NCBI GenBank assembly: GCA_963765495.1
Contig: CAVXWP010000009.1
Coordinates: 160,001-224,000 of the forward strand
Length of the DNA: 64,000 bases
Direction: 5' to 3'
Source of the DNA: Blastocatellia bacterium
Lineage (GTDB): Bacteria > Acidobacteriota > Blastocatellia > UBA7656
Positions 1-64,000 of this stretch are shown here, one piece after another. Made by a program: the position numbers and the translations under genes. Numbering within the stretch: the stretch's first letter is position 1; each line of letters begins with the position of its first letter. The notes under the pieces were generated by a model. That model had not been told where the DNA came from. It did no database searches and saw only the letters and a program-made list of their open reading frames with translations.

Positions 1-199
1 TGAAAGTCACAAGCGACATGGGCGCAATTTCGCCCGGACGGTGACAACTCACGCAGTTCTTATAAAAGATAGGGGCGACATCCTTGTTAAAAGTAAGCGC
101 CGATTTGGTGTCATCCTTTGCGCTTGCACCGGAAGAGGCTATCAAGGCCAGGGAAGCGCAGATTCCAAGTGCAAAGAGAACGTTTCGAGCTTTCTTCAT
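1..199 (-). CDS. Secreted c-type cytochrome / monooxygenase-like protein, 5' part (runs off window)
   Basis: Manual translation [30 protein letters not shown]...[28 protein letters not shown]: signal peptide, CxxCH heme motif, GGAGG RBS; not in ORF track. Confidence 0.75.
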
Positions 200-376
200 T
201 CAGCACCTCCGGGGTGTCGGATCGAGATCAACAGGTACTGCAAAAGATTCGATTCAATAGAAAAAAATCCCGCTCCACTGTTGAGTGCATTCTATGTTCG
301 AGATGCCGACAAGTCAATTGCAGCAGGTCTGTGGCAGATTTTTTCTCTTTTTGAACGGGTACGGCTCCGTCTATCT

Positions 377-571
377 TTAAAGAGGTCTTTTTTTGTGACC
401 GAAAGAGTGATACCTGTGATAGCAATCGCAGCACCTGAAGGGCAGGATCGACACGAGCGACAACAAGAAATCCAGGAGGCCGCGTCTGCGCGAGCGATGT
501 GAGTTCTTACTTCCGCACAATGAACAATGTCTGGATGCGGCAAGGCTCTTTGTGAATATAGTAATTTGCAT
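377..571 (-). CDS. Small zinc-ribbon protein
   Basis: CSLC...RSRRRG...PFRCCDC (two CxxC); start set at ATG 571. Confidence 0.55.
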   Translation of the reverse strand: MQITIFTKSLAASRHCSLCGSKNSHRSRRRGLLDFLLSLVSILPFRCCDCYHRYHSFGHKKRPL

Positions 572-772
572 CGGGTCAAGAACAGATAGAAAGAAATAGA
601 GCGGAAGGACCACGTCGGTTTCCAAAAGGCGTATCTGGCATCCTTCCGCTCTTAGAAGCTCCCGGCTTCTTAACATTACGATCCAAGTTTACAGCGCCGG
701 TCTTAAGTCATGTTTTCAAAGAGGTGAACAAAACCTTAAACCGATCCCGTAAACTCGATACTCCGGGAAGAC

Positions 773-1630
773 TTATCTAAAAATTCCGGCTATTTTGCTC
801 CCTACTTTCTTAAAACCCCTTCCGATTTTCGACATGAATGAGCCGCTCTTTTCAGCCGCATCCTTTCCTTTTTCCATACCTTGCTTGCTGACGCTCACGG
901 TCTTATCCGCAACATCTTCGGATTTGTCGGCTACTGCTTTTCCCACATCCTTTGTCGTATCCACGGTCTTATCGGCCACGTCTTCGGTCTTATCGCCTAC
1001 GGTTTCGCCGACATCTTTCGTAGTGTCTACAGACTTCTCGACGCCTTCCCTGGTGGCATCCTTCACATCCGATGCGACATCTTCGGTCTTATCGGCGGTG
1101 ATCTTCACGCCTTTGACGGCTACCTTGCCGGCTTCCTTCCCGGTGTCGACAGTCTTATCGGCTACGTCCTCGGATTTGTCGGCCACATCCGAGGCTACAT
1201 CCTTAGTCTTGTCCCATGTCTTATCGGCTGCATCTTCGGATTTGTCGGCCACTACTTCACCGGCATTCTTCGTAGCATCCCACGCCTTACCGGCAGATGT
1301 AGCGATTTTGTCGGCGGTCGCATCCATTGCCGATTCGATATCGCTTTCGTCTTCGAGGTTCGCTTCGCGACCGTCACGATATTCGACCTTGACCATTCGC
1401 GCGCCGTCGGGTTGAGTCGTTCGCGTCAAGCGAGCTATATCGCCCGTCTTAAAAGTCCTGATCTCTGTTTTGGTTCCATCTTCTGACGTAAACGTTTCAA
1501 TGGTCGAGCCGTCGCTCTTTACCTTTACATTTGTCTTCTGTTCCTGAATGCTCGCTTTGGATGTCAGAGCTGCGCCTGACACGCCGATAACGAGCGCGAT
1601 TGAAAGAATAAGTGTTGAAATCATTTTCAT
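773..1630 (-). CDS. Secreted LEA-like repeat protein
   Basis: Signal peptide followed by ~11/22-aa periodic repeats (VADKSEDVADKTVDTTKDVG); ATG 1630 with AGAGG RBS. Confidence 0.75.
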   Translation of the reverse strand: MKMISTLILSIALVIGVSGAALTSKASIQEQKTNVKVKSDGSTIETFTSEDGTKTEIRTFKTGDIARLTRTTQPDGARMVKVEYRDGREANLEDESDIESAMDATADKIATSAGKAWDATKNAGEVVADKSEDAADKTWDKTKDVASDVADKSEDVADKTVDTGKEAGKVAVKGVKITADKTEDVASDVKDATREGVEKSVDTTKDVGETVGDKTEDVADKTVDTTKDVGKAVADKSEDVADKTVSVSKQGMEKGKDAAEKSGSFMSKIGRGFKKVGSKIAGIFR

Positions 1631-1675
1631 AGTAAAACCTCTCCCTCTGATCCGAATACTCTCATTATTATTCGA

Positions 1676-1690
1676 GCAACGTTTGTGCCA
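1676..1690 (-). promoter_or_regulatory. sigma54 (-24/-12) promoter of the LEA-like gene
   Basis: Minus strand TGGCAC-AAACG-TTGC matches TGGCAC-N5-TTGC, ~45 nt upstream of the ATG. Confidence 0.7.
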
Positions 1691-1963
1691 GCAAGCAGGA
1701 GACAAACCACATCAATCAGTGGGCCGGATGCGAGCCGAATAGCGAGTTGAAGCCTCGTCAGAGGCAAAACCACGCTGAGTACAAAGTATGGAATCACAAC
1801 GGCGCGTATGAAACAAAGACAACCGCCAGTCAGCTCTGGCTCCAGAGCGAATGGCTCGGATATGAATATTCTTTTAGAATAACGATGTAGGTTTGATTGG
1901 CTGACAGAAGTCAATGCACCGGCGTTCCGGCTACACTATGCTAAGAGACCCTGAGACTTTATT

Positions 1964-2749
1964 GTGAATGATTGTTGGAAGATACTCGATATTGCTCCTA
2001 CCGATGACTTGAGCGCCATCAAGCGAGCTTATCGCGAAATGGTCAAGAGGTATCACCCCGACACGGTCATCACGCCGGAAGAAAAGCGCAAGTACACGAT
2101 CATCTGTGCCCGCATAAACGAAGCATACAGAGAGGCAACTCGCGAGGCAAAAATATCTGCGGGCGTGATTGATGAGGAACCGTTGGAGACGCCGGGGCTG
2201 AAACAGACCGAAGACGCCATCAGGCGTGGCGTCGAATGGTATCGAAACAGCGTTACCTTTCAGGTGGCCGTCTTCGCCTCGCTGTTTGTCTTTATCGCGT
2301 TTCAACTCTTTTCCTATCTGGCCGTGTCAAAGATTGCGCCGCTGCCGGAAACCAGCCTGATAAAGGCTTTTATCAGAATCGGATTGATTCTATTTGTGGC
2401 CGTGGTCATATACGGGATACTGGTGGCAGGCGTACTGGACCTCTTTCTTGTGTTTGTCTTTCCCAGAAATCTGGTATCGAGGCTGGGTCTGAGCAAGTAT
2501 GAAAACAAGCTGTTGTGGCTTTTCGTCCTGGCATCGAACCTGGCGTTTTTCTTCTTCACGAGCATAGTGCCCGCCCCCCATCCGAGCCGCTCTGCTTTTT
2601 CGATCTATGATGCGATATTTCGGGTCATCTGCGCTGGGACGCTTCCCGCCTTTTTCGCTATGAAGTGGATGAGCGATCTGGTGAAGTACAAGCGAGCCAG
2701 AAAAGATGTCGGGGATTTAATGGGAGAGATGGAAAGCCTGTCAGCGTGA
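1964..2749 (+). CDS. J-domain (DnaJ-like) membrane protein
   Basis: N-terminal J domain with HPD motif (KRYHPD) followed by about four hydrophobic segments. Confidence 0.8.
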   Translation: MNDCWKILDIAPTDDLSAIKRAYREMVKRYHPDTVITPEEKRKYTIICARINEAYREATREAKISAGVIDEEPLETPGLKQTEDAIRRGVEWYRNSVTFQVAVFASLFVFIAFQLFSYLAVSKIAPLPETSLIKAFIRIGLILFVAVVIYGILVAGVLDLFLVFVFPRNLVSRLGLSKYENKLLWLFVLASNLAFFFFTSIVPAPHPSRSAFSIYDAIFRVICAGTLPAFFAMKWMSDLVKYKRARKDVGDLMGEMESLSA

Positions 2750-2752
2750 ACA

Positions 2753-2866
2753 GAAGGAGAAGGATGAAGGATGAAGGATGAAAAGACATATCTGGCGTAA
2801 TCACTTATAAATGCCGAACCACCTTAATCGAGATTTTGGAGATCATGTTTTCATCCTTCATCCTTC
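2753..2866. repeat. Inverted pair of tandem heptamers (AAGGATG)n ... (CATCCTT)n
   Basis: About 3 copies on the left arm, 2 on the right arm; overlaps the stop codon at 2858. Confidence 0.8.
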
Positions 2867-3265
2867 GATACGGTCGCGCATCATGTAGGCAGTAGGCAGC
2901 ACCTTATGCGGGCGGAAACCATGTGCTCGCTCAACCAGCCCGTCGCGCTCAAGGTCGGCTACTATCTCTACGGCCTGGCGGTAATTGATCTCGAGTTTCG
3001 TTTGCAGAACCAGGGTCGAGGCATAGCCCATGTTTGTGATTATCGTCAGCACCTTTTTATAAAGATCTTTGCTTACGGGCGACTGCTCGCTTCTTACGAT
3101 CTGTTCGAAGAAGTCCTGATTTACCTCTTCAAACTCGGAGGGAGATTCCTGTTTATCCTCTATCTCTGTTCCATTCGTAGAGAGGACTTCCAGCAGTTCC
3201 CTGAGTTCGAATCGTATAACCCGCAGCCCCTGTCGAAGTTTCTGATATTTTTCAAGATCAGTCAT
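2858..3265 (-). CDS. Stand-alone FtsK-gamma (winged helix) domain protein
   Basis: DLYKKVLTII...ASTLVLQTKLEINYRQAVEIVADLERDGLVERAHGFRPHKVL resembles FtsK gamma; no ATPase domain. Confidence 0.7.
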   Translation of the reverse strand: MTDLEKYQKLRQGLRVIRFELRELLEVLSTNGTEIEDKQESPSEFEEVNQDFFEQIVRSEQSPVSKDLYKKVLTIITNMGYASTLVLQTKLEINYRQAVEIVADLERDGLVERAHGFRPHKVLPTAYMMRDRIEG

Positions 3266-3525
3266 AACCCTTATCCTGTCCCGGCAATCCCGATAAAATG
3301 GCCTGAGGAAATTGTCTGAGAATCCGGCGTGCCAGACGCAATCAATTACTGACAATGTCAGCTTTGGCTTTCAGGGGGTATTTTTAAGAACCAGGGGACT
3401 GGTTGATTCCTGCTCTCAGGCTGCAACCGATGATAGCCGGATTCCTCATCTCAGTCAAGTTTGCAATCACGCTTGTCGCCAGGTCTGTGAGTTGTTAATT
3501 TATTGAAAAAGGAGGGAGTGGCTTT

Positions 3526-3807
3526 ATGGTTTGTCATAGCTGCGGTGGTGAAATCAAGATCGAGGGCTTCATATCGCGCAGTGACGAATGCTCTCATTGT
3601 AGCGCCGATATACATTGCTGTCTGAACTGCGTCCATTACGACACAACCGCGCACAACCGCTGCCGCGAGCCTCAATCCGAATGGGTATCGGACCGCGAAA
3701 AGGCGAACTTCTGCGACTTTTTCACGCCAAATAAACAGGCCGCAACCGGCACCTCTGCTACCAAACAGGATGCGCGCAAGTCCTTCGACGACCTGTTCAA
3801 AATTTGA
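3526..3807 (+). CDS. Conserved Cys-rich hypothetical protein
   Basis: CHSC..CSHC..HCCLNC..CRE..ANFCDFF; strong RBS GGAGGGAG. Confidence 0.75.
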   Translation: MVCHSCGGEIKIEGFISRSDECSHCSADIHCCLNCVHYDTTAHNRCREPQSEWVSDREKANFCDFFTPNKQAATGTSATKQDARKSFDDLFKI

Positions 3808-3965
3808 GCAGTAGGCAGTAGGCAGTAGGCAGTAAGCAGTTATTTGTACTGGAGGCGGATACCAACTATTCACATCCGAATATTGCCTTGCCGAGTTCGC
3901 CCTTTTGACTTTGATCTTGATTATCAGCTTAACTGCCTACTGCCTACTGCCTACTGCTTACTGCT
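3808..3965. repeat. Inverted pair of tandem heptamers (GCAGTAG)n ... (CTACTGC)n
   Basis: About 4-5 copies per arm between convergent genes. Confidence 0.85.
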
Positions 3966-5764
3966 TAAGCAGGCTGGATCGTATCGTCATCGCCCAGTGA
4001 GTACTGTATCGCGGCAAGCCGCCCCTGTGCGCGGGCGATGTCGCGCAGGGTGATGATGCCGAGCAGGCGTGTGTCGTCTACGCGGGAGACTACAGGGAGT
4101 TGTGATAACTCTCTCTGGGCGAGTTTCAATACCACCGTATCGAGGGTTTGATCCGGGTGCGAGTGAACAACCTTTTGAATCATGGTCGCAGAGATAAATT
4201 CATGCTCCCTTCCATCGGCCTCCAGCCTTCTGAGATCGCCCGTAGTTATCAGCCCAACCATATGCCCGTCTTTGAGCACCGGGTAGCCGTTGAAATCCAG
4301 CCGCCCGACCACGTCCAGGGCTTCGGCTACGGTTATATCATCGGGCAAGGTCACTACGTCGCGCGTCATCACGGAAGCCGCCGTGATTCGCGCAAGCGCA
4401 TCGGTCCTTGGTCCGTGTCCCAGATGTATGCCGTCTTGAAACAGAAAGGACTCGTATATCGAAAGCGTCATCAGCTTGGAGGCCACGGCATATGCAAGCG
4501 CGTTTGCGATCATCACCGGCAGAATGATCTCGTAGTTGTAGGTCATCTCGAATATCAAAAGGATAGAGGTGATCGGCACGCGAATCACAGCGGCAAATAC
4601 GGCCCCCATGCCTACGAGCGCAAATGCGCCCCGCGCAATCTCGGCGCTCGGTTCGAGGTAGAACAATACGTGCCAGGTAGCCGCGCCGAGCATTCCGCCT
4701 ATGAACATCGAGGGTCCGAGAACGCCTCCGCTCATCCCCGCGCCGTAGCTGAACGACGAGGCCAGAATCTTTGCAAGCATCAACGCCAGCACGCCTTTCA
4801 GCACAAGCTGGTCTTTGCCTTGAAGAACGGTTCCCAGGAAATCGTATCCGAGCCCGAGCGCCTGCGGCTGCCAGAGACCGATGATGCCGACAATCGCGCC
4901 CCCGGCGGCGGGCTTTGACCATCCCGGCAGGTGCAGGCGGTCGCGGAAGGTGCCTCGCAGCCACAAAACGAGTTTTGCAAACGCGACCCCTACGACTCCA
5001 GCCGTGATTCCAAGCGCGGCATAAGCGAGCAACTCCGACGGATGGTTTAGCGCGTAAATATTGGCCCCGATGAAAAGCGGGTGCGCCCCAAGCAGCCAGC
5101 GCTCGATTGTCGAAGAGATGACCGCCGCTATCACTATCGAGGCGGCGAGCTTTTGATTCAGATCCCCGATTATCTCTTCGAGCGCGAATGTGACGGCGGC
5201 TATCGGCGTGTTGAAGGCGGCGGCTATCGCGGCGGCGGCCCCGACCGGCAATTGATTCATCTGCTTGCGGCGCGGGATGGAAAACAACTTCGCTATCGAA
5301 TGAGAGATCGCCGCGCAGATTTGCACCGTAGGTCCTTCGCGCCCCAGGCTTGCTCCCGACCCTACGCACAGCGCCGAAATTATTGCCTTCCCTGCGGCCA
5401 CTCGCATTGGAATTCGACCGTAATCGAGAGAGTAAGCCACCTTAACCTGCGGAATGCCGCTGCCGCGCGCCTCGGGCACGAAGTAGTGGAGTATCAATCC
5501 GGCGGCAAGCCCGCCAAGTGTTGGAACAACCAGCATCCAGACTACGCGCGACGGACCTTGAAGCTCCATCACGCGGCCAATGAGGTTGGAGGTGATAAGG
5601 CGGATCAGAAAGTGATACAACACCGCCACGAGCCCGCAGGCAACGGCTATTGTGATCGTGAGGATGAAATATTTCTGGTTGGTCGGTAATCGCAGGCGAT
5701 GGAATAATCGCGTAGCAATAATTTCGACGCGGTGCCGCTTGCTTGTAAACGCTGCTTGCTCCAC
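3965..5764 (-). CDS. ClC-family chloride channel/antiporter with CBS pair
   Basis: GSGIP and GREGP signature motifs, many TM helices, C-terminal CBS domains. Confidence 0.93.
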   Translation of the reverse strand: MEQAAFTSKRHRVEIIATRLFHRLRLPTNQKYFILTITIAVACGLVAVLYHFLIRLITSNLIGRVMELQGPSRVVWMLVVPTLGGLAAGLILHYFVPEARGSGIPQVKVAYSLDYGRIPMRVAAGKAIISALCVGSGASLGREGPTVQICAAISHSIAKLFSIPRRKQMNQLPVGAAAAIAAAFNTPIAAVTFALEEIIGDLNQKLAASIVIAAVISSTIERWLLGAHPLFIGANIYALNHPSELLAYAALGITAGVVGVAFAKLVLWLRGTFRDRLHLPGWSKPAAGGAIVGIIGLWQPQALGLGYDFLGTVLQGKDQLVLKGVLALMLAKILASSFSYGAGMSGGVLGPSMFIGGMLGAATWHVLFYLEPSAEIARGAFALVGMGAVFAAVIRVPITSILLIFEMTYNYEIILPVMIANALAYAVASKLMTLSIYESFLFQDGIHLGHGPRTDALARITAASVMTRDVVTLPDDITVAEALDVVGRLDFNGYPVLKDGHMVGLITTGDLRRLEADGREHEFISATMIQKVVHSHPDQTLDTVVLKLAQRELSQLPVVSRVDDTRLLGIITLRDIARAQGRLAAIQYSLGDDDTIQPA

Positions 5765-5853
5765 TTTATTACAAGGTTACAGGTGACAGGGTTTCGCCGC
5801 GTCTCCGTGTCCCCTATGCAACCACGGTCGCGTTCCCGCTTCGCTATTCCCCC

Positions 5854-6690
5854 TCATTTGCGAGCCGGTGCCGAAGCGGCTTTCAACTCGTTCGTCACTT
5901 TCTTTACGCCCGGAGTGCCTTGAGCTACGCGCTCGGCCAAAAGCTTTTCGGCTATGGATCGGACTGTGCCGGAAAGAGTAACCGCGCCGTCATTTGCCGT
6001 GATAGTTGTCGTAGAGAGATCGAACGCGCCTGTTCTGAACAACTCGAATTCGACGCGTTTTGCCAGATCAGCGTTGGGGTCTGCGGGCGGTTCGGTTGCG
6101 CGCGGCGGCTCGGTCGCCGCCTGTGGATTTACGATAGAGAGATTATTAGTAACGCCTGAGACTCCATTGACGGAGCGCGCCAGTTGCTCTGCCCCGTTGT
6201 TTTGCGCCGGGGTCTGGACCGTGCCCGAAAGCGTGACCGTTCTGTCTTCAACCTTTACATCGATCTTCTGGCCCGCAAGTTCGGGGCTCTTAGCGATTGC
6301 TTCGAGTATATCGGCGCGAATTTCGAGGTCTTCCACGTGCACGCTTTCGGTTGTCGGTTGAGCGCCGGGATTGACTGCCAGCTGGTTGTTGACATCGTTT
6401 ACACCCGGAGTGTCGCGCGCTATCTCACCGGCAAAGGATTTTACATCTTCGGAAGGAACCTGCCCTGTCAGTGTGACTGTGCCGCCACTGGTTTCAACTC
6501 CTATGTCATAGCCCGAAACGCGCTTCGACAAACTGAGCGAGGCTCTCACCCTATCGGATGTCTTCTCATCTTCGGATGAGGAGGTAAATGACTTGACCCA
6601 GCCCGGCAGACTCCAGCCGTGAGTGTAAAAATAGTAGCCCGCGCCGCCCAACAACAGGAGCATGATCAAAAGAGGAACGATTCTCCGCAT
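5854..6690 (-). CDS. BON-domain protein (three BON domains)
   Basis: Repeated VTLTG/VTLSG...A...PGV..V.N.L units after an N-terminal anchor. Confidence 0.9.
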   Translation of the reverse strand: MRRIVPLLIMLLLLGGAGYYFYTHGWSLPGWVKSFTSSSEDEKTSDRVRASLSLSKRVSGYDIGVETSGGTVTLTGQVPSEDVKSFAGEIARDTPGVNDVNNQLAVNPGAQPTTESVHVEDLEIRADILEAIAKSPELAGQKIDVKVEDRTVTLSGTVQTPAQNNGAEQLARSVNGVSGVTNNLSIVNPQAATEPPRATEPPADPNADLAKRVEFELFRTGAFDLSTTTITANDGAVTLSGTVRSIAEKLLAERVAQGTPGVKKVTNELKAASAPARK

Positions 6691-6821
6691 TAAGTTTGGC
6701 CTCCTGGTGAATGAAGGCGACCATCATACCATAACGATAGGGAGTAAGGTACAGACGGACGATATTATTAACGCCGATTTCTTTGACCAGACATATCCCG
6801 CCGAGTACAATCCAGGCGATC

Positions 6822-7886
6822 ATGAAATCACTATCAATCAGGATTATTTGCTCAATCTTTTTATCTGCTGTCGTCGTCTTCGCGGGCGCAGGTGACATCG
6901 GATGGAAGGCTCAGGACAGCAAGACTACATCCGAGTTTCGCGGCCTAAGCGTCGCGGGTTCCAACATTGTATGGGCAAGCGGAACCAGGGGCGTTTTTTC
7001 GCGGACTACGGATGGCGGCGCAAACTGGCATACGGCGGCGGTTGAGGGAGCCGAATCTCTTGACTTTCGCGATGTTCAGGCTGTTGACCAGAACACTGCT
7101 TACCTGCTCAGCATCGGGCCGCAATCGAGGATTTATAAGACTACGGATGGAGGCAGCAACTGGGCCTTGCAATATTCCAATGACAAAGAGGGTGTATTTT
7201 TCGACGCCTTTGCCTTCTGGGACGCGCAACACGGAGTAGCATTCAGCGACCCGGTGAGCAGCAGTTTTCTGATCATCACAACTTCTGACGGCGGCAAAAC
7301 ATGGAATGAGGTTCCCCGTAAAAATATACCGCCTCCACTCGAAGGCGAAGCGGCTTTCGCGGCGAGCGGCACCTGCATAGCGGTTCAGGGGAACGCAAAT
7401 GCGTGGATTGGAACCGGAGGCGGGCGGGTCTCGCGCGTGCTTCGTTCGACCGACCGGGGCCGCACCTGGGCCGCAGCCGAAACACCAATCAGCGCGGGCA
7501 GCCAGTCGTCGGGCATCTTCTCGATAGCATTCAGGGACGCCAAAAACGGAGTAGCTGTGGGCGGCGATTACAAGACCCCCGACGGCGCTGGCGATAACAT
7601 CGCCAGGACTACAGACGGCGGCAGGACGTGGACATTGATCAAAGGTGCTCGACCGGCAGGGTACAAATCCTGTGTCGCCTACGTTCCGGGAACGGGCAAG
7701 CCCGCGCTTGTAGCGGTGGGGCTTTCGGGCTCGGGCTATTCGATTGACGACGGCAAGACCTGGGTGAACATAGACGCAACCGGCTATAACAGCGTCAGCT
7801 TTGCCGCGCCCTCAGCCGGATGGGCAGCGGGCGCGGGCGGGCGCATAGCGGCACTCGCCGGAGCGATCTCGCCTTCCAAAAAATAG
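6822..7886 (+). CDS. Secreted BNR/Asp-box beta-propeller (YCF48-like)
   Basis: Repeated T-D-G-G-x-T/N-W Asp boxes; signal peptide. Confidence 0.85.
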   Translation: MKSLSIRIICSIFLSAVVVFAGAGDIGWKAQDSKTTSEFRGLSVAGSNIVWASGTRGVFSRTTDGGANWHTAAVEGAESLDFRDVQAVDQNTAYLLSIGPQSRIYKTTDGGSNWALQYSNDKEGVFFDAFAFWDAQHGVAFSDPVSSSFLIITTSDGGKTWNEVPRKNIPPPLEGEAAFAASGTCIAVQGNANAWIGTGGGRVSRVLRSTDRGRTWAAAETPISAGSQSSGIFSIAFRDAKNGVAVGGDYKTPDGAGDNIARTTDGGRTWTLIKGARPAGYKSCVAYVPGTGKPALVAVGLSGSGYSIDDGKTWVNIDATGYNSVSFAAPSAGWAAGAGGRIAALAGAISPSKK

Positions 7887-7931
7887 CTCTACTGGGAAGC
7901 AAATGAAACGGACATTCGTGAGTCAATGTAA

Positions 7932-8939
7932 TTACCGGGCGGAAGACTGCCGCTCGATTTCGATGAGCGGACACGGCACCCCTTCGCTTGTGGCAAGCAA
8001 AGCCTTCCCATCCGAGCTATAACAGATGGACTCACCCTGGCGGCGCTTGCCCAAATTGATCGGAGTGAGAGGCTGTTTCCATACTTCATCAAATCCCTTC
8101 CCGTCATCGTCGGGCAATGTGATTTCGTAGCCCCCGAGATAATCGCACAAGACTACTCTCCGTCCATCAGGTGCACAATCGCCGCCTGTAAACAGGCCGC
8201 CGAGAAAGGCCGGTGCGCTGACCTCTCCGACACGAACCAGAGTGTTTGGCTTTGAGGCTGATATTGGAGCGGCAAGTTTATAGATTCCTGCCGGAGCGCC
8301 CAAAATTTTAGTGACAATATACAGGTCTCCGGTCATCGGATGAACAAGCAGCGTTTCCGCGTCGTGACTGCCATCCGGGTATCTGAGACGAATCGCCTGT
8401 GCAGGCTCGGTGTTTTGAGGTCTGCTTTTCGTGGAGGCATCGTTTTCGACGATAGCAGGCTCGGCCACACGATAGACGACTATCTCAGCGCGGCTCTTGC
8501 CGTTATCGCCGATGTCCCCGATGTAGAGATAAGGGCGGCCCGGTTCAGGGCCGGGCCCCATGGCTATGTCTTCCCAATCGCGGGCCTTCGCGCCTGTCAC
8601 TCGCCAGACCCCGCGCCGTTTGCAATTGCGGTCCAGGCCGTAAAGGAACGGGCCGTCCCCGCTGTCGTTGTGAGTCCAAAACATACCGGGGTTGAGGCGA
8701 GAAGCAACTATCCCGCTGCTCTCATTTATGGTCTTGTCTTCGAGATCGCAGAGTAAAACCGGCTCCTTATAACTGGCGACCTGATTGGCGGAACCAGCCG
8801 GCTGCGCATCGGCGCGCTCCTGATTTGAAGCAACAGGTTTTAGCGTATTCTCAGACGGCGCGCTCGGTGTTTTTCCGCACGCCGCCAGAGTGATCAGGCA
8901 AAAGATGATTGATACTTTTACTGCTTGGTAGCTCATCAT
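7932..8939 (-). CDS. Lipoprotein, beta-propeller (ESSG/HNDSG/DWED family)
   Basis: Lipobox LAAC; ESSG, WTHNDSG, DWEDIA and DIGDN motifs. Confidence 0.75.
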   Translation of the reverse strand: MMSYQAVKVSIIFCLITLAACGKTPSAPSENTLKPVASNQERADAQPAGSANQVASYKEPVLLCDLEDKTINESSGIVASRLNPGMFWTHNDSGDGPFLYGLDRNCKRRGVWRVTGAKARDWEDIAMGPGPEPGRPYLYIGDIGDNGKSRAEIVVYRVAEPAIVENDASTKSRPQNTEPAQAIRLRYPDGSHDAETLLVHPMTGDLYIVTKILGAPAGIYKLAAPISASKPNTLVRVGEVSAPAFLGGLFTGGDCAPDGRRVVLCDYLGGYEITLPDDDGKGFDEVWKQPLTPINLGKRRQGESICYSSDGKALLATSEGVPCPLIEIERQSSAR

Positions 8940-9014
8940 GAAGGAAATAATAACAGGATGTTTGAAGGTGCGCTGTCTGACTTGCGGTGAGGAGATGAAA
9001 GGTTGATATGGAGT

Positions 9015-9152
9015 GAAAAAAGCCCGGCCACAAAAGCCGGTGTTGCCCCCGTAACCCCGACCCTTGTGGCCATATTTTTTGCTTTTTCTATTTAACAGTG
9101 ACCGGCATTGCCCCCTTAACCCCGGTCACTGTGCAGCCTTTTGAGCTACGCT
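9015..9152 (-). ncRNA. Candidate sigma54-dependent small RNA with two homologous hairpins
   Basis: Hairpins at 9095-9132 and 9026-9071 share the loop GGUUA(A/C)GGGGGCAA; G-U pairs form only on the minus strand; U-tract at 9016-9021; promoter upstream. Confidence 0.65.
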
Positions 9153-9162
9153 TATAGAATAG

Positions 9163-9177
9163 GCAATGCTCGTGCCA
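9163..9177 (-). promoter_or_regulatory. sigma54 (-24/-12) promoter
   Basis: Minus strand TGGCAC-GAGCA-TTGC. Confidence 0.7.
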
Positions 9178-9303
9178 GCGGCTGCAACCCGGTTGGGTAA
9201 TTCTAAGTCGTTGAAAATACGAAATTGATCAAACCGGCCTACCCGAAAGGGTAACGGAAATTGGGATTTTGAGATGACAAAACTCGTCACCCGATAGCTG
9301 ATC

Positions 9304-9402
9304 CGTGATGCGTGAGATCAGAAATACCCCGTTAAAAGAAAACTCTATTTATTGTCACGCATCACGCATCACGCATCAACTATCACGGATCACGCATCAC
9401 GC
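9304..9402. repeat. Heptamer repeat cluster (ATCACGC)n with a short inverted arm
   Basis: CGTGATGCGTGA at 9304; about 6 imperfect ATCACGC copies at 9355-9402. Confidence 0.7.
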
Positions 9403-9410
9403 CCTAAAAT

Positions 9411-10169
9411 TTAACGCGCGCAGGTGAGCGCCCGCCCGCCGTCTATGCTTATAGTAGCGCCAGTTATCCAGCCTGCTTTTTCAGAGGCAAGAAAGTAAAT
9501 CAACTCGGCGATCTCAACGGCCTCGCCTGCGCGACCGAGCGGGTGTGTAGACTTGCTGTGTTCAAGAAAGGCTTGATAAGCCTGTTCATCCATCCCGCCT
9601 GAGCGATGAAGATTGCTTACGACTACCCCGGGATTGACGGCGTTTACGCGAACCCCTTTCGGAGCGAGTTCAAGCGCCGCACATCGCGTCAACTGATCGA
9701 GACCCGCTTTGCTGACGCAGTAAGCCAGCACTCCCGGAAAGGATCGCAACCCCGTAACGCTCGACACATTTACTATATTACCCTGTGAGCGCTCAAGCGC
9801 AGGCGCAGCCAGTTTCATCAGGTGAAATATCGACCGCAGATTGATATTCATCATCTCATCCCACAGCGCAAGCGACGTAGCTTCAAGACCCCCGCTCTTG
9901 AGAATGCCCGCGCTGTTTATAAGCACATCCAATCCGCCGAGCGTCTCGACCGACTGATTCAAAGCCTCCCGGGTCTGTTGTTCATCAGAAAGATCAGCAG
10001 CCACAACAACGGCATTGCCCTCGCCTGACGACTGCGCGGCAACTTCCGAAAGCGCGCTTTCTCGACGACCGAGGAGAGCTACCTGCGCCCCTGCCTGAAT
10101 GAAGAGTTGAGCCGAGGCGCGCCCTATCCCGCTAGACGCGCCTGTGATAATCACTTTTTTATCTTTCAT
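9411..10169 (-). CDS. Short-chain dehydrogenase/reductase
   Basis: TGASSGIG, NSAG, YCVSK and VNAVNPG motifs. Confidence 0.93.
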   Translation of the reverse strand: MKDKKVIITGASSGIGRASAQLFIQAGAQVALLGRRESALSEVAAQSSGEGNAVVVAADLSDEQQTREALNQSVETLGGLDVLINSAGILKSGGLEATSLALWDEMMNINLRSIFHLMKLAAPALERSQGNIVNVSSVTGLRSFPGVLAYCVSKAGLDQLTRCAALELAPKGVRVNAVNPGVVVSNLHRSGGMDEQAYQAFLEHSKSTHPLGRAGEAVEIAELIYFLASEKAGWITGATISIDGGRALTCAR

Positions 10170-10396
10170 AAAGAAAGCCTCCCGCCCGCGCTGCGCCTCG
10201 CTACGCAGTTATGAGCTACGAATTTTGAATTAGAGGAGACACACCCGCTGGAATACGCCTCCGATGTAATGAGTAGTTTGACCTCGCGCCGGGGTATTTA
10301 CAACACAGAAAGTAATTTACCCGTATGGAGGTATTGCCCATCCGTTTCTTGCGATATATGGTATGTGCTGCCGGATGTAATCTTTAGGAGAGATCA

Positions 10397-12049
10397 ATGA
10401 ATTTCATTGAAATGGAATCGGCACAGAAACTCCGGGGCGGCTACTACACCCCGCCAGACCTTGCTGCTTTCATGGTCCGCTGGGTAAAAGAGATCAGCCC
10501 TGACCGCATCCTGGAACCGAGTTGCGGCGATGGTGTGTTTTTCCAGGCGCTCGCGCAGGTAAAAGGCTTTCAGTCGTCAGCCATAATTGGATTCGAGCTT
10601 AACAAAGAGGAAGCCGAAAAGGCTGACGCTCGTGCACGCGATCTTGGTTTGGAAACCTTGCAAATTCACTCCACCGATTTCCTTGCCTGGGCAATCAACC
10701 ATTTGAATGACCGCGAGACCCGATTTGATGCCGTTATCGGGAATCCTCCGTTTATACGCTATCAATACCTCCTCGAGCCTTTCCAAAAGCGATCAGAAAT
10801 TATCTTTAGGCAACTCGGGCTGTCATTCACAAAGCATACCAATGCGTGGGTACCTTTTATTCTTGCTTCAATGGCGCATTTACGACCGGGCGGCAGGCTG
10901 GCGATGGTTGTTCCTTCCGAAATTATCCACGTCACACACGCGCAATCCCTGCGCTCCTATCTTGGCCGCGAATGTCGCCGCGTTGTCATCATTGACCCGG
11001 AAGAGATATGGTTTAGTAAGACGCTACAGGGCGCGGTTATTTTGCTTGCGGAAAAAAGGCAAAGCAAGACCGATATAGCCGGGGGCCTCGGAATCTATCC
11101 GGTAAAAGGGCGCGAATTTCTTCGGCTCGATCCTTCGTCAGTTTTCAACGCCCCCCAGACAATCAACGGTGATACCGTACAGGGGAAGTGGACCCGCGCT
11201 TTACTTGATAAAGAGACTCGCTCACTATTTGAAGAACTCGCAGATCGTGATGATGTCCATCTGTTCAAGGATATTGCCAATGTGGACGTAGGAATCGTCA
11301 CAGGCGCGAATAAGTTTTTTCTTGTCCCCGATGAGATCGTGCAGAGCTATAATCTCGACCGGTGGGCACATCCCATGTTTGGGCGCAGCGAACACTGCCC
11401 CGGCATCATCTATGATGAAAAACAGCACGCAACGAATGTGACCAGAGGCATTCCTACAAATTTCCTGTGGTTTCGACAAATTGATGGAGAATTAAACAGC
11501 AAGGCGAGGGCTTATATAAAATCAGGCGAAGAGCAGAAACTTCACACCCGTTACAAATGCCGTGTCCGGTCACCCTGGTACACGGTACCCTCGGTCTACG
11601 CAACCGAGATAGGCATGCTAAAGCGTTCGCACGACACGCCGCGTCTGATCCTTAATCGTATAGGTGCCTATACGACAGATACAGCCTATCGCATCCGCGC
11701 ACAAAAGATCGTGGCCGAGAAACTTGTAGGCTGCTTTATAAACCCGCTCACAGCATTGAGCGCGGAATTGGAGGGACGGCATTACGGAGGAGGCGTACTC
11801 GAATTGATTCCCTCTGAGATTGAGCGGCTAATTGTTCCCCTGCCTGTGAAGGTAAGCGTAAATCTGAACGAACTGGATAAAGCCATTCGAAACATATCAA
11901 TGGAAAACGTGCTGATTGTTCAAAGTAAAATCGTGCTGAGCGGATTGGGACTCTCCCCCTCGCAGCAGGAGTGTATTTTCGAAGGATGGCGCAAGCTGCG
12001 GGATCGCAGACATCGAACATCAGGTGAGGCTTCTACAGAGGAGGGCTAA
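10397..12049 (+). CDS. N6-adenine DNA methyltransferase (gamma class), no adjacent endonuclease
   Basis: GGYYTP, LEPSCGDG (SAM binding), GNPPF (catalytic), C-terminal TRD-like region. Confidence 0.85.
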   Translation: MNFIEMESAQKLRGGYYTPPDLAAFMVRWVKEISPDRILEPSCGDGVFFQALAQVKGFQSSAIIGFELNKEEAEKADARARDLGLETLQIHSTDFLAWAINHLNDRETRFDAVIGNPPFIRYQYLLEPFQKRSEIIFRQLGLSFTKHTNAWVPFILASMAHLRPGGRLAMVVPSEIIHVTHAQSLRSYLGRECRRVVIIDPEEIWFSKTLQGAVILLAEKRQSKTDIAGGLGIYPVKGREFLRLDPSSVFNAPQTINGDTVQGKWTRALLDKETRSLFEELADRDDVHLFKDIANVDVGIVTGANKFFLVPDEIVQSYNLDRWAHPMFGRSEHCPGIIYDEKQHATNVTRGIPTNFLWFRQIDGELNSKARAYIKSGEEQKLHTRYKCRVRSPWYTVPSVYATEIGMLKRSHDTPRLILNRIGAYTTDTAYRIRAQKIVAEKLVGCFINPLTALSAELEGRHYGGGVLELIPSEIERLIVPLPVKVSVNLNELDKAIRNISMENVLIVQSKIVLSGLGLSPSQQECIFEGWRKLRDRRHRTSGEASTEEG

Positions 12050-12213
12050 TCAATTTCTATTACAAATCGCATTGGATATATTTTGTCTCAGTAAAGTGTC
12101 GATGTCCGACCGATGTGATATTCGCGGCCTGTTTCTCTTACCTTATTTTGGAAATGCCTGTAGGTTCATTTGTACCAATCTTATAGGTTTCGAATTAGAT
12201 GTAAAGAAGAAAC

Positions 12214-12263
12214 AAGTACCCGCGGCAGGAATCGAACCTGCGACCTTTCGCTCCGGAGGCGAA
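12214..12263 (-). repeat. att site (duplicated 3' part of tRNA-Arg)
   Basis: AAGTACCCGCGG...CTCCGGAGGCGAA identical to 33043-33092; lacks the D-arm and 5' acceptor strand. Confidence 0.92.
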
Positions 12264-12410
12264 TCGGCCAGCCCTCCCGCCGCGCTGCTTTAACCGCCTA
12301 TTTGCTCACATCTAGTTACATCTATTGATCTTAGTTACTCGCCGCAGCTACGGTATCGATGCTCGATGTGATGATGAAATAACACCTATTTCCGTCAATT
12401 CTCATCTATC

Positions 12411-12432
12411 CCGGTCACATAGCGGTCACAAA
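12411..12432 (+). promoter_or_regulatory. Putative integrase arm-type binding sites
   Basis: CCGGTCACATAGCGGTCACAAA; matches 32975-32996 at 20 of 22 positions. Confidence 0.6.
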
Positions 12433-12433
12433 A

Positions 12434-13336
12434 TTATTCGCCGCCTCCTACTTCCTCTGCCCTCAGATCGCGCAACAATCGTTCAAACGCTGCCCTGTAT
12501 AAAGTGTAATCCTGCCAGTTACGGAAGTTTCCTATATGGCGCGCTCTTCGTAGCTCTGCCGCCCATGGTTTTTGGCTTTCCATTATCGCTTCATCCAACC
12601 GGATCGGGAATAGCACGGTCTGATTTCTTGTATCTTCCCTCTCCAGAGCGGCATTGACTTCTCTTTCAACCCAACGACTTGAGATTGAATTCTCAGAAAC
12701 AACGATCATAACTTTGTCATATATTCGAATAGTCTCTTCTATGCGGTCTCGGAACCTGTCTCCTATCTTCAAATCTTCGGGGGCATACCAGCAGCGCACT
12801 CCTTTACTTTGCAGATCGGCGTAAAGACGCTCTGCAAATGTTTGATCCTTGCTTGAGTAACTGATGAAACAGGAATAATAATCAAAAGCCTTTCCCGTCA
12901 AAGAAGCCAGGTACGTTATAAGATTTTCAGGCACACCACATCCTCGAAGAAACTCCTCAGATATGTTGCCACCTGATTTGTACAACGTATCCACGCCTAT
13001 CGAAGAAGGGCCAAAGTGTGTAATACTGCTGAGCCCTTTAACCTCACTGAGATCAATATTCGTCAAATTTGTATTACCAATCCAGGTGTGGCTGAGGTTC
13101 GCGCCTTTGAGAAACGCGCCTGTGAGGTTCGCACCTCTGAGGTTCACGCCTGTGAGGTTTGCGCCTCTGAGGTTCGCGCCTGCGAGGTCCGCGTCGAATA
13201 GATACGCCCCTGTGAGGTCTGCGCCTGTGAGGTTCGCGTCACGGAGGTTTGGTCTCTGATCAGAATTTCTGTTCCTCCAATCGCCCCATGCCCTTACACC
13301 TTGCCTGAGAATTTTCAGATGTTCCTCATTTGCCAT
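12434..13336 (-). CDS. Pentapeptide-repeat + TIR domain protein (copy 1)
   Basis: A(N/D)LxG pentapeptides; CFISYS...WYAPED...SRWVEREV TIR motifs. Confidence 0.9.
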   Translation of the reverse strand: MANEEHLKILRQGVRAWGDWRNRNSDQRPNLRDANLTGADLTGAYLFDADLAGANLRGANLTGVNLRGANLTGAFLKGANLSHTWIGNTNLTNIDLSEVKGLSSITHFGPSSIGVDTLYKSGGNISEEFLRGCGVPENLITYLASLTGKAFDYYSCFISYSSKDQTFAERLYADLQSKGVRCWYAPEDLKIGDRFRDRIEETIRIYDKVMIVVSENSISSRWVEREVNAALEREDTRNQTVLFPIRLDEAIMESQKPWAAELRRARHIGNFRNWQDYTLYRAAFERLLRDLRAEEVGGGE

Positions 13337-13356
13337 ATTAACATCTCCACTGACCC

Positions 13357-13455
13357 CTATGGCTTCTTACACACGCCGCACATTCCGCCGCCTTCATTAT
13401 ACTGCTTGAAGCACTTGCGATTCTTTCAAGCTTGGCATGTGGTTGATCCAGTAAA
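13357..13455 (-). pseudogene. Decayed copy of the Cys-rich peptide gene
   Basis: FTGSTTCQA*KNRKCFKQYNEGGGMCGVCKKP* aligns with the C-terminal half of 14666-14866; internal stop and lost cysteines. Confidence 0.8.
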
Positions 13456-13487
13456 TCATTGACCGTGTTACAATCTCCAGCCACAAA

Positions 13488-14645
13488 CTATTTGGCACTC
13501 TTTTCTTCCTCTGCCTTGAGATCGCGCAGCAGCCGCGCAAATCCCTGCTCGAAGTTGTCGTGATTCTTCCAGTCTGAAAAATCAGGTATGAAGTATTCTC
13601 TAACTTCTGCAGCCAGGTCTTTACCAGTGTCTGCATCGAAGCATTGCCATTCTCTGATTCGCTCGAAATCAACTAGGCGTATTGGAAAGAGCTTCCTTCT
13701 CTTCTCTCTTATCTCAACTCTCCTAGCTTTGCGAATCTCAGTCATTACCCATTCGCTCTTCATGCTATCGTCTGAAAGCACGAGCAATAATCTATCGTGA
13801 AGTTGAATGGCTCGCTCGATTTGATCATAGATTTTATCCCCACCCTTCATATCTTCAGGAGCAAACCAGACGCGCAAGTGCTCATCTCGCATACGAGAAT
13901 GGAGCCGCCTTGCAATCTCCTCATCCTTATGACTATAGCTAATAAAGCAGGAATAGAACTGGATCGCTTGCCGCGCTCCAATCAAGGATGGCAGAAAGGT
14001 TATGAATTCATCCGGTACACCACATCCACGAAGGAACTCTTCTGGTATTTTCCCACCTGATTGGTACAGTGTATCCAAATCAATCGAGGAAGGAAGAATG
14101 TGCTCCAAACTCTCAAGGCCTTTAACCTTGCTGAGATCAAGGGCTGTGAAATGTGTATAGCCGATAATTGCATTGCTGAGGTCTGCACCGCTGAGATCCG
14201 CACGGCTGAGGTCCACGCCAGCAAGGTCCGCACCTCTGAGTTTCGCGCGGCTAAGGTTCGTGTCGCTGAGATTCGCGCTAGCGAGATTCGCGTTGTCGAA
14301 GTCAGCCCCGCTGAGGTCCGCGCTGCTGAAATCCGCGCCCACCAGGACCGCACCGATGAGTTTTGCCTCTCTGAGGTCCGCCCCGCTAAGGTTTGCGTTG
14401 CCTATCTCCGAACCATAAAGATTTGAGGCTCTGAGATCTGCACGGCTGAGGTTCGCGCCGCTGAGGTTCGCGCTATAGAGGTTTGCACCGTAGAGGATTG
14501 TTTTGTTGAGATTTGCGCCAATGAGTTCCAAACCACTGAGATCCGCCCCGCTGAGGTCAGGGATTTCATTAGAAATCCTGATTCTCCACTTATTCCATGC
14601 TTCTACCCCTTGCCAAAGAATCTTCAGATGCTCCTCAATTGCCAT
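13488..14645 (-). CDS. Pentapeptide-repeat + TIR domain protein (copy 2, longer repeat region)
   Basis: Long ADLSG/ANLSG array; CFISYS...WFAPED...SEWVMTEI TIR motifs. Confidence 0.9.
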   Translation of the reverse strand: MAIEEHLKILWQGVEAWNKWRIRISNEIPDLSGADLSGLELIGANLNKTILYGANLYSANLSGANLSRADLRASNLYGSEIGNANLSGADLREAKLIGAVLVGADFSSADLSGADFDNANLASANLSDTNLSRAKLRGADLAGVDLSRADLSGADLSNAIIGYTHFTALDLSKVKGLESLEHILPSSIDLDTLYQSGGKIPEEFLRGCGVPDEFITFLPSLIGARQAIQFYSCFISYSHKDEEIARRLHSRMRDEHLRVWFAPEDMKGGDKIYDQIERAIQLHDRLLLVLSDDSMKSEWVMTEIRKARRVEIREKRRKLFPIRLVDFERIREWQCFDADTGKDLAAEVREYFIPDFSDWKNHDNFEQGFARLLRDLKAEEEKSAK

Positions 14646-14665
14646 TCTATTTCCCCCAGTAGCCC

Positions 14666-14866
14666 CTACTGCTTCTTACACACGCCGCACGTCCCGCCAT
14701 CCTTGGCGCAATGCTTGCAGTACTTGCAGTTCTTACAAGCTCGGCAGGGCGTTGATCCCGTACACTTGGCAAACTCCGGCGTAGCCGCTCCGTGTGGGTT
14801 CAAATCGTGTGGAAATGCAAATCCTCCAATTGTTACTACTAATACCAAAATTGCTGCTCTTATCAT
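14666..14866 (-). CDS. Small exported Cys-rich peptide (8 Cys)
   Basis: Hydrophobic N-terminus; CTGSTPCRACKNCKYCKHCAKDGGTCGVC; RBS AAGGAGG. Confidence 0.75.
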   Translation of the reverse strand: MIRAAILVLVVTIGGFAFPHDLNPHGAATPEFAKCTGSTPCRACKNCKYCKHCAKDGGTCGVCKKQ

Positions 14867-14897
14867 CTCCTTCCTCCTTTAGCCTTAAGCTTTCTTT

Positions 14898-15380
14898 TCA
14901 CGCTGCAACCTGCGTGGGCCACAGCTTTAATCCAAATCTAAAACTCGCTACTTCCCTGCTCACCCCGAATTCTTCCATCAACCCCTCGACCGTCTGCCCC
15001 CATGCCAACCTCCCAGGCATCCACGCGACGGCTCCAACAATCGCCGCCTGCCGGTCTGCTTTCCCGTAATTGAAAAACTTCAAGGGCTTAGGATCGTTCG
15101 GATGATAGAGAATGTGAGCTATTTCGTGGAACCCGGCTATTACTTTCTCAGGCCCAGGTAATCGGTTGCTTATGTAAATATACGGAGACCCACCTGCCCA
15201 CAGAGCGTACCCGTCCGCTCCATCAAGCGTATACTCGACCGCCTCGATTCCCAGTTGTTCGCACACAGAATAGAAATCCATAAGGGAAAGCTGACGCGCT
15301 CCCCATCCCGGTATCCATTGTGTGAATCTCTCAACTAAGAATCTATTTGTTGCGTTTCTTCTGTTCGCGGGCCTGAGCAT
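14898..15380 (-). CDS. ImmA/IrrE-family (DUF955) zinc metallopeptidase
   Basis: IYIS..L...HEIAH (HExxH) and C-terminal EEFGVS motif. Confidence 0.8.
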   Translation of the reverse strand: MLRPANRRNATNRFLVERFTQWIPGWGARQLSLMDFYSVCEQLGIEAVEYTLDGADGYALWAGGSPYIYISNRLPGPEKVIAGFHEIAHILYHPNDPKPLKFFNYGKADRQAAIVGAVAWMPGRLAWGQTVEGLMEEFGVSREVASFRFGLKLWPTQVAA

Positions 15381-15633
15381 CTTTTTGCACTCTCTGGACC
15401 TCCCCTTTGGTCCCGCGTCCGCTCATGTACGGTTGACTCACTTCCAGCAGCCCTGCCCTCTGCTGCTCCAGTACCGCTAGCTTTGTCTCTTCCAATTGCT
15501 CCCAAAACGGCAGATACGTATCCAGTATCTCAAGCGCCACCTCGTTGCGGCTCTTGCGCCCGTACCGGCTTATAGCATCGTCTAGCCTTTCGAGTAACTT
15601 ATCATCGGGCCGTAGATTTAGCTGGTTGCTCAT
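15343..15633 (-). CDS. Ribbon-helix-helix repressor candidate
   Basis: MSNQLNLRPDDKLLERLDD...SRNEVALEILDTYL fits the RHH pattern. Confidence 0.7.
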   Translation of the reverse strand: MSNQLNLRPDDKLLERLDDAISRYGRKSRNEVALEILDTYLPFWEQLEETKLAVLEQQRAGLLEVSQPYMSGRGTKGEVQRVQKDAQAREQKKRNK

Positions 15634-15713
15634 ATTGCGCCTAGCATCCCCTATCATCCTCTATCTGTCAATAGCTTGATTTTATTTCTAGCATTTACTA
15701 TATAAAGCTACAA
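15634..15713. promoter_or_regulatory. Back-to-back promoters with repeated CTAGCAT/CTATCAT boxes
   Basis: Minus strand TTGACA at 15666-15671; plus strand TTGATT-N17-TATATA; CTAGCAT at 15641 and 15688. Confidence 0.5.
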
Positions 15714-15908
15714 ATGACAGCACAATCTACACAGAAAAAGAAGGCAGATCCGCGAGGCGTATTCGTAGCGCTCGGCCAGCTCGGCGGCTTCGTAGACGAG
15801 TACGCAAAGAAGAATTCTTTCCTCAAGCAAAACGGGGAAATCAATCGCCCGGCCGCTATCCGAGACATCATCCGAGATCGAAAGCGGATGGAGCAGCAGG
15901 AGGGATGA
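15714..15908 (+). CDS. Small divergent regulator, RHH-like (Cro-equivalent position)
   Basis: GVFVAL strand, GQLGGFVDEYAKKN helix, NRPAAIRDIIRD helix. Confidence 0.55.
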   Translation: MTAQSTQKKKADPRGVFVALGQLGGFVDEYAKKNSFLKQNGEINRPAAIRDIIRDRKRMEQQEG

Positions 15909-16028
15909 GGGATGAGGGATGAGGGATGAAAAAGATTTCAGGGTAACTACTCGGTGAAAGCGGCTCGCCAGTAATCAAGATAGTTCGTGGCGGTCCTTTT
16001 CATCCCTCATCCCTCATCCCTCATCCCT
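15900..16028. repeat. Inverted pair of tandem heptamers (GAGGGAT)n ... (ATCCCTC)n
   Basis: About 4 copies per arm; supplies the stop codon at 15908. Confidence 0.85.
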
Positions 16029-16045
16029 TCAAGAGCGCTCGCCAA

Positions 16046-16813
16046 ATGGGAAAGCTTTTGATCAACGAACCACCTCTTCAGGTCCTGCCTACTCTGGCAA
16101 GGCTGATCGGACTCAACGAAGCGCTCTTTCTTCAGCAACTCCATTACTGGCTTGGCCGGAGCCGCCACGAGCGCGACGGTCGCCGCTGGACATACGGCAC
16201 ATACAACGACTGGCTTCCACAGTTCCCTTTCTGGAGCCTCAGCACGATCAAGCGCACCGTGCGCAACCTTGAGAAAAGAAGGCTGGTAATCTCAGAGCAA
16301 TTCGAAAAGCGAGACTGGATCAGGAAGAAGTGGTACACGATAGATTACGACACCCTCGCGCTCATCGAGGGAACGGATCAACCTGCGCTCAACGATGAGG
16401 TCAGATTGACCCCATCGAGCGGCTCAAATCGGCCTGTTCGAATAGCCCGTAATGCGCCTGTCATGAAGGAACAAGTTCCTTCTACTGAGACTTCTTCTGA
16501 GACTACACACACACAGAGGACCGAGCTTGTGAGTGTGGGTTCAAAATTTTCGAAAGATATCTGCCGAGAATACGCCGATCATCTATACCGGACGCGCCAG
16601 GGCGTAAAGAATCCGGGCGGGTTTGCCACGGCGATCTTTCGTTCCGGCGAGGAAGACAATCAGATAGCCCTCTGGCTCGAAGCCGAGGAGGCCAAAGACC
16701 CGGCAGCCCCCTACGGCATAATCATCAGGTGCCCGGTCTGCGAGAAGACAGAGCCTTGCGGAGAAGAACTATGTGATTTCCCCGTTGAGAAGCTGTCAAA
16801 GGACACAGCATGA
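16046..16813 (+). CDS. Phage-type replication initiator (wHTH replisome organiser)
   Basis: KLLINEPPLQVLPTLA..IGLNEALFLQQLHYWL...FPFWS.STIKR...KWYTIDY, a typical phage replication-protein N-terminus. Confidence 0.8.
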   Translation: MGKLLINEPPLQVLPTLARLIGLNEALFLQQLHYWLGRSRHERDGRRWTYGTYNDWLPQFPFWSLSTIKRTVRNLEKRRLVISEQFEKRDWIRKKWYTIDYDTLALIEGTDQPALNDEVRLTPSSGSNRPVRIARNAPVMKEQVPSTETSSETTHTQRTELVSVGSKFSKDICREYADHLYRTRQGVKNPGGFATAIFRSGEEDNQIALWLEAEEAKDPAAPYGIIIRCPVCEKTEPCGEELCDFPVEKLSKDTA

Positions 16814-16815
16814 GA

Positions 16816-16951
16816 GAAGGATGAAGGATGAAGGATGAAGGATGAAGGATGAAAACAAGGTACGCCAAATCTTGATGAAATCGGTCCATTATTTATAGGA
16901 AATGAGACCAGACATCCGGTTTCATCCTTCATCCTTCATCCTTCATCCTTC
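16816..16951. repeat. Inverted pair of tandem heptamers (AAGGATG)n ... (CATCCTT)n
   Basis: About 5 and 4 copies; same unit as 2753-2866. Confidence 0.85.
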
Positions 16952-16958
16952 AAGGAGG

Positions 16959-17133
16959 CCTGCCATTACTATGGTCCTGAGATAGGCTGGATTCGCCTTA
17001 TCAGTGGCAAGCTCGCTCCGGTCGATCCGCACGCTGAAGAGGTGGATGGCCGAAAGCTCTCATCTTCCCTGATGGAGTCACAGCCCGGCGGCATCTCGGA
17101 TTCGAGAGCGGACACACAAACCATCACGCGACT
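16959..17133 (+). pseudogene. Phage small-gene remnant 'A', copy 1
   Basis: CHYYGPEIGWIRLISGKLAPVDP...; diverged direct repeat of 22246-22421; frameshifted relative to copy 2. Confidence 0.65.
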
Positions 17134-17294
17134 TGCCTGGGATGGCAGAGAATCTTTAGAAAGTGTAAGACTTCATCCTCCTCTCTCCCATCCAGTCTGT
17201 CCCTGTTAATACCCTTGAGCAAAGGCCAAACTTAAAATCTTAAAATCATATTGCTCGCCAGGAAACCTTGAACCATCCTACAATAGCCAATACC

Positions 17295-18311
17295 TTATCT
17301 ACCCACCACTAAAACCACAAATGACCCAGCCTTGATGCTACGATGAGGCCGCTGGGAGGGATCAGTATCCGGAGCCTCCACATATTCAACAGCTCCAAGA
17401 TATATTTTCTTCGTTCTAGGATCAAATGCCATGGTTTTGGCGCTTGGCTGCGTCTTTACGGCGCCAGCATCTTCGTATTCGTTAGCTGACTTTTCATGAA
17501 AGAAGGTTAAGGTACCGTCGCCGCACGAAAAGAAAACCAGTTTAGTTAGCGGATCAAAAACTGCATAATCCACTCCCTTCCCAATAGGGAGGTTGTTAAT
17601 CACCTTCCCCGTTTTGGCGTCCATTACTACCATCATCGGTTCGTTGCGGCAGCCAATAAATAGCCGGTTGGTTTTGGCGTCGTATGCGAGACCCGTCGGT
17701 GTCTTTGCTACGCCGATTTGAAAGCGCTTCTTCACATTAAGTGACTTCGGATCGAATACCACAACTTCTGATGTGTCCTCGCTGTTGACATAAATCAGAC
17801 CGTCACTGCCGATCACTGCTTGTTCGCCATCGCCTTCAATTTTTATCGTGCCAACGACTGCGCCGGTCTTAGCATCGATGGCGCTGATATCGTGCGACCC
17901 ATGATTATTTGTGAAGACACGCTTGGTGCGAGGATCATAGTAAATCCCATCTGGCCCCTTGCCCACATCGATTTTCTTTATAAGCTTCAGCGTGGCAGGA
18001 TCGAACATCGAAACCTTGTCCTCCCGACCATTGCTCGTGAACCCATGATTGAACTCCCGTGTTAGCGCTATACCGTGAACTCCGGGCGTATCCGGGATTG
18101 TGCCTATCAATTTTCCGCTATCAACACTAACGACATCTACCTGCGTTGCGTGTGAGATGTAGAGGCGGCGCGCCGTGTCATCGATTGTCAAGTAGTCAAA
18201 GCCACCATTGCCGGGAACCGGGTAGCGAGCCTCCACTTTATAACCTGTGGTGCCTTGAAACGACATCACGGCAAAGTAACACACAATCAGGATGCTCTTG
18301 ACGCTTATCAT
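17295..18311 (-). CDS. YncE/YVTN-type secreted beta-propeller
   Basis: GGFDY, TPGVHGIA and GKGPDGI repeats; signal peptide. Confidence 0.85.
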   Translation of the reverse strand: MISVKSILIVCYFAVMSFQGTTGYKVEARYPVPGNGGFDYLTIDDTARRLYISHATQVDVVSVDSGKLIGTIPDTPGVHGIALTREFNHGFTSNGREDKVSMFDPATLKLIKKIDVGKGPDGIYYDPRTKRVFTNNHGSHDISAIDAKTGAVVGTIKIEGDGEQAVIGSDGLIYVNSEDTSEVVVFDPKSLNVKKRFQIGVAKTPTGLAYDAKTNRLFIGCRNEPMMVVMDAKTGKVINNLPIGKGVDYAVFDPLTKLVFFSCGDGTLTFFHEKSANEYEDAGAVKTQPSAKTMAFDPRTKKIYLGAVEYVEAPDTDPSQRPHRSIKAGSFVVLVVGR

Positions 18312-18585
18312 AGCCTTTTTCCTTTCAACTTGGTTTCAGCTTTCAATTCTCTTCCGCGTACAATAGCTTATCTTCGCTCGGTCCGACCTGGATCGTGAAA
18401 TATATCTTTTAATAGGTGGGATTATCAACCGCTTGGCGTAGGATTTCAGACCCGGGTTTGTCTCTGTACTTGTCAGGAATATCCCTGAGCGAAAGCGGAA
18501 GCCTGCCGCAAGCAATGGCGGCGTGGAGTGCCTTCGATGGATGCTGTTGACAGCCATCGGGCCTCATCACAAATATTCCGTCGCT

Positions 18586-19362
18586 TCAATGAGCCTCTTC
18601 TGAGGCTCTTTGTGGAAAGATCATAATACAACTCACCATGAAAACAAGTAGGATAATTGATGCAGTGTAGCGGCTGAGCGCCAGCCCACCTGCATCTTGG
18701 GGCTTATCAAGCAGATCTCCGACAACAGCACCGAGCGGTCGCGTAAGAACAAAGGCAGCCCAAAATAACGCCGTGTGAGAGATGGATGTCCAAAAGTATG
18801 CTGCACAAACCATTGCAAGCAAAACGCCAAATATAATGGCGGCTCCGCCATAGCCCAAACCGGCGCTATCAGCCGTCCAGTCGCCAAGCGCAGTTCCCAA
18901 CGTCTGGGAAAACATGATCGTCATCCAGTAAAATGATTCGGCCTTTGGTGAGGTTATCGTCTTGACCGATATCGATCCGAGAGAGCGATGCCAGATAAAT
19001 AGCGAACCAAGAAGAAGCGCTAACAGAAGCGACGAGCCGCCGGCATAGCCTATACCCAAAGATCGGTCGGCGAAGTCGGCCATAGTCGTTCCAACTGTCG
19101 TTGTGGCGACAATCGTTGTCCAGTACAGGAAAGGGTGAAATTGCTTTGCTCGAATCTGTGCGATGACCGCAACGATAAAGATTAGACCGAAGATTCCAGT
19201 GCCAACAAGATAGCCCAGGTTCATTGACATCGTCACGGCATCACCGCCAGTCTCGCCAAGCGTGGTTGCTGCGATCTTGATGATCCAGAAGATCAGCGTG
19301 ACTTCTGGAACCTTATTGACCACGTCCTTCCTGTATTCCTTTTCTGATTCTGATGACTTCAT
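18586..19362 (-). CDS. DUF347 / COG4705 membrane protein
   Basis: KVPEVTLIFWIIKIAATTLGETGGD, TLGTALGD and LTRPLGA repeats. Confidence 0.88.
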   Translation of the reverse strand: MKSSESEKEYRKDVVNKVPEVTLIFWIIKIAATTLGETGGDAVTMSMNLGYLVGTGIFGLIFIVAVIAQIRAKQFHPFLYWTTIVATTTVGTTMADFADRSLGIGYAGGSSLLLALLLGSLFIWHRSLGSISVKTITSPKAESFYWMTIMFSQTLGTALGDWTADSAGLGYGGAAIIFGVLLAMVCAAYFWTSISHTALFWAAFVLTRPLGAVVGDLLDKPQDAGGLALSRYTASIILLVFMVSCIMIFPQRASEEAH

Positions 19363-19700
19363 TGGGATTGTATTCTCCTTCTGTTATGACCTTAACATCA
19401 TCGCGCAGACCTCGTGATTCGGCGTATTTATCCGCAATTCCGGTGCCGCCATCTTCATCGGACAAACGACCTATATAGCCGAGTTATTAGTATTCTTCTC
19501 ACATTAGAATTATGAGTTGTCCAAATACTTGAGTTTATGATGGATTTCGCTTTTAAAATTATGCAATAACAATCAAACATTTTTTACGCTACTGGACTTG
19601 CAAAGAGCCTTCATTTTCACTGATTGTGTTGCCTTCTATGCCCTTTGAGACATTTATGGAACCGCTCTGTCCTATTCTTGTTAGGGTTCGGCCATACCAG

Positions 19701-19732
19701 TTAATCTTCTGTTCATCTGTGATGGTTACAAT
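19701..19732 (+). promoter_or_regulatory. Activator box plus -10 upstream of the PAP2 gene
   Basis: TTAATCTTCTGTTCAT-N10-TACAAT; same box at 21040. Confidence 0.6.
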
Positions 19733-19981
19733 GCAAGCAATATAGTGTCATCGTTGATCTACAGCTTAGCGATGACACTCAAGTCAGTGCCGCACCGCCA
19801 GTCTTATTTCGTTAGGTGGAAAGGATATCTATGCAGGGCTGCTTTCGTCCTCTTCCCCTGATGGGCATGATCACAATCTGTGAAAGCTATGCGCATACCT
19901 GTGCTAAACAACCATGGCGTCAGACCCCGATATTGACATTGCATAGAAGAAACTCAAAGCCCGACAGAAGGAGAGTAGGCT

Positions 19982-20935
19982 ATGAAAATCAATTCACCCT
20001 ATCGTCAAGCATTTCCCATCCTGTTTGTAATCTTTTCTCTGAATATGTTCGCCCCAGTCATTGATGGTCAAGAGCTTGCGCAGCCATCGAAGCCTGCCTT
20101 ATCTAATGAAGAAAAAGCGGCCCCCACGTGTTGCTCGAACACCGATTTGACCGAGACCGATAGCAGGCCGCAAGCGTCAAAAGCCCCCTCTGTGGCGTCC
20201 ACACAAACACGCCTTTCCATCGCGTCAAAAGAGTTCTTTAAAGACATACTGCACGACCAGGAGGTTATCTGGACAAGCCCGCTGCACATGAAGCGGAGTG
20301 ATAGCATATGGGTAGTTCCGTTTTTGGCAACGACAACGGTCATGCTTTTAACCGACAACAGAGTAGTAGCAAGTCTCGGTAATTCGGAGGATCTCATTGA
20401 CGATAGCCGAGATGTTTCACACCTCGGTTCCGGCTCCTCAACATTCGGCGCAGCTGGAACTCTCTACCTCCTGGGGCGGTTTACGCACAATGAAAGATTA
20501 AAAGAGACAGGATCGCTTGGGATAATAGCACTTATAGACAGTTCCATATTAGTCACCGGGCTCAAGTTTGCCACTGGCCGCGAGCGCCCTGATCGGGTAA
20601 TGGGAGACGGAGGTTTCTGGGATGGTGGAAGGTCATTTCCTTCCGGCCATGCAATAACGACCTGGTCATTGGCAACCGTAATAGCCAATCAATATCCTGA
20701 CAAACCATTAATAAGATTCGGAGCCTATGGGTTAGCCTCGGCGGTAAGTCTATCGAGGTTCACGGGGAAAAATCATTTTCCGTCAGATGTGCTGGTGGGT
20801 AGCGTGCTCGGGTATCTCATTGGGCGCTACACTGTAAAGCAGCACGGTGTTACTCACAGCAATCATCCGTTACCATCCTTACAGCCATACCTCAGCAAAT
20901 CTGCCAGGGGAGTCACTCTCTCATTTAGGTTTTGA
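19982..20935 (+). CDS. PAP2-family phosphatase
   Basis: KxxxxRERP, SFPSGH and SRxxxxxHFPSD motifs. Confidence 0.9.
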   Translation: MKINSPYRQAFPILFVIFSLNMFAPVIDGQELAQPSKPALSNEEKAAPTCCSNTDLTETDSRPQASKAPSVASTQTRLSIASKEFFKDILHDQEVIWTSPLHMKRSDSIWVVPFLATTTVMLLTDNRVVASLGNSEDLIDDSRDVSHLGSGSSTFGAAGTLYLLGRFTHNERLKETGSLGIIALIDSSILVTGLKFATGRERPDRVMGDGGFWDGGRSFPSGHAITTWSLATVIANQYPDKPLIRFGAYGLASAVSLSRFTGKNHFPSDVLVGSVLGYLIGRYTVKQHGVTHSNHPLPSLQPYLSKSARGVTLSFRF

Positions 20936-21039
20936 CGTGGTTGATAAGACTGTTGGTCGCACTTGATGTCTGAAGAAGTAGCTTCCATTCTTGAGGTTAC
21001 CTAATTGCTTGTGATCAAATCCGTTCTTGCGAACTAAAT

Positions 21040-21071
21040 TTAATCTTCTGTTCATTTTCCCCCAATAGAAT
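21040..21071 (+). promoter_or_regulatory. Activator box plus -10 upstream of the PepSY gene
   Basis: TTAATCTTCTGTTCAT-N10-TAGAAT. Confidence 0.6.
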
Positions 21072-21140
21072 TAATGCTGTTAGTTAATTTGCCGTTCAAT
21101 ATTGGCGGCAAAGCAATACAGATAAGGAAGGAATGTAACA

Positions 21141-21500
21141 ATGAAGAGTTTTATGAAGATTTCAATGAGTCTTGCATTGATGCTGGCGCTAGGACTTGCA
21201 GTTGCGGCAAGTGACAAGAAAAGCGACAAGAAACAACTTGAAAAAGAAGCCAAGATCACTATGAAAGAGGCGCGAGAAATTGCCTCAAAGAAAGTTCCTG
21301 GGAAAATAAAAGAAGGCGAGCTTGAGCGCGAGGATGGACAATTAATTTATTCCTTTGACATACAGACTAAAGCTGGAATAAAGGAAGTCCAGGTTGATGC
21401 CATCACTGGCGATGTGCTTAGCGTTGAGACCGAGACTAAGGCAGATGAAGCCAAAGAGAAGGCCGCCGAACATAAGGCCACGCAGAAAAAAAAGAACTAG
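21141..21500 (+). CDS. Secreted PepSY-domain protein
   Basis: AKITMKEAREIA...ELEREDGQLIYSFDI...EVQVDAITGDVL. Confidence 0.88.
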   Translation: MKSFMKISMSLALMLALGLAVAASDKKSDKKQLEKEAKITMKEAREIASKKVPGKIKEGELEREDGQLIYSFDIQTKAGIKEVQVDAITGDVLSVETETKADEAKEKAAEHKATQKKKN

Positions 21501-21724
21501 TCAGGAAAACAATGATTGATAAGCAGAATATCTCTTGTAGATAGGCCCTGTGAACAAGCAATCATTTCGTGTCTGTGTGGTAAACAAACATCGTTTCACT
21601 TTTCGGGGAGCGCAAGCTCCCCATGAAATCCCATACAGCCGAAGTCTCGCATCCTAAATCGGTATTTCATTTGAAGCGCTTTCAACATGAGAGCGTCGCC
21701 GTTTATCTCAGAACCCTGTGTTGA

Positions 21725-21990
21725 TTAAGGCCACGGCTCCCAATTCCAGATCATCGGGAAGGTAACCACTCCAGCCGCAGCGCCGCTTAGACTTCCACCT
21801 GGCCCAAGCATCACATCCGTCACGCCGCTCACAATCTGTCCCGTTGGAACAAGCTCCATCCAGTCGCTCTCGTCGCTAGGATCACTCGCTTTTGTCGAGT
21901 AATACATGTGACAAATCGCCCCTCTTCGCTGCAATCTTACATAGCGCCCTGAATCACTGCTCACGGTCTCGGCCTGCGTCGCCGCCAGGT
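21725..21990 (-). pseudogene. 3' remnant of phage gene 'B', copy 1
   Basis: ETVSSDSGRYVRLQRRGA...WNWEPWP is homologous to 28786-29040; 5' part replaced. Confidence 0.7.
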
Positions 21991-22245
21991 CGAACACGAC
22001 AAAAGGATCAGGCACGAAAGCTGGTTTCTGTTTACTACTGGAGATTGGCAGATGCCAGGAAGTCTTCGCAGAATTGATTATCGGACGAGTCCCGTTCGGG
22101 CAGATATTCGATCCCCCCGGATCAGATTCAGAGGCTTTCGGGCGCTTCGGTTTCACCCTGTTTTGTACAAACCCCTTTCTGAAATTTATGAGAAAGAATC
22201 AACCGCAAATTCTAACGCGGAAATCTCTCACTATGGATAGATCAA

Positions 22246-22421
22246 CCTGCCATTACTATGGTCCTGAGATAGACTGGATTCGCCTTGTCAGCGGCAAGCT
22301 CGCGCCGGTCGATCCGCGCGCTGAAAAGGTAGATGGCAAGAATCTGCTCATCTTCCCGAATGGAGTAACAGCCGGGGAGCATCTGGAATTCCAGAGCCGC
22401 TACACTAATCATCATGTGACT
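22246..22421 (+). pseudogene. Phage small-gene remnant 'A', copy 2
   Basis: First 27 nt identical to 16959-16985, similarity continuing for ~175 bp. Confidence 0.65.
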
Positions 22422-22903
22422 TATAGTCGAAGAGAAACCGACTGCTTAACAAGGCAGGAATCTGCAAGGCGAGATACCGAAAGCCTTTTTCCTCATTTGC
22501 AAGCGTTCTACAAAGATTGGGTGATACTATAAATGTCCAAACGATTTTGTCGGACAGACACCACCAGACATCGAAAACTGCCCAAATACCTCTCAAGGTG
22601 ACATTATAGTTGAAATTCTATTTTAGTTGATATGAGCAATTTCTAAGAAAACCACAGGGTCGGGATGATCGCATGAAACAAAAGAATTATTTTGTTTCAT
22701 TGCAATTGCTAAATGTATTGACTTGAGCAGCCTCGCCTTGCATAGCCTCCGAATTAGACACTTCAACCGATTTGTCCAATTAGGGCTAACGAGAGGGAGC
22801 GTGCGATGAACCCATATAAGAGCTATCTTCGCTTTATTCTCCAACAGTACCTGTCTTACCTTCTCCATCTCGCTTGTAGTTCACAATAATGATGCCCAGG
22901 TAT

Positions 22904-23803
22904 CTATTGCTTTTGGGGCTTCGCATCGAGAAAGTCGTTCACTATCGGGACGATAATGAACCTGCGGTTCATCAGCGTAACGTGTGTTGTGTCGGGCAAA
23001 ATTGCCAATCTCGATGCCGAGCGCGGCTGCATGTCGCCATGGATCTCGCCGCCCCCCTTCAGCCGGTACATTTCCGCGATGTGATCGAGCCGCACGCCGT
23101 CAGCGTCGCCGAAGATGAAAAACATCGGCGCTTTAGTGGCTTTGAGTTTGTCGGCGCCGAAGTCGTATGGTCTCAAAGCCTGCGCTTTGATGTGATTGAC
23201 AAAATCCGGGAATTTTTCAGGCGTCGGGCTTAGCCTCTTATATTCGGCTTCTATGGGAGTGCCTTTGAACACTTCCCACGTGAATGTTGGCCAAAAGTCG
23301 TTCGCTTCCTTGACCCAGCCGTCGCGGCGGATCGGGGCTGAAATACTGACAACCTTACGCACTTTTTCCGGATGGCGGATCGCACATTGGATAGCGACGC
23401 CGCCGCCAAGGCTGTAACCGATGATGTCCGCGCTTGGGATCTTGAGGTAATCGAGCAGCCCCGCCACATCGTCGGCGAGGTTTTCATAAGTAAGTTCGCG
23501 GTTGATGTCGGCGGTACGCCCGTGACCCTGCATTTCGATGGCAATCACTTTCCGCGTTTTGGAAAGTTCGCCGATCCAATCATTCCAGTCGCCTGAAATC
23601 GCCATGAACGCGCCGTGGAGCAATACCACAGGCTCACCACTCCCGTGGATCTCGTAATACATTTTGAGACCGCCCACCGGCGCATAGCCCGTAGTTGGTT
23701 TTTGCTGCCCCAATACGCCCCCCGACAGAAACACCGTCAGCACCATCGCCAGAAAAAAAGCTGTTGTCTTCATATTTGGATTCATATTAATGACCTTTCT
23801 CAC
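22904..23803 (-). CDS. Secreted alpha/beta hydrolase
   Basis: LLHG, GHGRT and GYSLG nucleophile motifs; true start may be a downstream ATG. Confidence 0.88.
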
Positions 23804-23843
23804 GCGGCGAATACGTCTCTAACGAAAGCTGAGATCGCCGCCG

Positions 23844-23880
23844 AAAAAACCAGTGGTCGGTCTTCCTTCCGACCGACCAC
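23844..23880 (-). terminator. Intrinsic terminator candidate
   Basis: GTGGTCGGTC/GACCGACCAC stem followed by a T-tract on the minus strand. Confidence 0.55.
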
Positions 23881-23889
23881 ACGAAAAAC

Positions 23890-24336
23890 TTATTTCATCA
23901 GGCCGCCTTTTTCATTCTGAGCCTCAAATCCATATCGTATTGCCGCTTCAAGTATTTCAATGTTTATATCTTTTAGAGTTTTGAACCTAATGCAATAGCC
24001 GGTCACGCTCGCCTTGCCGAGTTCTTTTCCATATGTCTGGGCTAAGTATTTCTTATCTTCGATACCAAGGATATAGACAGAGATTCCGGGTTTATTTGCG
24101 CTCAAACCAATTTGATAAAACTCTCTGGTTGTTCCATCAGCATATTTTATAGTGTGAAGTCCGTATCCTATATTAGGATTAGAAACAGTTCTATTTTCAC
24201 TGTTTTTACCATCTAAGAACCATAATTTACATGCTGGCATTACTTCCAGAATGATGCAGTGCAACGCTTGCATGTCGCTGCGTTTTGGTTCAGGTTGGCT
24301 GGTAATATACTTTTGGATCTGTTCTTGTACGTTCAT
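23890..24336 (-). CDS. DUF1801 (YdhG-like) protein
   Basis: I..YI..QPEPKRSDMQALH..I, IGYG, GKASVTGYCIRFK. Confidence 0.8.
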   Translation of the reverse strand: MNVQEQIQKYITSQPEPKRSDMQALHCIILEVMPACKLWFLDGKNSENRTVSNPNIGYGLHTIKYADGTTREFYQIGLSANKPGISVYILGIEDKKYLAQTYGKELGKASVTGYCIRFKTLKDINIEILEAAIRYGFEAQNEKGGLMK

Positions 24337-24440
24337 ATAAAATATAAGATTACGGGTTGCTTACTTTGCCTTTTCAAATCTCGCCCGCTTCAATTTTACT
24401 GCATCAGTCGGTTCGGTTTAGCGTTTCGTGTCGACGATTC

Positions 24441-25036
<596 letters not shown>

Positions 25037-25037
<1 letters not shown>

Positions 25038-25549
25038 TATTTTATTTCCTTTGGTTGCGATAATTGTGTCAGCAGATCTTCCAGGTTGTTCAATGTCATT
25101 TTGAACCCTTCGCTGAAGCCCATTTCAATCATCTTCTCCATACGGGCAAGGGATTCGTTGTAAATAGAAACACGCACGGTTGTAGTTCCGTTTTGTTCGC
25201 TGAAATTCAGATCCCAATCAGAACCTGGCAATTCAGGGTTTTCATCTTTGTCTGCAAAAGCATTAAAGATCTTGAAATTGGTTTTGGGACTAATGGAAGT
25301 ATATTTCTGAATTGACCATCGTTCTTCTCCTTCCGGGCTCACCATTGCATAAAATCTTCGTCCGCCAACTTTGAAATCCATATATTTTGTTTTTGATACC
25401 CAGGGTCGCGGAGCCCACCATTGGTCAAGAATTTCTGGTTTGGTAAATGCATCCCATACCAGCGAAAGTTCGGCGGCAAATTCTCTGATTACCGATACCG
25501 TTTTTGTCGCTTTGTTTACTGTAAATTCAAATGGTAAATTGTTTTTCAT
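25037..25549 (-). CDS. SRPBCC (AHSA1/START) domain protein
   Basis: REFAA..LVWDAFT.PE.LDQWWAP, MDFKVGG. Confidence 0.9.
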
Positions 25550-25872
25550 TTCTTTTCTCCTTTCATGGTTGCCAATACTTCGTCGAGTTGGCTAAAGCGT
25601 TGTTCCCACAGTTCGCGGAAAGGCTCAATAAAATCAGCAATTTCTTTAATTTTTTCAGGATTTAAGTGGTAATAAATTTCCCGTCCTGCTTGCTCTGCTT
25701 CGAGCAATTCGCACTCGGTTAGAATGTGAAGATGTTTGGAAACGGTCGGACGCGCGGTGTCAAAATTTGCCGCGATTGCACCTGCAGTCATTGATTGGGC
25801 AGCCACCAACAAAAGTATCGCCCGTCTGGTCGGGTCGGCAATGGCTTGGAAAACGTCTCGTCTTAGATTCAT
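25546..25872 (-). CDS. ArsR/SmtB-family transcriptional regulator
   Basis: [15 protein letters not shown]...[11 protein letters not shown]...GRE.YY. Confidence 0.92.
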
Positions 25873-25876
25873 AAAT

Positions 25877-25921
25877 GTAGCCACCTGACTACGCATAGTT
25901 TATATAAAGTCAAATGGCTAC
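25877..25921. promoter_or_regulatory. Two imperfect palindromic operators (consensus GTAGCCA-N2-TGGCTAC)
   Basis: GTAGCCACCTGACTAC at 25877-25892 and AAAGTCAAATGGCTAC at 25906-25921, just upstream of the ArsR start. Confidence 0.6.
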
Positions 25922-26776
25922 GCAAGCGTGAAAAGTGTTTTAAGTAAAGTTAGGAAGGCTCGCGTCCTGGGCTGGCAAAAGGATTGCTTTCATGGACGGA
26001 TAATGTCGCATGAGACGCCAAACCACAACAATTCGTGGCTGTTACCACAGTCGCAGGCTCTGCCCACGACTGCTTGTATTCTTAATCTCACGCGAAATTC
26101 TCCACCGGTGCAGATAATCAAAGCGGCCAGTGCAATATGACCATTTTTGACAATTACATAGGAACACTAAATTTATAATGGCTATTTAGACAAAATAACT
26201 CTAGTGTCTAATTGGCTTCCACTAGAACAGTGAATCTCAAATGCCTTTTTGATAAACACGAGCGAGGAAATTTCACTGTAATGTCCAATTGGTATCAGAC
26301 CTTGGTATGTTATACTGATGTAACAGAAAAGCTGAAGTGTTTCGTTCAACTTGAATTTAGACAATGCCAAGACGACAACGACACAAACTTCCTCAGACGA
26401 TCTCATCGAGAGCGTAATCACTCAACTCCAACACTACTTATGCTTCCATGATGACTACTGCCGCCATACTGCATTTGCGATCAGCCCAAACGACAATCCT
26501 GCCGATCCCAAACATACGCCGGCAGCGATCCAGTTGTAATTGAAGAATCAGAAAACGGCTACAACGAAGCTTGCAAATCCACAAACCTTTCCACAGATTA
26601 TTGCAATGCCTTCGATTGTCTGTGCTTTCTCCATATCTATGGACGGGAACATTTGAATTGGGCCGTCATTACAGCGGTTTGCAATCGAACGAAGAGACAG
26701 GATCGTTAGGAGGACACTTATAAACCTTGGAAAAAAGAAAAACTCTATTCACTCGTTTGCAAACCGCTGTAGAGTA

Positions 26777-27226
26777 TTATTCGCCCACCAGCCTTAGAGC
26801 TTCCTCTTTCAGGCTTTGACCGATGTAGAACCCGTTGGTCTCCAATTCTTCGATCAGTGGTCTTACCTGTGAAATTATGTGAGATTGTCTCGCTTTCACA
26901 AGCACTCCGATTGTCCCAATAATCTTCAGGTCAATGTTTCGAGCCACAGCCCGCGCCTGACGATCATCAACAATGATTCGCTGTTGTAATTCACTGGCCA
27001 GAGCTATTGCTTCTGCTTCGCCGTCATCCACCAGTATTTTCAACGTATCTATGAGCGCAATGTCAGTCGGGGCCTGTACCCTGAGCCACGGCAATGAAAT
27101 TCCAAATTCTTTAGCCACTTCCGGGGGTATAGTTACTGGCTCAAACAACTCTGAGAGTAGATCAAGATGTTCTATCCGCTCAAGCCCGATAAGACACGTA
27201 CTGTCAGTTATGACAGGCTCTTTCAC
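26777..27226 (-). CDS. DUF3368 PIN-domain toxin
   Basis: ITDSTCLI, IPPEV..E, DDGEAEAIALA, VDDRQAR and GTIGVL motifs. Confidence 0.88.
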   Translation of the reverse strand: MKEPVITDSTCLIGLERIEHLDLLSELFEPVTIPPEVAKEFGISLPWLRVQAPTDIALIDTLKILVDDGEAEAIALASELQQRIIVDDRQARAVARNIDLKIIGTIGVLVKARQSHIISQVRPLIEELETNGFYIGQSLKEEALRLVGE

Positions 27227-27450
27227 AAACCAATTTCCTCTCGCAGTTCATCAGCAGAGTAATTAAAGACGGGAACCTGATGCCGGCCAAGTATTTCCAT
27301 AAAGGCCCTCTTGGAAAACCCCGCCAGATTAGCAGCCTGACCAAGAGAAACCCTTCCAACCTCATAGAGTTTGACGGCAAGCAGGAGTTTGGTTTCCTCC
27401 TGCGAAAGCGTAGATGGAATACTTATTTTCATCTCTTTAGTGTTTAACAT
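27223..27450 (-). CDS. UPF0175-family antitoxin
   Basis: LAVKLYE.GRVSLGQAA.LAG.S...FME.L; 4-nt overlap with the PIN gene. Confidence 0.85.
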   Translation of the reverse strand: MLNTKEMKISIPSTLSQEETKLLLAVKLYEVGRVSLGQAANLAGFSKRAFMEILGRHQVPVFNYSADELREEIGL

Positions 27451-27703
27451 AGTCAATTCATTTCTAACACGCGCTACATTGGCTTTCAAGGGATTATCGG
27501 GGAGGGCATAAAGCCTGACAATGCGATAGACGCCCCGTAGAGCTAATGATTCTACGCACAGCAAGACAATCAAACCGGAAAGCAGAATTGTTTAAAATGA
27601 ACTCCTGCACGAGACAGTATTAACTCCTTTCGTAAGATACCTATCTCTATTGACGTCCGAATGTGGCTGTAGTATAGCTTTGCCCGTTCGTAGGAGAACA
27701 ACC

Positions 27704-28768
27704 ATGACAGCCCCGGATACACTCAACCCACCGCAAGAGACTGCCTTCAAATGTGACTATAAGGATGAGATAGCCTTAGCCTGTGAGGGTCAGGCTTTCT
27801 ATAAAGAACACGAAGGCAAGCAGTACTGTGTGCTTCACTATCCGGGCAAAGAAAAGAGCGCGGATTTCGATGAAGCCCTAAAGAGTAAGCTAGAGAATAA
27901 AGACTTCAATTTTTGTGGAGTATGGTTCCCCGATAATGTGGACTTTCGCAAATTTGAATTCAGCGCGTCGGCGTACTTCCGATCTGCCACATTCAGCGCG
28001 TCGGCGTACTTCCGATCTGCCACATTCAAAGATCAGATCAGTTTTGCAGGAGAAGGTACAAATCGGGTCTTTGGTGAAAATTCTACGGTTGATTTCCAAT
28101 TTGCTCGCATAGAAAAGCCCAATCATGCTTCCTTCCATACGGTCACGCTCTCACCAACATGGTTCATCAACATAGATGCGAGCAGGTTCAGTTTTATTGA
28201 CGTAGAGTGGAATAACCGCAGCACTAAACAAGAAATCACAGCTTTGCAATCAAGAGAGATTCAATCACCCCATCAACTGCTTTCGATAGCCTATCGCAAT
28301 CTGGCAGACAACACCGAAGATAATCACCACTACAGTGACGCCTCAATGTTTCGCTACAAGGCGATGGATGCGCTCAGGCTTAGAAGATGGCGCGGCTTTG
28401 CTGTCTGGTCATTGGGCTGGTGGTACTGGAGCGCAAGCGGCTACGGTGAACAAATATGGCGCGCATTCATCATGCTGATAGTAGTATGGGCTTTCTTCGT
28501 TCCTTTTTTCTGGCAGGCTCCATTCATCGAGCGAGTTCAGAGGCCCTTGAACCCAAACGAAACACCTCCTGCTCCCTACGGCGAGCAGGTGATCCCAAAG
28601 GATTTTGGAAGCTCATGCATTTACAGTTTTGGTGTAATGACATTGCAAAAGCCGGAGCCTCGCCCCGTCAAAAAGACCACGAAAGCAATTATCATCTTCG
28701 AGACAATCCTAGGCCCCTTGCAAGCTGCGCTGCTTGCCCTCGCGGTTCGTAGAAAGTTTATGCGATGA
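27704..28768 (+). CDS. Pentapeptide-repeat membrane protein with a channel-like C-terminus
   Basis: YCVLH, F-x4/5 repeats, SGYGE, TM-YSFGVMTLQ-TM; AGGAG RBS. Confidence 0.7.
   Translation: MTAPDTLNPPQETAFKCDYKDEIALACEGQAFYKEHEGKQYCVLHYPGKEKSADFDEALKSKLENKDFNFCGVWFPDNVDFRKFEFSASAYFRSATFSASAYFRSATFKDQISFAGEGTNRVFGENSTVDFQFARIEKPNHASFHTVTLSPTWFINIDASRFSFIDVEWNNRSTKQEITALQSREIQSPHQLLSIAYRNLADNTEDNHHYSDASMFRYKAMDALRLRRWRGFAVWSLGWWYWSASGYGEQIWRAFIMLIVVWAFFVPFFWQAPFIERVQRPLNPNETPPAPYGEQVIPKDFGSSCIYSFGVMTLQKPEPRPVKKTTKAIIIFETILGPLQAALLALAVRRKFMR
27958..28023 (+). repeat. Exact 33-bp tandem duplication (FSASAYFRSAT x2)
   Basis: ATTCAGCGCGTCGGCGTACTTCCGATCTGCCAC occurs twice, in frame. Confidence 0.95.
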
Positions 28769-28785
28769 ATTATTGCGATCTGTTC

Positions 28786-29585
28786 TCAGCCGGTCCACGG
28801 CTCCCAATTCCAGATCATTGGAAAGGTAATCACGCCGATAGCCGCGCTGCTCGAACTTCCACCCGGCCCGACCATTACATCATCAGCGCCGCTCACTATC
28901 TGGCCACTTGGCACAAGCTCTTCTCATCAGTAGGATCACTCGCCTTTGTCGAGTAATAGGTGTGAAAGATTGCCCCTCTTCTCTGCAATCTCACATAGCG
29001 CCCTGAATCGCTGCTGACAGTCTCAACCTGCGCCGCTGCATCATATTGATCAATCCTTGTGAACACAGCCGCGCCATCATTTCTCACGCAAATGTAAACA
29101 CCAAAACCTGATTCGAATCGAGCGCCAATGAACCCTCTGTAAGTCGGAGGCCCGGCCACGACATCAACCGCCGCCCACACATCGAAGTCTTTCATCACAT
29201 CCTGATAGAGCAATGCCCCATCACCAGCGAGTGCAGCAACGGCAGGCGCAAGCTCAAGCTCGCCTTTCTTATTCACCGAAAAGCCCGCCCCGCTTGCGAC
29301 CCAGAATGGATCGATCACCTCATGCTCGAAATCATCAGGAATGAACCACGCTATCTCTTTACATAGCGCAGTCTTTGTGTTGCTCTCAGGCGCGATCTGC
29401 ACCACCTCCAGCACGCGCATCTCTCCGACTGGCCCCTTCAGGATATCGCCTACGATCACATCAGCGTTCGAAGAAACACGCACTCCGCAAGTGTACGCTC
29501 TCGACCTCACCCCACGCGCCAGCACTTCGCTCATTCCGACTTCGCCGCGCAGTACCCGAACCCATGCTGGCGAGATATTAATCAT
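28786..29585 (-). pseudogene. Phage gene 'B', copy 2 (ConA-like beta-sandwich C-terminus), frameshifted
   Basis: 10-nt deletion near 28920 relative to copy 1 shifts frame; the other frame continues ELVPSGQIVSG...WNWEPWTG. Confidence 0.65.
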
Positions 29586-29661
29586 CTCCCCACCGTAGCG
29601 AATCCGCGTAAACGAAGCTCGCGCCCAAGGTATAGATGTTCTTCGCATAAGCTGAAAATAT

Positions 29662-29746
29662 AACCACGAAACACACCAATCACACGAAACCAGGACATCA
29701 GAGGACCATCTGATCTTTTTCGTGTGTTTCGTGTGTTTCGTGGTTA
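29662..29746. repeat. Inverted pair of tandem 9-mers (CACACGAAA)n ... (TTTCGTGTG)n
   Basis: AACCACGAAACACAC...GTGTGTTTCGTGGTT. Confidence 0.8.
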
Positions 29747-29766
29747 GTTATCAAGGCAAGCCCCCG

Positions 29767-30121
29767 CTATGGAATCCGCTTAACCTGGTCAGTGTCGCCC
29801 ACGATCCCGGCAAATCTCCCGAACCCCGCAAGATCGGAAGCGTATTGTGTGGCGTTGAACTGACCATACAGTGTCAGGTCCATCCGATAGCCGCCTCGCA
29901 GCTTCCCTTTCGGCAGGATCACATAGATGCCGCTTCCTGCACCGGCTGCCGGTACGTGTACGCTCATCACCGGACGGATGCGGAACTTCAACCGCTGCTT
30001 GCCTGCTGCCTGTTGAATCGCAAAGTCGGTGTTTGTCCGCAGCACTCCATCCACTTCACCGGCCTTCTCTGGTGCGTAGTACGCTACAGCCCGCCGGTCA
30101 ATCGCAATCTCACCGCTCGCG
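29767..30121 (-). pseudogene. 5'-truncated beta-rich phage gene (possibly structural)
   Basis: Frame stays open upstream of the GTG to about 30120 with no proper start; ends at the ArdC fragment. Confidence 0.45.
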
Positions 30122-30406
30122 GCTTTGCCTCACAAGACTCTATTTCACGAATGCGGGCATATCCTGCTAGGCCACACAACAGAGGCAGACTTTAACGACG
30201 CGGCCACACTCCCGAAATCTTTGCGCGAAGCCGAAGCCGAAGCGGTCGCCCTTCTTTGTCTCGATGCTCTCGATCTCGACGGGGCCGACTTTTGCAGAGG
30301 TTACATACAAAACTGGCTCGCGGGTGAGCCGATCCCCGAACGAAGCGCACAGCGGATATTCACCGCAGCAGATCAGATCATCAAGGCCGGTCAGCTTCCG
30401 GCCTGA
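30122..30406 (+). pseudogene. ArdC-like metallopeptidase C-terminal fragment
   Basis: KTLFHECGH, EAEAEAVA, RGYIQNW and AADQII motifs; N-terminal ssDNA-binding part absent. Confidence 0.7.
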
Positions 30407-30556
30407 TCAGAAGGCATCGAGCTATGAAACGCATCAAGCGACTAATTCACGAATTGAAACATTGGGGACCGGGCGCGGGTTGGGTGATGCTCACCCGCGT
30501 CTGGCTCCCTAATAAAATCGCCCGGATCAGATGGGCACGCACCCAGAGGAGGATAG

Positions 30557-30814
30557 ATGCAAAACGAGCCAACAGAGAAAGAGAAACGAGAGAGGATGAT
30601 TGACCTGGCTATTTCCGGCCTGATCACCGCAGCCGAGGCTGTCGTCGAAGATGCCGCTAATAACGGTCAGCCATCCTTGGCCTCGCTTCTCTACCTCAGT
30701 CACAAGGTTGTAACCGCGCGAATCGTGATGGGATCTCCAATTCCCACAACCGCTATCACCTGGCATTTTCCAGATGGCAGTAAACGGAGGATGAACAATG
30801 CGAAATTATCCTGA
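30557..30814 (+). CDS. Hypothetical phage protein
   Basis: GAGGAGG RBS; overlaps the next gene. Confidence 0.55.
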   Translation: MQNEPTEKEKRERMIDLAISGLITAAEAVVEDAANNGQPSLASLLYLSHKVVTARIVMGSPIPTTAITWHFPDGSKRRMNNAKLS

Positions 30815-31160
30815 TGAAATCCACGCCAAACGACTTGAGCTTATTGAACTCAACGAGCAGATCAGAGATTTGCGCGAAGATCAGAAGAAGATCGAGACAC
30901 AAGAGACTATAGAAGTCCTCTATGCAAAAGGTGACAACGACAAGCCGAGATACACCAACGACACACAGCGCGGCCTCGCACTCGATCAGGCATTAGGAGC
31001 AAACGGCACATATCAAGTTCAAAAGGTTGATCTGCAAAACCTCGAAAGGAAACGGGAAGAGTTAAACGCGGAAATCGAGCGCCTGCGTGATCTGTTCAAG
31101 ATCGAGAAGATAGAAAGATGGGAGGCAATCAGCGAGAAGATGGCAAACGCCGCAATCTGA
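30798..31160 (+). CDS. Coiled-coil phage protein
   Basis: GGAGG RBS; E/K/L-rich helices. Confidence 0.65.
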   Translation: MRNYPDEIHAKRLELIELNEQIRDLREDQKKIETQETIEVLYAKGDNDKPRYTNDTQRGLALDQALGANGTYQVQKVDLQNLERKREELNAEIERLRDLFKIEKIERWEAISEKMANAAI

Positions 31161-31281
31161 TTTGCGAGCCGCAGCCCTCAGAAGTGTTAAGGCCCGACTC
31201 GCAACCACCACGAAGCGAGCCGGGCCAGAACAACCAACATTCAGTTTTGAATGGAGCAACGATAACAGACGGAGGTGATAA

Positions 31282-31596
31282 ATGGCAACAGAACTCAACG
31301 ACGAGGGGCGGCTGTTTCAAATCTGCCCCAAATGCTCTAACGAGGTTGAAACGAACTCGACCGAAGTAGCGAGTTATATTCAGAAATACGGCTGCGATGA
31401 TTGCCGCCTCGACAACCCTGAAGATAAGAAACTGCTCAAGCCTCCACAGTTGATGATGGCCATCAGCATCACGAGGCGAAAACTCTACGACCTCGTACAC
31501 CGCCGGCGCATCCCGCATTACCGGATAGGTCGAGAACTACGCTTTGACTTGAATGAGGTGTTGAAGGCTATGAGGGATAACGCAGAGAACAACTGA
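31282..31596 (+). CDS. Excisionase-like HTH protein with N-terminal zinc ribbon
   Basis: CPKC..CDDC, then LLKPPQL..AISITRRKLYDLVHRRRIPHYRIGRELRFD. Confidence 0.8.
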   Translation: MATELNDEGRLFQICPKCSNEVETNSTEVASYIQKYGCDDCRLDNPEDKKLLKPPQLMMAISITRRKLYDLVHRRRIPHYRIGRELRFDLNEVLKAMRDNAENN

Positions 31597-31608
31597 CGGA
31601 GGTGCCGA

Positions 31609-31830
31609 GTGAAAGACCCTGAGACGAAAGAAGAGTGGCAGGATGCGGCCGATGCAGCGCATGCCTGCCTTTTGCTTCACGATGCGCGCTTGTATGGCCT
31701 CGTGATCGGCGGCCCGGAGGTCAACACGGATCGCTGCATTCAGATTCTCGAAGAAGCAAAAGCCCGACGGATCTACCCGAGGCCCGACTGCATAGAGCGT
31801 TTCATAGCAGAGTTGAATGCTGGACAGTGA
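31609..31830 (+). CDS. Hypothetical phage protein
   Basis: GGAGG RBS with GTG start; lies between xis and int. Confidence 0.6.
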   Translation: MKDPETKEEWQDAADAAHACLLLHDARLYGLVIGGPEVNTDRCIQILEEAKARRIYPRPDCIERFIAELNAGQ

Positions 31831-31896
31831 AGTCTAGCGAAACATATCATGCTCGCGCCCTGGTCGTGGCTGCGGCGAGGGAAAGGAACAGCCAAT

Positions 31897-33036
31897 ATGT
31901 CAGTGTACAAACGTACCTGGAAACAGAAGAACGGGAGTACTGCATCCTGCTGGTACTTCCACAGAACCATTGATGGCGTGCGGTATCGTGATCGCCTTCC
32001 AACGGCTCGCACCAAAGCGCAGGCCGAGGAAGCCGAGCGCCACATTCTTGCAGCGATCCATGACGGGAAATATACAGGAGGTTCAAAGACTCAAAAGACT
32101 CTGAAAGAGTTTGCCCATGAGGTGTATATCCCCTGGGCTAAAGAGAACAAGACCTCGTGGCGCGGTGACGCTTCGATGCTCAAGGTATTGGTTCGAATCC
32201 TTGGGAAAAAGAAGCTGACCGAAATAAGCCAGTTCGATGTAGAAAAGCTCAAGTCACACTTGCGAAAGACGCTCACCCGCAGAGAAACGCCGATGAGCGC
32301 CTCTTATGTCAACAAACATCTCAAGATGCTTTCGAAGATTTTCCGATTGGCGAAAGTGAAGAACAACCCTTGTGATGAAGTGAAACGACTTGGGGGCGAA
32401 ACAAAGCGCAAGCGGTGGCTCAGACCCGAGGAGAGAGAAAAGCTTCAGGAGGCGCTCCAGTCTCCGAGACGCGTTCTACTTGCTCAAGCCATAGAACTGG
32501 ACCTCAATACCGGCTTGCGTCGTGGCGAGCTTTTAAGCCTCAAACCTGATGACATAGATTTCCATCGAGGCTTGCTGATGGTCAGGGCAGGCAAGACAGG
32601 CGCGCGAGAAGTACCTATCAACACGCGCGCGCGCCTGATCTTATCTGACCTGGTTAGCCAGGCTTCAGCCTCGGGCTGGGAGTATCTGTTCACCAACCCA
32701 CGCACAGGAACCCGAATCAAGGACCTCAAGAAGTCATTCAAGAACGCATTGAAAGATGCAGGGATTGAGGATTTCACTTTCCACGATCTGCGCCATACCT
32801 TCGGGACAATAGCAGTAGATCGAGGAGCGCCGTTAACAGGCGTGCGCGATGCTTTAGGGCATACGACACTCGAAACGACTAATCGCTATGTACACGCGAC
32901 AGACGAAGGAAAGAGGCGCGCGGTCGAAGCGGCCGGAGAGCCTCAGAGGAGCGGAATAGTGAAAATGCCAGAGTCCGGTCACAAGGCGGTCACAAAGGAC
33001 CAAAAGCGAGAAAAGAAGGTAGCCTTAAATGGTTGA
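31897..33036 (+). CDS. Tyrosine recombinase / phage integrase
   Basis: TGLRRGEL, KTG, HDLRH, LGH and RY catalytic residues all present; N-terminal arm-binding-like domain. Confidence 0.95.
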   Translation: MSVYKRTWKQKNGSTASCWYFHRTIDGVRYRDRLPTARTKAQAEEAERHILAAIHDGKYTGGSKTQKTLKEFAHEVYIPWAKENKTSWRGDASMLKVLVRILGKKKLTEISQFDVEKLKSHLRKTLTRRETPMSASYVNKHLKMLSKIFRLAKVKNNPCDEVKRLGGETKRKRWLRPEEREKLQEALQSPRRVLLAQAIELDLNTGLRRGELLSLKPDDIDFHRGLLMVRAGKTGAREVPINTRARLILSDLVSQASASGWEYLFTNPRTGTRIKDLKKSFKNALKDAGIEDFTFHDLRHTFGTIAVDRGAPLTGVRDALGHTTLETTNRYVHATDEGKRRAVEAAGEPQRSGIVKMPESGHKAVTKDQKREKKVALNG

Positions 33037-33045
33037 AAAGAAAAG

Positions 33046-33118
33046 TACCCGCGGCAGGAATCGAACCTGCGACCTTTCGCTCCGGAGGCGAACGCTCTAT
33101 CCCCTGAGCTACGCGGGC
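33046..33118 (-). tRNA. tRNA-Arg(CCG)
   Basis: GCCCGCG acceptor stem, TAGCTCAG-GGATAGAGC D-arm, TTCGC-CTCCGGA-GCGAA anticodon arm, GGTTCGATTCC T-arm; CCA not encoded. Confidence 0.95.
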
Positions 33119-33173
33119 TTAAATCGAAAAAACAGCATACAGAGGATCAACTCCTATGTCAATTTTTTGCTCA

Positions 33174-34640
33174 TTAATGATCGCTTCCGTTTGCGCGCGG
33201 ATAACGTTGCAAGATGCCTTCTTCCTTCATCAATTTCTCAATTCCATTTACATCCATCGGCAGGAAATCTGTCACTATTTCTGCCCCGTCTTCCTTAATA
33301 ATAATTACATCCTCAAGACGTATGTAAATTTGCTCTTCGGGTACTCGTAGCGCAGGCTCTATGGTAAAGACCATCCCGGCGCGTAACGGCTCTCCATAAA
33401 CTCCTACATCGTGTGTGGCCATTCCTACCCAGTGGCCAAGCGAAGTCTTCGGATTCTTCGCCGAATCCTTGTATAAAGCTACGAATTGCCGGGCCGCATT
33501 TTCATAGGCGGGCTTTGAGAATTTCGAGCGAGCCAGAATCTGCTCCATCTCGCGGGCGGCTTCCTCCTTGATGACCGCAGGCGTGACATCTGGCCGGATG
33601 GCTTTGAGGATAGCCCTGTAACAGCCTTCGTAAAATTCGTACAACTCGCGCTGCCACGCGCTGAAACGCCCGTTGACCGGCCACATCCGTGTCACGTCAC
33701 TCATGTAATAGCCTACATCGGGGGCAAAATCCATCAGAAGAAATTCGCCCTCTTTCATAGTCCGTTTGCCAGAACTGTAATGCGGGTACCAGGCATTCGG
33801 CCCGCTCGCTATCAGCGAATAGTAGGCTTCACCCTGCGCGCCGTTGCGGTAGTAGACGAATTTCGCTACCCCGTCAAGCTCATACTCTTTCAATCCCGGT
33901 TCGGTCGAGCGCATAGCTTCCATTATTGCCAGGGACGACAGGTAGGTGGCCTTGCGGATGAGGGCGATTTCTCGCGGGCTCTTTATCAATCTGAGACTAT
34001 CGAGCGCAGGCGTGAAATCCCTGACCTCGAACTGCGGAAACCTTGTGCGCAGCAGTTCGGCAAAATGGCCTTCGCGTGAGGGGCTCCCATCCCACGGGTC
34101 AGAGGCCGCATCGGCAACCGCCCGGACGGCGCTATCGCGGCTTGTGGCGAATCCTTCGGCAGGGCTGAACGGCGTGTAGAGCGTGCGCGCCGCCTGGCTT
34201 CTGGCGTACCTGCCGAGATGCTCACCCAGTTGATCGGTCGAAGAGACCGCGTCTACGCCACTGAGCTTGATTATTAGTTCAGCGTCTTCGGCCGACAGCG
34301 TCTTGCCCTCGTTTCGCTCTCGCCCTTCGTTGCGATGGGGCAGATAGAGAGTCGCCCGGCGCTGCGCGCCATCCAGAAGCAGGTAAGCGTGAGGCACCTC
34401 GATCCCGCACAAATAATAGAATTCATTTGACTGGCGAAAGCGGACATACCCGACGGGGCTGGACGCTCCCTGTATGACGGCAAGCCCCGACTCTCCGAGC
34501 GCGTCATAGGCTTTGGCTCGCCGCGCGGCAAACTCTTCGGGCGGAAAATCGGGCGTAAATATCGGGATGCCTTCCTGCGCGAGAATTGGCGCTGAACCAG
34601 ATATGAGCAAGAAAACTGCCAGCAAGCTTCTTTTGAACAT
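33174..34640 (-). CDS. Xaa-Pro aminopeptidase (M24B), exported
   Basis: LRLIKS..E, SDVTR, GHWVGM.THD, TIEP and IRLED motifs. Confidence 0.92.
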   Translation of the reverse strand: MFKRSLLAVFLLISGSAPILAQEGIPIFTPDFPPEEFAARRAKAYDALGESGLAVIQGASSPVGYVRFRQSNEFYYLCGIEVPHAYLLLDGAQRRATLYLPHRNEGRERNEGKTLSAEDAELIIKLSGVDAVSSTDQLGEHLGRYARSQAARTLYTPFSPAEGFATSRDSAVRAVADAASDPWDGSPSREGHFAELLRTRFPQFEVRDFTPALDSLRLIKSPREIALIRKATYLSSLAIMEAMRSTEPGLKEYELDGVAKFVYYRNGAQGEAYYSLIASGPNAWYPHYSSGKRTMKEGEFLLMDFAPDVGYYMSDVTRMWPVNGRFSAWQRELYEFYEGCYRAILKAIRPDVTPAVIKEEAAREMEQILARSKFSKPAYENAARQFVALYKDSAKNPKTSLGHWVGMATHDVGVYGEPLRAGMVFTIEPALRVPEEQIYIRLEDVIIIKEDGAEIVTDFLPMDVNGIEKLMKEEGILQRYPRANGSDH

Positions 34641-34966
34641 AGCAAGCTCTCCTCGAATCTATTTTCGATTATCCATTCCACTGATCGGTGATTTTTTGGT
34701 AGCCTCATACTACTTGGAATGTCAAAAGAAGAAAAGCCGCAAAAATCTTTAATTGCATCTTTATTTGCCGGGGTCAGTAAATTTCCGGGAAATTCTTTCA
34801 TCGAGCAATCAGTGGGTTCATGCGATCTCAGCAGGTCAATTCGAGAATTACACGGCCCTGCCTCTCCGCCCTTCATGCTCTTGAGAAAGGCGTCTCACTT
34901 GAGCGGCGCGCGGTAATGTTATATAAATCAGACCGCCGGAGACTGAGCGGGGCGGAGGTCCAAACA

Positions 34967-36121
34967 ATGAGATTTTTCTTCTTCCATCTGATGTCGTGGC
35001 CATACCTGCCGGATGATTTTGAAAAGCATTACGATTCGGCCTGGATATGGTGTCCGAATACTCTTTTCGACCCGGAAAAAGGCAGCCGTCTTTACAACGA
35101 ATATCTCGACACGCTGATCTATGCAGAAGAGATTGGGTTTGACGGCGTCTGTGTAAACGAACATCATCAGAACGCCTACGGGCTGATGCCGTCGCCAAAT
35201 TTAATGGCGGCGATACTGGCGCGTCAAACCAGCCGGGTCAAGATCGCGGTCATCGGCAACGCCCTGCCGCTTTACAATCCGCCCACTCGCGTGGCGGAAG
35301 AATTTGCGATGATAGATTGCATATCGGGAGGCCGGTTGATCGCGGGTCTCGTCGTAGGCGGAGGGCCGGAATACTTCTCTTCGGGCATCAATCCCACGTA
35401 CGCTCGCGAGATGTTCAGAGAGGCCCACGACCTCATAATTCGAGCCTGGACCGAGCCCGGGCCTTTTCGCTTCTTTTCAAAGCATTACAAACTGAACTAT
35501 GTAAACCCGTGGCCGCTGCCAGTGCAGAAACCGTATCCGCCCGTCTGGATTCCGGGTGTCGGCTCGCTTGAGACCATGGAGTTTGTGGCCAATCGCCGGT
35601 ACTCATACATGGGAATTCCCTATTTCCACATAGATGTATTCAAGCGCACATTCGACATGTTCCGCCAGGCGTGCCTGCGCGAAGGGTATGAGCCTGAGCC
35701 CGAGCAGATGGGGTGGGCAGTGCCTATCTATGTAGCCGAAACCGATGAAGAGGCGCGAAGGGAATTTGAGCCGAGCCTGTGGTATTTCGCAAAGAAGCTA
35801 TTGCTTGGCATCGGCATTACGCCGCCCGGTTACACTTCGGTGAAATCGGCCATGTCCATCATCAAGAATCAGGACAAGTTCCTGGCATCGGTGGAGACGT
35901 GGGATCAGATCGAGAAGGGCGTCTATGCCATAGTAGGAAGCCCGGCCACGGTGCGCGACAAGTTGATTCATTATCAAAAAGAGTTGGGCGTAGGAAACAT
36001 ACTGACCGGTATGCAGGTGGGGGCGGTTACGCACGAACAGGCTCGCCGGAGCATGAAATTATTTGCTGACGAGGTAATGCCTTATGTTAGACAAGCTCAA
36101 GAAGCTCCAGTACGGGCTTAA
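34967..36121 (+). CDS. Luciferase-like (LLM) flavin-dependent monooxygenase
   Basis: GFDGVCVNEHH, PTRVAEEFAMID.ISGGRL, P.P.QKPYPPVW; ATG 34967 with GGAGG RBS. Confidence 0.9.
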   Translation: MRFFFFHLMSWPYLPDDFEKHYDSAWIWCPNTLFDPEKGSRLYNEYLDTLIYAEEIGFDGVCVNEHHQNAYGLMPSPNLMAAILARQTSRVKIAVIGNALPLYNPPTRVAEEFAMIDCISGGRLIAGLVVGGGPEYFSSGINPTYAREMFREAHDLIIRAWTEPGPFRFFSKHYKLNYVNPWPLPVQKPYPPVWIPGVGSLETMEFVANRRYSYMGIPYFHIDVFKRTFDMFRQACLREGYEPEPEQMGWAVPIYVAETDEEARREFEPSLWYFAKKLLLGIGITPPGYTSVKSAMSIIKNQDKFLASVETWDQIEKGVYAIVGSPATVRDKLIHYQKELGVGNILTGMQVGAVTHEQARRSMKLFADEVMPYVRQAQEAPVRA

Positions 36122-36923
36122 GGTCAAGTGGTATCAGGCGACCGAAGATCACAGGCGAATTCTCGATCTCAACGGGCGCAAGGTCCAGATAATGGAAGGC
36201 GGCGAAGGCGAGCCGTTGCTCTATCTTCATTCGGCCTACGGCGAAAATCTCTGGCTGCCTTTTCATCAAAAGCTCGCTGAAAAATACCACGTCATAGCGC
36301 CCGCGCATCCGGGTTTTGCTCAGACCGAGGGACTCGACGAAATAGATTCGATGGAAGACATGGTCTTTCATTACCTTGACCTGCTCGATTATTTCGGCCA
36401 CGAGAAGATAAATATTGCGGGCGTATCGCTCGGAGGCTGGATAGCCGCCGAATTTGCCACCCGCTACCCGGAAAGGGTCAAACGGCTTGTGCTTGCCACG
36501 CCCGCCGGGCTCTGGCTCGACGCGCATCCGGTGGCCGATATTTTCGCAATGATGAGATTTCCCGATAAACTGCGCGAGGTAAATTTTCATGATCCGAATT
36601 CTTATCTGGCCCAGATGCTGTTTCCGGCTGAGACCAGCGAAGAGAACATGGCCGAAGCCTTCAAGGCCATGACGGCTACGGCGCGGCTGGCCTGGAATCC
36701 GCCCGGCCATAATCCGAAGCTTGCCGGAAGGCTTCGGCGCATCAAGTCTCCTACGCTGATAATCTGGGGCGACGATGACAAACTGATTCCCACACCCTAT
36801 GCCGAAGAGTGGAGCGGCCTCATCAAGGACTCTCGCGTTGTAAAGATAAAGGATTGTGGTCACATGCTGATGTTCGAGGGCGAAGAGGACTTCGTTCGAG
36901 CTACAACCGATTTTCTCGGTTGA
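36084..36923 (+). CDS. Alpha/beta hydrolase
   Basis: HPGF, GVSLGG, WGDDD and CGH motifs. Confidence 0.9.
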   Translation: MLDKLKKLQYGLKVKWYQATEDHRRILDLNGRKVQIMEGGEGEPLLYLHSAYGENLWLPFHQKLAEKYHVIAPAHPGFAQTEGLDEIDSMEDMVFHYLDLLDYFGHEKINIAGVSLGGWIAAEFATRYPERVKRLVLATPAGLWLDAHPVADIFAMMRFPDKLREVNFHDPNSYLAQMLFPAETSEENMAEAFKAMTATARLAWNPPGHNPKLAGRLRRIKSPTLIIWGDDDKLIPTPYAEEWSGLIKDSRVVKIKDCGHMLMFEGEEDFVRATTDFLG

Positions 36924-36958
36924 ACAAACCAGGAGTTGAATAAAACAGAGGAGGAGAT

Positions 36959-37396
36959 ATGCTAAAAGTTGGAGAAGAGGCGCCGGATTTCACCGTAAAG
37001 GCGCATACCGGCGAAGACGTAACTTTGAGCGATCTGCGAGGCCGCACGGTCGTCTTATGGTTTTACCCAAAGGCCGATACACCCGGCTGAACGGCCGAAG
37101 GCATTGGATTCCGTGATCGAATCCAGGAATACGCCGCCCGAAACGTCGAAGTGTTTGGTGTAAGCTTCGACACCGTAGAAGAAAACCGCGCCTTTGCCGA
37201 GAAGTTCGACTTTCCCTTCCTGTTGCTTTGCGATATAGAAAGAAAAATAGGCATGGCATACGGAGCCTGTGATGATCCATCTGCCGGGTACGCGCGCCGC
37301 ATAAGCTATGTGATAGACCCGGAAGGACGCATCGCTCAGGCAATAGAAGAGGTAAATGCCCGCGAGCATCCCCGAGAGTTGCTCGAAACGCTTTAG
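36959..37396 (+). CDS. bcp: BCP/PrxQ peroxiredoxin with in-frame UGA (selenocysteine) at the peroxidatic site
   Basis: MLKVGEEAPDF...WFYPKADTPG-TGA(37088)-TAEG..FRD...VFGVSFD; GAGGAGG RBS; ORF track shows only the 3' half. Confidence 0.8.
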
Positions 37397-37412
37397 TAGT
37401 TATAAGGATAAT

Positions 37413-37484
37413 TAGACAGGGTTAACAGGGTTTTAATTCTCTTTCAGAATCCCGTTAATCTTGTAAATCCTGTTAATCCTGTCT
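37413..37484. repeat. Inverted pair of tandem 9-mers (TTAACAGGA-type)
   Basis: AGACAGGGTTAACAGG...CCTGTTAATCCTGTCT between convergent genes. Confidence 0.7.
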
Positions 37485-37498
37485 ATTTTTTTCAACCT

Positions 37499-40400
37499 CT
37501 ATTGATCGTCGCCGTTGGCCGATTCCGGCTTTTCTTCCGAAGACGGAAGCCGCCCGGCGTCGAGATGATTGTAATTCAGCGCGGCGTTGAAGAGCAGAAA
37601 GAATGCTCCCTGAGTCTGATGCCGCCACATGGGATTGGTAGCAAACATAACGACGTGGCCTTCGCCTACGGGTACGTCAACGACTGCCGGTTTGCCGGCC
37701 AGTTCTTTCCCGCCCGCGAGCATCCCACTCACAAGCAATTTCTTTTCATCAGAGACGAACCTGAGCACGATGCGCGGCCTCATATTCAGCGGCGGAATCA
37801 GCGGCCCAAGCATCTCGCGCATCTCATCGGAGATTCCCGCTTCGCCCGGTTTTGCGGGCTCGCGCTTTGGCGGCGGTCCCGCCTGCGGCATCCCCTGAAC
37901 TATGTCGGGGTCTGTAAGCCCTCCGCGACCCGAAGGCCGCCCGCCTGAATTGCCACCGCCTCCGCCTCCGCCAAAGCCGCCCGGTAACGCGCTGACCTGA
38001 AGCAAAGGCCCCTGATTGAAATAGATCTGAAGCGAGTCGTCGTAGCCGTAAGCAATCGGGCTCTTGAGATCGGCAAAAGTAGCGTTGTAAACCGACCCGC
38101 GCGCGTTTAACTCTTTCGCATCCTGAACCGTCACGCCGGTCGTTATCCCGTAATCAATCGGCAATTGCGCGATGGTTGTTATGGGGATAAACAACCCGCC
38201 TTTTTCGATGAATTCCTGTAGATGGACCATGCCGCGCAGTTCTATGCCGCCGCGCATGTCGGATGTTTGATCTGGCGAAAACCCAAAGTTCGGCGTAAGG
38301 GCGGACAACTGCCACGGTATGGGGTCGCCGCGCTTCGGCGTTCCGTTTACGATTGACTGGGCCGAGCCTCCAACGGGCGGGAAGATGATCACATCATACT
38401 TGTCTCTGAGGTTTGGCGTATCGCGCAATGCGTGGACCGAGATGTACGAATAAGGTATCTGCAATCGGTCGAATTCGATTCTAAACCAGCCTTCGTTTTG
38501 AGTGTTTGTCCACGTGTGAACTATCGCTATGCGCGGCACCGCCAGATCGTGGCTTTTAACTTCGGGCATGCGTTCGACAGCCACCGCCGCAATCCCGAGC
38601 TCTGTTACCGCCTCTTCCAACCGCTTGCGAAGATCGGCGCTGTTGCCTTCGCTTTTGATGAGAAAAGAGCCCCGGCTGAATTCCTGGTTGCCGATCTTGA
38701 ATGATTCTTCGGCGGCGCTCATCTTCACATCCTTTAGTCGGAACCGCAGGGTCGCCAGCGTGTTGTCCGTATTGTGATTGATCACATATCCCGCGGGCGA
38801 AGCCGCGCCCGTGATTCGCCCCTTGACCGTTGCGTCGCCTGAAAGCAGGACCATCGGAACGCCCAGAACGCTTTGATCTGTCACGCGAACCGTCTTGACG
38901 TTTCGAAGCGCGCCGAGCGTCCAGCCGGTATCGTCATAGGGCCGGGGGTCTTCCACGTTGTAATACTGCGTATCCATCATCATATCGGCCATCCGCGAAT
39001 AAGGCTGATCCATGCGGATGATGTAAGACCCGGACGGGTATTTCTGATCCTTTATGGAGAACTCTTTCGTCGCCGTATGTATCTCTACACCCATCAAGCG
39101 GAGCAGATTTACCATATCGGCGGCCTCAACCGGGCGAGCGGTGTCGCCGGGGATGACATAAGCCGCCGGGCCTTCATTGGCCGCCTTGGCGATGGCGCGT
39201 TTGCTCTTGAGATAAAAATTGTTCAGGAACCGCTCCCGGTTGTTCGCCACGAAATTCATCGCAAACAATAGAGCCGACTCCTGCATGTTTATGTTGTTGC
39301 GCATTGACCATTTCACGCGGGCAAGCGGCGGGTTTGGCCTGAACCAGTCGCGACTGGATTGCCCGGTCACGGTGCGGTCGCGCGTGTCTGCGCCGCCGTT
39401 GCCGAATGTCTCGTAGAAACGGCCTATCGAGTTGTGACCGTTGGCTACGTAAAACATGTAGTTCGGTGCCCAGCCGTCATAAAATCCGTGGGTCCACACG
39501 CCGGGCACGCCGCGCTTTGTCATCTCTTCGATCTCGTGATAGGCGAGCAGGTGCCATTCGTCAATTACTATGGGATCGAGCCACGCATTGTATGGCCCCG
39601 TGCCTGTAGAGGTGTAGAGGAACGGGACCGATTCGTGCAGGTCGTGAAGCACCTGCGGATGGTATTCAAGAAATGTCTTCATCATGTTGCGCGTCAGCGC
39701 AAGCGCCATCCCGAGGCCGTCGCGGTTGTTGTCGTGCGCTACGTATTTGCCCCAGTAGAGCAGAGGCGGTGTGGCTTTGCCGGGGTTTGCCTTGCGATAG
39801 TCGTACAGATCAACCATGCGGTCGTGTCCGTCAACTTCGAGCGCCGGGGTTATCATAATAATAACGTTTTTTCGGATGGCTTCGATGAAGGGGCTGTCGG
39901 ATACGGCGAGGCGATAGGCAAGCTCCATGAGCATTTCCGGCGAGCCCGTTTCAGGCGAATGGATAGAGCCTGATGCCCAGTAGAGTACCTTCCCTTCTCC
40001 CATCATCTGTTGCGCTTCGGCCTCGCTCAGACGGCGGGGGTCGGCAAGCCTTCCCGTAATCTGTTTGTACCTTTCGAGCTTTGCGATGTTGTCGGCGTCA
40101 CTCACGACGACAAGCATCTGCTCTTTCCCTTCTTCGGTTCGCTCAGGAGATGTGAATACGCGCACGCGCGGAGTCGCTTTTTCAAGCTCCAGGTAATAGC
40201 GGTACATGTCCTTGGTATAGGTCAGCTTGTTGGGCGCGCCTATGACATACCCAAGCGCCTTTTCCGGCGTAGGCACCTTGTCGGATGCGGGCAGATGGTC
40301 AACCAGTTCGGTGAGAAAATATTTTTCGGTCGTGTATTCTTTGATCTTCGCCGAATACCCTTCATCAATGCGCGACGGGGAAGAAGACTGGCTCTTTGCC

Positions 40401-40525
40401 TTCTTCTGCGGACCGGGCAGAGCTACAGCCCCGTTTACGGTCCCGGCCAAAGGGGCTAGCCAGATTGCGCAAAGGGTGATGAGCGCGCACATTTGCCTGA
40501 TCGCGAGCAAGCGTCCTCGGTTCAT
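37499..40525 (-). CDS. Secreted M14 zinc carboxypeptidase-family protein
   Basis: IHSPE (HxxE), HDNNRD and HDLHE motifs; GGAGG RBS before ATG 40525. Confidence 0.88.
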   Translation of the reverse strand: MNRGRLLAIRQMCALITLCAIWLAPLAGTVNGAVALPGPQKKAKSQSSSPSRIDEGYSAKIKEYTTEKYFLTELVDHLPASDKVPTPEKALGYVIGAPNKLTYTKDMYRYYLELEKATPRVRVFTSPERTEEGKEQMLVVVSDADNIAKLERYKQITGRLADPRRLSEAEAQQMMGEGKVLYWASGSIHSPETGSPEMLMELAYRLAVSDSPFIEAIRKNVIIMITPALEVDGHDRMVDLYDYRKANPGKATPPLLYWGKYVAHDNNRDGLGMALALTRNMMKTFLEYHPQVLHDLHESVPFLYTSTGTGPYNAWLDPIVIDEWHLLAYHEIEEMTKRGVPGVWTHGFYDGWAPNYMFYVANGHNSIGRFYETFGNGGADTRDRTVTGQSSRDWFRPNPPLARVKWSMRNNINMQESALLFAMNFVANNRERFLNNFYLKSKRAIAKAANEGPAAYVIPGDTARPVEAADMVNLLRLMGVEIHTATKEFSIKDQKYPSGSYIIRMDQPYSRMADMMMDTQYYNVEDPRPYDDTGWTLGALRNVKTVRVTDQSVLGVPMVLLSGDATVKGRITGAASPAGYVINHNTDNTLATLRFRLKDVKMSAAEESFKIGNQEFSRGSFLIKSEGNSADLRKRLEEAVTELGIAAVAVERMPEVKSHDLAVPRIAIVHTWTNTQNEGWFRIEFDRLQIPYSYISVHALRDTPNLRDKYDVIIFPPVGGSAQSIVNGTPKRGDPIPWQLSALTPNFGFSPDQTSDMRGGIELRGMVHLQEFIEKGGLFIPITTIAQLPIDYGITTGVTVQDAKELNARGSVYNATFADLKSPIAYGYDDSLQIYFNQGPLLQVSALPGGFGGGGGGGNSGGRPSGRGGLTDPDIVQGMPQAGPPPKREPAKPGEAGISDEMREMLGPLIPPLNMRPRIVLRFVSDEKKLLVSGMLAGGKELAGKPAVVDVPVGEGHVVMFATNPMWRHQTQGAFFLLFNAALNYNHLDAGRLPSSEEKPESANGDDQ

Positions 40526-40846
40526 GTTTTCCTCCATCAGATAAATTTTTAATGACTGGAATCGAAGTATAATCAAGAATCAAGCCGGGATAAATACGAT
40601 TTACGAGAATGGTAATTGAGCTTTGATGCGCAAGTTTAACGAGTTCATCCCTGTTTGAAACCCGAAGAAGTTGGCGAGGCGCGTTCGCGTCCGCGCCAGT
40701 GGAAGCACGGACACGAACTCGCCCGCCTGCCTTTTAAGACTCCAATCAATTCCACTTGGTTACAACTTTTTCGAGAATTATTAAACAGAAAAATATGCAA
40801 AATCTTGTTTGAACCGCGACTGTCTCACTCCATAGCCATCCGCTTT

Positions 40847-40901
40847 TCTTTGCGACTTTGCGGCTTTTCGTGATCTGTTGGTCGCAAAGCCGCAAAGCAC
40901 G
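40847..40901. repeat. CTTTGCG/CGCAAAG tandem inverted repeat
   Basis: CTTTGCGACTTTGCGGC...GTCGCAAAGCCGCAAAG; related to the copies at 48057 and 59474. Confidence 0.65.
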
Positions 40902-40971
40902 CCCGCCTACACTATGAATTTCCAGAGAATCAATGGCCCTGATGAGACGCTGAGCGGCTTATTAACTTTTA

Positions 40972-41001
40972 TTGACAGCCAGAGCGTATCTTGTGTACTC
41001 T
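40972..41001 (+). promoter_or_regulatory. sigma70-type promoter with a long leader
   Basis: TTGACA-N18-TACTCT, about 140 nt upstream of ATG 41143. Confidence 0.55.
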
Positions 41002-41142
41002 ATGCAGGTTGGAGATGATTCGATTTGAGCGAAGTTGCTGAATTGATTCTCTTGACTGGTCTGCGTCTTCGTTTTTTTTCGCCGCATCCCAGTATGGAAA
41101 ATTCAGTGGTGAAATTTTGATTGATCCGAGGAGACGGGGAAA

Positions 41143-41370
41143 ATGGAAGATAAGACCCTTGAGTGCGCAGATTGCAGTCAGCCATTTACTTTTTCGGCGG
41201 GCGAACAACAGTTTTATCAAGAGCGGGGTATGAGCGAGCCTAAACGCTGCAAACCCTGTCGTGAAGCGCGTAAGGCCCAGCGAGGCGGCGGCGGTGGTCG
41301 CGGACCTCGCAGAGGCAGCGGCGGCGGCGATGCCGGCGGCGGACGTGGCGGATCATACAATCGCTGGTAA
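41143..41370 (+). CDS. Zinc-ribbon protein (zf-trcl type) with RGG tail
   Basis: DKTLECADC..PFTFSAGEQQFY.ERG..EPKRCKPCR followed by a Gly/Arg tail. Confidence 0.85.
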   Translation: MEDKTLECADCSQPFTFSAGEQQFYQERGMSEPKRCKPCREARKAQRGGGGGRGPRRGSGGGDAGGGRGGSYNRW

Positions 41371-41392
41371 TAAATTTTTATGGAGGATTTGA

Positions 41393-41596
41393 GTGGCAAG
41401 AGTACAGGTTCACGATAACGAGAGTATTGAAAGCGCGATTCGTCGCTTCAAGCGGCAGGTAGCCCGCGAGGGTATTATCACCGATACCAAGAAACACGCA
41501 TTCTATCTGAAACCCGGCGAACGCCGCCGCCTGAAATCTCAGGTTGCAAGGCGACGAGCAAGAAAGAGTCTCAGAAAGCGCACCCACGACGAGTAA
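41393..41596 (+). CDS. rpsU: 30S ribosomal protein S21
   Basis: ESIESAIRRFKRQV.REGI...FYLKPGERRR. Confidence 0.95.
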   Translation: MARVQVHDNESIESAIRRFKRQVAREGIITDTKKHAFYLKPGERRRLKSQVARRRARKSLRKRTHDE

Positions 41597-41619
41597 CCCA
41601 ATCATTTCCCATTGGGTGT

Positions 41620-41656
41620 CAAGCGCCGACGACGGTCACGACTGTCTCGGCGCTTG
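41620..41656. terminator. Hairpin between convergent genes
   Basis: CAAGCGCCGA...TCGGCGCTTG. Confidence 0.55.
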
Positions 41657-41689
41657 GTGCTAATGGCATCGCTTTTTTATCGGGATATT

Positions 41690-42631
41690 CTACTGGTCCT
41701 GAGCAGCCATCAGGCGATGCAGGGCCTCTTTCATCTGCCCGCGCGTCTCTTCATCCTTTTCAACAGTAATGGCCGTGTTTAGCGCTTCGACAGACGACTT
41801 GTCTCCTATGTCGGCAAGCGAAAGCGCGGCTGCGACCTTTACCATCTTGTAGTCGTCTTTCAGCAACAGGGTGAGCGGCCCCACGGCATCTCTGCTACGC
41901 AGCAGACCGAGCGCAGTGGCCACGGCTGAACGCACATCGGGAGCGTCATCCTTCACCATCGGTGAGAGTTGAGCCAGAGCGCGTGTGTCCTTGAGAGAAC
42001 CGAGTCCGAGAACTGCGGCTCCACGGACGCTTGGGCTTGAATCTCGAAGCGCCGCAATCAACGGGTCAATTGCGCGGGGGTCGCCGAGTTGTCCGAGCAC
42101 CCTGGCAGAGGCGCTCCGCACAAACGCGACGTCATCTTTCAGAGAGGTCAGCAGAGGTTCGACGGCGCGTTTATCATCCAGCTGCCCGAGCGAATTTATA
42201 GCCGCGGCGCGCACGTTCGCATCCTGATCCTGCAAGGTGGCGATGAGTGGTTCCACAGCGCGCCGGTCATCCATGTCGCCGAGCATCTCCGCCGCATCTC
42301 GCCGGTCATCAGCCGATTGACTCTTCAGTTTCTGCAAAACTTTGGCCAGGTCATCGGACTCATCGTCGCCCGCCCGCGCATCGTTGACCTGTTTAGCCAC
42401 GGGGGGAATTTGCCACAGAGCCACAGAGACACAGAGATTTTTATAATCTTTTCTCTGTGCCTCTGTGTTTCTGTGGCTATTCTGAACTCCTACGTTGACT
42501 TCGCTTGTTTGAATTTGAGACCGAATCGGCAGGGGGCCCCGATCAAGCGGCAGAGCTTTGGCCTGCGCGCTTACGAAGATCAAGCACAGCGTCAAAATTC
42601 CTATTCGCGTGCGACTTAAAAGAAGAGCCAT
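41690..42631 (-). CDS. Exported HEAT/PBS-repeat protein
   Basis: Repeated VR..AA..LG.L.D.RAV.PL...L.D units; signal peptide. Confidence 0.88.
   Translation of the reverse strand: MALLLSRTRIGILTLCLIFVSAQAKALPLDRGPLPIRSQIQTSEVNVGVQNSHRNTEAQRKDYKNLCVSVALWQIPPVAKQVNDARAGDDESDDLAKVLQKLKSQSADDRRDAAEMLGDMDDRRAVEPLIATLQDQDANVRAAAINSLGQLDDKRAVEPLLTSLKDDVAFVRSASARVLGQLGDPRAIDPLIAALRDSSPSVRGAAVLGLGSLKDTRALAQLSPMVKDDAPDVRSAVATALGLLRSRDAVGPLTLLLKDDYKMVKVAAALSLADIGDKSSVEALNTAITVEKDEETRGQMKEALHRLMAAQDQ
42412..42477. repeat. CACAGAG-type tandem inverted repeat inside a CDS
   Basis: GCCACAGAGCCACAGAGACACAGAGA...TCTCTGTGCCTCTGTGTTTCTGTGGC. Confidence 0.8.
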
Positions 42632-43002
42632 CCTATCACCGAACTGATAAGACCGAGCAAGAGGAAAACAACTACGCTCAGCAAGAGGTAAAACGGCAAG
42701 CCAAGCAACATAACGGCCCAGTCTTCCACTTTAGCCTTGAAGGAGAAAAGCAGGGCCACAAGCAATAACACTAAAGCGATACTTGCGGAGAGCGCGGCCA
42801 CCGACTTTCCAGCCAATCCGAGCGACCAGTACCAAAAAAAGCATTCAACAACCGGAGCATAGATACGATCCAGCCAGAATCCTTTATCGGTTTGAGCGCG
42901 ACGAGAAATTGCCCATCCGGTGCCTACAAGAAGAATTACGCTTGCAATCAGATTCGTCAAGTTGACGGCGAGCCTCACCCGGTCGAATCTGCTGCGTGTC
43001 AT
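42616..43002 (-). CDS. Small membrane protein
   Basis: About three hydrophobic segments; lies in the minus-strand gene string. Confidence 0.55.
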   Translation of the reverse strand: MTRSRFDRVRLAVNLTNLIASVILLVGTGWAISRRAQTDKGFWLDRIYAPVVECFFWYWSLGLAGKSVAALSASIALVLLLVALLFSFKAKVEDWAVMLLGLPFYLLLSVVVFLLLGLISSVIGWLFF

Positions 43003-43031
43003 TTGTATATCAAAGGTATTTCAAACTCAAA

Positions 43032-43214
43032 CTAACTGCCAAACATCCCGCCTAGTTTGTCGGCCAGGCCGCCTGCGCCGAATTTATCCAGATAAGAGCT
43101 TAGCTGTTGCGGATTGTTCTTTATGTAATCGAGCACGGTGTCAACCGCCTGCTCGGCCTTTTGCTGGTCAAGCCCTACGTTTGAAACCAGCAGTGAAACA
43201 AGTTGATCTTTCAT
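43032..43214 (-). CDS. Small conserved protein
   Basis: LVSNVGLDQQKAEQAVDTVLDYIK...GGLADKLGGMFG; AGGAG RBS. Confidence 0.7.
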   Translation of the reverse strand: MKDQLVSLLVSNVGLDQQKAEQAVDTVLDYIKNNPQQLSSYLDKFGAGGLADKLGGMFGS

Positions 43215-43241
43215 AATAACGCGCGCTCCTTGAGTGAAAAG

Positions 43242-44429
43242 TCAAACTATCTCATTTAGAAAACTGCGTCCGGCCTGCAACTCTACACCGAAATTCTCGG
43301 CTATCGTCCGGCCAATATCGGCAAGCGACGAGCGCGTCCCCAGGTTTACATTCCGACGTGCGCGCGGCCCCCAGGCCAAAATCGGCACGTACTCGCGCGT
43401 GTGATCCGTAGATATATCCCCCGGGTCGCATCCGTGATCGGCGCTGATGATAAGCAGGTCGTCCTTTTGCATCGCCTGTTCGATTTCAGGCAGGCGAGCA
43501 TCGAATTGCTCAAGCGCCCGCGCGTAGCCTTCGACATCGTTGCGGTGGCCATAAAGCATATCGAAATCGACCAGGTTAGTGAAGATCAATCCGCCTCTCG
43601 TCTGATCGAGCGCCCGCAGGGTCTGGTCTACGCTTGCGTTGTTGTTTCCGGCGGCGAGTTCTTCGGTTGTGCCGCGATGGCAAAAGATAGAGCCGATCTT
43701 GCCGACGGCGGCAACATCGAGGCCCTTTGATTTAATGCGATCCAGCAGGGTCTCTTCCGGGGGATCAATGGCATAATCGCGGCGCGCTTCCGTGCGGCGA
43801 AAGTTTCCCGGCTCTCCCACAAAGGGGCGGGCGATCACGCGCCCGACCTGATCGCGCCCCGTGAGTTGACGGCGCGCTATTTCAGACCACTGATAAAGTT
43901 GATCGAGCCCTACGACCTGTTCGTGCGCGGCTATCTGGAAAACGCTGTCTGCCGATGTGTAAACAATAGGCCGCCCCGTGCGCACGTGTTCTTCTCCGAG
44001 TTCCTTTATAATCTCCGTTCCCGAGGCCGGTTTGTTGCCGAGCACCTTTCGCCCGATTGCCCGTTCAAACGCCTCTATAACGCGGGGCGGGAATCCATTT
44101 GAATAGGTGGGAAAGGGGTCGCTTGTGATGATGCCGCTCATCTCCCAGTGACCAGTTGTGGTGTCTTTGCCACGCGACTCGGTGGCCGCGCGACCAAACG
44201 CGCCCAGTGGCGCAGGGACCGGCTCGACCGGAAGTTTAGTGATGTTGGCCAGTCCCAGAGCGCGCAGATTCGGTATATGAACATCCCGCGAGCCAAGAGT
44301 GTGGCCGAGCGTATCAGCCCCCGCGTCACCATAATCGGCGGCATCCGGCATCTCGCCTATGCCTACACTATCGAGCACGACGAGCACAACTCTGTTGAAC
44401 GGCCTGTTAAACGGATTGTCCTGTGCCAT
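43242..44429 (-). CDS. deoB: Phosphopentomutase
   Basis: VLDSVGIG, GKDTTTGHWE, YTSADSV, NLVDFD..YGHR and ADHGCDP motifs. Confidence 0.96.
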   Translation of the reverse strand: MAQDNPFNRPFNRVVLVVLDSVGIGEMPDAADYGDAGADTLGHTLGSRDVHIPNLRALGLANITKLPVEPVPAPLGAFGRAATESRGKDTTTGHWEMSGIITSDPFPTYSNGFPPRVIEAFERAIGRKVLGNKPASGTEIIKELGEEHVRTGRPIVYTSADSVFQIAAHEQVVGLDQLYQWSEIARRQLTGRDQVGRVIARPFVGEPGNFRRTEARRDYAIDPPEETLLDRIKSKGLDVAAVGKIGSIFCHRGTTEELAAGNNNASVDQTLRALDQTRGGLIFTNLVDFDMLYGHRNDVEGYARALEQFDARLPEIEQAMQKDDLLIISADHGCDPGDISTDHTREYVPILAWGPRARRNVNLGTRSSLADIGRTIAENFGVELQAGRSFLNEIV

Positions 44430-44525
44430 CTAAAAATCCCCTGCACGGATTCTAAGACCGTAAACCGAAATTAGCAACAATCGAGCAACCTTGACACTCT
44501 TTGCACGCGAGCGTATTAATGAGCT

Positions 44526-44816
44526 ATGAATAACGAGGAAGCCACAACCCAACCCACCATCGAGACTGTCCTGAAACGCATAAATGTCCTTGCAGATGAA
44601 TTTCGAAACGGGATGCAGGCGCTCCACACCGAGCAGCAGGCGCTGCGCGCTGAGCAGCAGGCGTTTCGTGAGAGCATCGAAGATAGAATAGGTCAGCTTG
44701 AGTTCCGGCTCGATAAAGTTTATGGCGCTACGTTAACCGTGCGAGGAAACCTTGGCGAACTCCGCAAAGAATTGAAGGAACATATTCCAGAGCTTCAGCC
44801 TTATAGCGAGCTTTGA
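44526..44816 (+). CDS. Small coiled-coil protein
   Basis: Heptad repeats QALHTEQ/QALRAEQ. Confidence 0.65.
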   Translation: MNNEEATTQPTIETVLKRINVLADEFRNGMQALHTEQQALRAEQQAFRESIEDRIGQLEFRLDKVYGATLTVRGNLGELRKELKEHIPELQPYSEL

Positions 44817-44834
44817 TCCGGCGGCTTTGAGTTT

Positions 44835-46889
44835 TTATTTTTGCGCTTTCGCAAGCCTCGCGCTCACAAACTCCAATACTGCTTCGTAGAGTTGTTCGAG
44901 TATCTTTCTTCGTTCGGCTCTGTTTGTAAATCCTATCGCCGCAAGTACGGCTTCATCCAGATTGCGACGGTCGGCGCGCTTCACTTCTTCAAAGACCGAC
45001 ACAACACGGCGGCCTGTGAGGGCATCGAGCGCCGCTTCGAGCCTCTTTCTCAAAGCTCGGGATAACTGGCGAGGATCGGGAATCAATATCTGTTCCGCTA
45101 CGGCTACGTCTATGTCGGCGATGGCCTGCGCGCCGGTCATCTGCCGACAGGTTATCTCGGCGAAGTAGCGCGCCCACGTTGAATTGAGCAGCGCCGCAAG
45201 AAGCTTTCCCGTAGCGGTATCGCGCGGGAATACGCCGTAGAGTTTCTTATCTTCATACACACCCGCGCGGTTCAGAGCCACAAGCCAGCGCTCGCCGACT
45301 TTGGCGGGAAAGATCAAAGGCGCAGGCTTCATTCCGCGAGTCACGCCGTACCACGGCTCGCGCCCCTTACAGGTAGGGCGCAGGTGGTAGCCCGCCTGCT
45401 CTCCGCTTCGGATGTACTTCAAAGCCTCTGTCCCGGCCAGTTCGTCAGGCGGAGCCTGGCAATTGAAGAAGAGTTTTCCTCCGTCTCCCGGCTCTATTTC
45501 TATGCCTGAAATCTCTTTCAACGAGAAGATAACCGGCGACAAAAACCTCGATTCTATTTTGTGTCGCGCGCCCCTGCCGTCTTCAACTACGGTGGCAGAA
45601 TGAGTCTTTTGCGAGGTCTTTTGCCGCCTTGTCTGTTTTCCACCCGATGGGTTGCGATCATCTACAGCCTTGAGATAGAAGAATTCATTTGCGCCCGTAG
45701 TAAGCCCGCGCCTCACCGAGGCAACATCGCCGAGATGCATCATTCTGGCATCCTTGCGCCCGACTACATAGAAAAATTCATTGGCTCCGGTCTTGACCCC
45801 GAATCGCACGCGGGCGAGGTCGGCAAGCGGCTTGAGACGGAGCCCGCCGCGATCAAGAACCTGAAAAAAAACGTCCTTCGCGTGCATGTACTTTCCCCAG
45901 CCCGCCGAGGGATTCGCCCGCGTCTCTGTTTTCGAGAGATCGCCTTCGCGCAGAATTTCTGCGCCGGGCAATTCCGCCTGACTCACTATTCTTATGCGGT
46001 GCGTCTTGTTCACAATCGGCGAGCGGGTCTCTTCAATAGCGCGAGCAAACTCAATCGCCTCCTCGGTCCGGCAACCGGAGGAGTCGAAGTTTCCGAATAT
46101 CTCTGCCAGCGGGCGGGTCAATTGAACAAAGCGCACCGGGTTGACACAGCGCGCTCGCTCGTCCGTCTCGCGCTCAAGCACGGTGATCGAAGTATTTATC
46201 GAAGCATCATCGAAAAAGCTCTCGACGGCGGATTCGATGACGGCCAGCACGCGGAAATTGCAGGTCAGAAACCTGCGGAGCGCGAGACCATAGGCTACGT
46301 CGAGCCAACTGCTCGCGGTTAAAAAGACTACGCGCCCGCCCTGAGAGAGAAATCTGATCGAGTGGGCAAAGAAATATACATAGATATCCGACCGGCCCGA
46401 CCACCGGGGCCAGAATACATCGGGCATTCTTTCGCGGTCCCGCGCCATTTGCGAGGCCAATCGCGCTTTGTCGCCTGAGCCCATCACCTCTTGCCTGATG
46501 TATGGCGGATTGCCGATTATCGCGTCAAACTGCAAAGGCAGCGCGTGTGAAACAAGTCCGCTCATCCCCGGCTCGATTTCGAAGAAATCAGCGCGTGCTA
46601 CCTGAGCGCCCGTCCTTGCGGCTCTCTCGATAGCCGGGGCCGACAGGTCTACTCCAAAGACTTCCCGAGAGCGTCGGGCGTCCTTTCTTTGCCCGCGTTT
46701 TTTTTCGGCAGTGTCGGCAAAGCCGATCTTGAGCCGCAAGGCTTCGGCAAGCAACCGCCCGTCGCCACAGGCCGGATCGAAGATCAAATCTCTTGAGGAT
46801 CGAACGGCGAAGGCCCCAAGCAGTCGGGCGACCTCAACAGGGGTATAGTGCTGTCCATAGCGATGGCGTTCGCCTCTTTTATCAGTCAT
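44835..46889 (-). CDS. N6-adenine DNA methyltransferase (Eco57I-like MTase+TRD), no endonuclease domain evident
   Basis: GQHYTP, DPACGDG, GNPPY and SDIYVYF motifs. Confidence 0.82.
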   Translation of the reverse strand: MTDKRGERHRYGQHYTPVEVARLLGAFAVRSSRDLIFDPACGDGRLLAEALRLKIGFADTAEKKRGQRKDARRSREVFGVDLSAPAIERAARTGAQVARADFFEIEPGMSGLVSHALPLQFDAIIGNPPYIRQEVMGSGDKARLASQMARDRERMPDVFWPRWSGRSDIYVYFFAHSIRFLSQGGRVVFLTASSWLDVAYGLALRRFLTCNFRVLAVIESAVESFFDDASINTSITVLERETDERARCVNPVRFVQLTRPLAEIFGNFDSSGCRTEEAIEFARAIEETRSPIVNKTHRIRIVSQAELPGAEILREGDLSKTETRANPSAGWGKYMHAKDVFFQVLDRGGLRLKPLADLARVRFGVKTGANEFFYVVGRKDARMMHLGDVASVRRGLTTGANEFFYLKAVDDRNPSGGKQTRRQKTSQKTHSATVVEDGRGARHKIESRFLSPVIFSLKEISGIEIEPGDGGKLFFNCQAPPDELAGTEALKYIRSGEQAGYHLRPTCKGREPWYGVTRGMKPAPLIFPAKVGERWLVALNRAGVYEDKKLYGVFPRDTATGKLLAALLNSTWARYFAEITCRQMTGAQAIADIDVAVAEQILIPDPRQLSRALRKRLEAALDALTGRRVVSVFEEVKRADRRNLDEAVLAAIGFTNRAERRKILEQLYEAVLEFVSARLAKAQK

Positions 46890-47013
46890 CAGAGTTAAAC
46901 GGTTGTCGCAAGCATCGAAACTTGATAGCCGGGCGCTTGCGGAATAAAATTGAATCAAGCATGCTTGTGAAATTCAGGCGACAAGCGGGCTGAGTTTAGC
47001 AGCCGGACAGGCT

Positions 47014-48033
47014 ATGAATAAAGAAGAGATCGCTGAAATACTGGAACAGACTCCATTTATTCCTCACCCGGCGTTAAAGAACGCCCACGCGCAGACTATC
47101 GCATCATCACTCATCCGGCGGCGCATCAGACTGCTTGCCAAAAACTCCGAGCCTCGATTCTTTGATGTGACACCGGGCGGACGGGTGCTGGCGCATTGCT
47201 CGTGGCAACCGGATGCGGCGCATAAACCTACTGTTTTGATCCTGCACGGGCTTGAAGGCTCGACCGATTCGGGCTATATGCTTGGAACCGCAGAAAAGGC
47301 TCTGGCAGCCGGTTTCAACGCGATACGTTTGAATATGCGCAACTGCGGAGGGACGGAGCACCTCTCTCCCTCGCTCTATCACGCGGGGCTGACCGACGAT
47401 CTGCGGCAGGTGATCGCCGAATTGCTTGACCGCGACCGCGTAAGGCAGCTTTATCTGGTCGGTTTCTCTTTAGGCGGCAATGTAGTCTTAAAACTCGCGG
47501 GCGAATACGGGGACGAGATGCCGGAATCAATCCGGGCCGTAGCAGCTATCTCTCCATCGCTCGATCTGGCCTCCTGCGCCGACGCGATGGAGATGAGATC
47601 AAACCTGCTCTATCACTACAGCTTTCTGAGAAGCCTCAAGAGCCGCCTGCGGCGCAAGGCGCGGCTCTTTCCCGAACGCTATGATGTATCCCGGCTGCGC
47701 GGCATATGGTCGATCCGAAGCTTTGACGATGTCTACACCGCTCCGATGTCGGGTTTTCTCAATGTAACGGATTATTACCGGCGGGCAAGCGCGCTTCCAT
47801 TGATCGGACGGATCGCGGTGCCCACGCTAATCATTCATGCCAAAGACGACCCCTTCATCCCGTTCGCCCCGTTCGAGCGGTTGGAGATCACCGGAAATCA
47901 GAGGGTGGTTCTGCTTGCCCCCGATCATGGCGGTCACGTCGGATTCATCACAGCCCGCCCGGAGAGACAGGGCCGCTACTGGGCCGAAACGAAAGCCCTT
48001 GAGTTTTTCGGTATAGAAACCGGACGAGGTTAG
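47014..48033 (+). CDS. YheT-family alpha/beta hydrolase
   Basis: HAQT, HGLEGS, GFSLGG, DDPF and GGHVGF motifs. Confidence 0.92.
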   Translation: MNKEEIAEILEQTPFIPHPALKNAHAQTIASSLIRRRIRLLAKNSEPRFFDVTPGGRVLAHCSWQPDAAHKPTVLILHGLEGSTDSGYMLGTAEKALAAGFNAIRLNMRNCGGTEHLSPSLYHAGLTDDLRQVIAELLDRDRVRQLYLVGFSLGGNVVLKLAGEYGDEMPESIRAVAAISPSLDLASCADAMEMRSNLLYHYSFLRSLKSRLRRKARLFPERYDVSRLRGIWSIRSFDDVYTAPMSGFLNVTDYYRRASALPLIGRIAVPTLIIHAKDDPFIPFAPFERLEITGNQRVVLLAPDHGGHVGFITARPERQGRYWAETKALEFFGIETGRG

Positions 48034-48056
48034 GGCCGTTCAATTCTCAGGGAAAT

Positions 48057-48130
48057 CTTTGCATACTTTGCGACTTTGCGCCTTGGCGAGAAATAGAATC
48101 TCGCAGAGACGCCAAGGCGCAAAGTACGCC
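48057..48130. repeat. CTTTGCG/CGCAAAG tandem inverted repeat
   Basis: CTTTGCGACTTTGCGCCTTGGCG...CGCCAAGGCGCAAAG. Confidence 0.75.
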
Positions 48131-48324
48131 AGGAAACACAAAGCTTTATCATCCAAATTCAAGTTGTTTCAGACTGGAATTACCATCCGCACATTGACAA
48201 ATGAACCTGCGAGTATTAAAACGAATGCAACTGGAAACCTGCACGGGTGGGACTAAAATCCGTTGAATAAGCCGAACGAGAATAGAGGGAAGAGGCGGGC
48301 AGGGGTTTAGGAGAGGATTCCGAG

Positions 48325-50400
48325 ATGCTTGAAGCCAATACGGTTTTGCAGAACAGGTATGTTATTACCCGCAAACTCGGGCAGGGCGGAATGGGGGCTG
48401 TCTATCAGGCCACGGACCGGAGATTTGACAGCACTGTCGCCCTTAAAGAGACGCTTGTAAGCGGAGAACAGCTTCGCAAGGCATTCGAGCGCGAAGCGCG
48501 CCTGCTCAACAGCCTGCGACACGCGGCTCTGCCCGTAGTGATGGATTACTTCACCGAATCCGAAGGCGTTTACCTCGTCATGCAGTTTATCCCCGGAGAG
48601 GACCTGGCCGATCTTCTGGAAAAAAACGGCGGGCCCTTTCCAGCATCGAAAGTGGTCGAATGGAGCGATCAGTTGCTCAACGCTCTCGATTATCTTCACA
48701 GCTATGATCCGCCGGTTATTCATCGCGACATAAAACCTCAGAACTTGAAATTGACTCCGCGCGGCGAAGTGATCCTGCTCGATTTCGGACTGGCAAAAGG
48801 CTCTGTCGGGCTTTCCCCGCTGACCACTTCAAGCAGCGTACTCGGCTACACCCCGCACTATGCGCCGTTCGAACAGATTCAAGGGTCCGGCACCGACCCG
48901 CGCAGCGATCAGTATTCGCTTGCCGCCACCATGTATCACCTGATAACCGGGGTCAAGCCGGTTGATGCGCTTACGAGGACCGCCGCTAAAATCGGAGGGA
49001 GACCCGACCCTTTGCCAGCGCCAGGCGAGGTAAATCCCGATATTCCGGCTTCGGTCTCTGATGTTTTTGTGAAGGCGATGGCCATCAATCAGGATGAGCG
49101 ATACAAATCGGCCGATGAGATGCGGCAGGCATTGCGCGAGGCCAGAGACGGCTCATCCATCACAAGAGTAGGCAGCAGATCGGTTCCCGCTACACAGGAA
49201 ACAGGCAAGGACATGGACCGGACCAGAATAGGTTCGGGTCAGGCAACACAGCTCATGGACACCTCGATGGGGGCTCAACCTGCTGCGACCAGGATTGAAG
49301 CGGCTACGGTTGTGGACCACAAGCCCCTTGCGTCATTGCCTGCCCCGGCTTCCGTCCCCGCCAGCACTCGAATCGAAGCTGAGAGCCGCTCCTCTTCCCG
49401 ATTGCCGATTCTGATTATTGCGGTTCTGCTTCTGGCCGGAGGGGCCGCAGCCGTCTGGTACTTTATGAGCAACAAAGCGGCTGCCCCGCCCGCGACCCCG
49501 TCTCCGGCGACTGCCGGAAATGGCGCGCCTGAAACTGAAACCGTGGCCGGGCTGCCGCTGAAAACCATCTCTTTCGATGTAGTGACCCTCGACGACGCGG
49601 GCAAGGTTGACCGCAAGCCCGGCGAGGCGAAATATTTCACCGAAGAACTCGGAGCCGGAGTAAAACTCGATATGGTCAGGATACCCGAAGGCATCTTCCT
49701 TATGGGGTCTTCGGGCAGCGAGGTCGGCCGGTTTGGCGAAGAAGGGCCTCAGCATAACGTACAGGTGTCCGCATTTTACATGGGCAGGTTCGAAGTGACT
49801 CAGGCGCAGTGGCGGGCCGTCGCCGGTCTGCCAAAGATAAACCGCGATCTCAATGCCAGCCCGTCGGGCGCCGAAGGAGTCAACCGCCCTGTCGAGCGAA
49901 TCTCCTGGGAAGATGCGGAAGAATTCTGCGCCCGGCTGTCAAAAAAGACCGGGAAAACTTACCGCCTGCCGAGCGAAGCCGAATGGGAGTACGCGTGCCG
50001 GGCGGGAACCACTACGCCGTATAATTTTGGAGAGACAATCTCGCCCGAAGTCGCCAATTATGACGGAACTACTGTTTATCAAAACGGTCCAACGGGCGAG
50101 TACAGAAAGTCTACGATTCCGGTTGGGAGTTTGAAGGCGGCAAATGCATTCGGGTTGTACGATATGCACGGGAACGTGTGGGAATGGTGCGCAGACCCGT
50201 GGCATGCGAGCTACAACGGAGCGCCTTCGGATGGAAGCGTCTGGCAGGAAGGGGCCGACACATCGAAGAGAATTTTGCGAGGCGGATCGTGGAACCGTCC
50301 GGCCAACAACTGCCGCTCGGCATACCGCCTGAAGGACGCGACGACGACAAAATTCGATGTAATAGGATTTCGAGTGGTAATGGTTGACGAGAAGAAGTAA
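48325..50400 (+). CDS. Ser/Thr protein kinase - TM - FGE/sulfatase-modifying domain
   Basis: [19 protein letters not shown] and DFG; TM helix; [19 protein letters not shown] and GFRV. Confidence 0.93.
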
Positions 50401-50488
50401 AGGACTCTATCCAACCCGATATCACCTTTTCCGCCTGCCACAGGCAGCCGAAGACTCAATTCATCCGAGAAAGTGACAGAGGAAATCA

Positions 50489-51418
<930 letters not shown>

Positions 51419-51431
51419 CAAGGGTGGACGA

Positions 51432-52367
51432 ATGAGCAGAGTTCAAATCACCGTACCGGCTTCGACTTCAAATCTTGGGGCGAGTTTCGATGCCTGCGGG
51501 CTTGCGCTTACGCTTTATCTGCGGGTCACAATCGAAGAGCGGGAAAGCGGATTTGAAATTCTGCCGTCGGGCGAAGGCGCAGATAAGGTACCGCGTGACG
51601 AATCTAACCTGATTGCCAGAGTAGTCCGCTTTGTAGCCGAAAGACGCGGGCGAAGAATTGCCGGGGCAAGGCTGCTGGTTGACAGCCAGATCCCGCTTGC
51701 GCGCGGTCTTGGCAGCAGCAGTTCGGCCATAGTCGCGGGCATCTCGGTCTATGAGGCGCTTGCGGGCGAACGCCTGAGCGAGAACGAATTTTTCGGCTAC
51801 GCGCTGAACTTTGAAGCTCACGGAGACAATCTCGCGCCAAGCCGCCTGGGCGGGCTGGTCGTCACCTGTGTGGTCGGTGAGGAGAGTGAACGGCTTTCGC
51901 TCGTTAATGTCAAACGCCACTGGCCCGAGGAGGTCAAGATAGTCTTGCTGGTCCCCGAAATAGAGATGGAGACAGCGCGCATGCGCGCCGTATTGCCTGA
52001 AAGCGTAACGAGAGCCGACGCTATATTCAATCTCCAGCGCGCCGCCCTGCTTCAGGCCGCCCTTGCCGAGCATAGATTCGATCTGTTTAGCGAAGCCCTG
52101 CGCGACCGATTGCATCAGCCTTATCGCGCGCGCCTTGCTCCGGGCATAGGCGAGGTGCTGCGGCTCAACTTAGAGACCAGCCTCTATGACGGTTTGCTGG
52201 GTGTCGCAATCAGCGGCGCAGGGTCTACGATGATAGCCTTTGCCCTGAGCGACTGTGACGCCATAGCTGCCGAAATGCGTGCGCGTATGACGCACGCGAA
52301 AGTCGAGGCGCGAACCTTTCAGGTCGAGGTAGATAACCTGGGCCGGAGGTTTGAGACCCGTGAGTGA
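51432..52367 (+). CDS. thrB: Homoserine kinase
   Basis: [32 protein letters not shown] and ISGAG motifs. Confidence 0.95.
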
Positions 52368-52370
52368 AGC

Positions 52371-53369
52371 ATGAGAAGTGAGAGATTTAAATTGCGTAGC
52401 CTTATTATAATCAGCCTGGCTCTTGCGATGTCCCTCGCCGGATGTGGTGGTCCGAGTGAGACGAATCATCTGGCGAGCGCGGTGATGATGAAACAGGATG
52501 ACAGGGCTGCGCCTGAAACCAGCCCCGAATTCAAGTCGGAGATCTCGAAACTTGCCAGTGAGGGACTCGTCTTGAAAGAGGCTCTGGAAGCCGGTTTGAG
52601 CGAAGGCGCTCACCATCTGGCCGCGATATTCGAGCGCGCGGACTCAAAAGGCTCGGATGAACCCTACGAGTTCAGGATAATCGAAAGCGACGGGCAGAAG
52701 ACCAGGACCATATTTCGCCGGGGCGAGTTTTTCTTCTCTTTCGCGGGGCTTGGAAAGCTTGCAAACCTGAACGCGACCGACATCAACGGCGACGGATTGA
52801 AAGAGATTCTCGTGCTGAGTTCAAGTGGAGGCAATTGCTGGAGTTGTAATCCTATCGAGATTTACCAGATCAAAGACCACAAGGTCGCGCTTATCGCCGC
52901 CGGGCCGATTCAAGAGATAGCCGACATCAACGGAAACAACGTGGCGGAATTGTTCGTCACTGATGCCCGGTGGGAAGTCTATAACGATCTCTCTCACGCA
53001 GCTTCCCCGACGGCGTTGATGGTATATGTCTGGCGAAACGACCGCTATGTTTATGCCTCGCGCGCCTTCCCCGGATTTTACGACGCCGAGATCGAACGGC
53101 TCCACACAGCTATCAAGGAAGCCCGGGCCGAGATTACGACCGAAGATTTTTCCGATGAATCATACAAGGGGCTGGTCATGTCGCTTGCGATAACTTACGC
53201 GCACATGGGCAACCTTGAGCGCGGTTTGAACGAGTTGGAAGAGTTGATGAATCAAGACGTAAAATCGCCGGCCCAGAAAAAGTTGCGCGCGGCCATAGTT
53301 GCAGACTTTCGAAGCGGCGAAAGCTACAAAAAACTTACGCAGATGAAGTACGGCGACCCGATGCTTTGA
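52371..53369 (+). CDS. Lipoprotein with FG-GAP-like Ca-binding loops
   Basis: Lipobox LAGC; DINGDG and DINGNN motifs. Confidence 0.7.
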   Translation: MRSERFKLRSLIIISLALAMSLAGCGGPSETNHLASAVMMKQDDRAAPETSPEFKSEISKLASEGLVLKEALEAGLSEGAHHLAAIFERADSKGSDEPYEFRIIESDGQKTRTIFRRGEFFFSFAGLGKLANLNATDINGDGLKEILVLSSSGGNCWSCNPIEIYQIKDHKVALIAAGPIQEIADINGNNVAELFVTDARWEVYNDLSHAASPTALMVYVWRNDRYVYASRAFPGFYDAEIERLHTAIKEARAEITTEDFSDESYKGLVMSLAITYAHMGNLERGLNELEELMNQDVKSPAQKKLRAAIVADFRSGESYKKLTQMKYGDPML

Positions 53370-53526
53370 AGGTTGATCGGATCACCCGGATAGAGTCATA
53401 CAGATAGACTCGAACGGGCGACATATTTGGAGAGCAGACGGGACGAATCTTCGCGGAGCGATTTATGCTGTTTTGTGTTCAGGCAGTCAGGACCGCTTGC
53501 CCGCAAGACATCTCCGCTCGTACAGA

Positions 53527-55329
53527 CTACGGAAGATTGGGCTGAAGGCCCTTCTGATTTCCGACTGCATCAGAAGAGCGAGGCTCTTCTTCCGTTTTTG
53601 CGTCAAGAATGCCGAGCATTTCCTGCGCCTTCGAATGGCGAATGTAGTGATGCCAAATAAAAGTGAGATCAAAGAGCAACGCCGCAAGCCACCACAAATA
53701 AAGAAATCCCCCGAGCGCCAGAAAGACGAGCCACAACCGCCCATGCTCGTAGTCCTTCCCCTGATAGAGAATACAGCCAACTATAGCGAGCGTGAACAGA
53801 AAGCCTGTAAGCAGCAGAGGTTTCAGTCCCCACGCGGGGCGCTTCTTGCTCAACGACGAGGCCAGCAATACTATCGCCGTGATAATGCCAAGGAAGTACC
53901 ATTCGTGTGCTCCCTCTATTATGCTGTCAAACTCGATTTTCAAATAACTGCCAGTGTTAGCCTCCAATATCTTCAGATAACCGACAAGCGTAAGCAGGAA
54001 AAAAGCGATGCCCGAAAGTCGCCAGAACCACTTATGAGTCAGGCGGGGGATCCTCGTCGCCACCGTCATCCCGCCGAGCAGAAGAGCCAGCGCCGCCACG
54101 TCCACGGCGATGATTCGGGTGCTGGGATTTTCATTGGGGGCAATGTAGCCCGTGACGGCTTTATACAAGATATAAACCGCCATAAAAAACAGACCCGACA
54201 CAAGGAGGTAGGGCAGAGCGTAACCGGTTATCTCAGCCCGAAGTCTGCTCTTTGGAGCTTCCTTGAAACGGCCCTTTCCCTCTGTCAGAATCGGAGGTGA
54301 AGGCTCTACCACGTTCTCGATAAAATGGCCGAATACTTCCTTGTCATTCCAGTAATCTACGTGCGCCTTGGCAGGAAGATAGTATCTGCTGAATCCGTAA
54401 TTGTGCTCCTTTTTAAATTCAAACGCTTTCCAGCCGTTCTCTTTCAGCCATTTCTGAGCCGTATCAAGCCCGAATCCTATAGGGTCTCCGTAATCGAAAT
54501 AGTTTCGCCATTTGATCCGGGTTTCTTCAGATGCCATCTTGCCGGGTCGTTTAAGATCGCTCCAGAGGCTCGGCCAGAGCACCAGATGCTTATCAATGGG
54601 CGAGCCTATGGTCATGAAGCCCTTGACCTGCTTGACCCAATCCGAGCCCTCCTGCTTGACCCAATCCGGCGGATCGTCGCACATTGCCATCAGCAAACCA
54701 AGAAAAGCGATGACCGTCCCTTCGCTGTGAGCCACTATGTAAATCTCGTTGTCGCTATCGGGTTTATAGACTGCATTCATCACTTCAAAGAACTGTTTTA
54801 ATATCTGTTCCCGATAATTCTGGAATTCAGTCACTACCTGAACATCGCCGAGATAATCGAGCAGCAATCTGCTCAGATCAAACTTGAACAGATTGGCCTT
54901 TTCGGCAAGAAAGAGCAGTCTTTCAAGCGTTGAAAGCGTGTCTATGGACTCTTCAAGCACAGTCTCAAGCGTCAGAAAATCCTCCTCATCAAGGTCAGCC
55001 ATCTCCTTTTTTTGCTGTTGCAATCGAACTCGATCTACGATGGTTCTGGCCCACTTTCGGGACTCTTCAAGCGTATAGCCGTCTTTGACCGGAATGCGAG
55101 GGATGTCTGCCCAGTAAACTTCGGCAAAAGCGATATTTTGCCAGGGCTGCGAATAGGGAGGGCTAGGAGGCACGATGAATCTTTGTGCACCCGTAAGTTG
55201 ATTGCGCAGATTTCCAAGGGGCATGGCGGCAGTTTGTCCGTAACACCCAAAAAAAATGTTTACGACCGATTGTATGGTGGCGCAGGTAAACTGATCGCCT
55301 ATTCCATGAATTGCTACAATGATCTTCAT
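53527..55329 (-). CDS. Alpha/beta-hydrolase (lipase-like) domain with C-terminal TM bundle
   Basis: IHGIG, AHSEG, TIGSP, DPI and AHVDYW motifs; about 6 TM helices; GGAGGAG RBS. Confidence 0.65.
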   Translation of the reverse strand: MKIIVAIHGIGDQFTCATIQSVVNIFFGCYGQTAAMPLGNLRNQLTGAQRFIVPPSPPYSQPWQNIAFAEVYWADIPRIPVKDGYTLEESRKWARTIVDRVRLQQQKKEMADLDEEDFLTLETVLEESIDTLSTLERLLFLAEKANLFKFDLSRLLLDYLGDVQVVTEFQNYREQILKQFFEVMNAVYKPDSDNEIYIVAHSEGTVIAFLGLLMAMCDDPPDWVKQEGSDWVKQVKGFMTIGSPIDKHLVLWPSLWSDLKRPGKMASEETRIKWRNYFDYGDPIGFGLDTAQKWLKENGWKAFEFKKEHNYGFSRYYLPAKAHVDYWNDKEVFGHFIENVVEPSPPILTEGKGRFKEAPKSRLRAEITGYALPYLLVSGLFFMAVYILYKAVTGYIAPNENPSTRIIAVDVAALALLLGGMTVATRIPRLTHKWFWRLSGIAFFLLTLVGYLKILEANTGSYLKIEFDSIIEGAHEWYFLGIITAIVLLASSLSKKRPAWGLKPLLLTGFLFTLAIVGCILYQGKDYEHGRLWLVFLALGGFLYLWWLAALLFDLTFIWHHYIRHSKAQEMLGILDAKTEEEPRSSDAVGNQKGLQPNLP

Positions 55330-55413
55330 ATCTCCTCCATTGCGAGCCGGATAAACGGCAGCGGTTTGGCGTGGTGATCTCAACCGGCGGCAGTCATATC
55401 AACAAGCCTGAGA

Positions 55414-57612
55414 TCACTGATTTGTATTTGTGCTGCCGGTCAGATATTTTCCAACGGCCTTTCCCACTTCGAGGAAGCCAAACCCTATTCCGAAATAACT
55501 CCGCCTCTCATCTACGTTGAGGTTCCATCCATAAGTAAAGTGCAGTTTGTTGTTAAAGAGCGATACGACAGGTCCGGCACCGACCTGCACATCGGTTCCC
55601 TTTGTATTGGTAAACATTTCCTTTTCAAGATCGAAACCGGGATCATTGAAGTTCATGAAAGAGACATTGATGCCAAAGGTCGGAGCCAGCGCGCGAAGGA
55701 GTTTATCGCTCGCGTTTTCGCCTCGCTTGAAGTATGTTATTCCGAACGTCATGCCGGGCGAAGGAGCGAAATTGACTTCCTTGAGGCCAAGCCCGCCATT
55801 TTCCGGCGTGGCGATGTCTTTTTCGGTCAGACCAAGCCTCTTGATGAACATAAAAGAAGTGCCCAGATGGAGTTTGGCACCATACCGCTTCACGGCTATT
55901 TCGAACGGGACCGAAGCCCCCAGCCCTTCCCCCTCTAAATTTTGGGCCTGAACCGTCAGATAGAGCGTATCCCCATCCTGTGCTCTGGCTTTAAATAATG
56001 AGACATACCCGGGAAGGAATTTATCCTTGAGGATGCCCAAAGCTGCGCTGGCTCTATCCAGAGCATAAATTCTTGTAGCAAGATCACGAGCAACGTCTGA
56101 CGATCCACCTGCTCTCTGAATATCCATCAATTCTTTCTCAAGCATGTTCCTTTCATCTGTCTGTGAACGTCTTGGAGGGTTATAGTTGTCAATATTAGTT
56201 GCCATCAGCCTGACCTGCTCTCTTGCTGATCGAAGCATTCTATAAGCATCCCTGACGCGGCCCAAGAGTCGAATCTGGGTAGAAATATCTGGATTCCCGA
56301 CCCCCAGGACTTTTTCGAGATCCTCATTAATTTGCTGCGAGATTGCCCGCATTGTGTCGCGGTCCACAGAAAATACCTCTGTGGCGATTATCGTCACTAC
56401 CCCCCGATTCTTGGGGGCTAGAATGAAATCATTAGCTTCCTTAATTTCACGCTGAAATTTATTAAGTTTCTCTCTGGCTCTTGATAGAATCTCATCCCGC
56501 ACCGTCGCATCTGTTCGAGATTTTTCATCTGCAACAGCAAATTCTTCATCCGTTAATTCATCCTTGGGTGGAATGTTATCATAGACGCGGTAAGTATATT
56601 TGATGATTTCCGACGATATGCGCTGAAGGGTTAGCACCTTGAACATCATATTTCTTGCAGTTTCAAAAGAAGCTCCTAATTGAGCATTCGAATCTGCCTT
56701 ATCCTCGCCTATTTCCGAGTAATTCTTAACTTCAATGTTAGAAGACTTGTCACCAGATACCAGTTGAGCGGTCATATAGAGATTGTTCAACAACAGGTCT
56801 TCGTTCTCTGGTGCTGGGACAATGACAATAGTGCTTGCTTCGTCAGCGGTAAGTTTGATTCTGTCCAGGCCTCGTTTTGTGGGATCATAGATCAATTTAC
56901 CATAGTTAGTCGGATTTTCCGGGTCCGGGACTTTCGGGGATTCATAAATCTTTATGTACCTGGCGGGATCAAATATCGAGCGATTATTGCTGGCAGACGC
57001 GTTCGAGCTTGTCGCTTTAGCATCCTCAACTGCACGCGCAGATCTCGGCGGCGCGGTCCAGGTTTCCATGTTGGTTAAATGAGACGAAAGAACCTTGACC
57101 TGAGATCGAGAGTCGGCATCGCCGGCTGTCGTCACCTGAGAAGACTGGCTTTCTCTTTCGGCATCGCTGATCTCGCTTGAAATGTGTTTGGGCGGCGTTA
57201 TCTTCAGTCGGGCAGGCGTCATCACCATTCTTAGCGGAGCAGCATGTATCATAAGCGCGAAGGGTTGTGAAAATACCTGTCTGGGCTGCGATGAATCGCT
57301 GACTTCTATGACGAAACCGTAAGGGTCGCGGCTCGGCATGACGGGTGTTCCTCGAAGCTCGCCCGAGGCTTCCAGCTTGATGCCAGGCGGCAGGTCGCCT
57401 TCGATCAACTTCCAGGTCAACGGCGGCAACCCGCCTTCGGCCGTGAGTTGATACTCATATTCTGTCCCTGCTTTCCCTTCGGGCAAGGATAATGCGTTTG
57501 GCTCAGGTGAATACTCCTTCTTATCCGCTCTCAGAGTTGCGGCCGGGCTTATACTTTGTAAGAAGAATAAGAGGATCAATAAAGGGGCGATCTTCTGAAT
57601 CAGCATTTTCAT
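55414..57612 (-). CDS. Secreted putative Ig-domain protein with helical middle and beta-rich C-terminus
   Basis: Signal peptide; Y..QLTAEGG.PP.TW...G.LPPGI.L...G.L.GTP Ig motif. Confidence 0.7.
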   Translation of the reverse strand: MKMLIQKIAPLLILLFFLQSISPAATLRADKKEYSPEPNALSLPEGKAGTEYEYQLTAEGGLPPLTWKLIEGDLPPGIKLEASGELRGTPVMPSRDPYGFVIEVSDSSQPRQVFSQPFALMIHAAPLRMVMTPARLKITPPKHISSEISDAERESQSSQVTTAGDADSRSQVKVLSSHLTNMETWTAPPRSARAVEDAKATSSNASASNNRSIFDPARYIKIYESPKVPDPENPTNYGKLIYDPTKRGLDRIKLTADEASTIVIVPAPENEDLLLNNLYMTAQLVSGDKSSNIEVKNYSEIGEDKADSNAQLGASFETARNMMFKVLTLQRISSEIIKYTYRVYDNIPPKDELTDEEFAVADEKSRTDATVRDEILSRAREKLNKFQREIKEANDFILAPKNRGVVTIIATEVFSVDRDTMRAISQQINEDLEKVLGVGNPDISTQIRLLGRVRDAYRMLRSAREQVRLMATNIDNYNPPRRSQTDERNMLEKELMDIQRAGGSSDVARDLATRIYALDRASAALGILKDKFLPGYVSLFKARAQDGDTLYLTVQAQNLEGEGLGASVPFEIAVKRYGAKLHLGTSFMFIKRLGLTEKDIATPENGGLGLKEVNFAPSPGMTFGITYFKRGENASDKLLRALAPTFGINVSFMNFNDPGFDLEKEMFTNTKGTDVQVGAGPVVSLFNNKLHFTYGWNLNVDERRSYFGIGFGFLEVGKAVGKYLTGSTNTNQ

Positions 57613-58090
57613 TGGTCAATTCTCCTTCAGACTTCATTATGTTTCGCACACACGTATCCAGATCGGGCAAATGCCGTTGAGGTAAATTGATTCCGAGAAT
57701 GTAACGCCTTTCTCGAAGAGAGGCTCTGCTTGCGCGCATCTCCTGAAAGGCGAACGAGTTCGCCTCAAGAGATCTAACCAGGATAAGCAGGATCATCCTG
57801 ATTCGTTTTTACCACCCGGTTAATTCTCTTTATTTCAATCTCTCGAGCTTTGATTGGGAACAGCAGTTTATGATTTCTGCCGTCTCACATATCAATGACA
57901 TTTTGTTGAAAACGTTACATGCCGATTTAAGTAATGAAAGGAATTCAGCAGTTTTCGAATCATCTCTTGTGCAGGTTCCGGTTCAGAGCATCAAAAAGGT
58001 TTCGATGGCAGGGATTGATCAGAGGGTAGTATTGTCAATAACAGAGACAATCTATTTTGCTTTCAATCTTCCGTGTAAAACCTGTCATAT

Positions 58091-58765
58091 TTAACCCGCT
58101 TCAACTGAGATGGTCTGGCCGCCCTCGTCTTCGGCTATGGTGGAGGGAGGCAACGCACCGGCTACGACATCGTGTGTCCGGCGGGCGAGCACGCGCGCAA
58201 GTTTCTTCAATTCAGCCCGGTTGATGTCAGAGGCCACCCGCTCGACAGGTATGGGTGGATGATAAGTGATAGTCAGTCTTCCGGCTCTCGGAAACCATTT
58301 TCCTACAGGCCAGATTTCATACGCACCCTCGATGCTCACAGGCACTATACAAGCGCCGTGAGTCAGCGCCAGGTGGAATGCGCCTCTCTTAAATGGCTTT
58401 ATGTCGCCGGTAATCGTGCGACCGCCTTCGGGGAAAATAACCAGCGCGTGATTGAGTCGCAGATGATTCATCGCCTCACGCTGCGCCGATGCGTCTACGG
58501 TCTCAAGGTTCACGGGAAACGCGCCGAACCTGCGCATCAGGAAACCGAGTACGGGAATCTGAAAGGGCTTGTCCCACGCCATGTAATAGATCCGTCTGGG
58601 CATGGGGATAGTAATCCAGATCGGATCGGCATAGGTGACATGATTTGGTGTGATGATGCAAGCGCCTTCAAGCGGGATATTCTCTATGCCGTGAAATTTG
58701 ATACGGAAGACCAGACGGCAAAACCACCAGACAAAGGGGGTCAGAATGGTTATGATGAATTTCAT
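58091..58765 (-). CDS. plsC: 1-acyl-sn-glycerol-3-phosphate acyltransferase
   Basis: NHVTYAD (HxxxxD) and IFPEGGR motifs. Confidence 0.88.
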   Translation of the reverse strand: MKFIITILTPFVWWFCRLVFRIKFHGIENIPLEGACIITPNHVTYADPIWITIPMPRRIYYMAWDKPFQIPVLGFLMRRFGAFPVNLETVDASAQREAMNHLRLNHALVIFPEGGRTITGDIKPFKRGAFHLALTHGACIVPVSIEGAYEIWPVGKWFPRAGRLTITYHPPIPVERVASDINRAELKKLARVLARRTHDVVAGALPPSTIAEDEGGQTISVEAG

Positions 58766-58880
58766 AAGATCACAATTCCGCGCTTGATTTGCCTGCTCGC
58801 AAGGCCGCGAAATATTTAACTATGCATCGGCGCGCTCGCGCAAGACGGTGCGCTCTGCTAAAGTGAATTTACTAAAGCCG

Positions 58881-59468
58881 ATGATCTACGAACAAACATA
58901 CGAGTATCTGGCCGAGCAATTACAATCGCGTCTGAGCGAAGAAGAGATGGCGCAGGTGCGCCGCGCATTCGAGATAGCCGAGGCCGCCCACACGGGGCAA
59001 ATGAGGGATGAAGGCACTCCCTACATCGTGCATCCGCTCAGAGTGGCCGTATCGCTTGTGGATGAATTGGGGTTGTATTCGCCCAGATTAATCTGCTCTG
59101 GCCTGCTGCACGACGTGATCGAAGACAGCGAGACCACACGCGAGCAGATAGCAGAAATGTTTGGCGAAGAGATTGCTGAAATCGTCTGGCTGCTGACGAA
59201 ATTTGACGATGTGAGTCTGCCCGCGTATCTTGCGGCCATCGAAGCGGCGAGCGCGACTGGCGCTCCCATAGTGAAGCTTTGCGACCGGCTCGACAACCTC
59301 AGATTCCTCGCCCACTCGCCCAGGGCCGAAAAGAAACGCCGATACATTCGAACGACCGGGGCCTATTACCTGCCGCTTGCCGCCCGCACAAACGATTACC
59401 TCTACGGCGAACTCGTTCGCTGGCTGGATGAGGCTCGCAATCACGTAAGGTCGCTCGGTGGCGAATGA
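58881..59468 (+). CDS. Stand-alone HD-domain (p)ppGpp hydrolase-like protein (SpoT/Mesh1 type)
   Basis: AH.GQ.R..G.PYI.HP, LLHDVIED and VKLCDRLDN motifs; no synthetase domain. Confidence 0.85.
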   Translation: MIYEQTYEYLAEQLQSRLSEEEMAQVRRAFEIAEAAHTGQMRDEGTPYIVHPLRVAVSLVDELGLYSPRLICSGLLHDVIEDSETTREQIAEMFGEEIAEIVWLLTKFDDVSLPAYLAAIEAASATGAPIVKLCDRLDNLRFLAHSPRAEKKRRYIRTTGAYYLPLAARTNDYLYGELVRWLDEARNHVRSLGGE

Positions 59469-59473
59469 AAAAC

Positions 59474-59524
59474 CTGGCGTCTTTGCGAGAAATAGGTTCG
59501 CGCTGAGGCGCAAAGCACGCAAAG
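59474..59524. repeat. CTTTGCG/CGCAAAG repeat remnant
   Basis: TGGCGTCTTTGCGAGAAATAG...GGCGCAAAGCACGCAAAG. Confidence 0.6.
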
Positions 59525-59656
59525 CATTCTCGGTGGGTTAACCTGAAAATTAAAATGGCCCTGTTCCCGATTTCCAAATCGAACAAAACATTTGATTGTT
59601 TCGGGTAACGTGTGACAGCATTTAGCTAGCCTTCTGAAACTCGGGTCAGATGTATT

Positions 59657-62600
59657 ATGAAAGTTTGTCTGCAATTCACCGGCATCGGGGTTATCCTCCT
59701 GCTGGCAATTTCCCTGCCCTTGATCGGACGGGCAGTCTTCGCCTTTGATCAAGACAAGCTATCGGCCCAGTATTGTTTCGACACGTGGCAGACGGAAAAC
59801 GGCCTGCCGCACAATACGATTCTCGCGATGCACCAGAGCGAAGACGGCTATCTATGGCTTGCGACCGAAGAGGGGCTGGTTCGATTCGACGGCCTGCGTT
59901 TCACGGTATTCGATAAACAGAATACCGAACAGATCGCAAGCAATCGAATTCAGGTGCTTTCAGAGGATCGAAGCGGGAATCTGTGGATAGGCACTTCGGA
60001 AGGAATTATCGAGTTAAGCCGGAACAGATTTACCGCCTACACTACAAAAGAGGGTCTGTCCGACAACAACATCGGTTCGATATACGAAGACCGCGAAGGC
60101 AGCATATGGATAGGAACATCAGCCGGTTTGAATAGATTCAGGGACGGGCAAATCACCGCCTACACTACGCGCGACGGGTTGCCCGGCGATAGCGTAGGCC
60201 CTATACAAGAAGATCGAGCGGGGAATCTGTGGATAGGCACTTCGGCCGGTCTGGCAGCATTCAGGGACGGGAAATTCACAAACTATACTACTGAAAACGG
60301 GCTCGTTAGTAATAACGTGCGGCTGATACACGAAGACAAAGGAGGCGGGTTATGGCTCGGCACGGCAAACGGATTATCGAGATTCAAGGATGGAAGATTC
60401 ACATCTTTCACATCCTCAAACGGCCTGACCAATGATCGAATATGGTCTATTCACGAAGACGGAAGCGGCCAGATATGGGTAGGTACCGATGGCGGGCTCA
60501 ACCGATTTCACGCGGGACAGATCACAAGCTACACGACAAAGGACGGGCTTGCTAGTGAAAGCATCTGGTCCATCTATGAAGACCATCTCGGCGCGCTGTG
60601 GTTTGGCACACCGGGCGGGCTCGTCCGGCTCGCAAACGGGCGTTTTAGCACATTTACTACAAAAGACGGTTTATCATCCGACATCATTCTTTCAATCTGC
60701 GAAGACCGCGAAGGCAGCCTGTGGGTAGGCACGGAGGTGGGCGGATTGAATCGGCTCAAGGAGAGAATCTTTACAACCTTTTCGGTGAAAGACGGTCTGC
60801 CGGATGAAAAGACCTGGGCCGTTTTGGAGGACAGAAGCGGGAATCTCTGGGTAGGCAGTTACGGAAGCGGGTTGAGCCGGATGAAAGACGGCGAGGTTCG
60901 CACCTACACCACGAAAGACGGGCTTGCGAGTAACATCGTGAGGGCGCTTTACGAAGACAAAGCCGGTCGCATCTGGGTGGGGACACCAAACGGACTCGCG
61001 AAACTCGAAGACGGAAAATTCACAAACTACAGCGTAGAGGACGGGCTGGCGCAAAATGCCGTCTGGGCAATCAACGAAGACAGCGGGGGCACTCTCTGGA
61101 TAGGCACTCTCGGCGGATTGACAGGGCTCAAGGACGGCGAGTTCACCCTCTATACAACCACGGATGGCCTGACCGACGACAGCATCCTGTCGATATGTCC
61201 GGCAAGCGACGGCAGTCTCTGGCTTGGAACACGCGAAGGCGGGCTGAACAGGTTTAAGGACGGAAAGTTTACCGGCTACACCACAAAGCAGGGATTGTCT
61301 GACGACTCGGTCACGGCCCTTTATGAAGACGGAAAAGGAACTCTCTGGGTGGGGACGCGCCGGGGCGGGCTCAACCGATTTCGGGACGGCGCGTTTACTA
61401 AATACACGACCGGCGAAGGGTTGCTTGATGACAGCGTGCTTCAGATACTCGACGACGGGCGCGGCAATCTGTGGTTGAGCGGGGAAAAGTGCATCTCGCG
61501 AGTCAGGGTGGATGAGTTGAACGATCTTGCCGATGGAAAGATCGAGTCCATCAACGCCGTGTCCTACGATACGGCGGATGGTCTGGAAAGCAAGCAGAGC
61601 AGCAGCGGCCAGCCCGCGGCCTGCAAAGCCAGAGACGGGAGGTTCTGGTTTGCCACGGTCAAAGGCGTAGCCGTAGTTGACCCGGCAGCCATCAAGTCAA
61701 ATCAGTACCTGCCGCCCGTTGTGATCGAACAGATTCTGGCCGATGGCCAGCCCGCCCCCGCAGGCGCGAAGATCGAGTTGCCCGCAGGCACGGATAAATT
61801 CGAATTCCATTACGCGGGGCTCAGTCTATCGGCCCCTGAAAAAGTCAGATTCAGATATAAACTCGAAGGTTACGACAAAGGATGGGTCAATGCCGGAGGG
61901 CAGCGCGTCGCCTATTACACAAACATCTCGCCGGGCAATTACAAATTCCGGGTAATAGCCTGTAACAGCGACGGAGTGTGGAACGAGGCGGGCGCATCTC
62001 AGATGCTCTATCTCAAGCCGCGCTTTTACCAGACCTACTGGTTTTATGCTCTTTGCATCGCGGCAATCGGGCTTGCTAGCTGGGGAATTTATCTGTTGCG
62101 CATCAGACGGATGAGGGCTCAATTCTCAGCCGTTCTTGAAGAGCGCAGCCGTTTGGCGCGAGAGATTCACGACACTCTGGCTCAGGGGTTTATCGGCATC
62201 CGAATGCAGTTAGAGGCTGGCACAAAATCGTTATCCGGGTCGCCCGAAGCCGCGCAACGCCATTTTGATCTTGCTCGCAGCATAGCAAATTTCAGCCTCG
62301 CCGAAGCGCGGCAATTCGTCTGGGGCCTGCGTTCGCACGCCCTCGAAGAAGGCGACCTCGCAACGGCTCTTTATGACTTTGGCAATCACCTCAAGGCCAA
62401 TGCTTCGATAAACATCGTGCTGAGGGTATTGGGCACCCCCCGGCGGCTTCCCGGTTCGGCTGAAACTGATATACTCCGAATCGGCCAGGAGGCTCTTACA
62501 AACGCCGTAAAACACGCCGACCCGAGCGAGATTCGCGTCGAACTCGATTTTGAAGAAAAGACCCTCCGGCTGTGCGTGGCAGACAACGGGCGAGGCTTTG

Positions 62601-62743
62601 ACGCAGACAGGGCCGGGGCGATGAGCAGCGATCATTTTGGTCTGATCGGCATGCGCGAACGCGCCGCGCGAATCGGTGGTCAATTGGCCATAACCAGCGA
62701 CCCCGGCAAAGGAACCCGGGTCGATCTTGAAGTTAGCTGCTGA
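59657..62743 (+). CDS. Sensor histidine kinase (two-component regulator propeller, YYY, HisKA_3, HATPase)
   Basis: Repeated ED..G.LW.GT..GL blades; ERSRLAREIHDTLAQ, QEALTN, DNGRGF and GL.GMRER motifs. Confidence 0.95.
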   Translation: MKVCLQFTGIGVILLLAISLPLIGRAVFAFDQDKLSAQYCFDTWQTENGLPHNTILAMHQSEDGYLWLATEEGLVRFDGLRFTVFDKQNTEQIASNRIQVLSEDRSGNLWIGTSEGIIELSRNRFTAYTTKEGLSDNNIGSIYEDREGSIWIGTSAGLNRFRDGQITAYTTRDGLPGDSVGPIQEDRAGNLWIGTSAGLAAFRDGKFTNYTTENGLVSNNVRLIHEDKGGGLWLGTANGLSRFKDGRFTSFTSSNGLTNDRIWSIHEDGSGQIWVGTDGGLNRFHAGQITSYTTKDGLASESIWSIYEDHLGALWFGTPGGLVRLANGRFSTFTTKDGLSSDIILSICEDREGSLWVGTEVGGLNRLKERIFTTFSVKDGLPDEKTWAVLEDRSGNLWVGSYGSGLSRMKDGEVRTYTTKDGLASNIVRALYEDKAGRIWVGTPNGLAKLEDGKFTNYSVEDGLAQNAVWAINEDSGGTLWIGTLGGLTGLKDGEFTLYTTTDGLTDDSILSICPASDGSLWLGTREGGLNRFKDGKFTGYTTKQGLSDDSVTALYEDGKGTLWVGTRRGGLNRFRDGAFTKYTTGEGLLDDSVLQILDDGRGNLWLSGEKCISRVRVDELNDLADGKIESINAVSYDTADGLESKQSSSGQPAACKARDGRFWFATVKGVAVVDPAAIKSNQYLPPVVIEQILADGQPAPAGAKIELPAGTDKFEFHYAGLSLSAPEKVRFRYKLEGYDKGWVNAGGQRVAYYTNISPGNYKFRVIACNSDGVWNEAGASQMLYLKPRFYQTYWFYALCIAAIGLASWGIYLLRIRRMRAQFSAVLEERSRLAREIHDTLAQGFIGIRMQLEAGTKSLSGSPEAAQRHFDLARSIANFSLAEARQFVWGLRSHALEEGDLATALYDFGNHLKANASINIVLRVLGTPRRLPGSAETDILRIGQEALTNAVKHADPSEIRVELDFEEKTLRLCVADNGRGFDADRAGAMSSDHFGLIGMRERAARIGGQLAITSDPGKGTRVDLEVSC

Positions 62744-62744
62744 T

Positions 62745-63377
62745 ATGAGCAAAGAAAATCCTATCCGCATAATGATCGTCGATGATCATTTCGTGGTCCG
62801 CATGGGGCTGGCTACGATACTTAACGCCCACCCGGACCTGACCGTAGTCGCCGAAGCCGCCAACGGTCAGCAGGCGATAAACCTGTTTCGCCAGCATAGA
62901 CCCGACATCACCCTTATGGATTTGCGGCTGCCCGGCATGGGGGGCGTCGAGATCACGAAAGCGATTCGCAGCGAGTTCCCAAACAGCCGCATAATCGTTG
63001 TGACCACTTATGACGGCGATGAAGACATTTATCGCGCGCTGCAAGCGGGCGCGCGCGCATACCTGCTCAAGGATGTGCCGGGCGACCAGCTAGTCGATGC
63101 CATAAGAGCGGTCCACTCCGGGCAGACCCGAATCCCGCCCGAGGTCGCAAGCCGTCTCGCTGAGCGATTGCCTCGCTCCGAACTCAGCCCGAGAGAGATG
63201 GATGTGCTAAGGCTCATCGTGGACGGAAAGAGCAATAAAGAGATCGCCTCCGCCCTTTTTATCTCGGAAAGCACGGTAAAGGTCCACGTAAACAACATTC
63301 TTGGCAAAATGGGCGTAAGCGACCGTACACAGGCGGCCATGACGGCGATTCAGCGCGGGATTGTGCATCTCGATTGA
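62745..63377 (+). CDS. NarL/LuxR-family response regulator
   Basis: VDDH, LMDL and LLK receiver residues; LSPRE...SNKEIA..L.ISE.TVK.H HTH. Confidence 0.95.
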   Translation: MSKENPIRIMIVDDHFVVRMGLATILNAHPDLTVVAEAANGQQAINLFRQHRPDITLMDLRLPGMGGVEITKAIRSEFPNSRIIVVTTYDGDEDIYRALQAGARAYLLKDVPGDQLVDAIRAVHSGQTRIPPEVASRLAERLPRSELSPREMDVLRLIVDGKSNKEIASALFISESTVKVHVNNILGKMGVSDRTQAAMTAIQRGIVHLD

Positions 63378-63683
63378 CGGGCAGACTCCTGAGCAGCACT
63401 AGATCGAAAGTACTAGTTAAATTCTAATCTCTGGGCTGATGACAAAAGGGAGCGCAAAGGCTATTCTGGCTACGGTGTTCATAGTAGCTTTGAGTTACCA
63501 GAGCTTACCGCCGCAGGCACCGCAACCTTGAAAATATTGCAGAGATACGAACTAATTCTTAATTTCCTTTGCAATTCGGGTCGCTTGCGGCGGTTAATTT
63601 TTTTTCGGCAGGCTCACCTCCGAGCCGTTTCAGCCATAAATTCAATGTTTTTACCGATGTTCGGTTTTCGAGGAACAAACATT

Positions 63684-64000
63684 ATGAAAGCAATTCTCAC
63701 GGTGTCGCTCATACTGCTCGCAGCAATTTCGGGGCTCTCGACAGGCCGCACAACCTGGCGACAGGCTACCGAAAAGGAGCTTGAATCGCTCATACCCGCG
63801 CGGGCTCCCGTCGAAAAAGAGAGGATTGAAACCGAGATGAGAACCGCTACGGGGGTTACGGACGGGCATGGCAAGTTTATCGCCGGGGTCCAGATAATAA
63901 CCGCCGGTTATGCGGCTGAGGGGAAATACTCGCACTTTTTTATCACGCAGGTGCCCATAAAGATCGGCGAAACGATGCTGAAACCGGGCGATTATGCCTT
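63684..64000 (+). CDS. Secreted conserved hypothetical protein, partial
   Basis: MKAILTVSLILLAAISG...IPARAPVEKERIETEMRTA...; GAGG RBS; frame open to the window end. Confidence 0.65.
   Translation, partial: MKAILTVSLILLAAISGLSTGRTTWRQATEKELESLIPARAPVEKERIETEMRTATGVTDGHGKFIAGVQIITAGYAAEGKYSHFFITQVPIKIGETMLKPGDYA

Follow-up and report, generated by a model that had tools for sequence, protein, structure and literature searches.

A predicted, lineage-restricted family of sigma54 small RNAs with repeated GGGGG-loop hairpins in Blastocatellia

The stretch of Blastocatellia DNA analysed here (the window, 64,000 nt) carries on its minus strand a predicted small RNA that has five paralogues elsewhere in the genome. 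We are almost certain that the family to which these RNAs belong is real, that it is uncatalogued and restricted to one lineage, and that its members are sigma54 small RNAs. The best explanation of the locus as a whole, which we advance tentatively, is a ~136-nt trans-acting sRNA, one of six paralogues, that would act as a decoy for an RNA-binding protein. Few descriptions exist of regulatory RNAs from the Acidobacteriota, a group abundant in soil.

The element sits between an SDR gene, which ends at 9411, and a 335-aa gene with no Pfam match, which starts at 8939; this downstream gene (7932-8939) is on the same strand and begins 76 nt past the U-tract. Read from the sequence, a sigma54 -24/-12 promoter, TGGCAC-N5-TTGC, is present on the minus strand at 9163-9177, where the initial annotation had put it, with a predicted +1 at 9151. 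The predicted RNA spans 9016-9151 on the same strand (~136 nt). Its 5' end (9133-9151) holds the conserved word CGUAGCU and a small hairpin, P1 (9133-9149). Next comes module hairpin 1 (9095-9132), in which an 11-bp stem, a G·G mismatch and 3 bp carry the loop AAGGGGGC at 9110-9117. An A-rich linker (9072-9094) leads to module hairpin 2 (9026-9071), with a 15-bp stem, a G·A mismatch, 3 bp and the loop ACGGGGGC at 9045-9052. The 3' tail (9016-9025) contains a U-tract (9016-9021) that is terminator-like in this copy. The linker is a decayed version of the family linker and is missing its word GAAGCGACAG, and in the folding the U-tract is able to pair alternatively with the linker. The two hairpins, the A-rich linker and the U-tract had all been described before and were found in their places, while P1, the six-copy family and the activator boxes shared with a pilin promoter were absent from the initial annotation. 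Directly past the SDR stop codon lies another minus-strand hairpin, with heptamer arms of GCGTGAT units (~9287-9402, -47.5 kcal/mol), whose 3' arm touches activator box 1 (see below).

A structured RNA of ~140 nt had been proposed, and the computed fold agrees with this. The span 9016-9151 folds at -63.9 kcal/mol against -38.5 ± 3.2 in 200 dinucleotide shuffles (z = -7.85), none of which (0/200) was as stable, and the minus strand of the same span folds better than the plus strand (-64.3 versus -51.7). The window contains two occurrences of a 22-nt loop word, which none of 100 shuffles contains. The promoter word at one mismatch has 6 matches in the window versus 4.6 expected; by itself it is weak evidence, and it gains weight because it is conserved in homologues. 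Another perfect TGGCAC-N5-TTGC, at 1676-1690 on the minus strand, precedes a gene that has an SD-like word; its activator-box score is not one of the top ones. Elsewhere in the window (10397-14645) an Eco57I-type methyltransferase gene stands next to two genes that, from their translations only, look like pentapeptide-repeat plus TIR-like proteins.

The element is unannotated, as had been supposed. Rfam 15 found only tRNA over the whole window and five weak, unrelated matches on 8600-9500, giving no family at the locus, and 15 homologous loci gave 0 matches at E <= 0.5. Membership in the Acido-Lenti-1 class (RF01687), which the initial annotation had considered, did not hold, since the model finds nothing here either at its gathering cut-off (37 bits) or at E <= 10; four matches above the cut-off lie elsewhere in this genome. 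As described in the portion of PMC2864571 available to us, Acido-Lenti-1 resembles the present RNAs in being acidobacterial, non-coding, two-hairpin and present in several copies, but its seed rows are 46 nt long, with short stems and unrelated loops. No description of a twin-loop RNA family was found in the literature searched, and a term search of the main text of a 2026 preprint on prokaryotic non-coding space (bioRxiv 10.64898/2026.10.21.760802) turned up only Acido-Lenti-1.

Six paralogous loci are present in this genome, one being 9016-9151. A sequence search gave three further two-hairpin copies, each following TGGCAC-N5-TTGC; the last two, a copy with a single hairpin (C8) and one of ~300 nt (C15), came from a covariance model. 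Exactly 11 modules, all inside the six loci and all behind a sigma54-like site, were returned both when the whole genome was scanned for hairpins and when it was searched with a model of the module alone. Relatives carry three types of copy: type I has two modules, type II one module, and type III is longer, having both an additional 5' domain and a true terminator. This copy falls among B/C-type copies, nearest the B-type (78% identity), in a tree of 93 rows that has few columns and many unresolved forks. Paralogues retain their gene neighbourhood across the family, while the neighbours of this copy are its own and are not common to two or more type I loci.

Several features of the other copies are recorded here as separate observations. 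A-type RNA genes are tandemly duplicated with their promoters, ~500 nt apart, at six loci (L083, L151, L201, L372, L420, L424). Between C-type RNAs and a sigma70-like gene lies a conserved 80-aa ORF (C7:735240-735482; L042:6241-6480), for which we found no Pfam or PHROG match and only weak Atlas leads. The type III paralogue (C15:33132-33430; L056, L205) has a near-invariant 5' domain in which a stretch rich in C/U resembles an anti-SD, and a third hairpin built likewise of a mismatch plus 3 bp but bearing a GAGCAG loop; long-range pairing of its 5' domain with the linker showed no two-sided changes and is unsupported. In 5/14 type III loci glnA lies downstream within the fetched flank.

In the module, as read from the alignments, a long stem is followed by a G·R mismatch (G·G or G·A), then by 3 bp, and is closed by the loop A-(C/A/U)-GGGGG-C; this definition rests on covariation and on a held-out metagenome test. 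Among 27 aligned RNAs, 29/36 pairs show two-sided change and 96.9% of cells are paired, compared with 32-53% in slid controls. Two-sided change is seen in 14/14 pairs of hairpin 1 and in 14/17 pairs of hairpin 2, where 99.3% of cells are paired; P1 is 94.7% paired with little two-sided change. In a set of 83 modules, chosen for diversity from 185 that had been selected for pairing, all 15/15 pairs change on both sides. The metagenome set (80 distinct matches, that is 80 of 120 loci) is free of this selection bias because its members were picked only by promoter and two loops. In these 80 matches each of the three pairs next to the loop is formed in 99-100%; no pair stands at the fourth position in 80/80 first hairpins (G·G in 74) and 67/80 second hairpins, and 68/80 pass a strict two-module rule. 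Counted on the promoter strand, the stem cells comprise 1734 Watson-Crick, 236 G-U, 24 A-C and 86 other, and the excess of G-U over A-C is the asymmetry expected of an RNA on that strand.

The view that the RNA shows the same site twice is thus borne out: the loops are kept and the stems covary strongly in homologues. What had been described as near-identical 16-nt loops are indeed nearly identical, but each is not a single open loop: within it, three covarying pairs separate a 1x1 G·R mismatch from a loop of 8 nt. Across the 185 modules the loop is ACGGGGGC in 138, AAGGGGGC in 30, ATGGGGGC in 16 and AGGGGGGC in 1. Outside the hairpins, the 5' word CGUAGCU occurs in at least 68/80 of the metagenome homologues and the linker word GAAGCGACAG in 58/80. 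The U-tract noted earlier is present in this copy, but a run of at least 5 U after hairpin 2 occurs in only 24/78 homologues, and as far as these sequences tell it is not a family-wide terminator. A linker-to-tail helix was rejected as a family feature (duplex mean -5.8 versus -6.0 shuffled), and inspection of the alignments by eye led us to set aside G-quadruplex and small-peptide readings. In three loci (L028, L029, L216) the second loop is decayed or deleted and the stem still pairs, so one module may suffice.

The family is sharply confined. In the genome samples on which these figures rest, 'none found' being limited to the genomes searched, the module model was positive in 52/52 other family genomes (53/53 with our own), with 2-11 modules each, and in 0/5 sister-family genomes; the full model matched 34/34 family genomes, and gave only 2 weak matches among 116 other class genomes and 7 single weak matches among the 149 other genomes of a phylum sample of 151, all of these without promoter or without module. 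On these samples the RNA is a sharp lineage marker (53/53 family versus 0/5 sister family), one whose fold is very well supported and whose promoter is exceptionally complete. Pattern loci from the genome collections score with the model in 53/80 cases and do not in 27/80. The scoring ones are titled Blastocatellia or Acidobacteria, including 'Chloracidobacterium sp. UBA7656' and 'Ca. Onstottus arcticum' (Blastocatellia), and our guess is that the RNA-carrying family is GTDB UBA7656. Eight of the genome-collection loci are titled 'uncultured Clostridia'; these titles are probably mislabels, because the ones placed in the tree fall within Blastocatellia RNA groups and mostly have the same neighbours. 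A single viral pattern match proved to be a G-rich coding stretch.

In all 80 metagenome matches the first loop lies 57-62 nt past the promoter start, the pattern having allowed 55-67. The covariance model itself contains no promoter, and of 69 matches fetched with it, 50 remained after removal of 13 training rows and 6 without a strict module. A sigma54 word stands within 130 nt in 49/50 of these module-bearing, non-training matches, compared with 0.2% of random windows, which argues for the sigma54 control of transcription proposed in the initial annotation.

Further upstream lie the putative sites of an activator. Box 1, a palindrome of the type TGACA-N5-TGTCA and a putative PilR site, lies at 9275-9289 (minus strand); the degenerate box 2 follows 8 nt later at 9252-9266 (minus). 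A distal TACCC-N4-GGGTA palindrome at 9240-9254 is a possible site of a second regulator. The word at 9204-9216 (minus), conserved in family promoters, is one that we take to be IHF-like from its consensus; with up to 2 mismatches it occurs there in 106/185 family promoters versus 26/185 in a control window. Between it and the -24 element is a proximal TACCY-N4-RGG box (9187-9200, minus), found in 94/185 family promoters versus 2 in a control window. At about -50 this box is present in 98/155 type I promoters and, at that place, in 0/30 type II/III promoters, which marks it, on present alignments, as a type I feature. A gene for a LuxR-type regulator (C1:816546-817181) lies upstream of B-type copies in 20/91 type I loci and may encode a binder of this box.

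The two palindromic boxes have the consensus TgACAaaattTGTcA and are spaced 7-9 nt. The matrix used to score them is symmetric with a variable gap, and was trained on 176 promoters of other genomes, our own being held out. It gave strong scores (19.2-31.5) at only 8 of 152 sigma54-like sites, namely the six RNA promoters, the promoter of the major type IV pilin (C9:526348) and that of a ClpB-like AAA gene (C16:323216). The other 144 sites score at most 2.9, the random 99th percentile being 2.3. The present promoter scores 30.8, rank 5 of 152, with boxes starting 112 nt before the promoter. This matrix was a second try, built after a fixed-gap matrix that returned the same top group, but with the present promoter 9th at 6.3 and the pilin promoters lower (13/27 at 10 or more). 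With the variable gap, pilin promoters exceed the 99% background line at 24/27 family loci and at 8/10 loci from other families without the RNA, and the boxes are visible in pilin promoters across the class; at 6/16 outside-family loci there is no sigma54 site ahead of the pilin. Two short ClpB-like AAA genes stand behind sigma54 sites (C16:323216 and C3:37363), with pilin-type boxes at the former.

There is a single rpoN gene in the genome, along with about 30 genes for enhancer-binding proteins and a pilB-pilT-pilC-pilS-pilR cluster, whose sensor kinase has a weak PilS-like membrane domain and whose PilR is encoded at C1:1149978-1151405. In Geobacter, Myxococcus and Pseudomonas, according to the available parts of PMC3333781 and PMC6058289, pilin genes are under the control of response regulators acting with sigma54, and PilR is for this reason the simplest activator. 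Judged by the shared boxes, the RNA family probably belongs to the PilR regulon. The type of site is not unique to PilR, because an 8-nt gap turns the junction of the two boxes into TGTC-N10-GACA, the motif given for GlrR in the part of PMC4152352 that we cite. The boxes also differ from the PilR hallmarks quoted for Pseudomonas in the passages available, and no PilR box from Acidobacteria or Geobacter was found in the literature searched. If PilR is the activator, the RNAs would form an RNA arm of the type IV pilus regulon; none was found in the literature searched.

How might such RNAs act? We lean towards a protein decoy as the most likely action. Each hairpin would present a fixed shape-plus-loop site, with the G·R mismatch three pairs below A-M-GGGGG-C, and a specific RNA-binding protein would read mismatch and loop together. 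With 1-2 sites per RNA and 2-11 per genome, the RNAs could titrate that protein off its mRNAs, as RsmY/Z, CrcZ and GlmY do for their own proteins, and PilR as the likely activator would link pilus control to the RNA switch. Recognition by a protein fits because the geometry of mismatch and loop is fixed while the sequence of the stem is free, and a decoy fits because this fixed geometry on varying stems is combined with repetition and with a regulon made up mostly of RNAs.

The genome encodes several candidate binders: seven RRM proteins, two Hfq-like proteins, RapZ, KhpA and cold-shock proteins. CsrA was found in neither our own genome nor the family (0/18), versus 9/82 other class genomes, and an ANTAR protein was likewise found in neither (0 and 0/18), with 14 control genomes also at 0 and one class genome scoring. 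To judge from these gene contents, the partner is neither CsrA nor an ANTAR protein. None of the RNA-binding families tested matches the range of the RNA: RRM is present in 58/58 order genomes, the second Hfq in 5/5 sister-family genomes, and CSD and KhpA in 5/5 genomes tested, 3 of those from the sister family. The second Hfq gene lay with pilin genes at only 1/30 loci, and an association between the two was rejected. No copy of the module was found in the mRNA leaders of the genome, those of the RRM genes included. The RRM genes have long, family-conserved leaders with C-rich stretches (L469-L498; C4:202637, C7:665852, C10:65909), possibly another uncatalogued cis-element. Mimicry of a ribosome-binding hairpin was rejected, AHGGGGG ribosome-binding sites in stems (4/30) not being above controls.

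Of the 8 predicted sigma54 targets with activator boxes, 6 are the RNAs. A more speculative extension, which we regard as possible but doubtful, is a CsrA-independent, Csr-like circuit in which the PilS/PilR system, which senses the pilus and is known for driving pilin, would devote most of its regulon to RNAs sequestering an RNA-binding regulator of an undescribed kind. A regulator reading a G·G mismatch plus a GGGGG loop would then couple pilus state to translation in an acidobacterial family of the soil. If the decoy reading is right, the RNA could serve directly as bait for a new regulator that binds RNA with a specificity other than GGA.

The main rival to the protein decoy, and a serious one, is base-pairing. 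Here the copies would be redundant sRNAs in the manner of Qrr or NrsZ, under the same activator, whose loops, CGUAGCU word or linker pair with C-rich mRNA sites with the aid of Hfq or an RRM protein. In its favour, sequence is conserved in both the 5' word and the linker, and an Hfq with a basic rim is encoded. In the available parts of the reports, NrsZ is RpoN-driven, with 1-6 repeated hairpins, a conserved loop and a proposed pairing with rhlA (PMC4253122), and in the multicopy FopS family a single-stranded seed is conserved and the RNAs bind an RRM protein (PMC11697453). The near-invariant C/U-rich stretch of type III also reaches top target energies of -23.6 versus -18.9 to -21.6 in four shuffles. 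However, loop complements near start codons are not enriched (22 versus 31 and 31 over 2813 genes, with gene starts taken from a crude caller and with the proviso that a few real targets would escape genome-wide seed counts), and the top duplex energies of loop, linker and 5' word fall inside the shuffled range. Pairing would not need a G·R mismatch fixed three pairs from the loop, and a U-tail is present in only 24/78 homologues. We consider base-pairing unlikely overall.

Pairing could also be with the ribosome, the loops mimicking a Shine-Dalgarno sequence and binding the 16S anti-SD or competing with GGGGG-type ribosome-binding hairpins, which we hold to be very improbable. The loops do pair with the genome's own 16S tail at -8.6 and -9.8 kcal/mol, and a sigma70-like gene beside the C7 paralogue has a module-like hairpin at its ribosome-binding site. 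Yet a perfect SD reaches -11.6 and the loop is never GGAGG in 185 modules, although the search word allowed it; the hairpin of the sigma70-like gene is not kept in the 11 relatives shown, and GGGGG-type sites are not enriched in stems.

The position of the element ahead of gene 7932-8939, 76 nt from U-tract to gene start on the same strand, could suggest a cis-acting leader, attenuator or tandem riboswitch for that gene, and C-type copies do precede the conserved 80-aa ORF and the sigma70-like gene, as some of type III precede glnA. A cis role is nevertheless most unlikely, since the genes found downstream differ between loci and many are convergent: the commonest is convergent radA (21/91 type I loci), and type II copies face a convergent gene in 10/10 cases. 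Type III, moreover, carries its own terminator, the neighbours of this copy are not common to two or more type I loci, and there is no Rfam riboswitch match. The hairpin repeat just upstream of the locus might suggest that the element is itself a repeat at the DNA level or a mobile hairpin (REP- or IS-end-like), placed behind promoters by chance. This is hardly credible given only 11 modules, all within six promoter loci, paralogues that keep their neighbourhood across the family, the G-U to A-C ratio of 236 to 24 on the promoter strand, and no transposase or integrase among 39 neighbours scanned.

In outline, the RNAs are like NrsZ, CrcZ, GlmY or the Rsm RNAs, but they do not appear to belong to any of these groups. 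Qrr1-5 of Vibrio are multi-copy sigma54 sRNAs that make up most of the regulon of one activator, and act by single-stranded seed pairing with a terminator at the end; they have no sequence or Rfam match with the twin-loop RNAs. The guanidine-II riboswitch, also of two hairpins, has no Rfam match here, and there is no consistent downstream transporter gene. The dual-hairpin targets of ANTAR differ in that an ANTAR protein was not found in our own and 18 family genomes.

CsrB, RsmY and RsmZ are present as several RNAs per genome, carry the same loop on repeated hairpins and are the main output of one two-component system. The repeated loop and the several RNAs per genome are seen here as well, but the present loops lack GGA, and CsrA/RsmA was not found in our own and 18 family genomes. 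The decoy role of CsrB/RsmY/RsmZ is described in the portion of PMC8395346 consulted, as are CrcZ, CrcY and CrcX, redundant paralogues with decoy logic that depend on RpoN, a response regulator (CbrB) and IHF. A sigma54 promoter with putative activator boxes and an IHF-like site is found here too. CrcZ differs in being ~407 nt long with A-rich Hfq motifs (PMC8395346, same portion), where the present RNAs have a conserved G-rich hairpin loop. The longest run of ARN triplets is 6 in this copy (shuffle mean 3.4) and 2-5 in the other 26, mostly near shuffles.

GlmY and GlmZ, in the available part of PMC4152352, combine sigma54 with IHF and GlrR, which has TGTC-N10-GACA sites >100 bp upstream, and GlmY is a decoy that acts through a stem-loop; RapZ is encoded here, in the rpoN cluster. 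They have one central stem-loop, in contrast to the repeated modules here, which have no Rfam match; there is no glmS among the neighbours scanned, and the RNA is restricted to one Blastocatellia family.

NrsZ of Pseudomonas, as far as the available part of PMC4253122 describes it, likewise joins an RpoN promoter and an enhancer-binding activator to repeated hairpins with an invariant 8-nt purine-rich loop, and the number of its modules varies between species; its mechanism, pairing, is proposed and not proven in that source. Its loop is ACAGGCAG, and it is a single locus adjoining ntrC and activated by NtrC (PMC4253122, same part). No enhancer-binding gene was found among the recurrent neighbours of the RNA loci. 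The twin-loop RNAs, in contrast to NrsZ, occupy several separate loci, carry a GGGGG loop with a fixed G·R mismatch, and have upstream boxes shared with the pilin promoter, a likeness that suggests a place in a PilR regulon.
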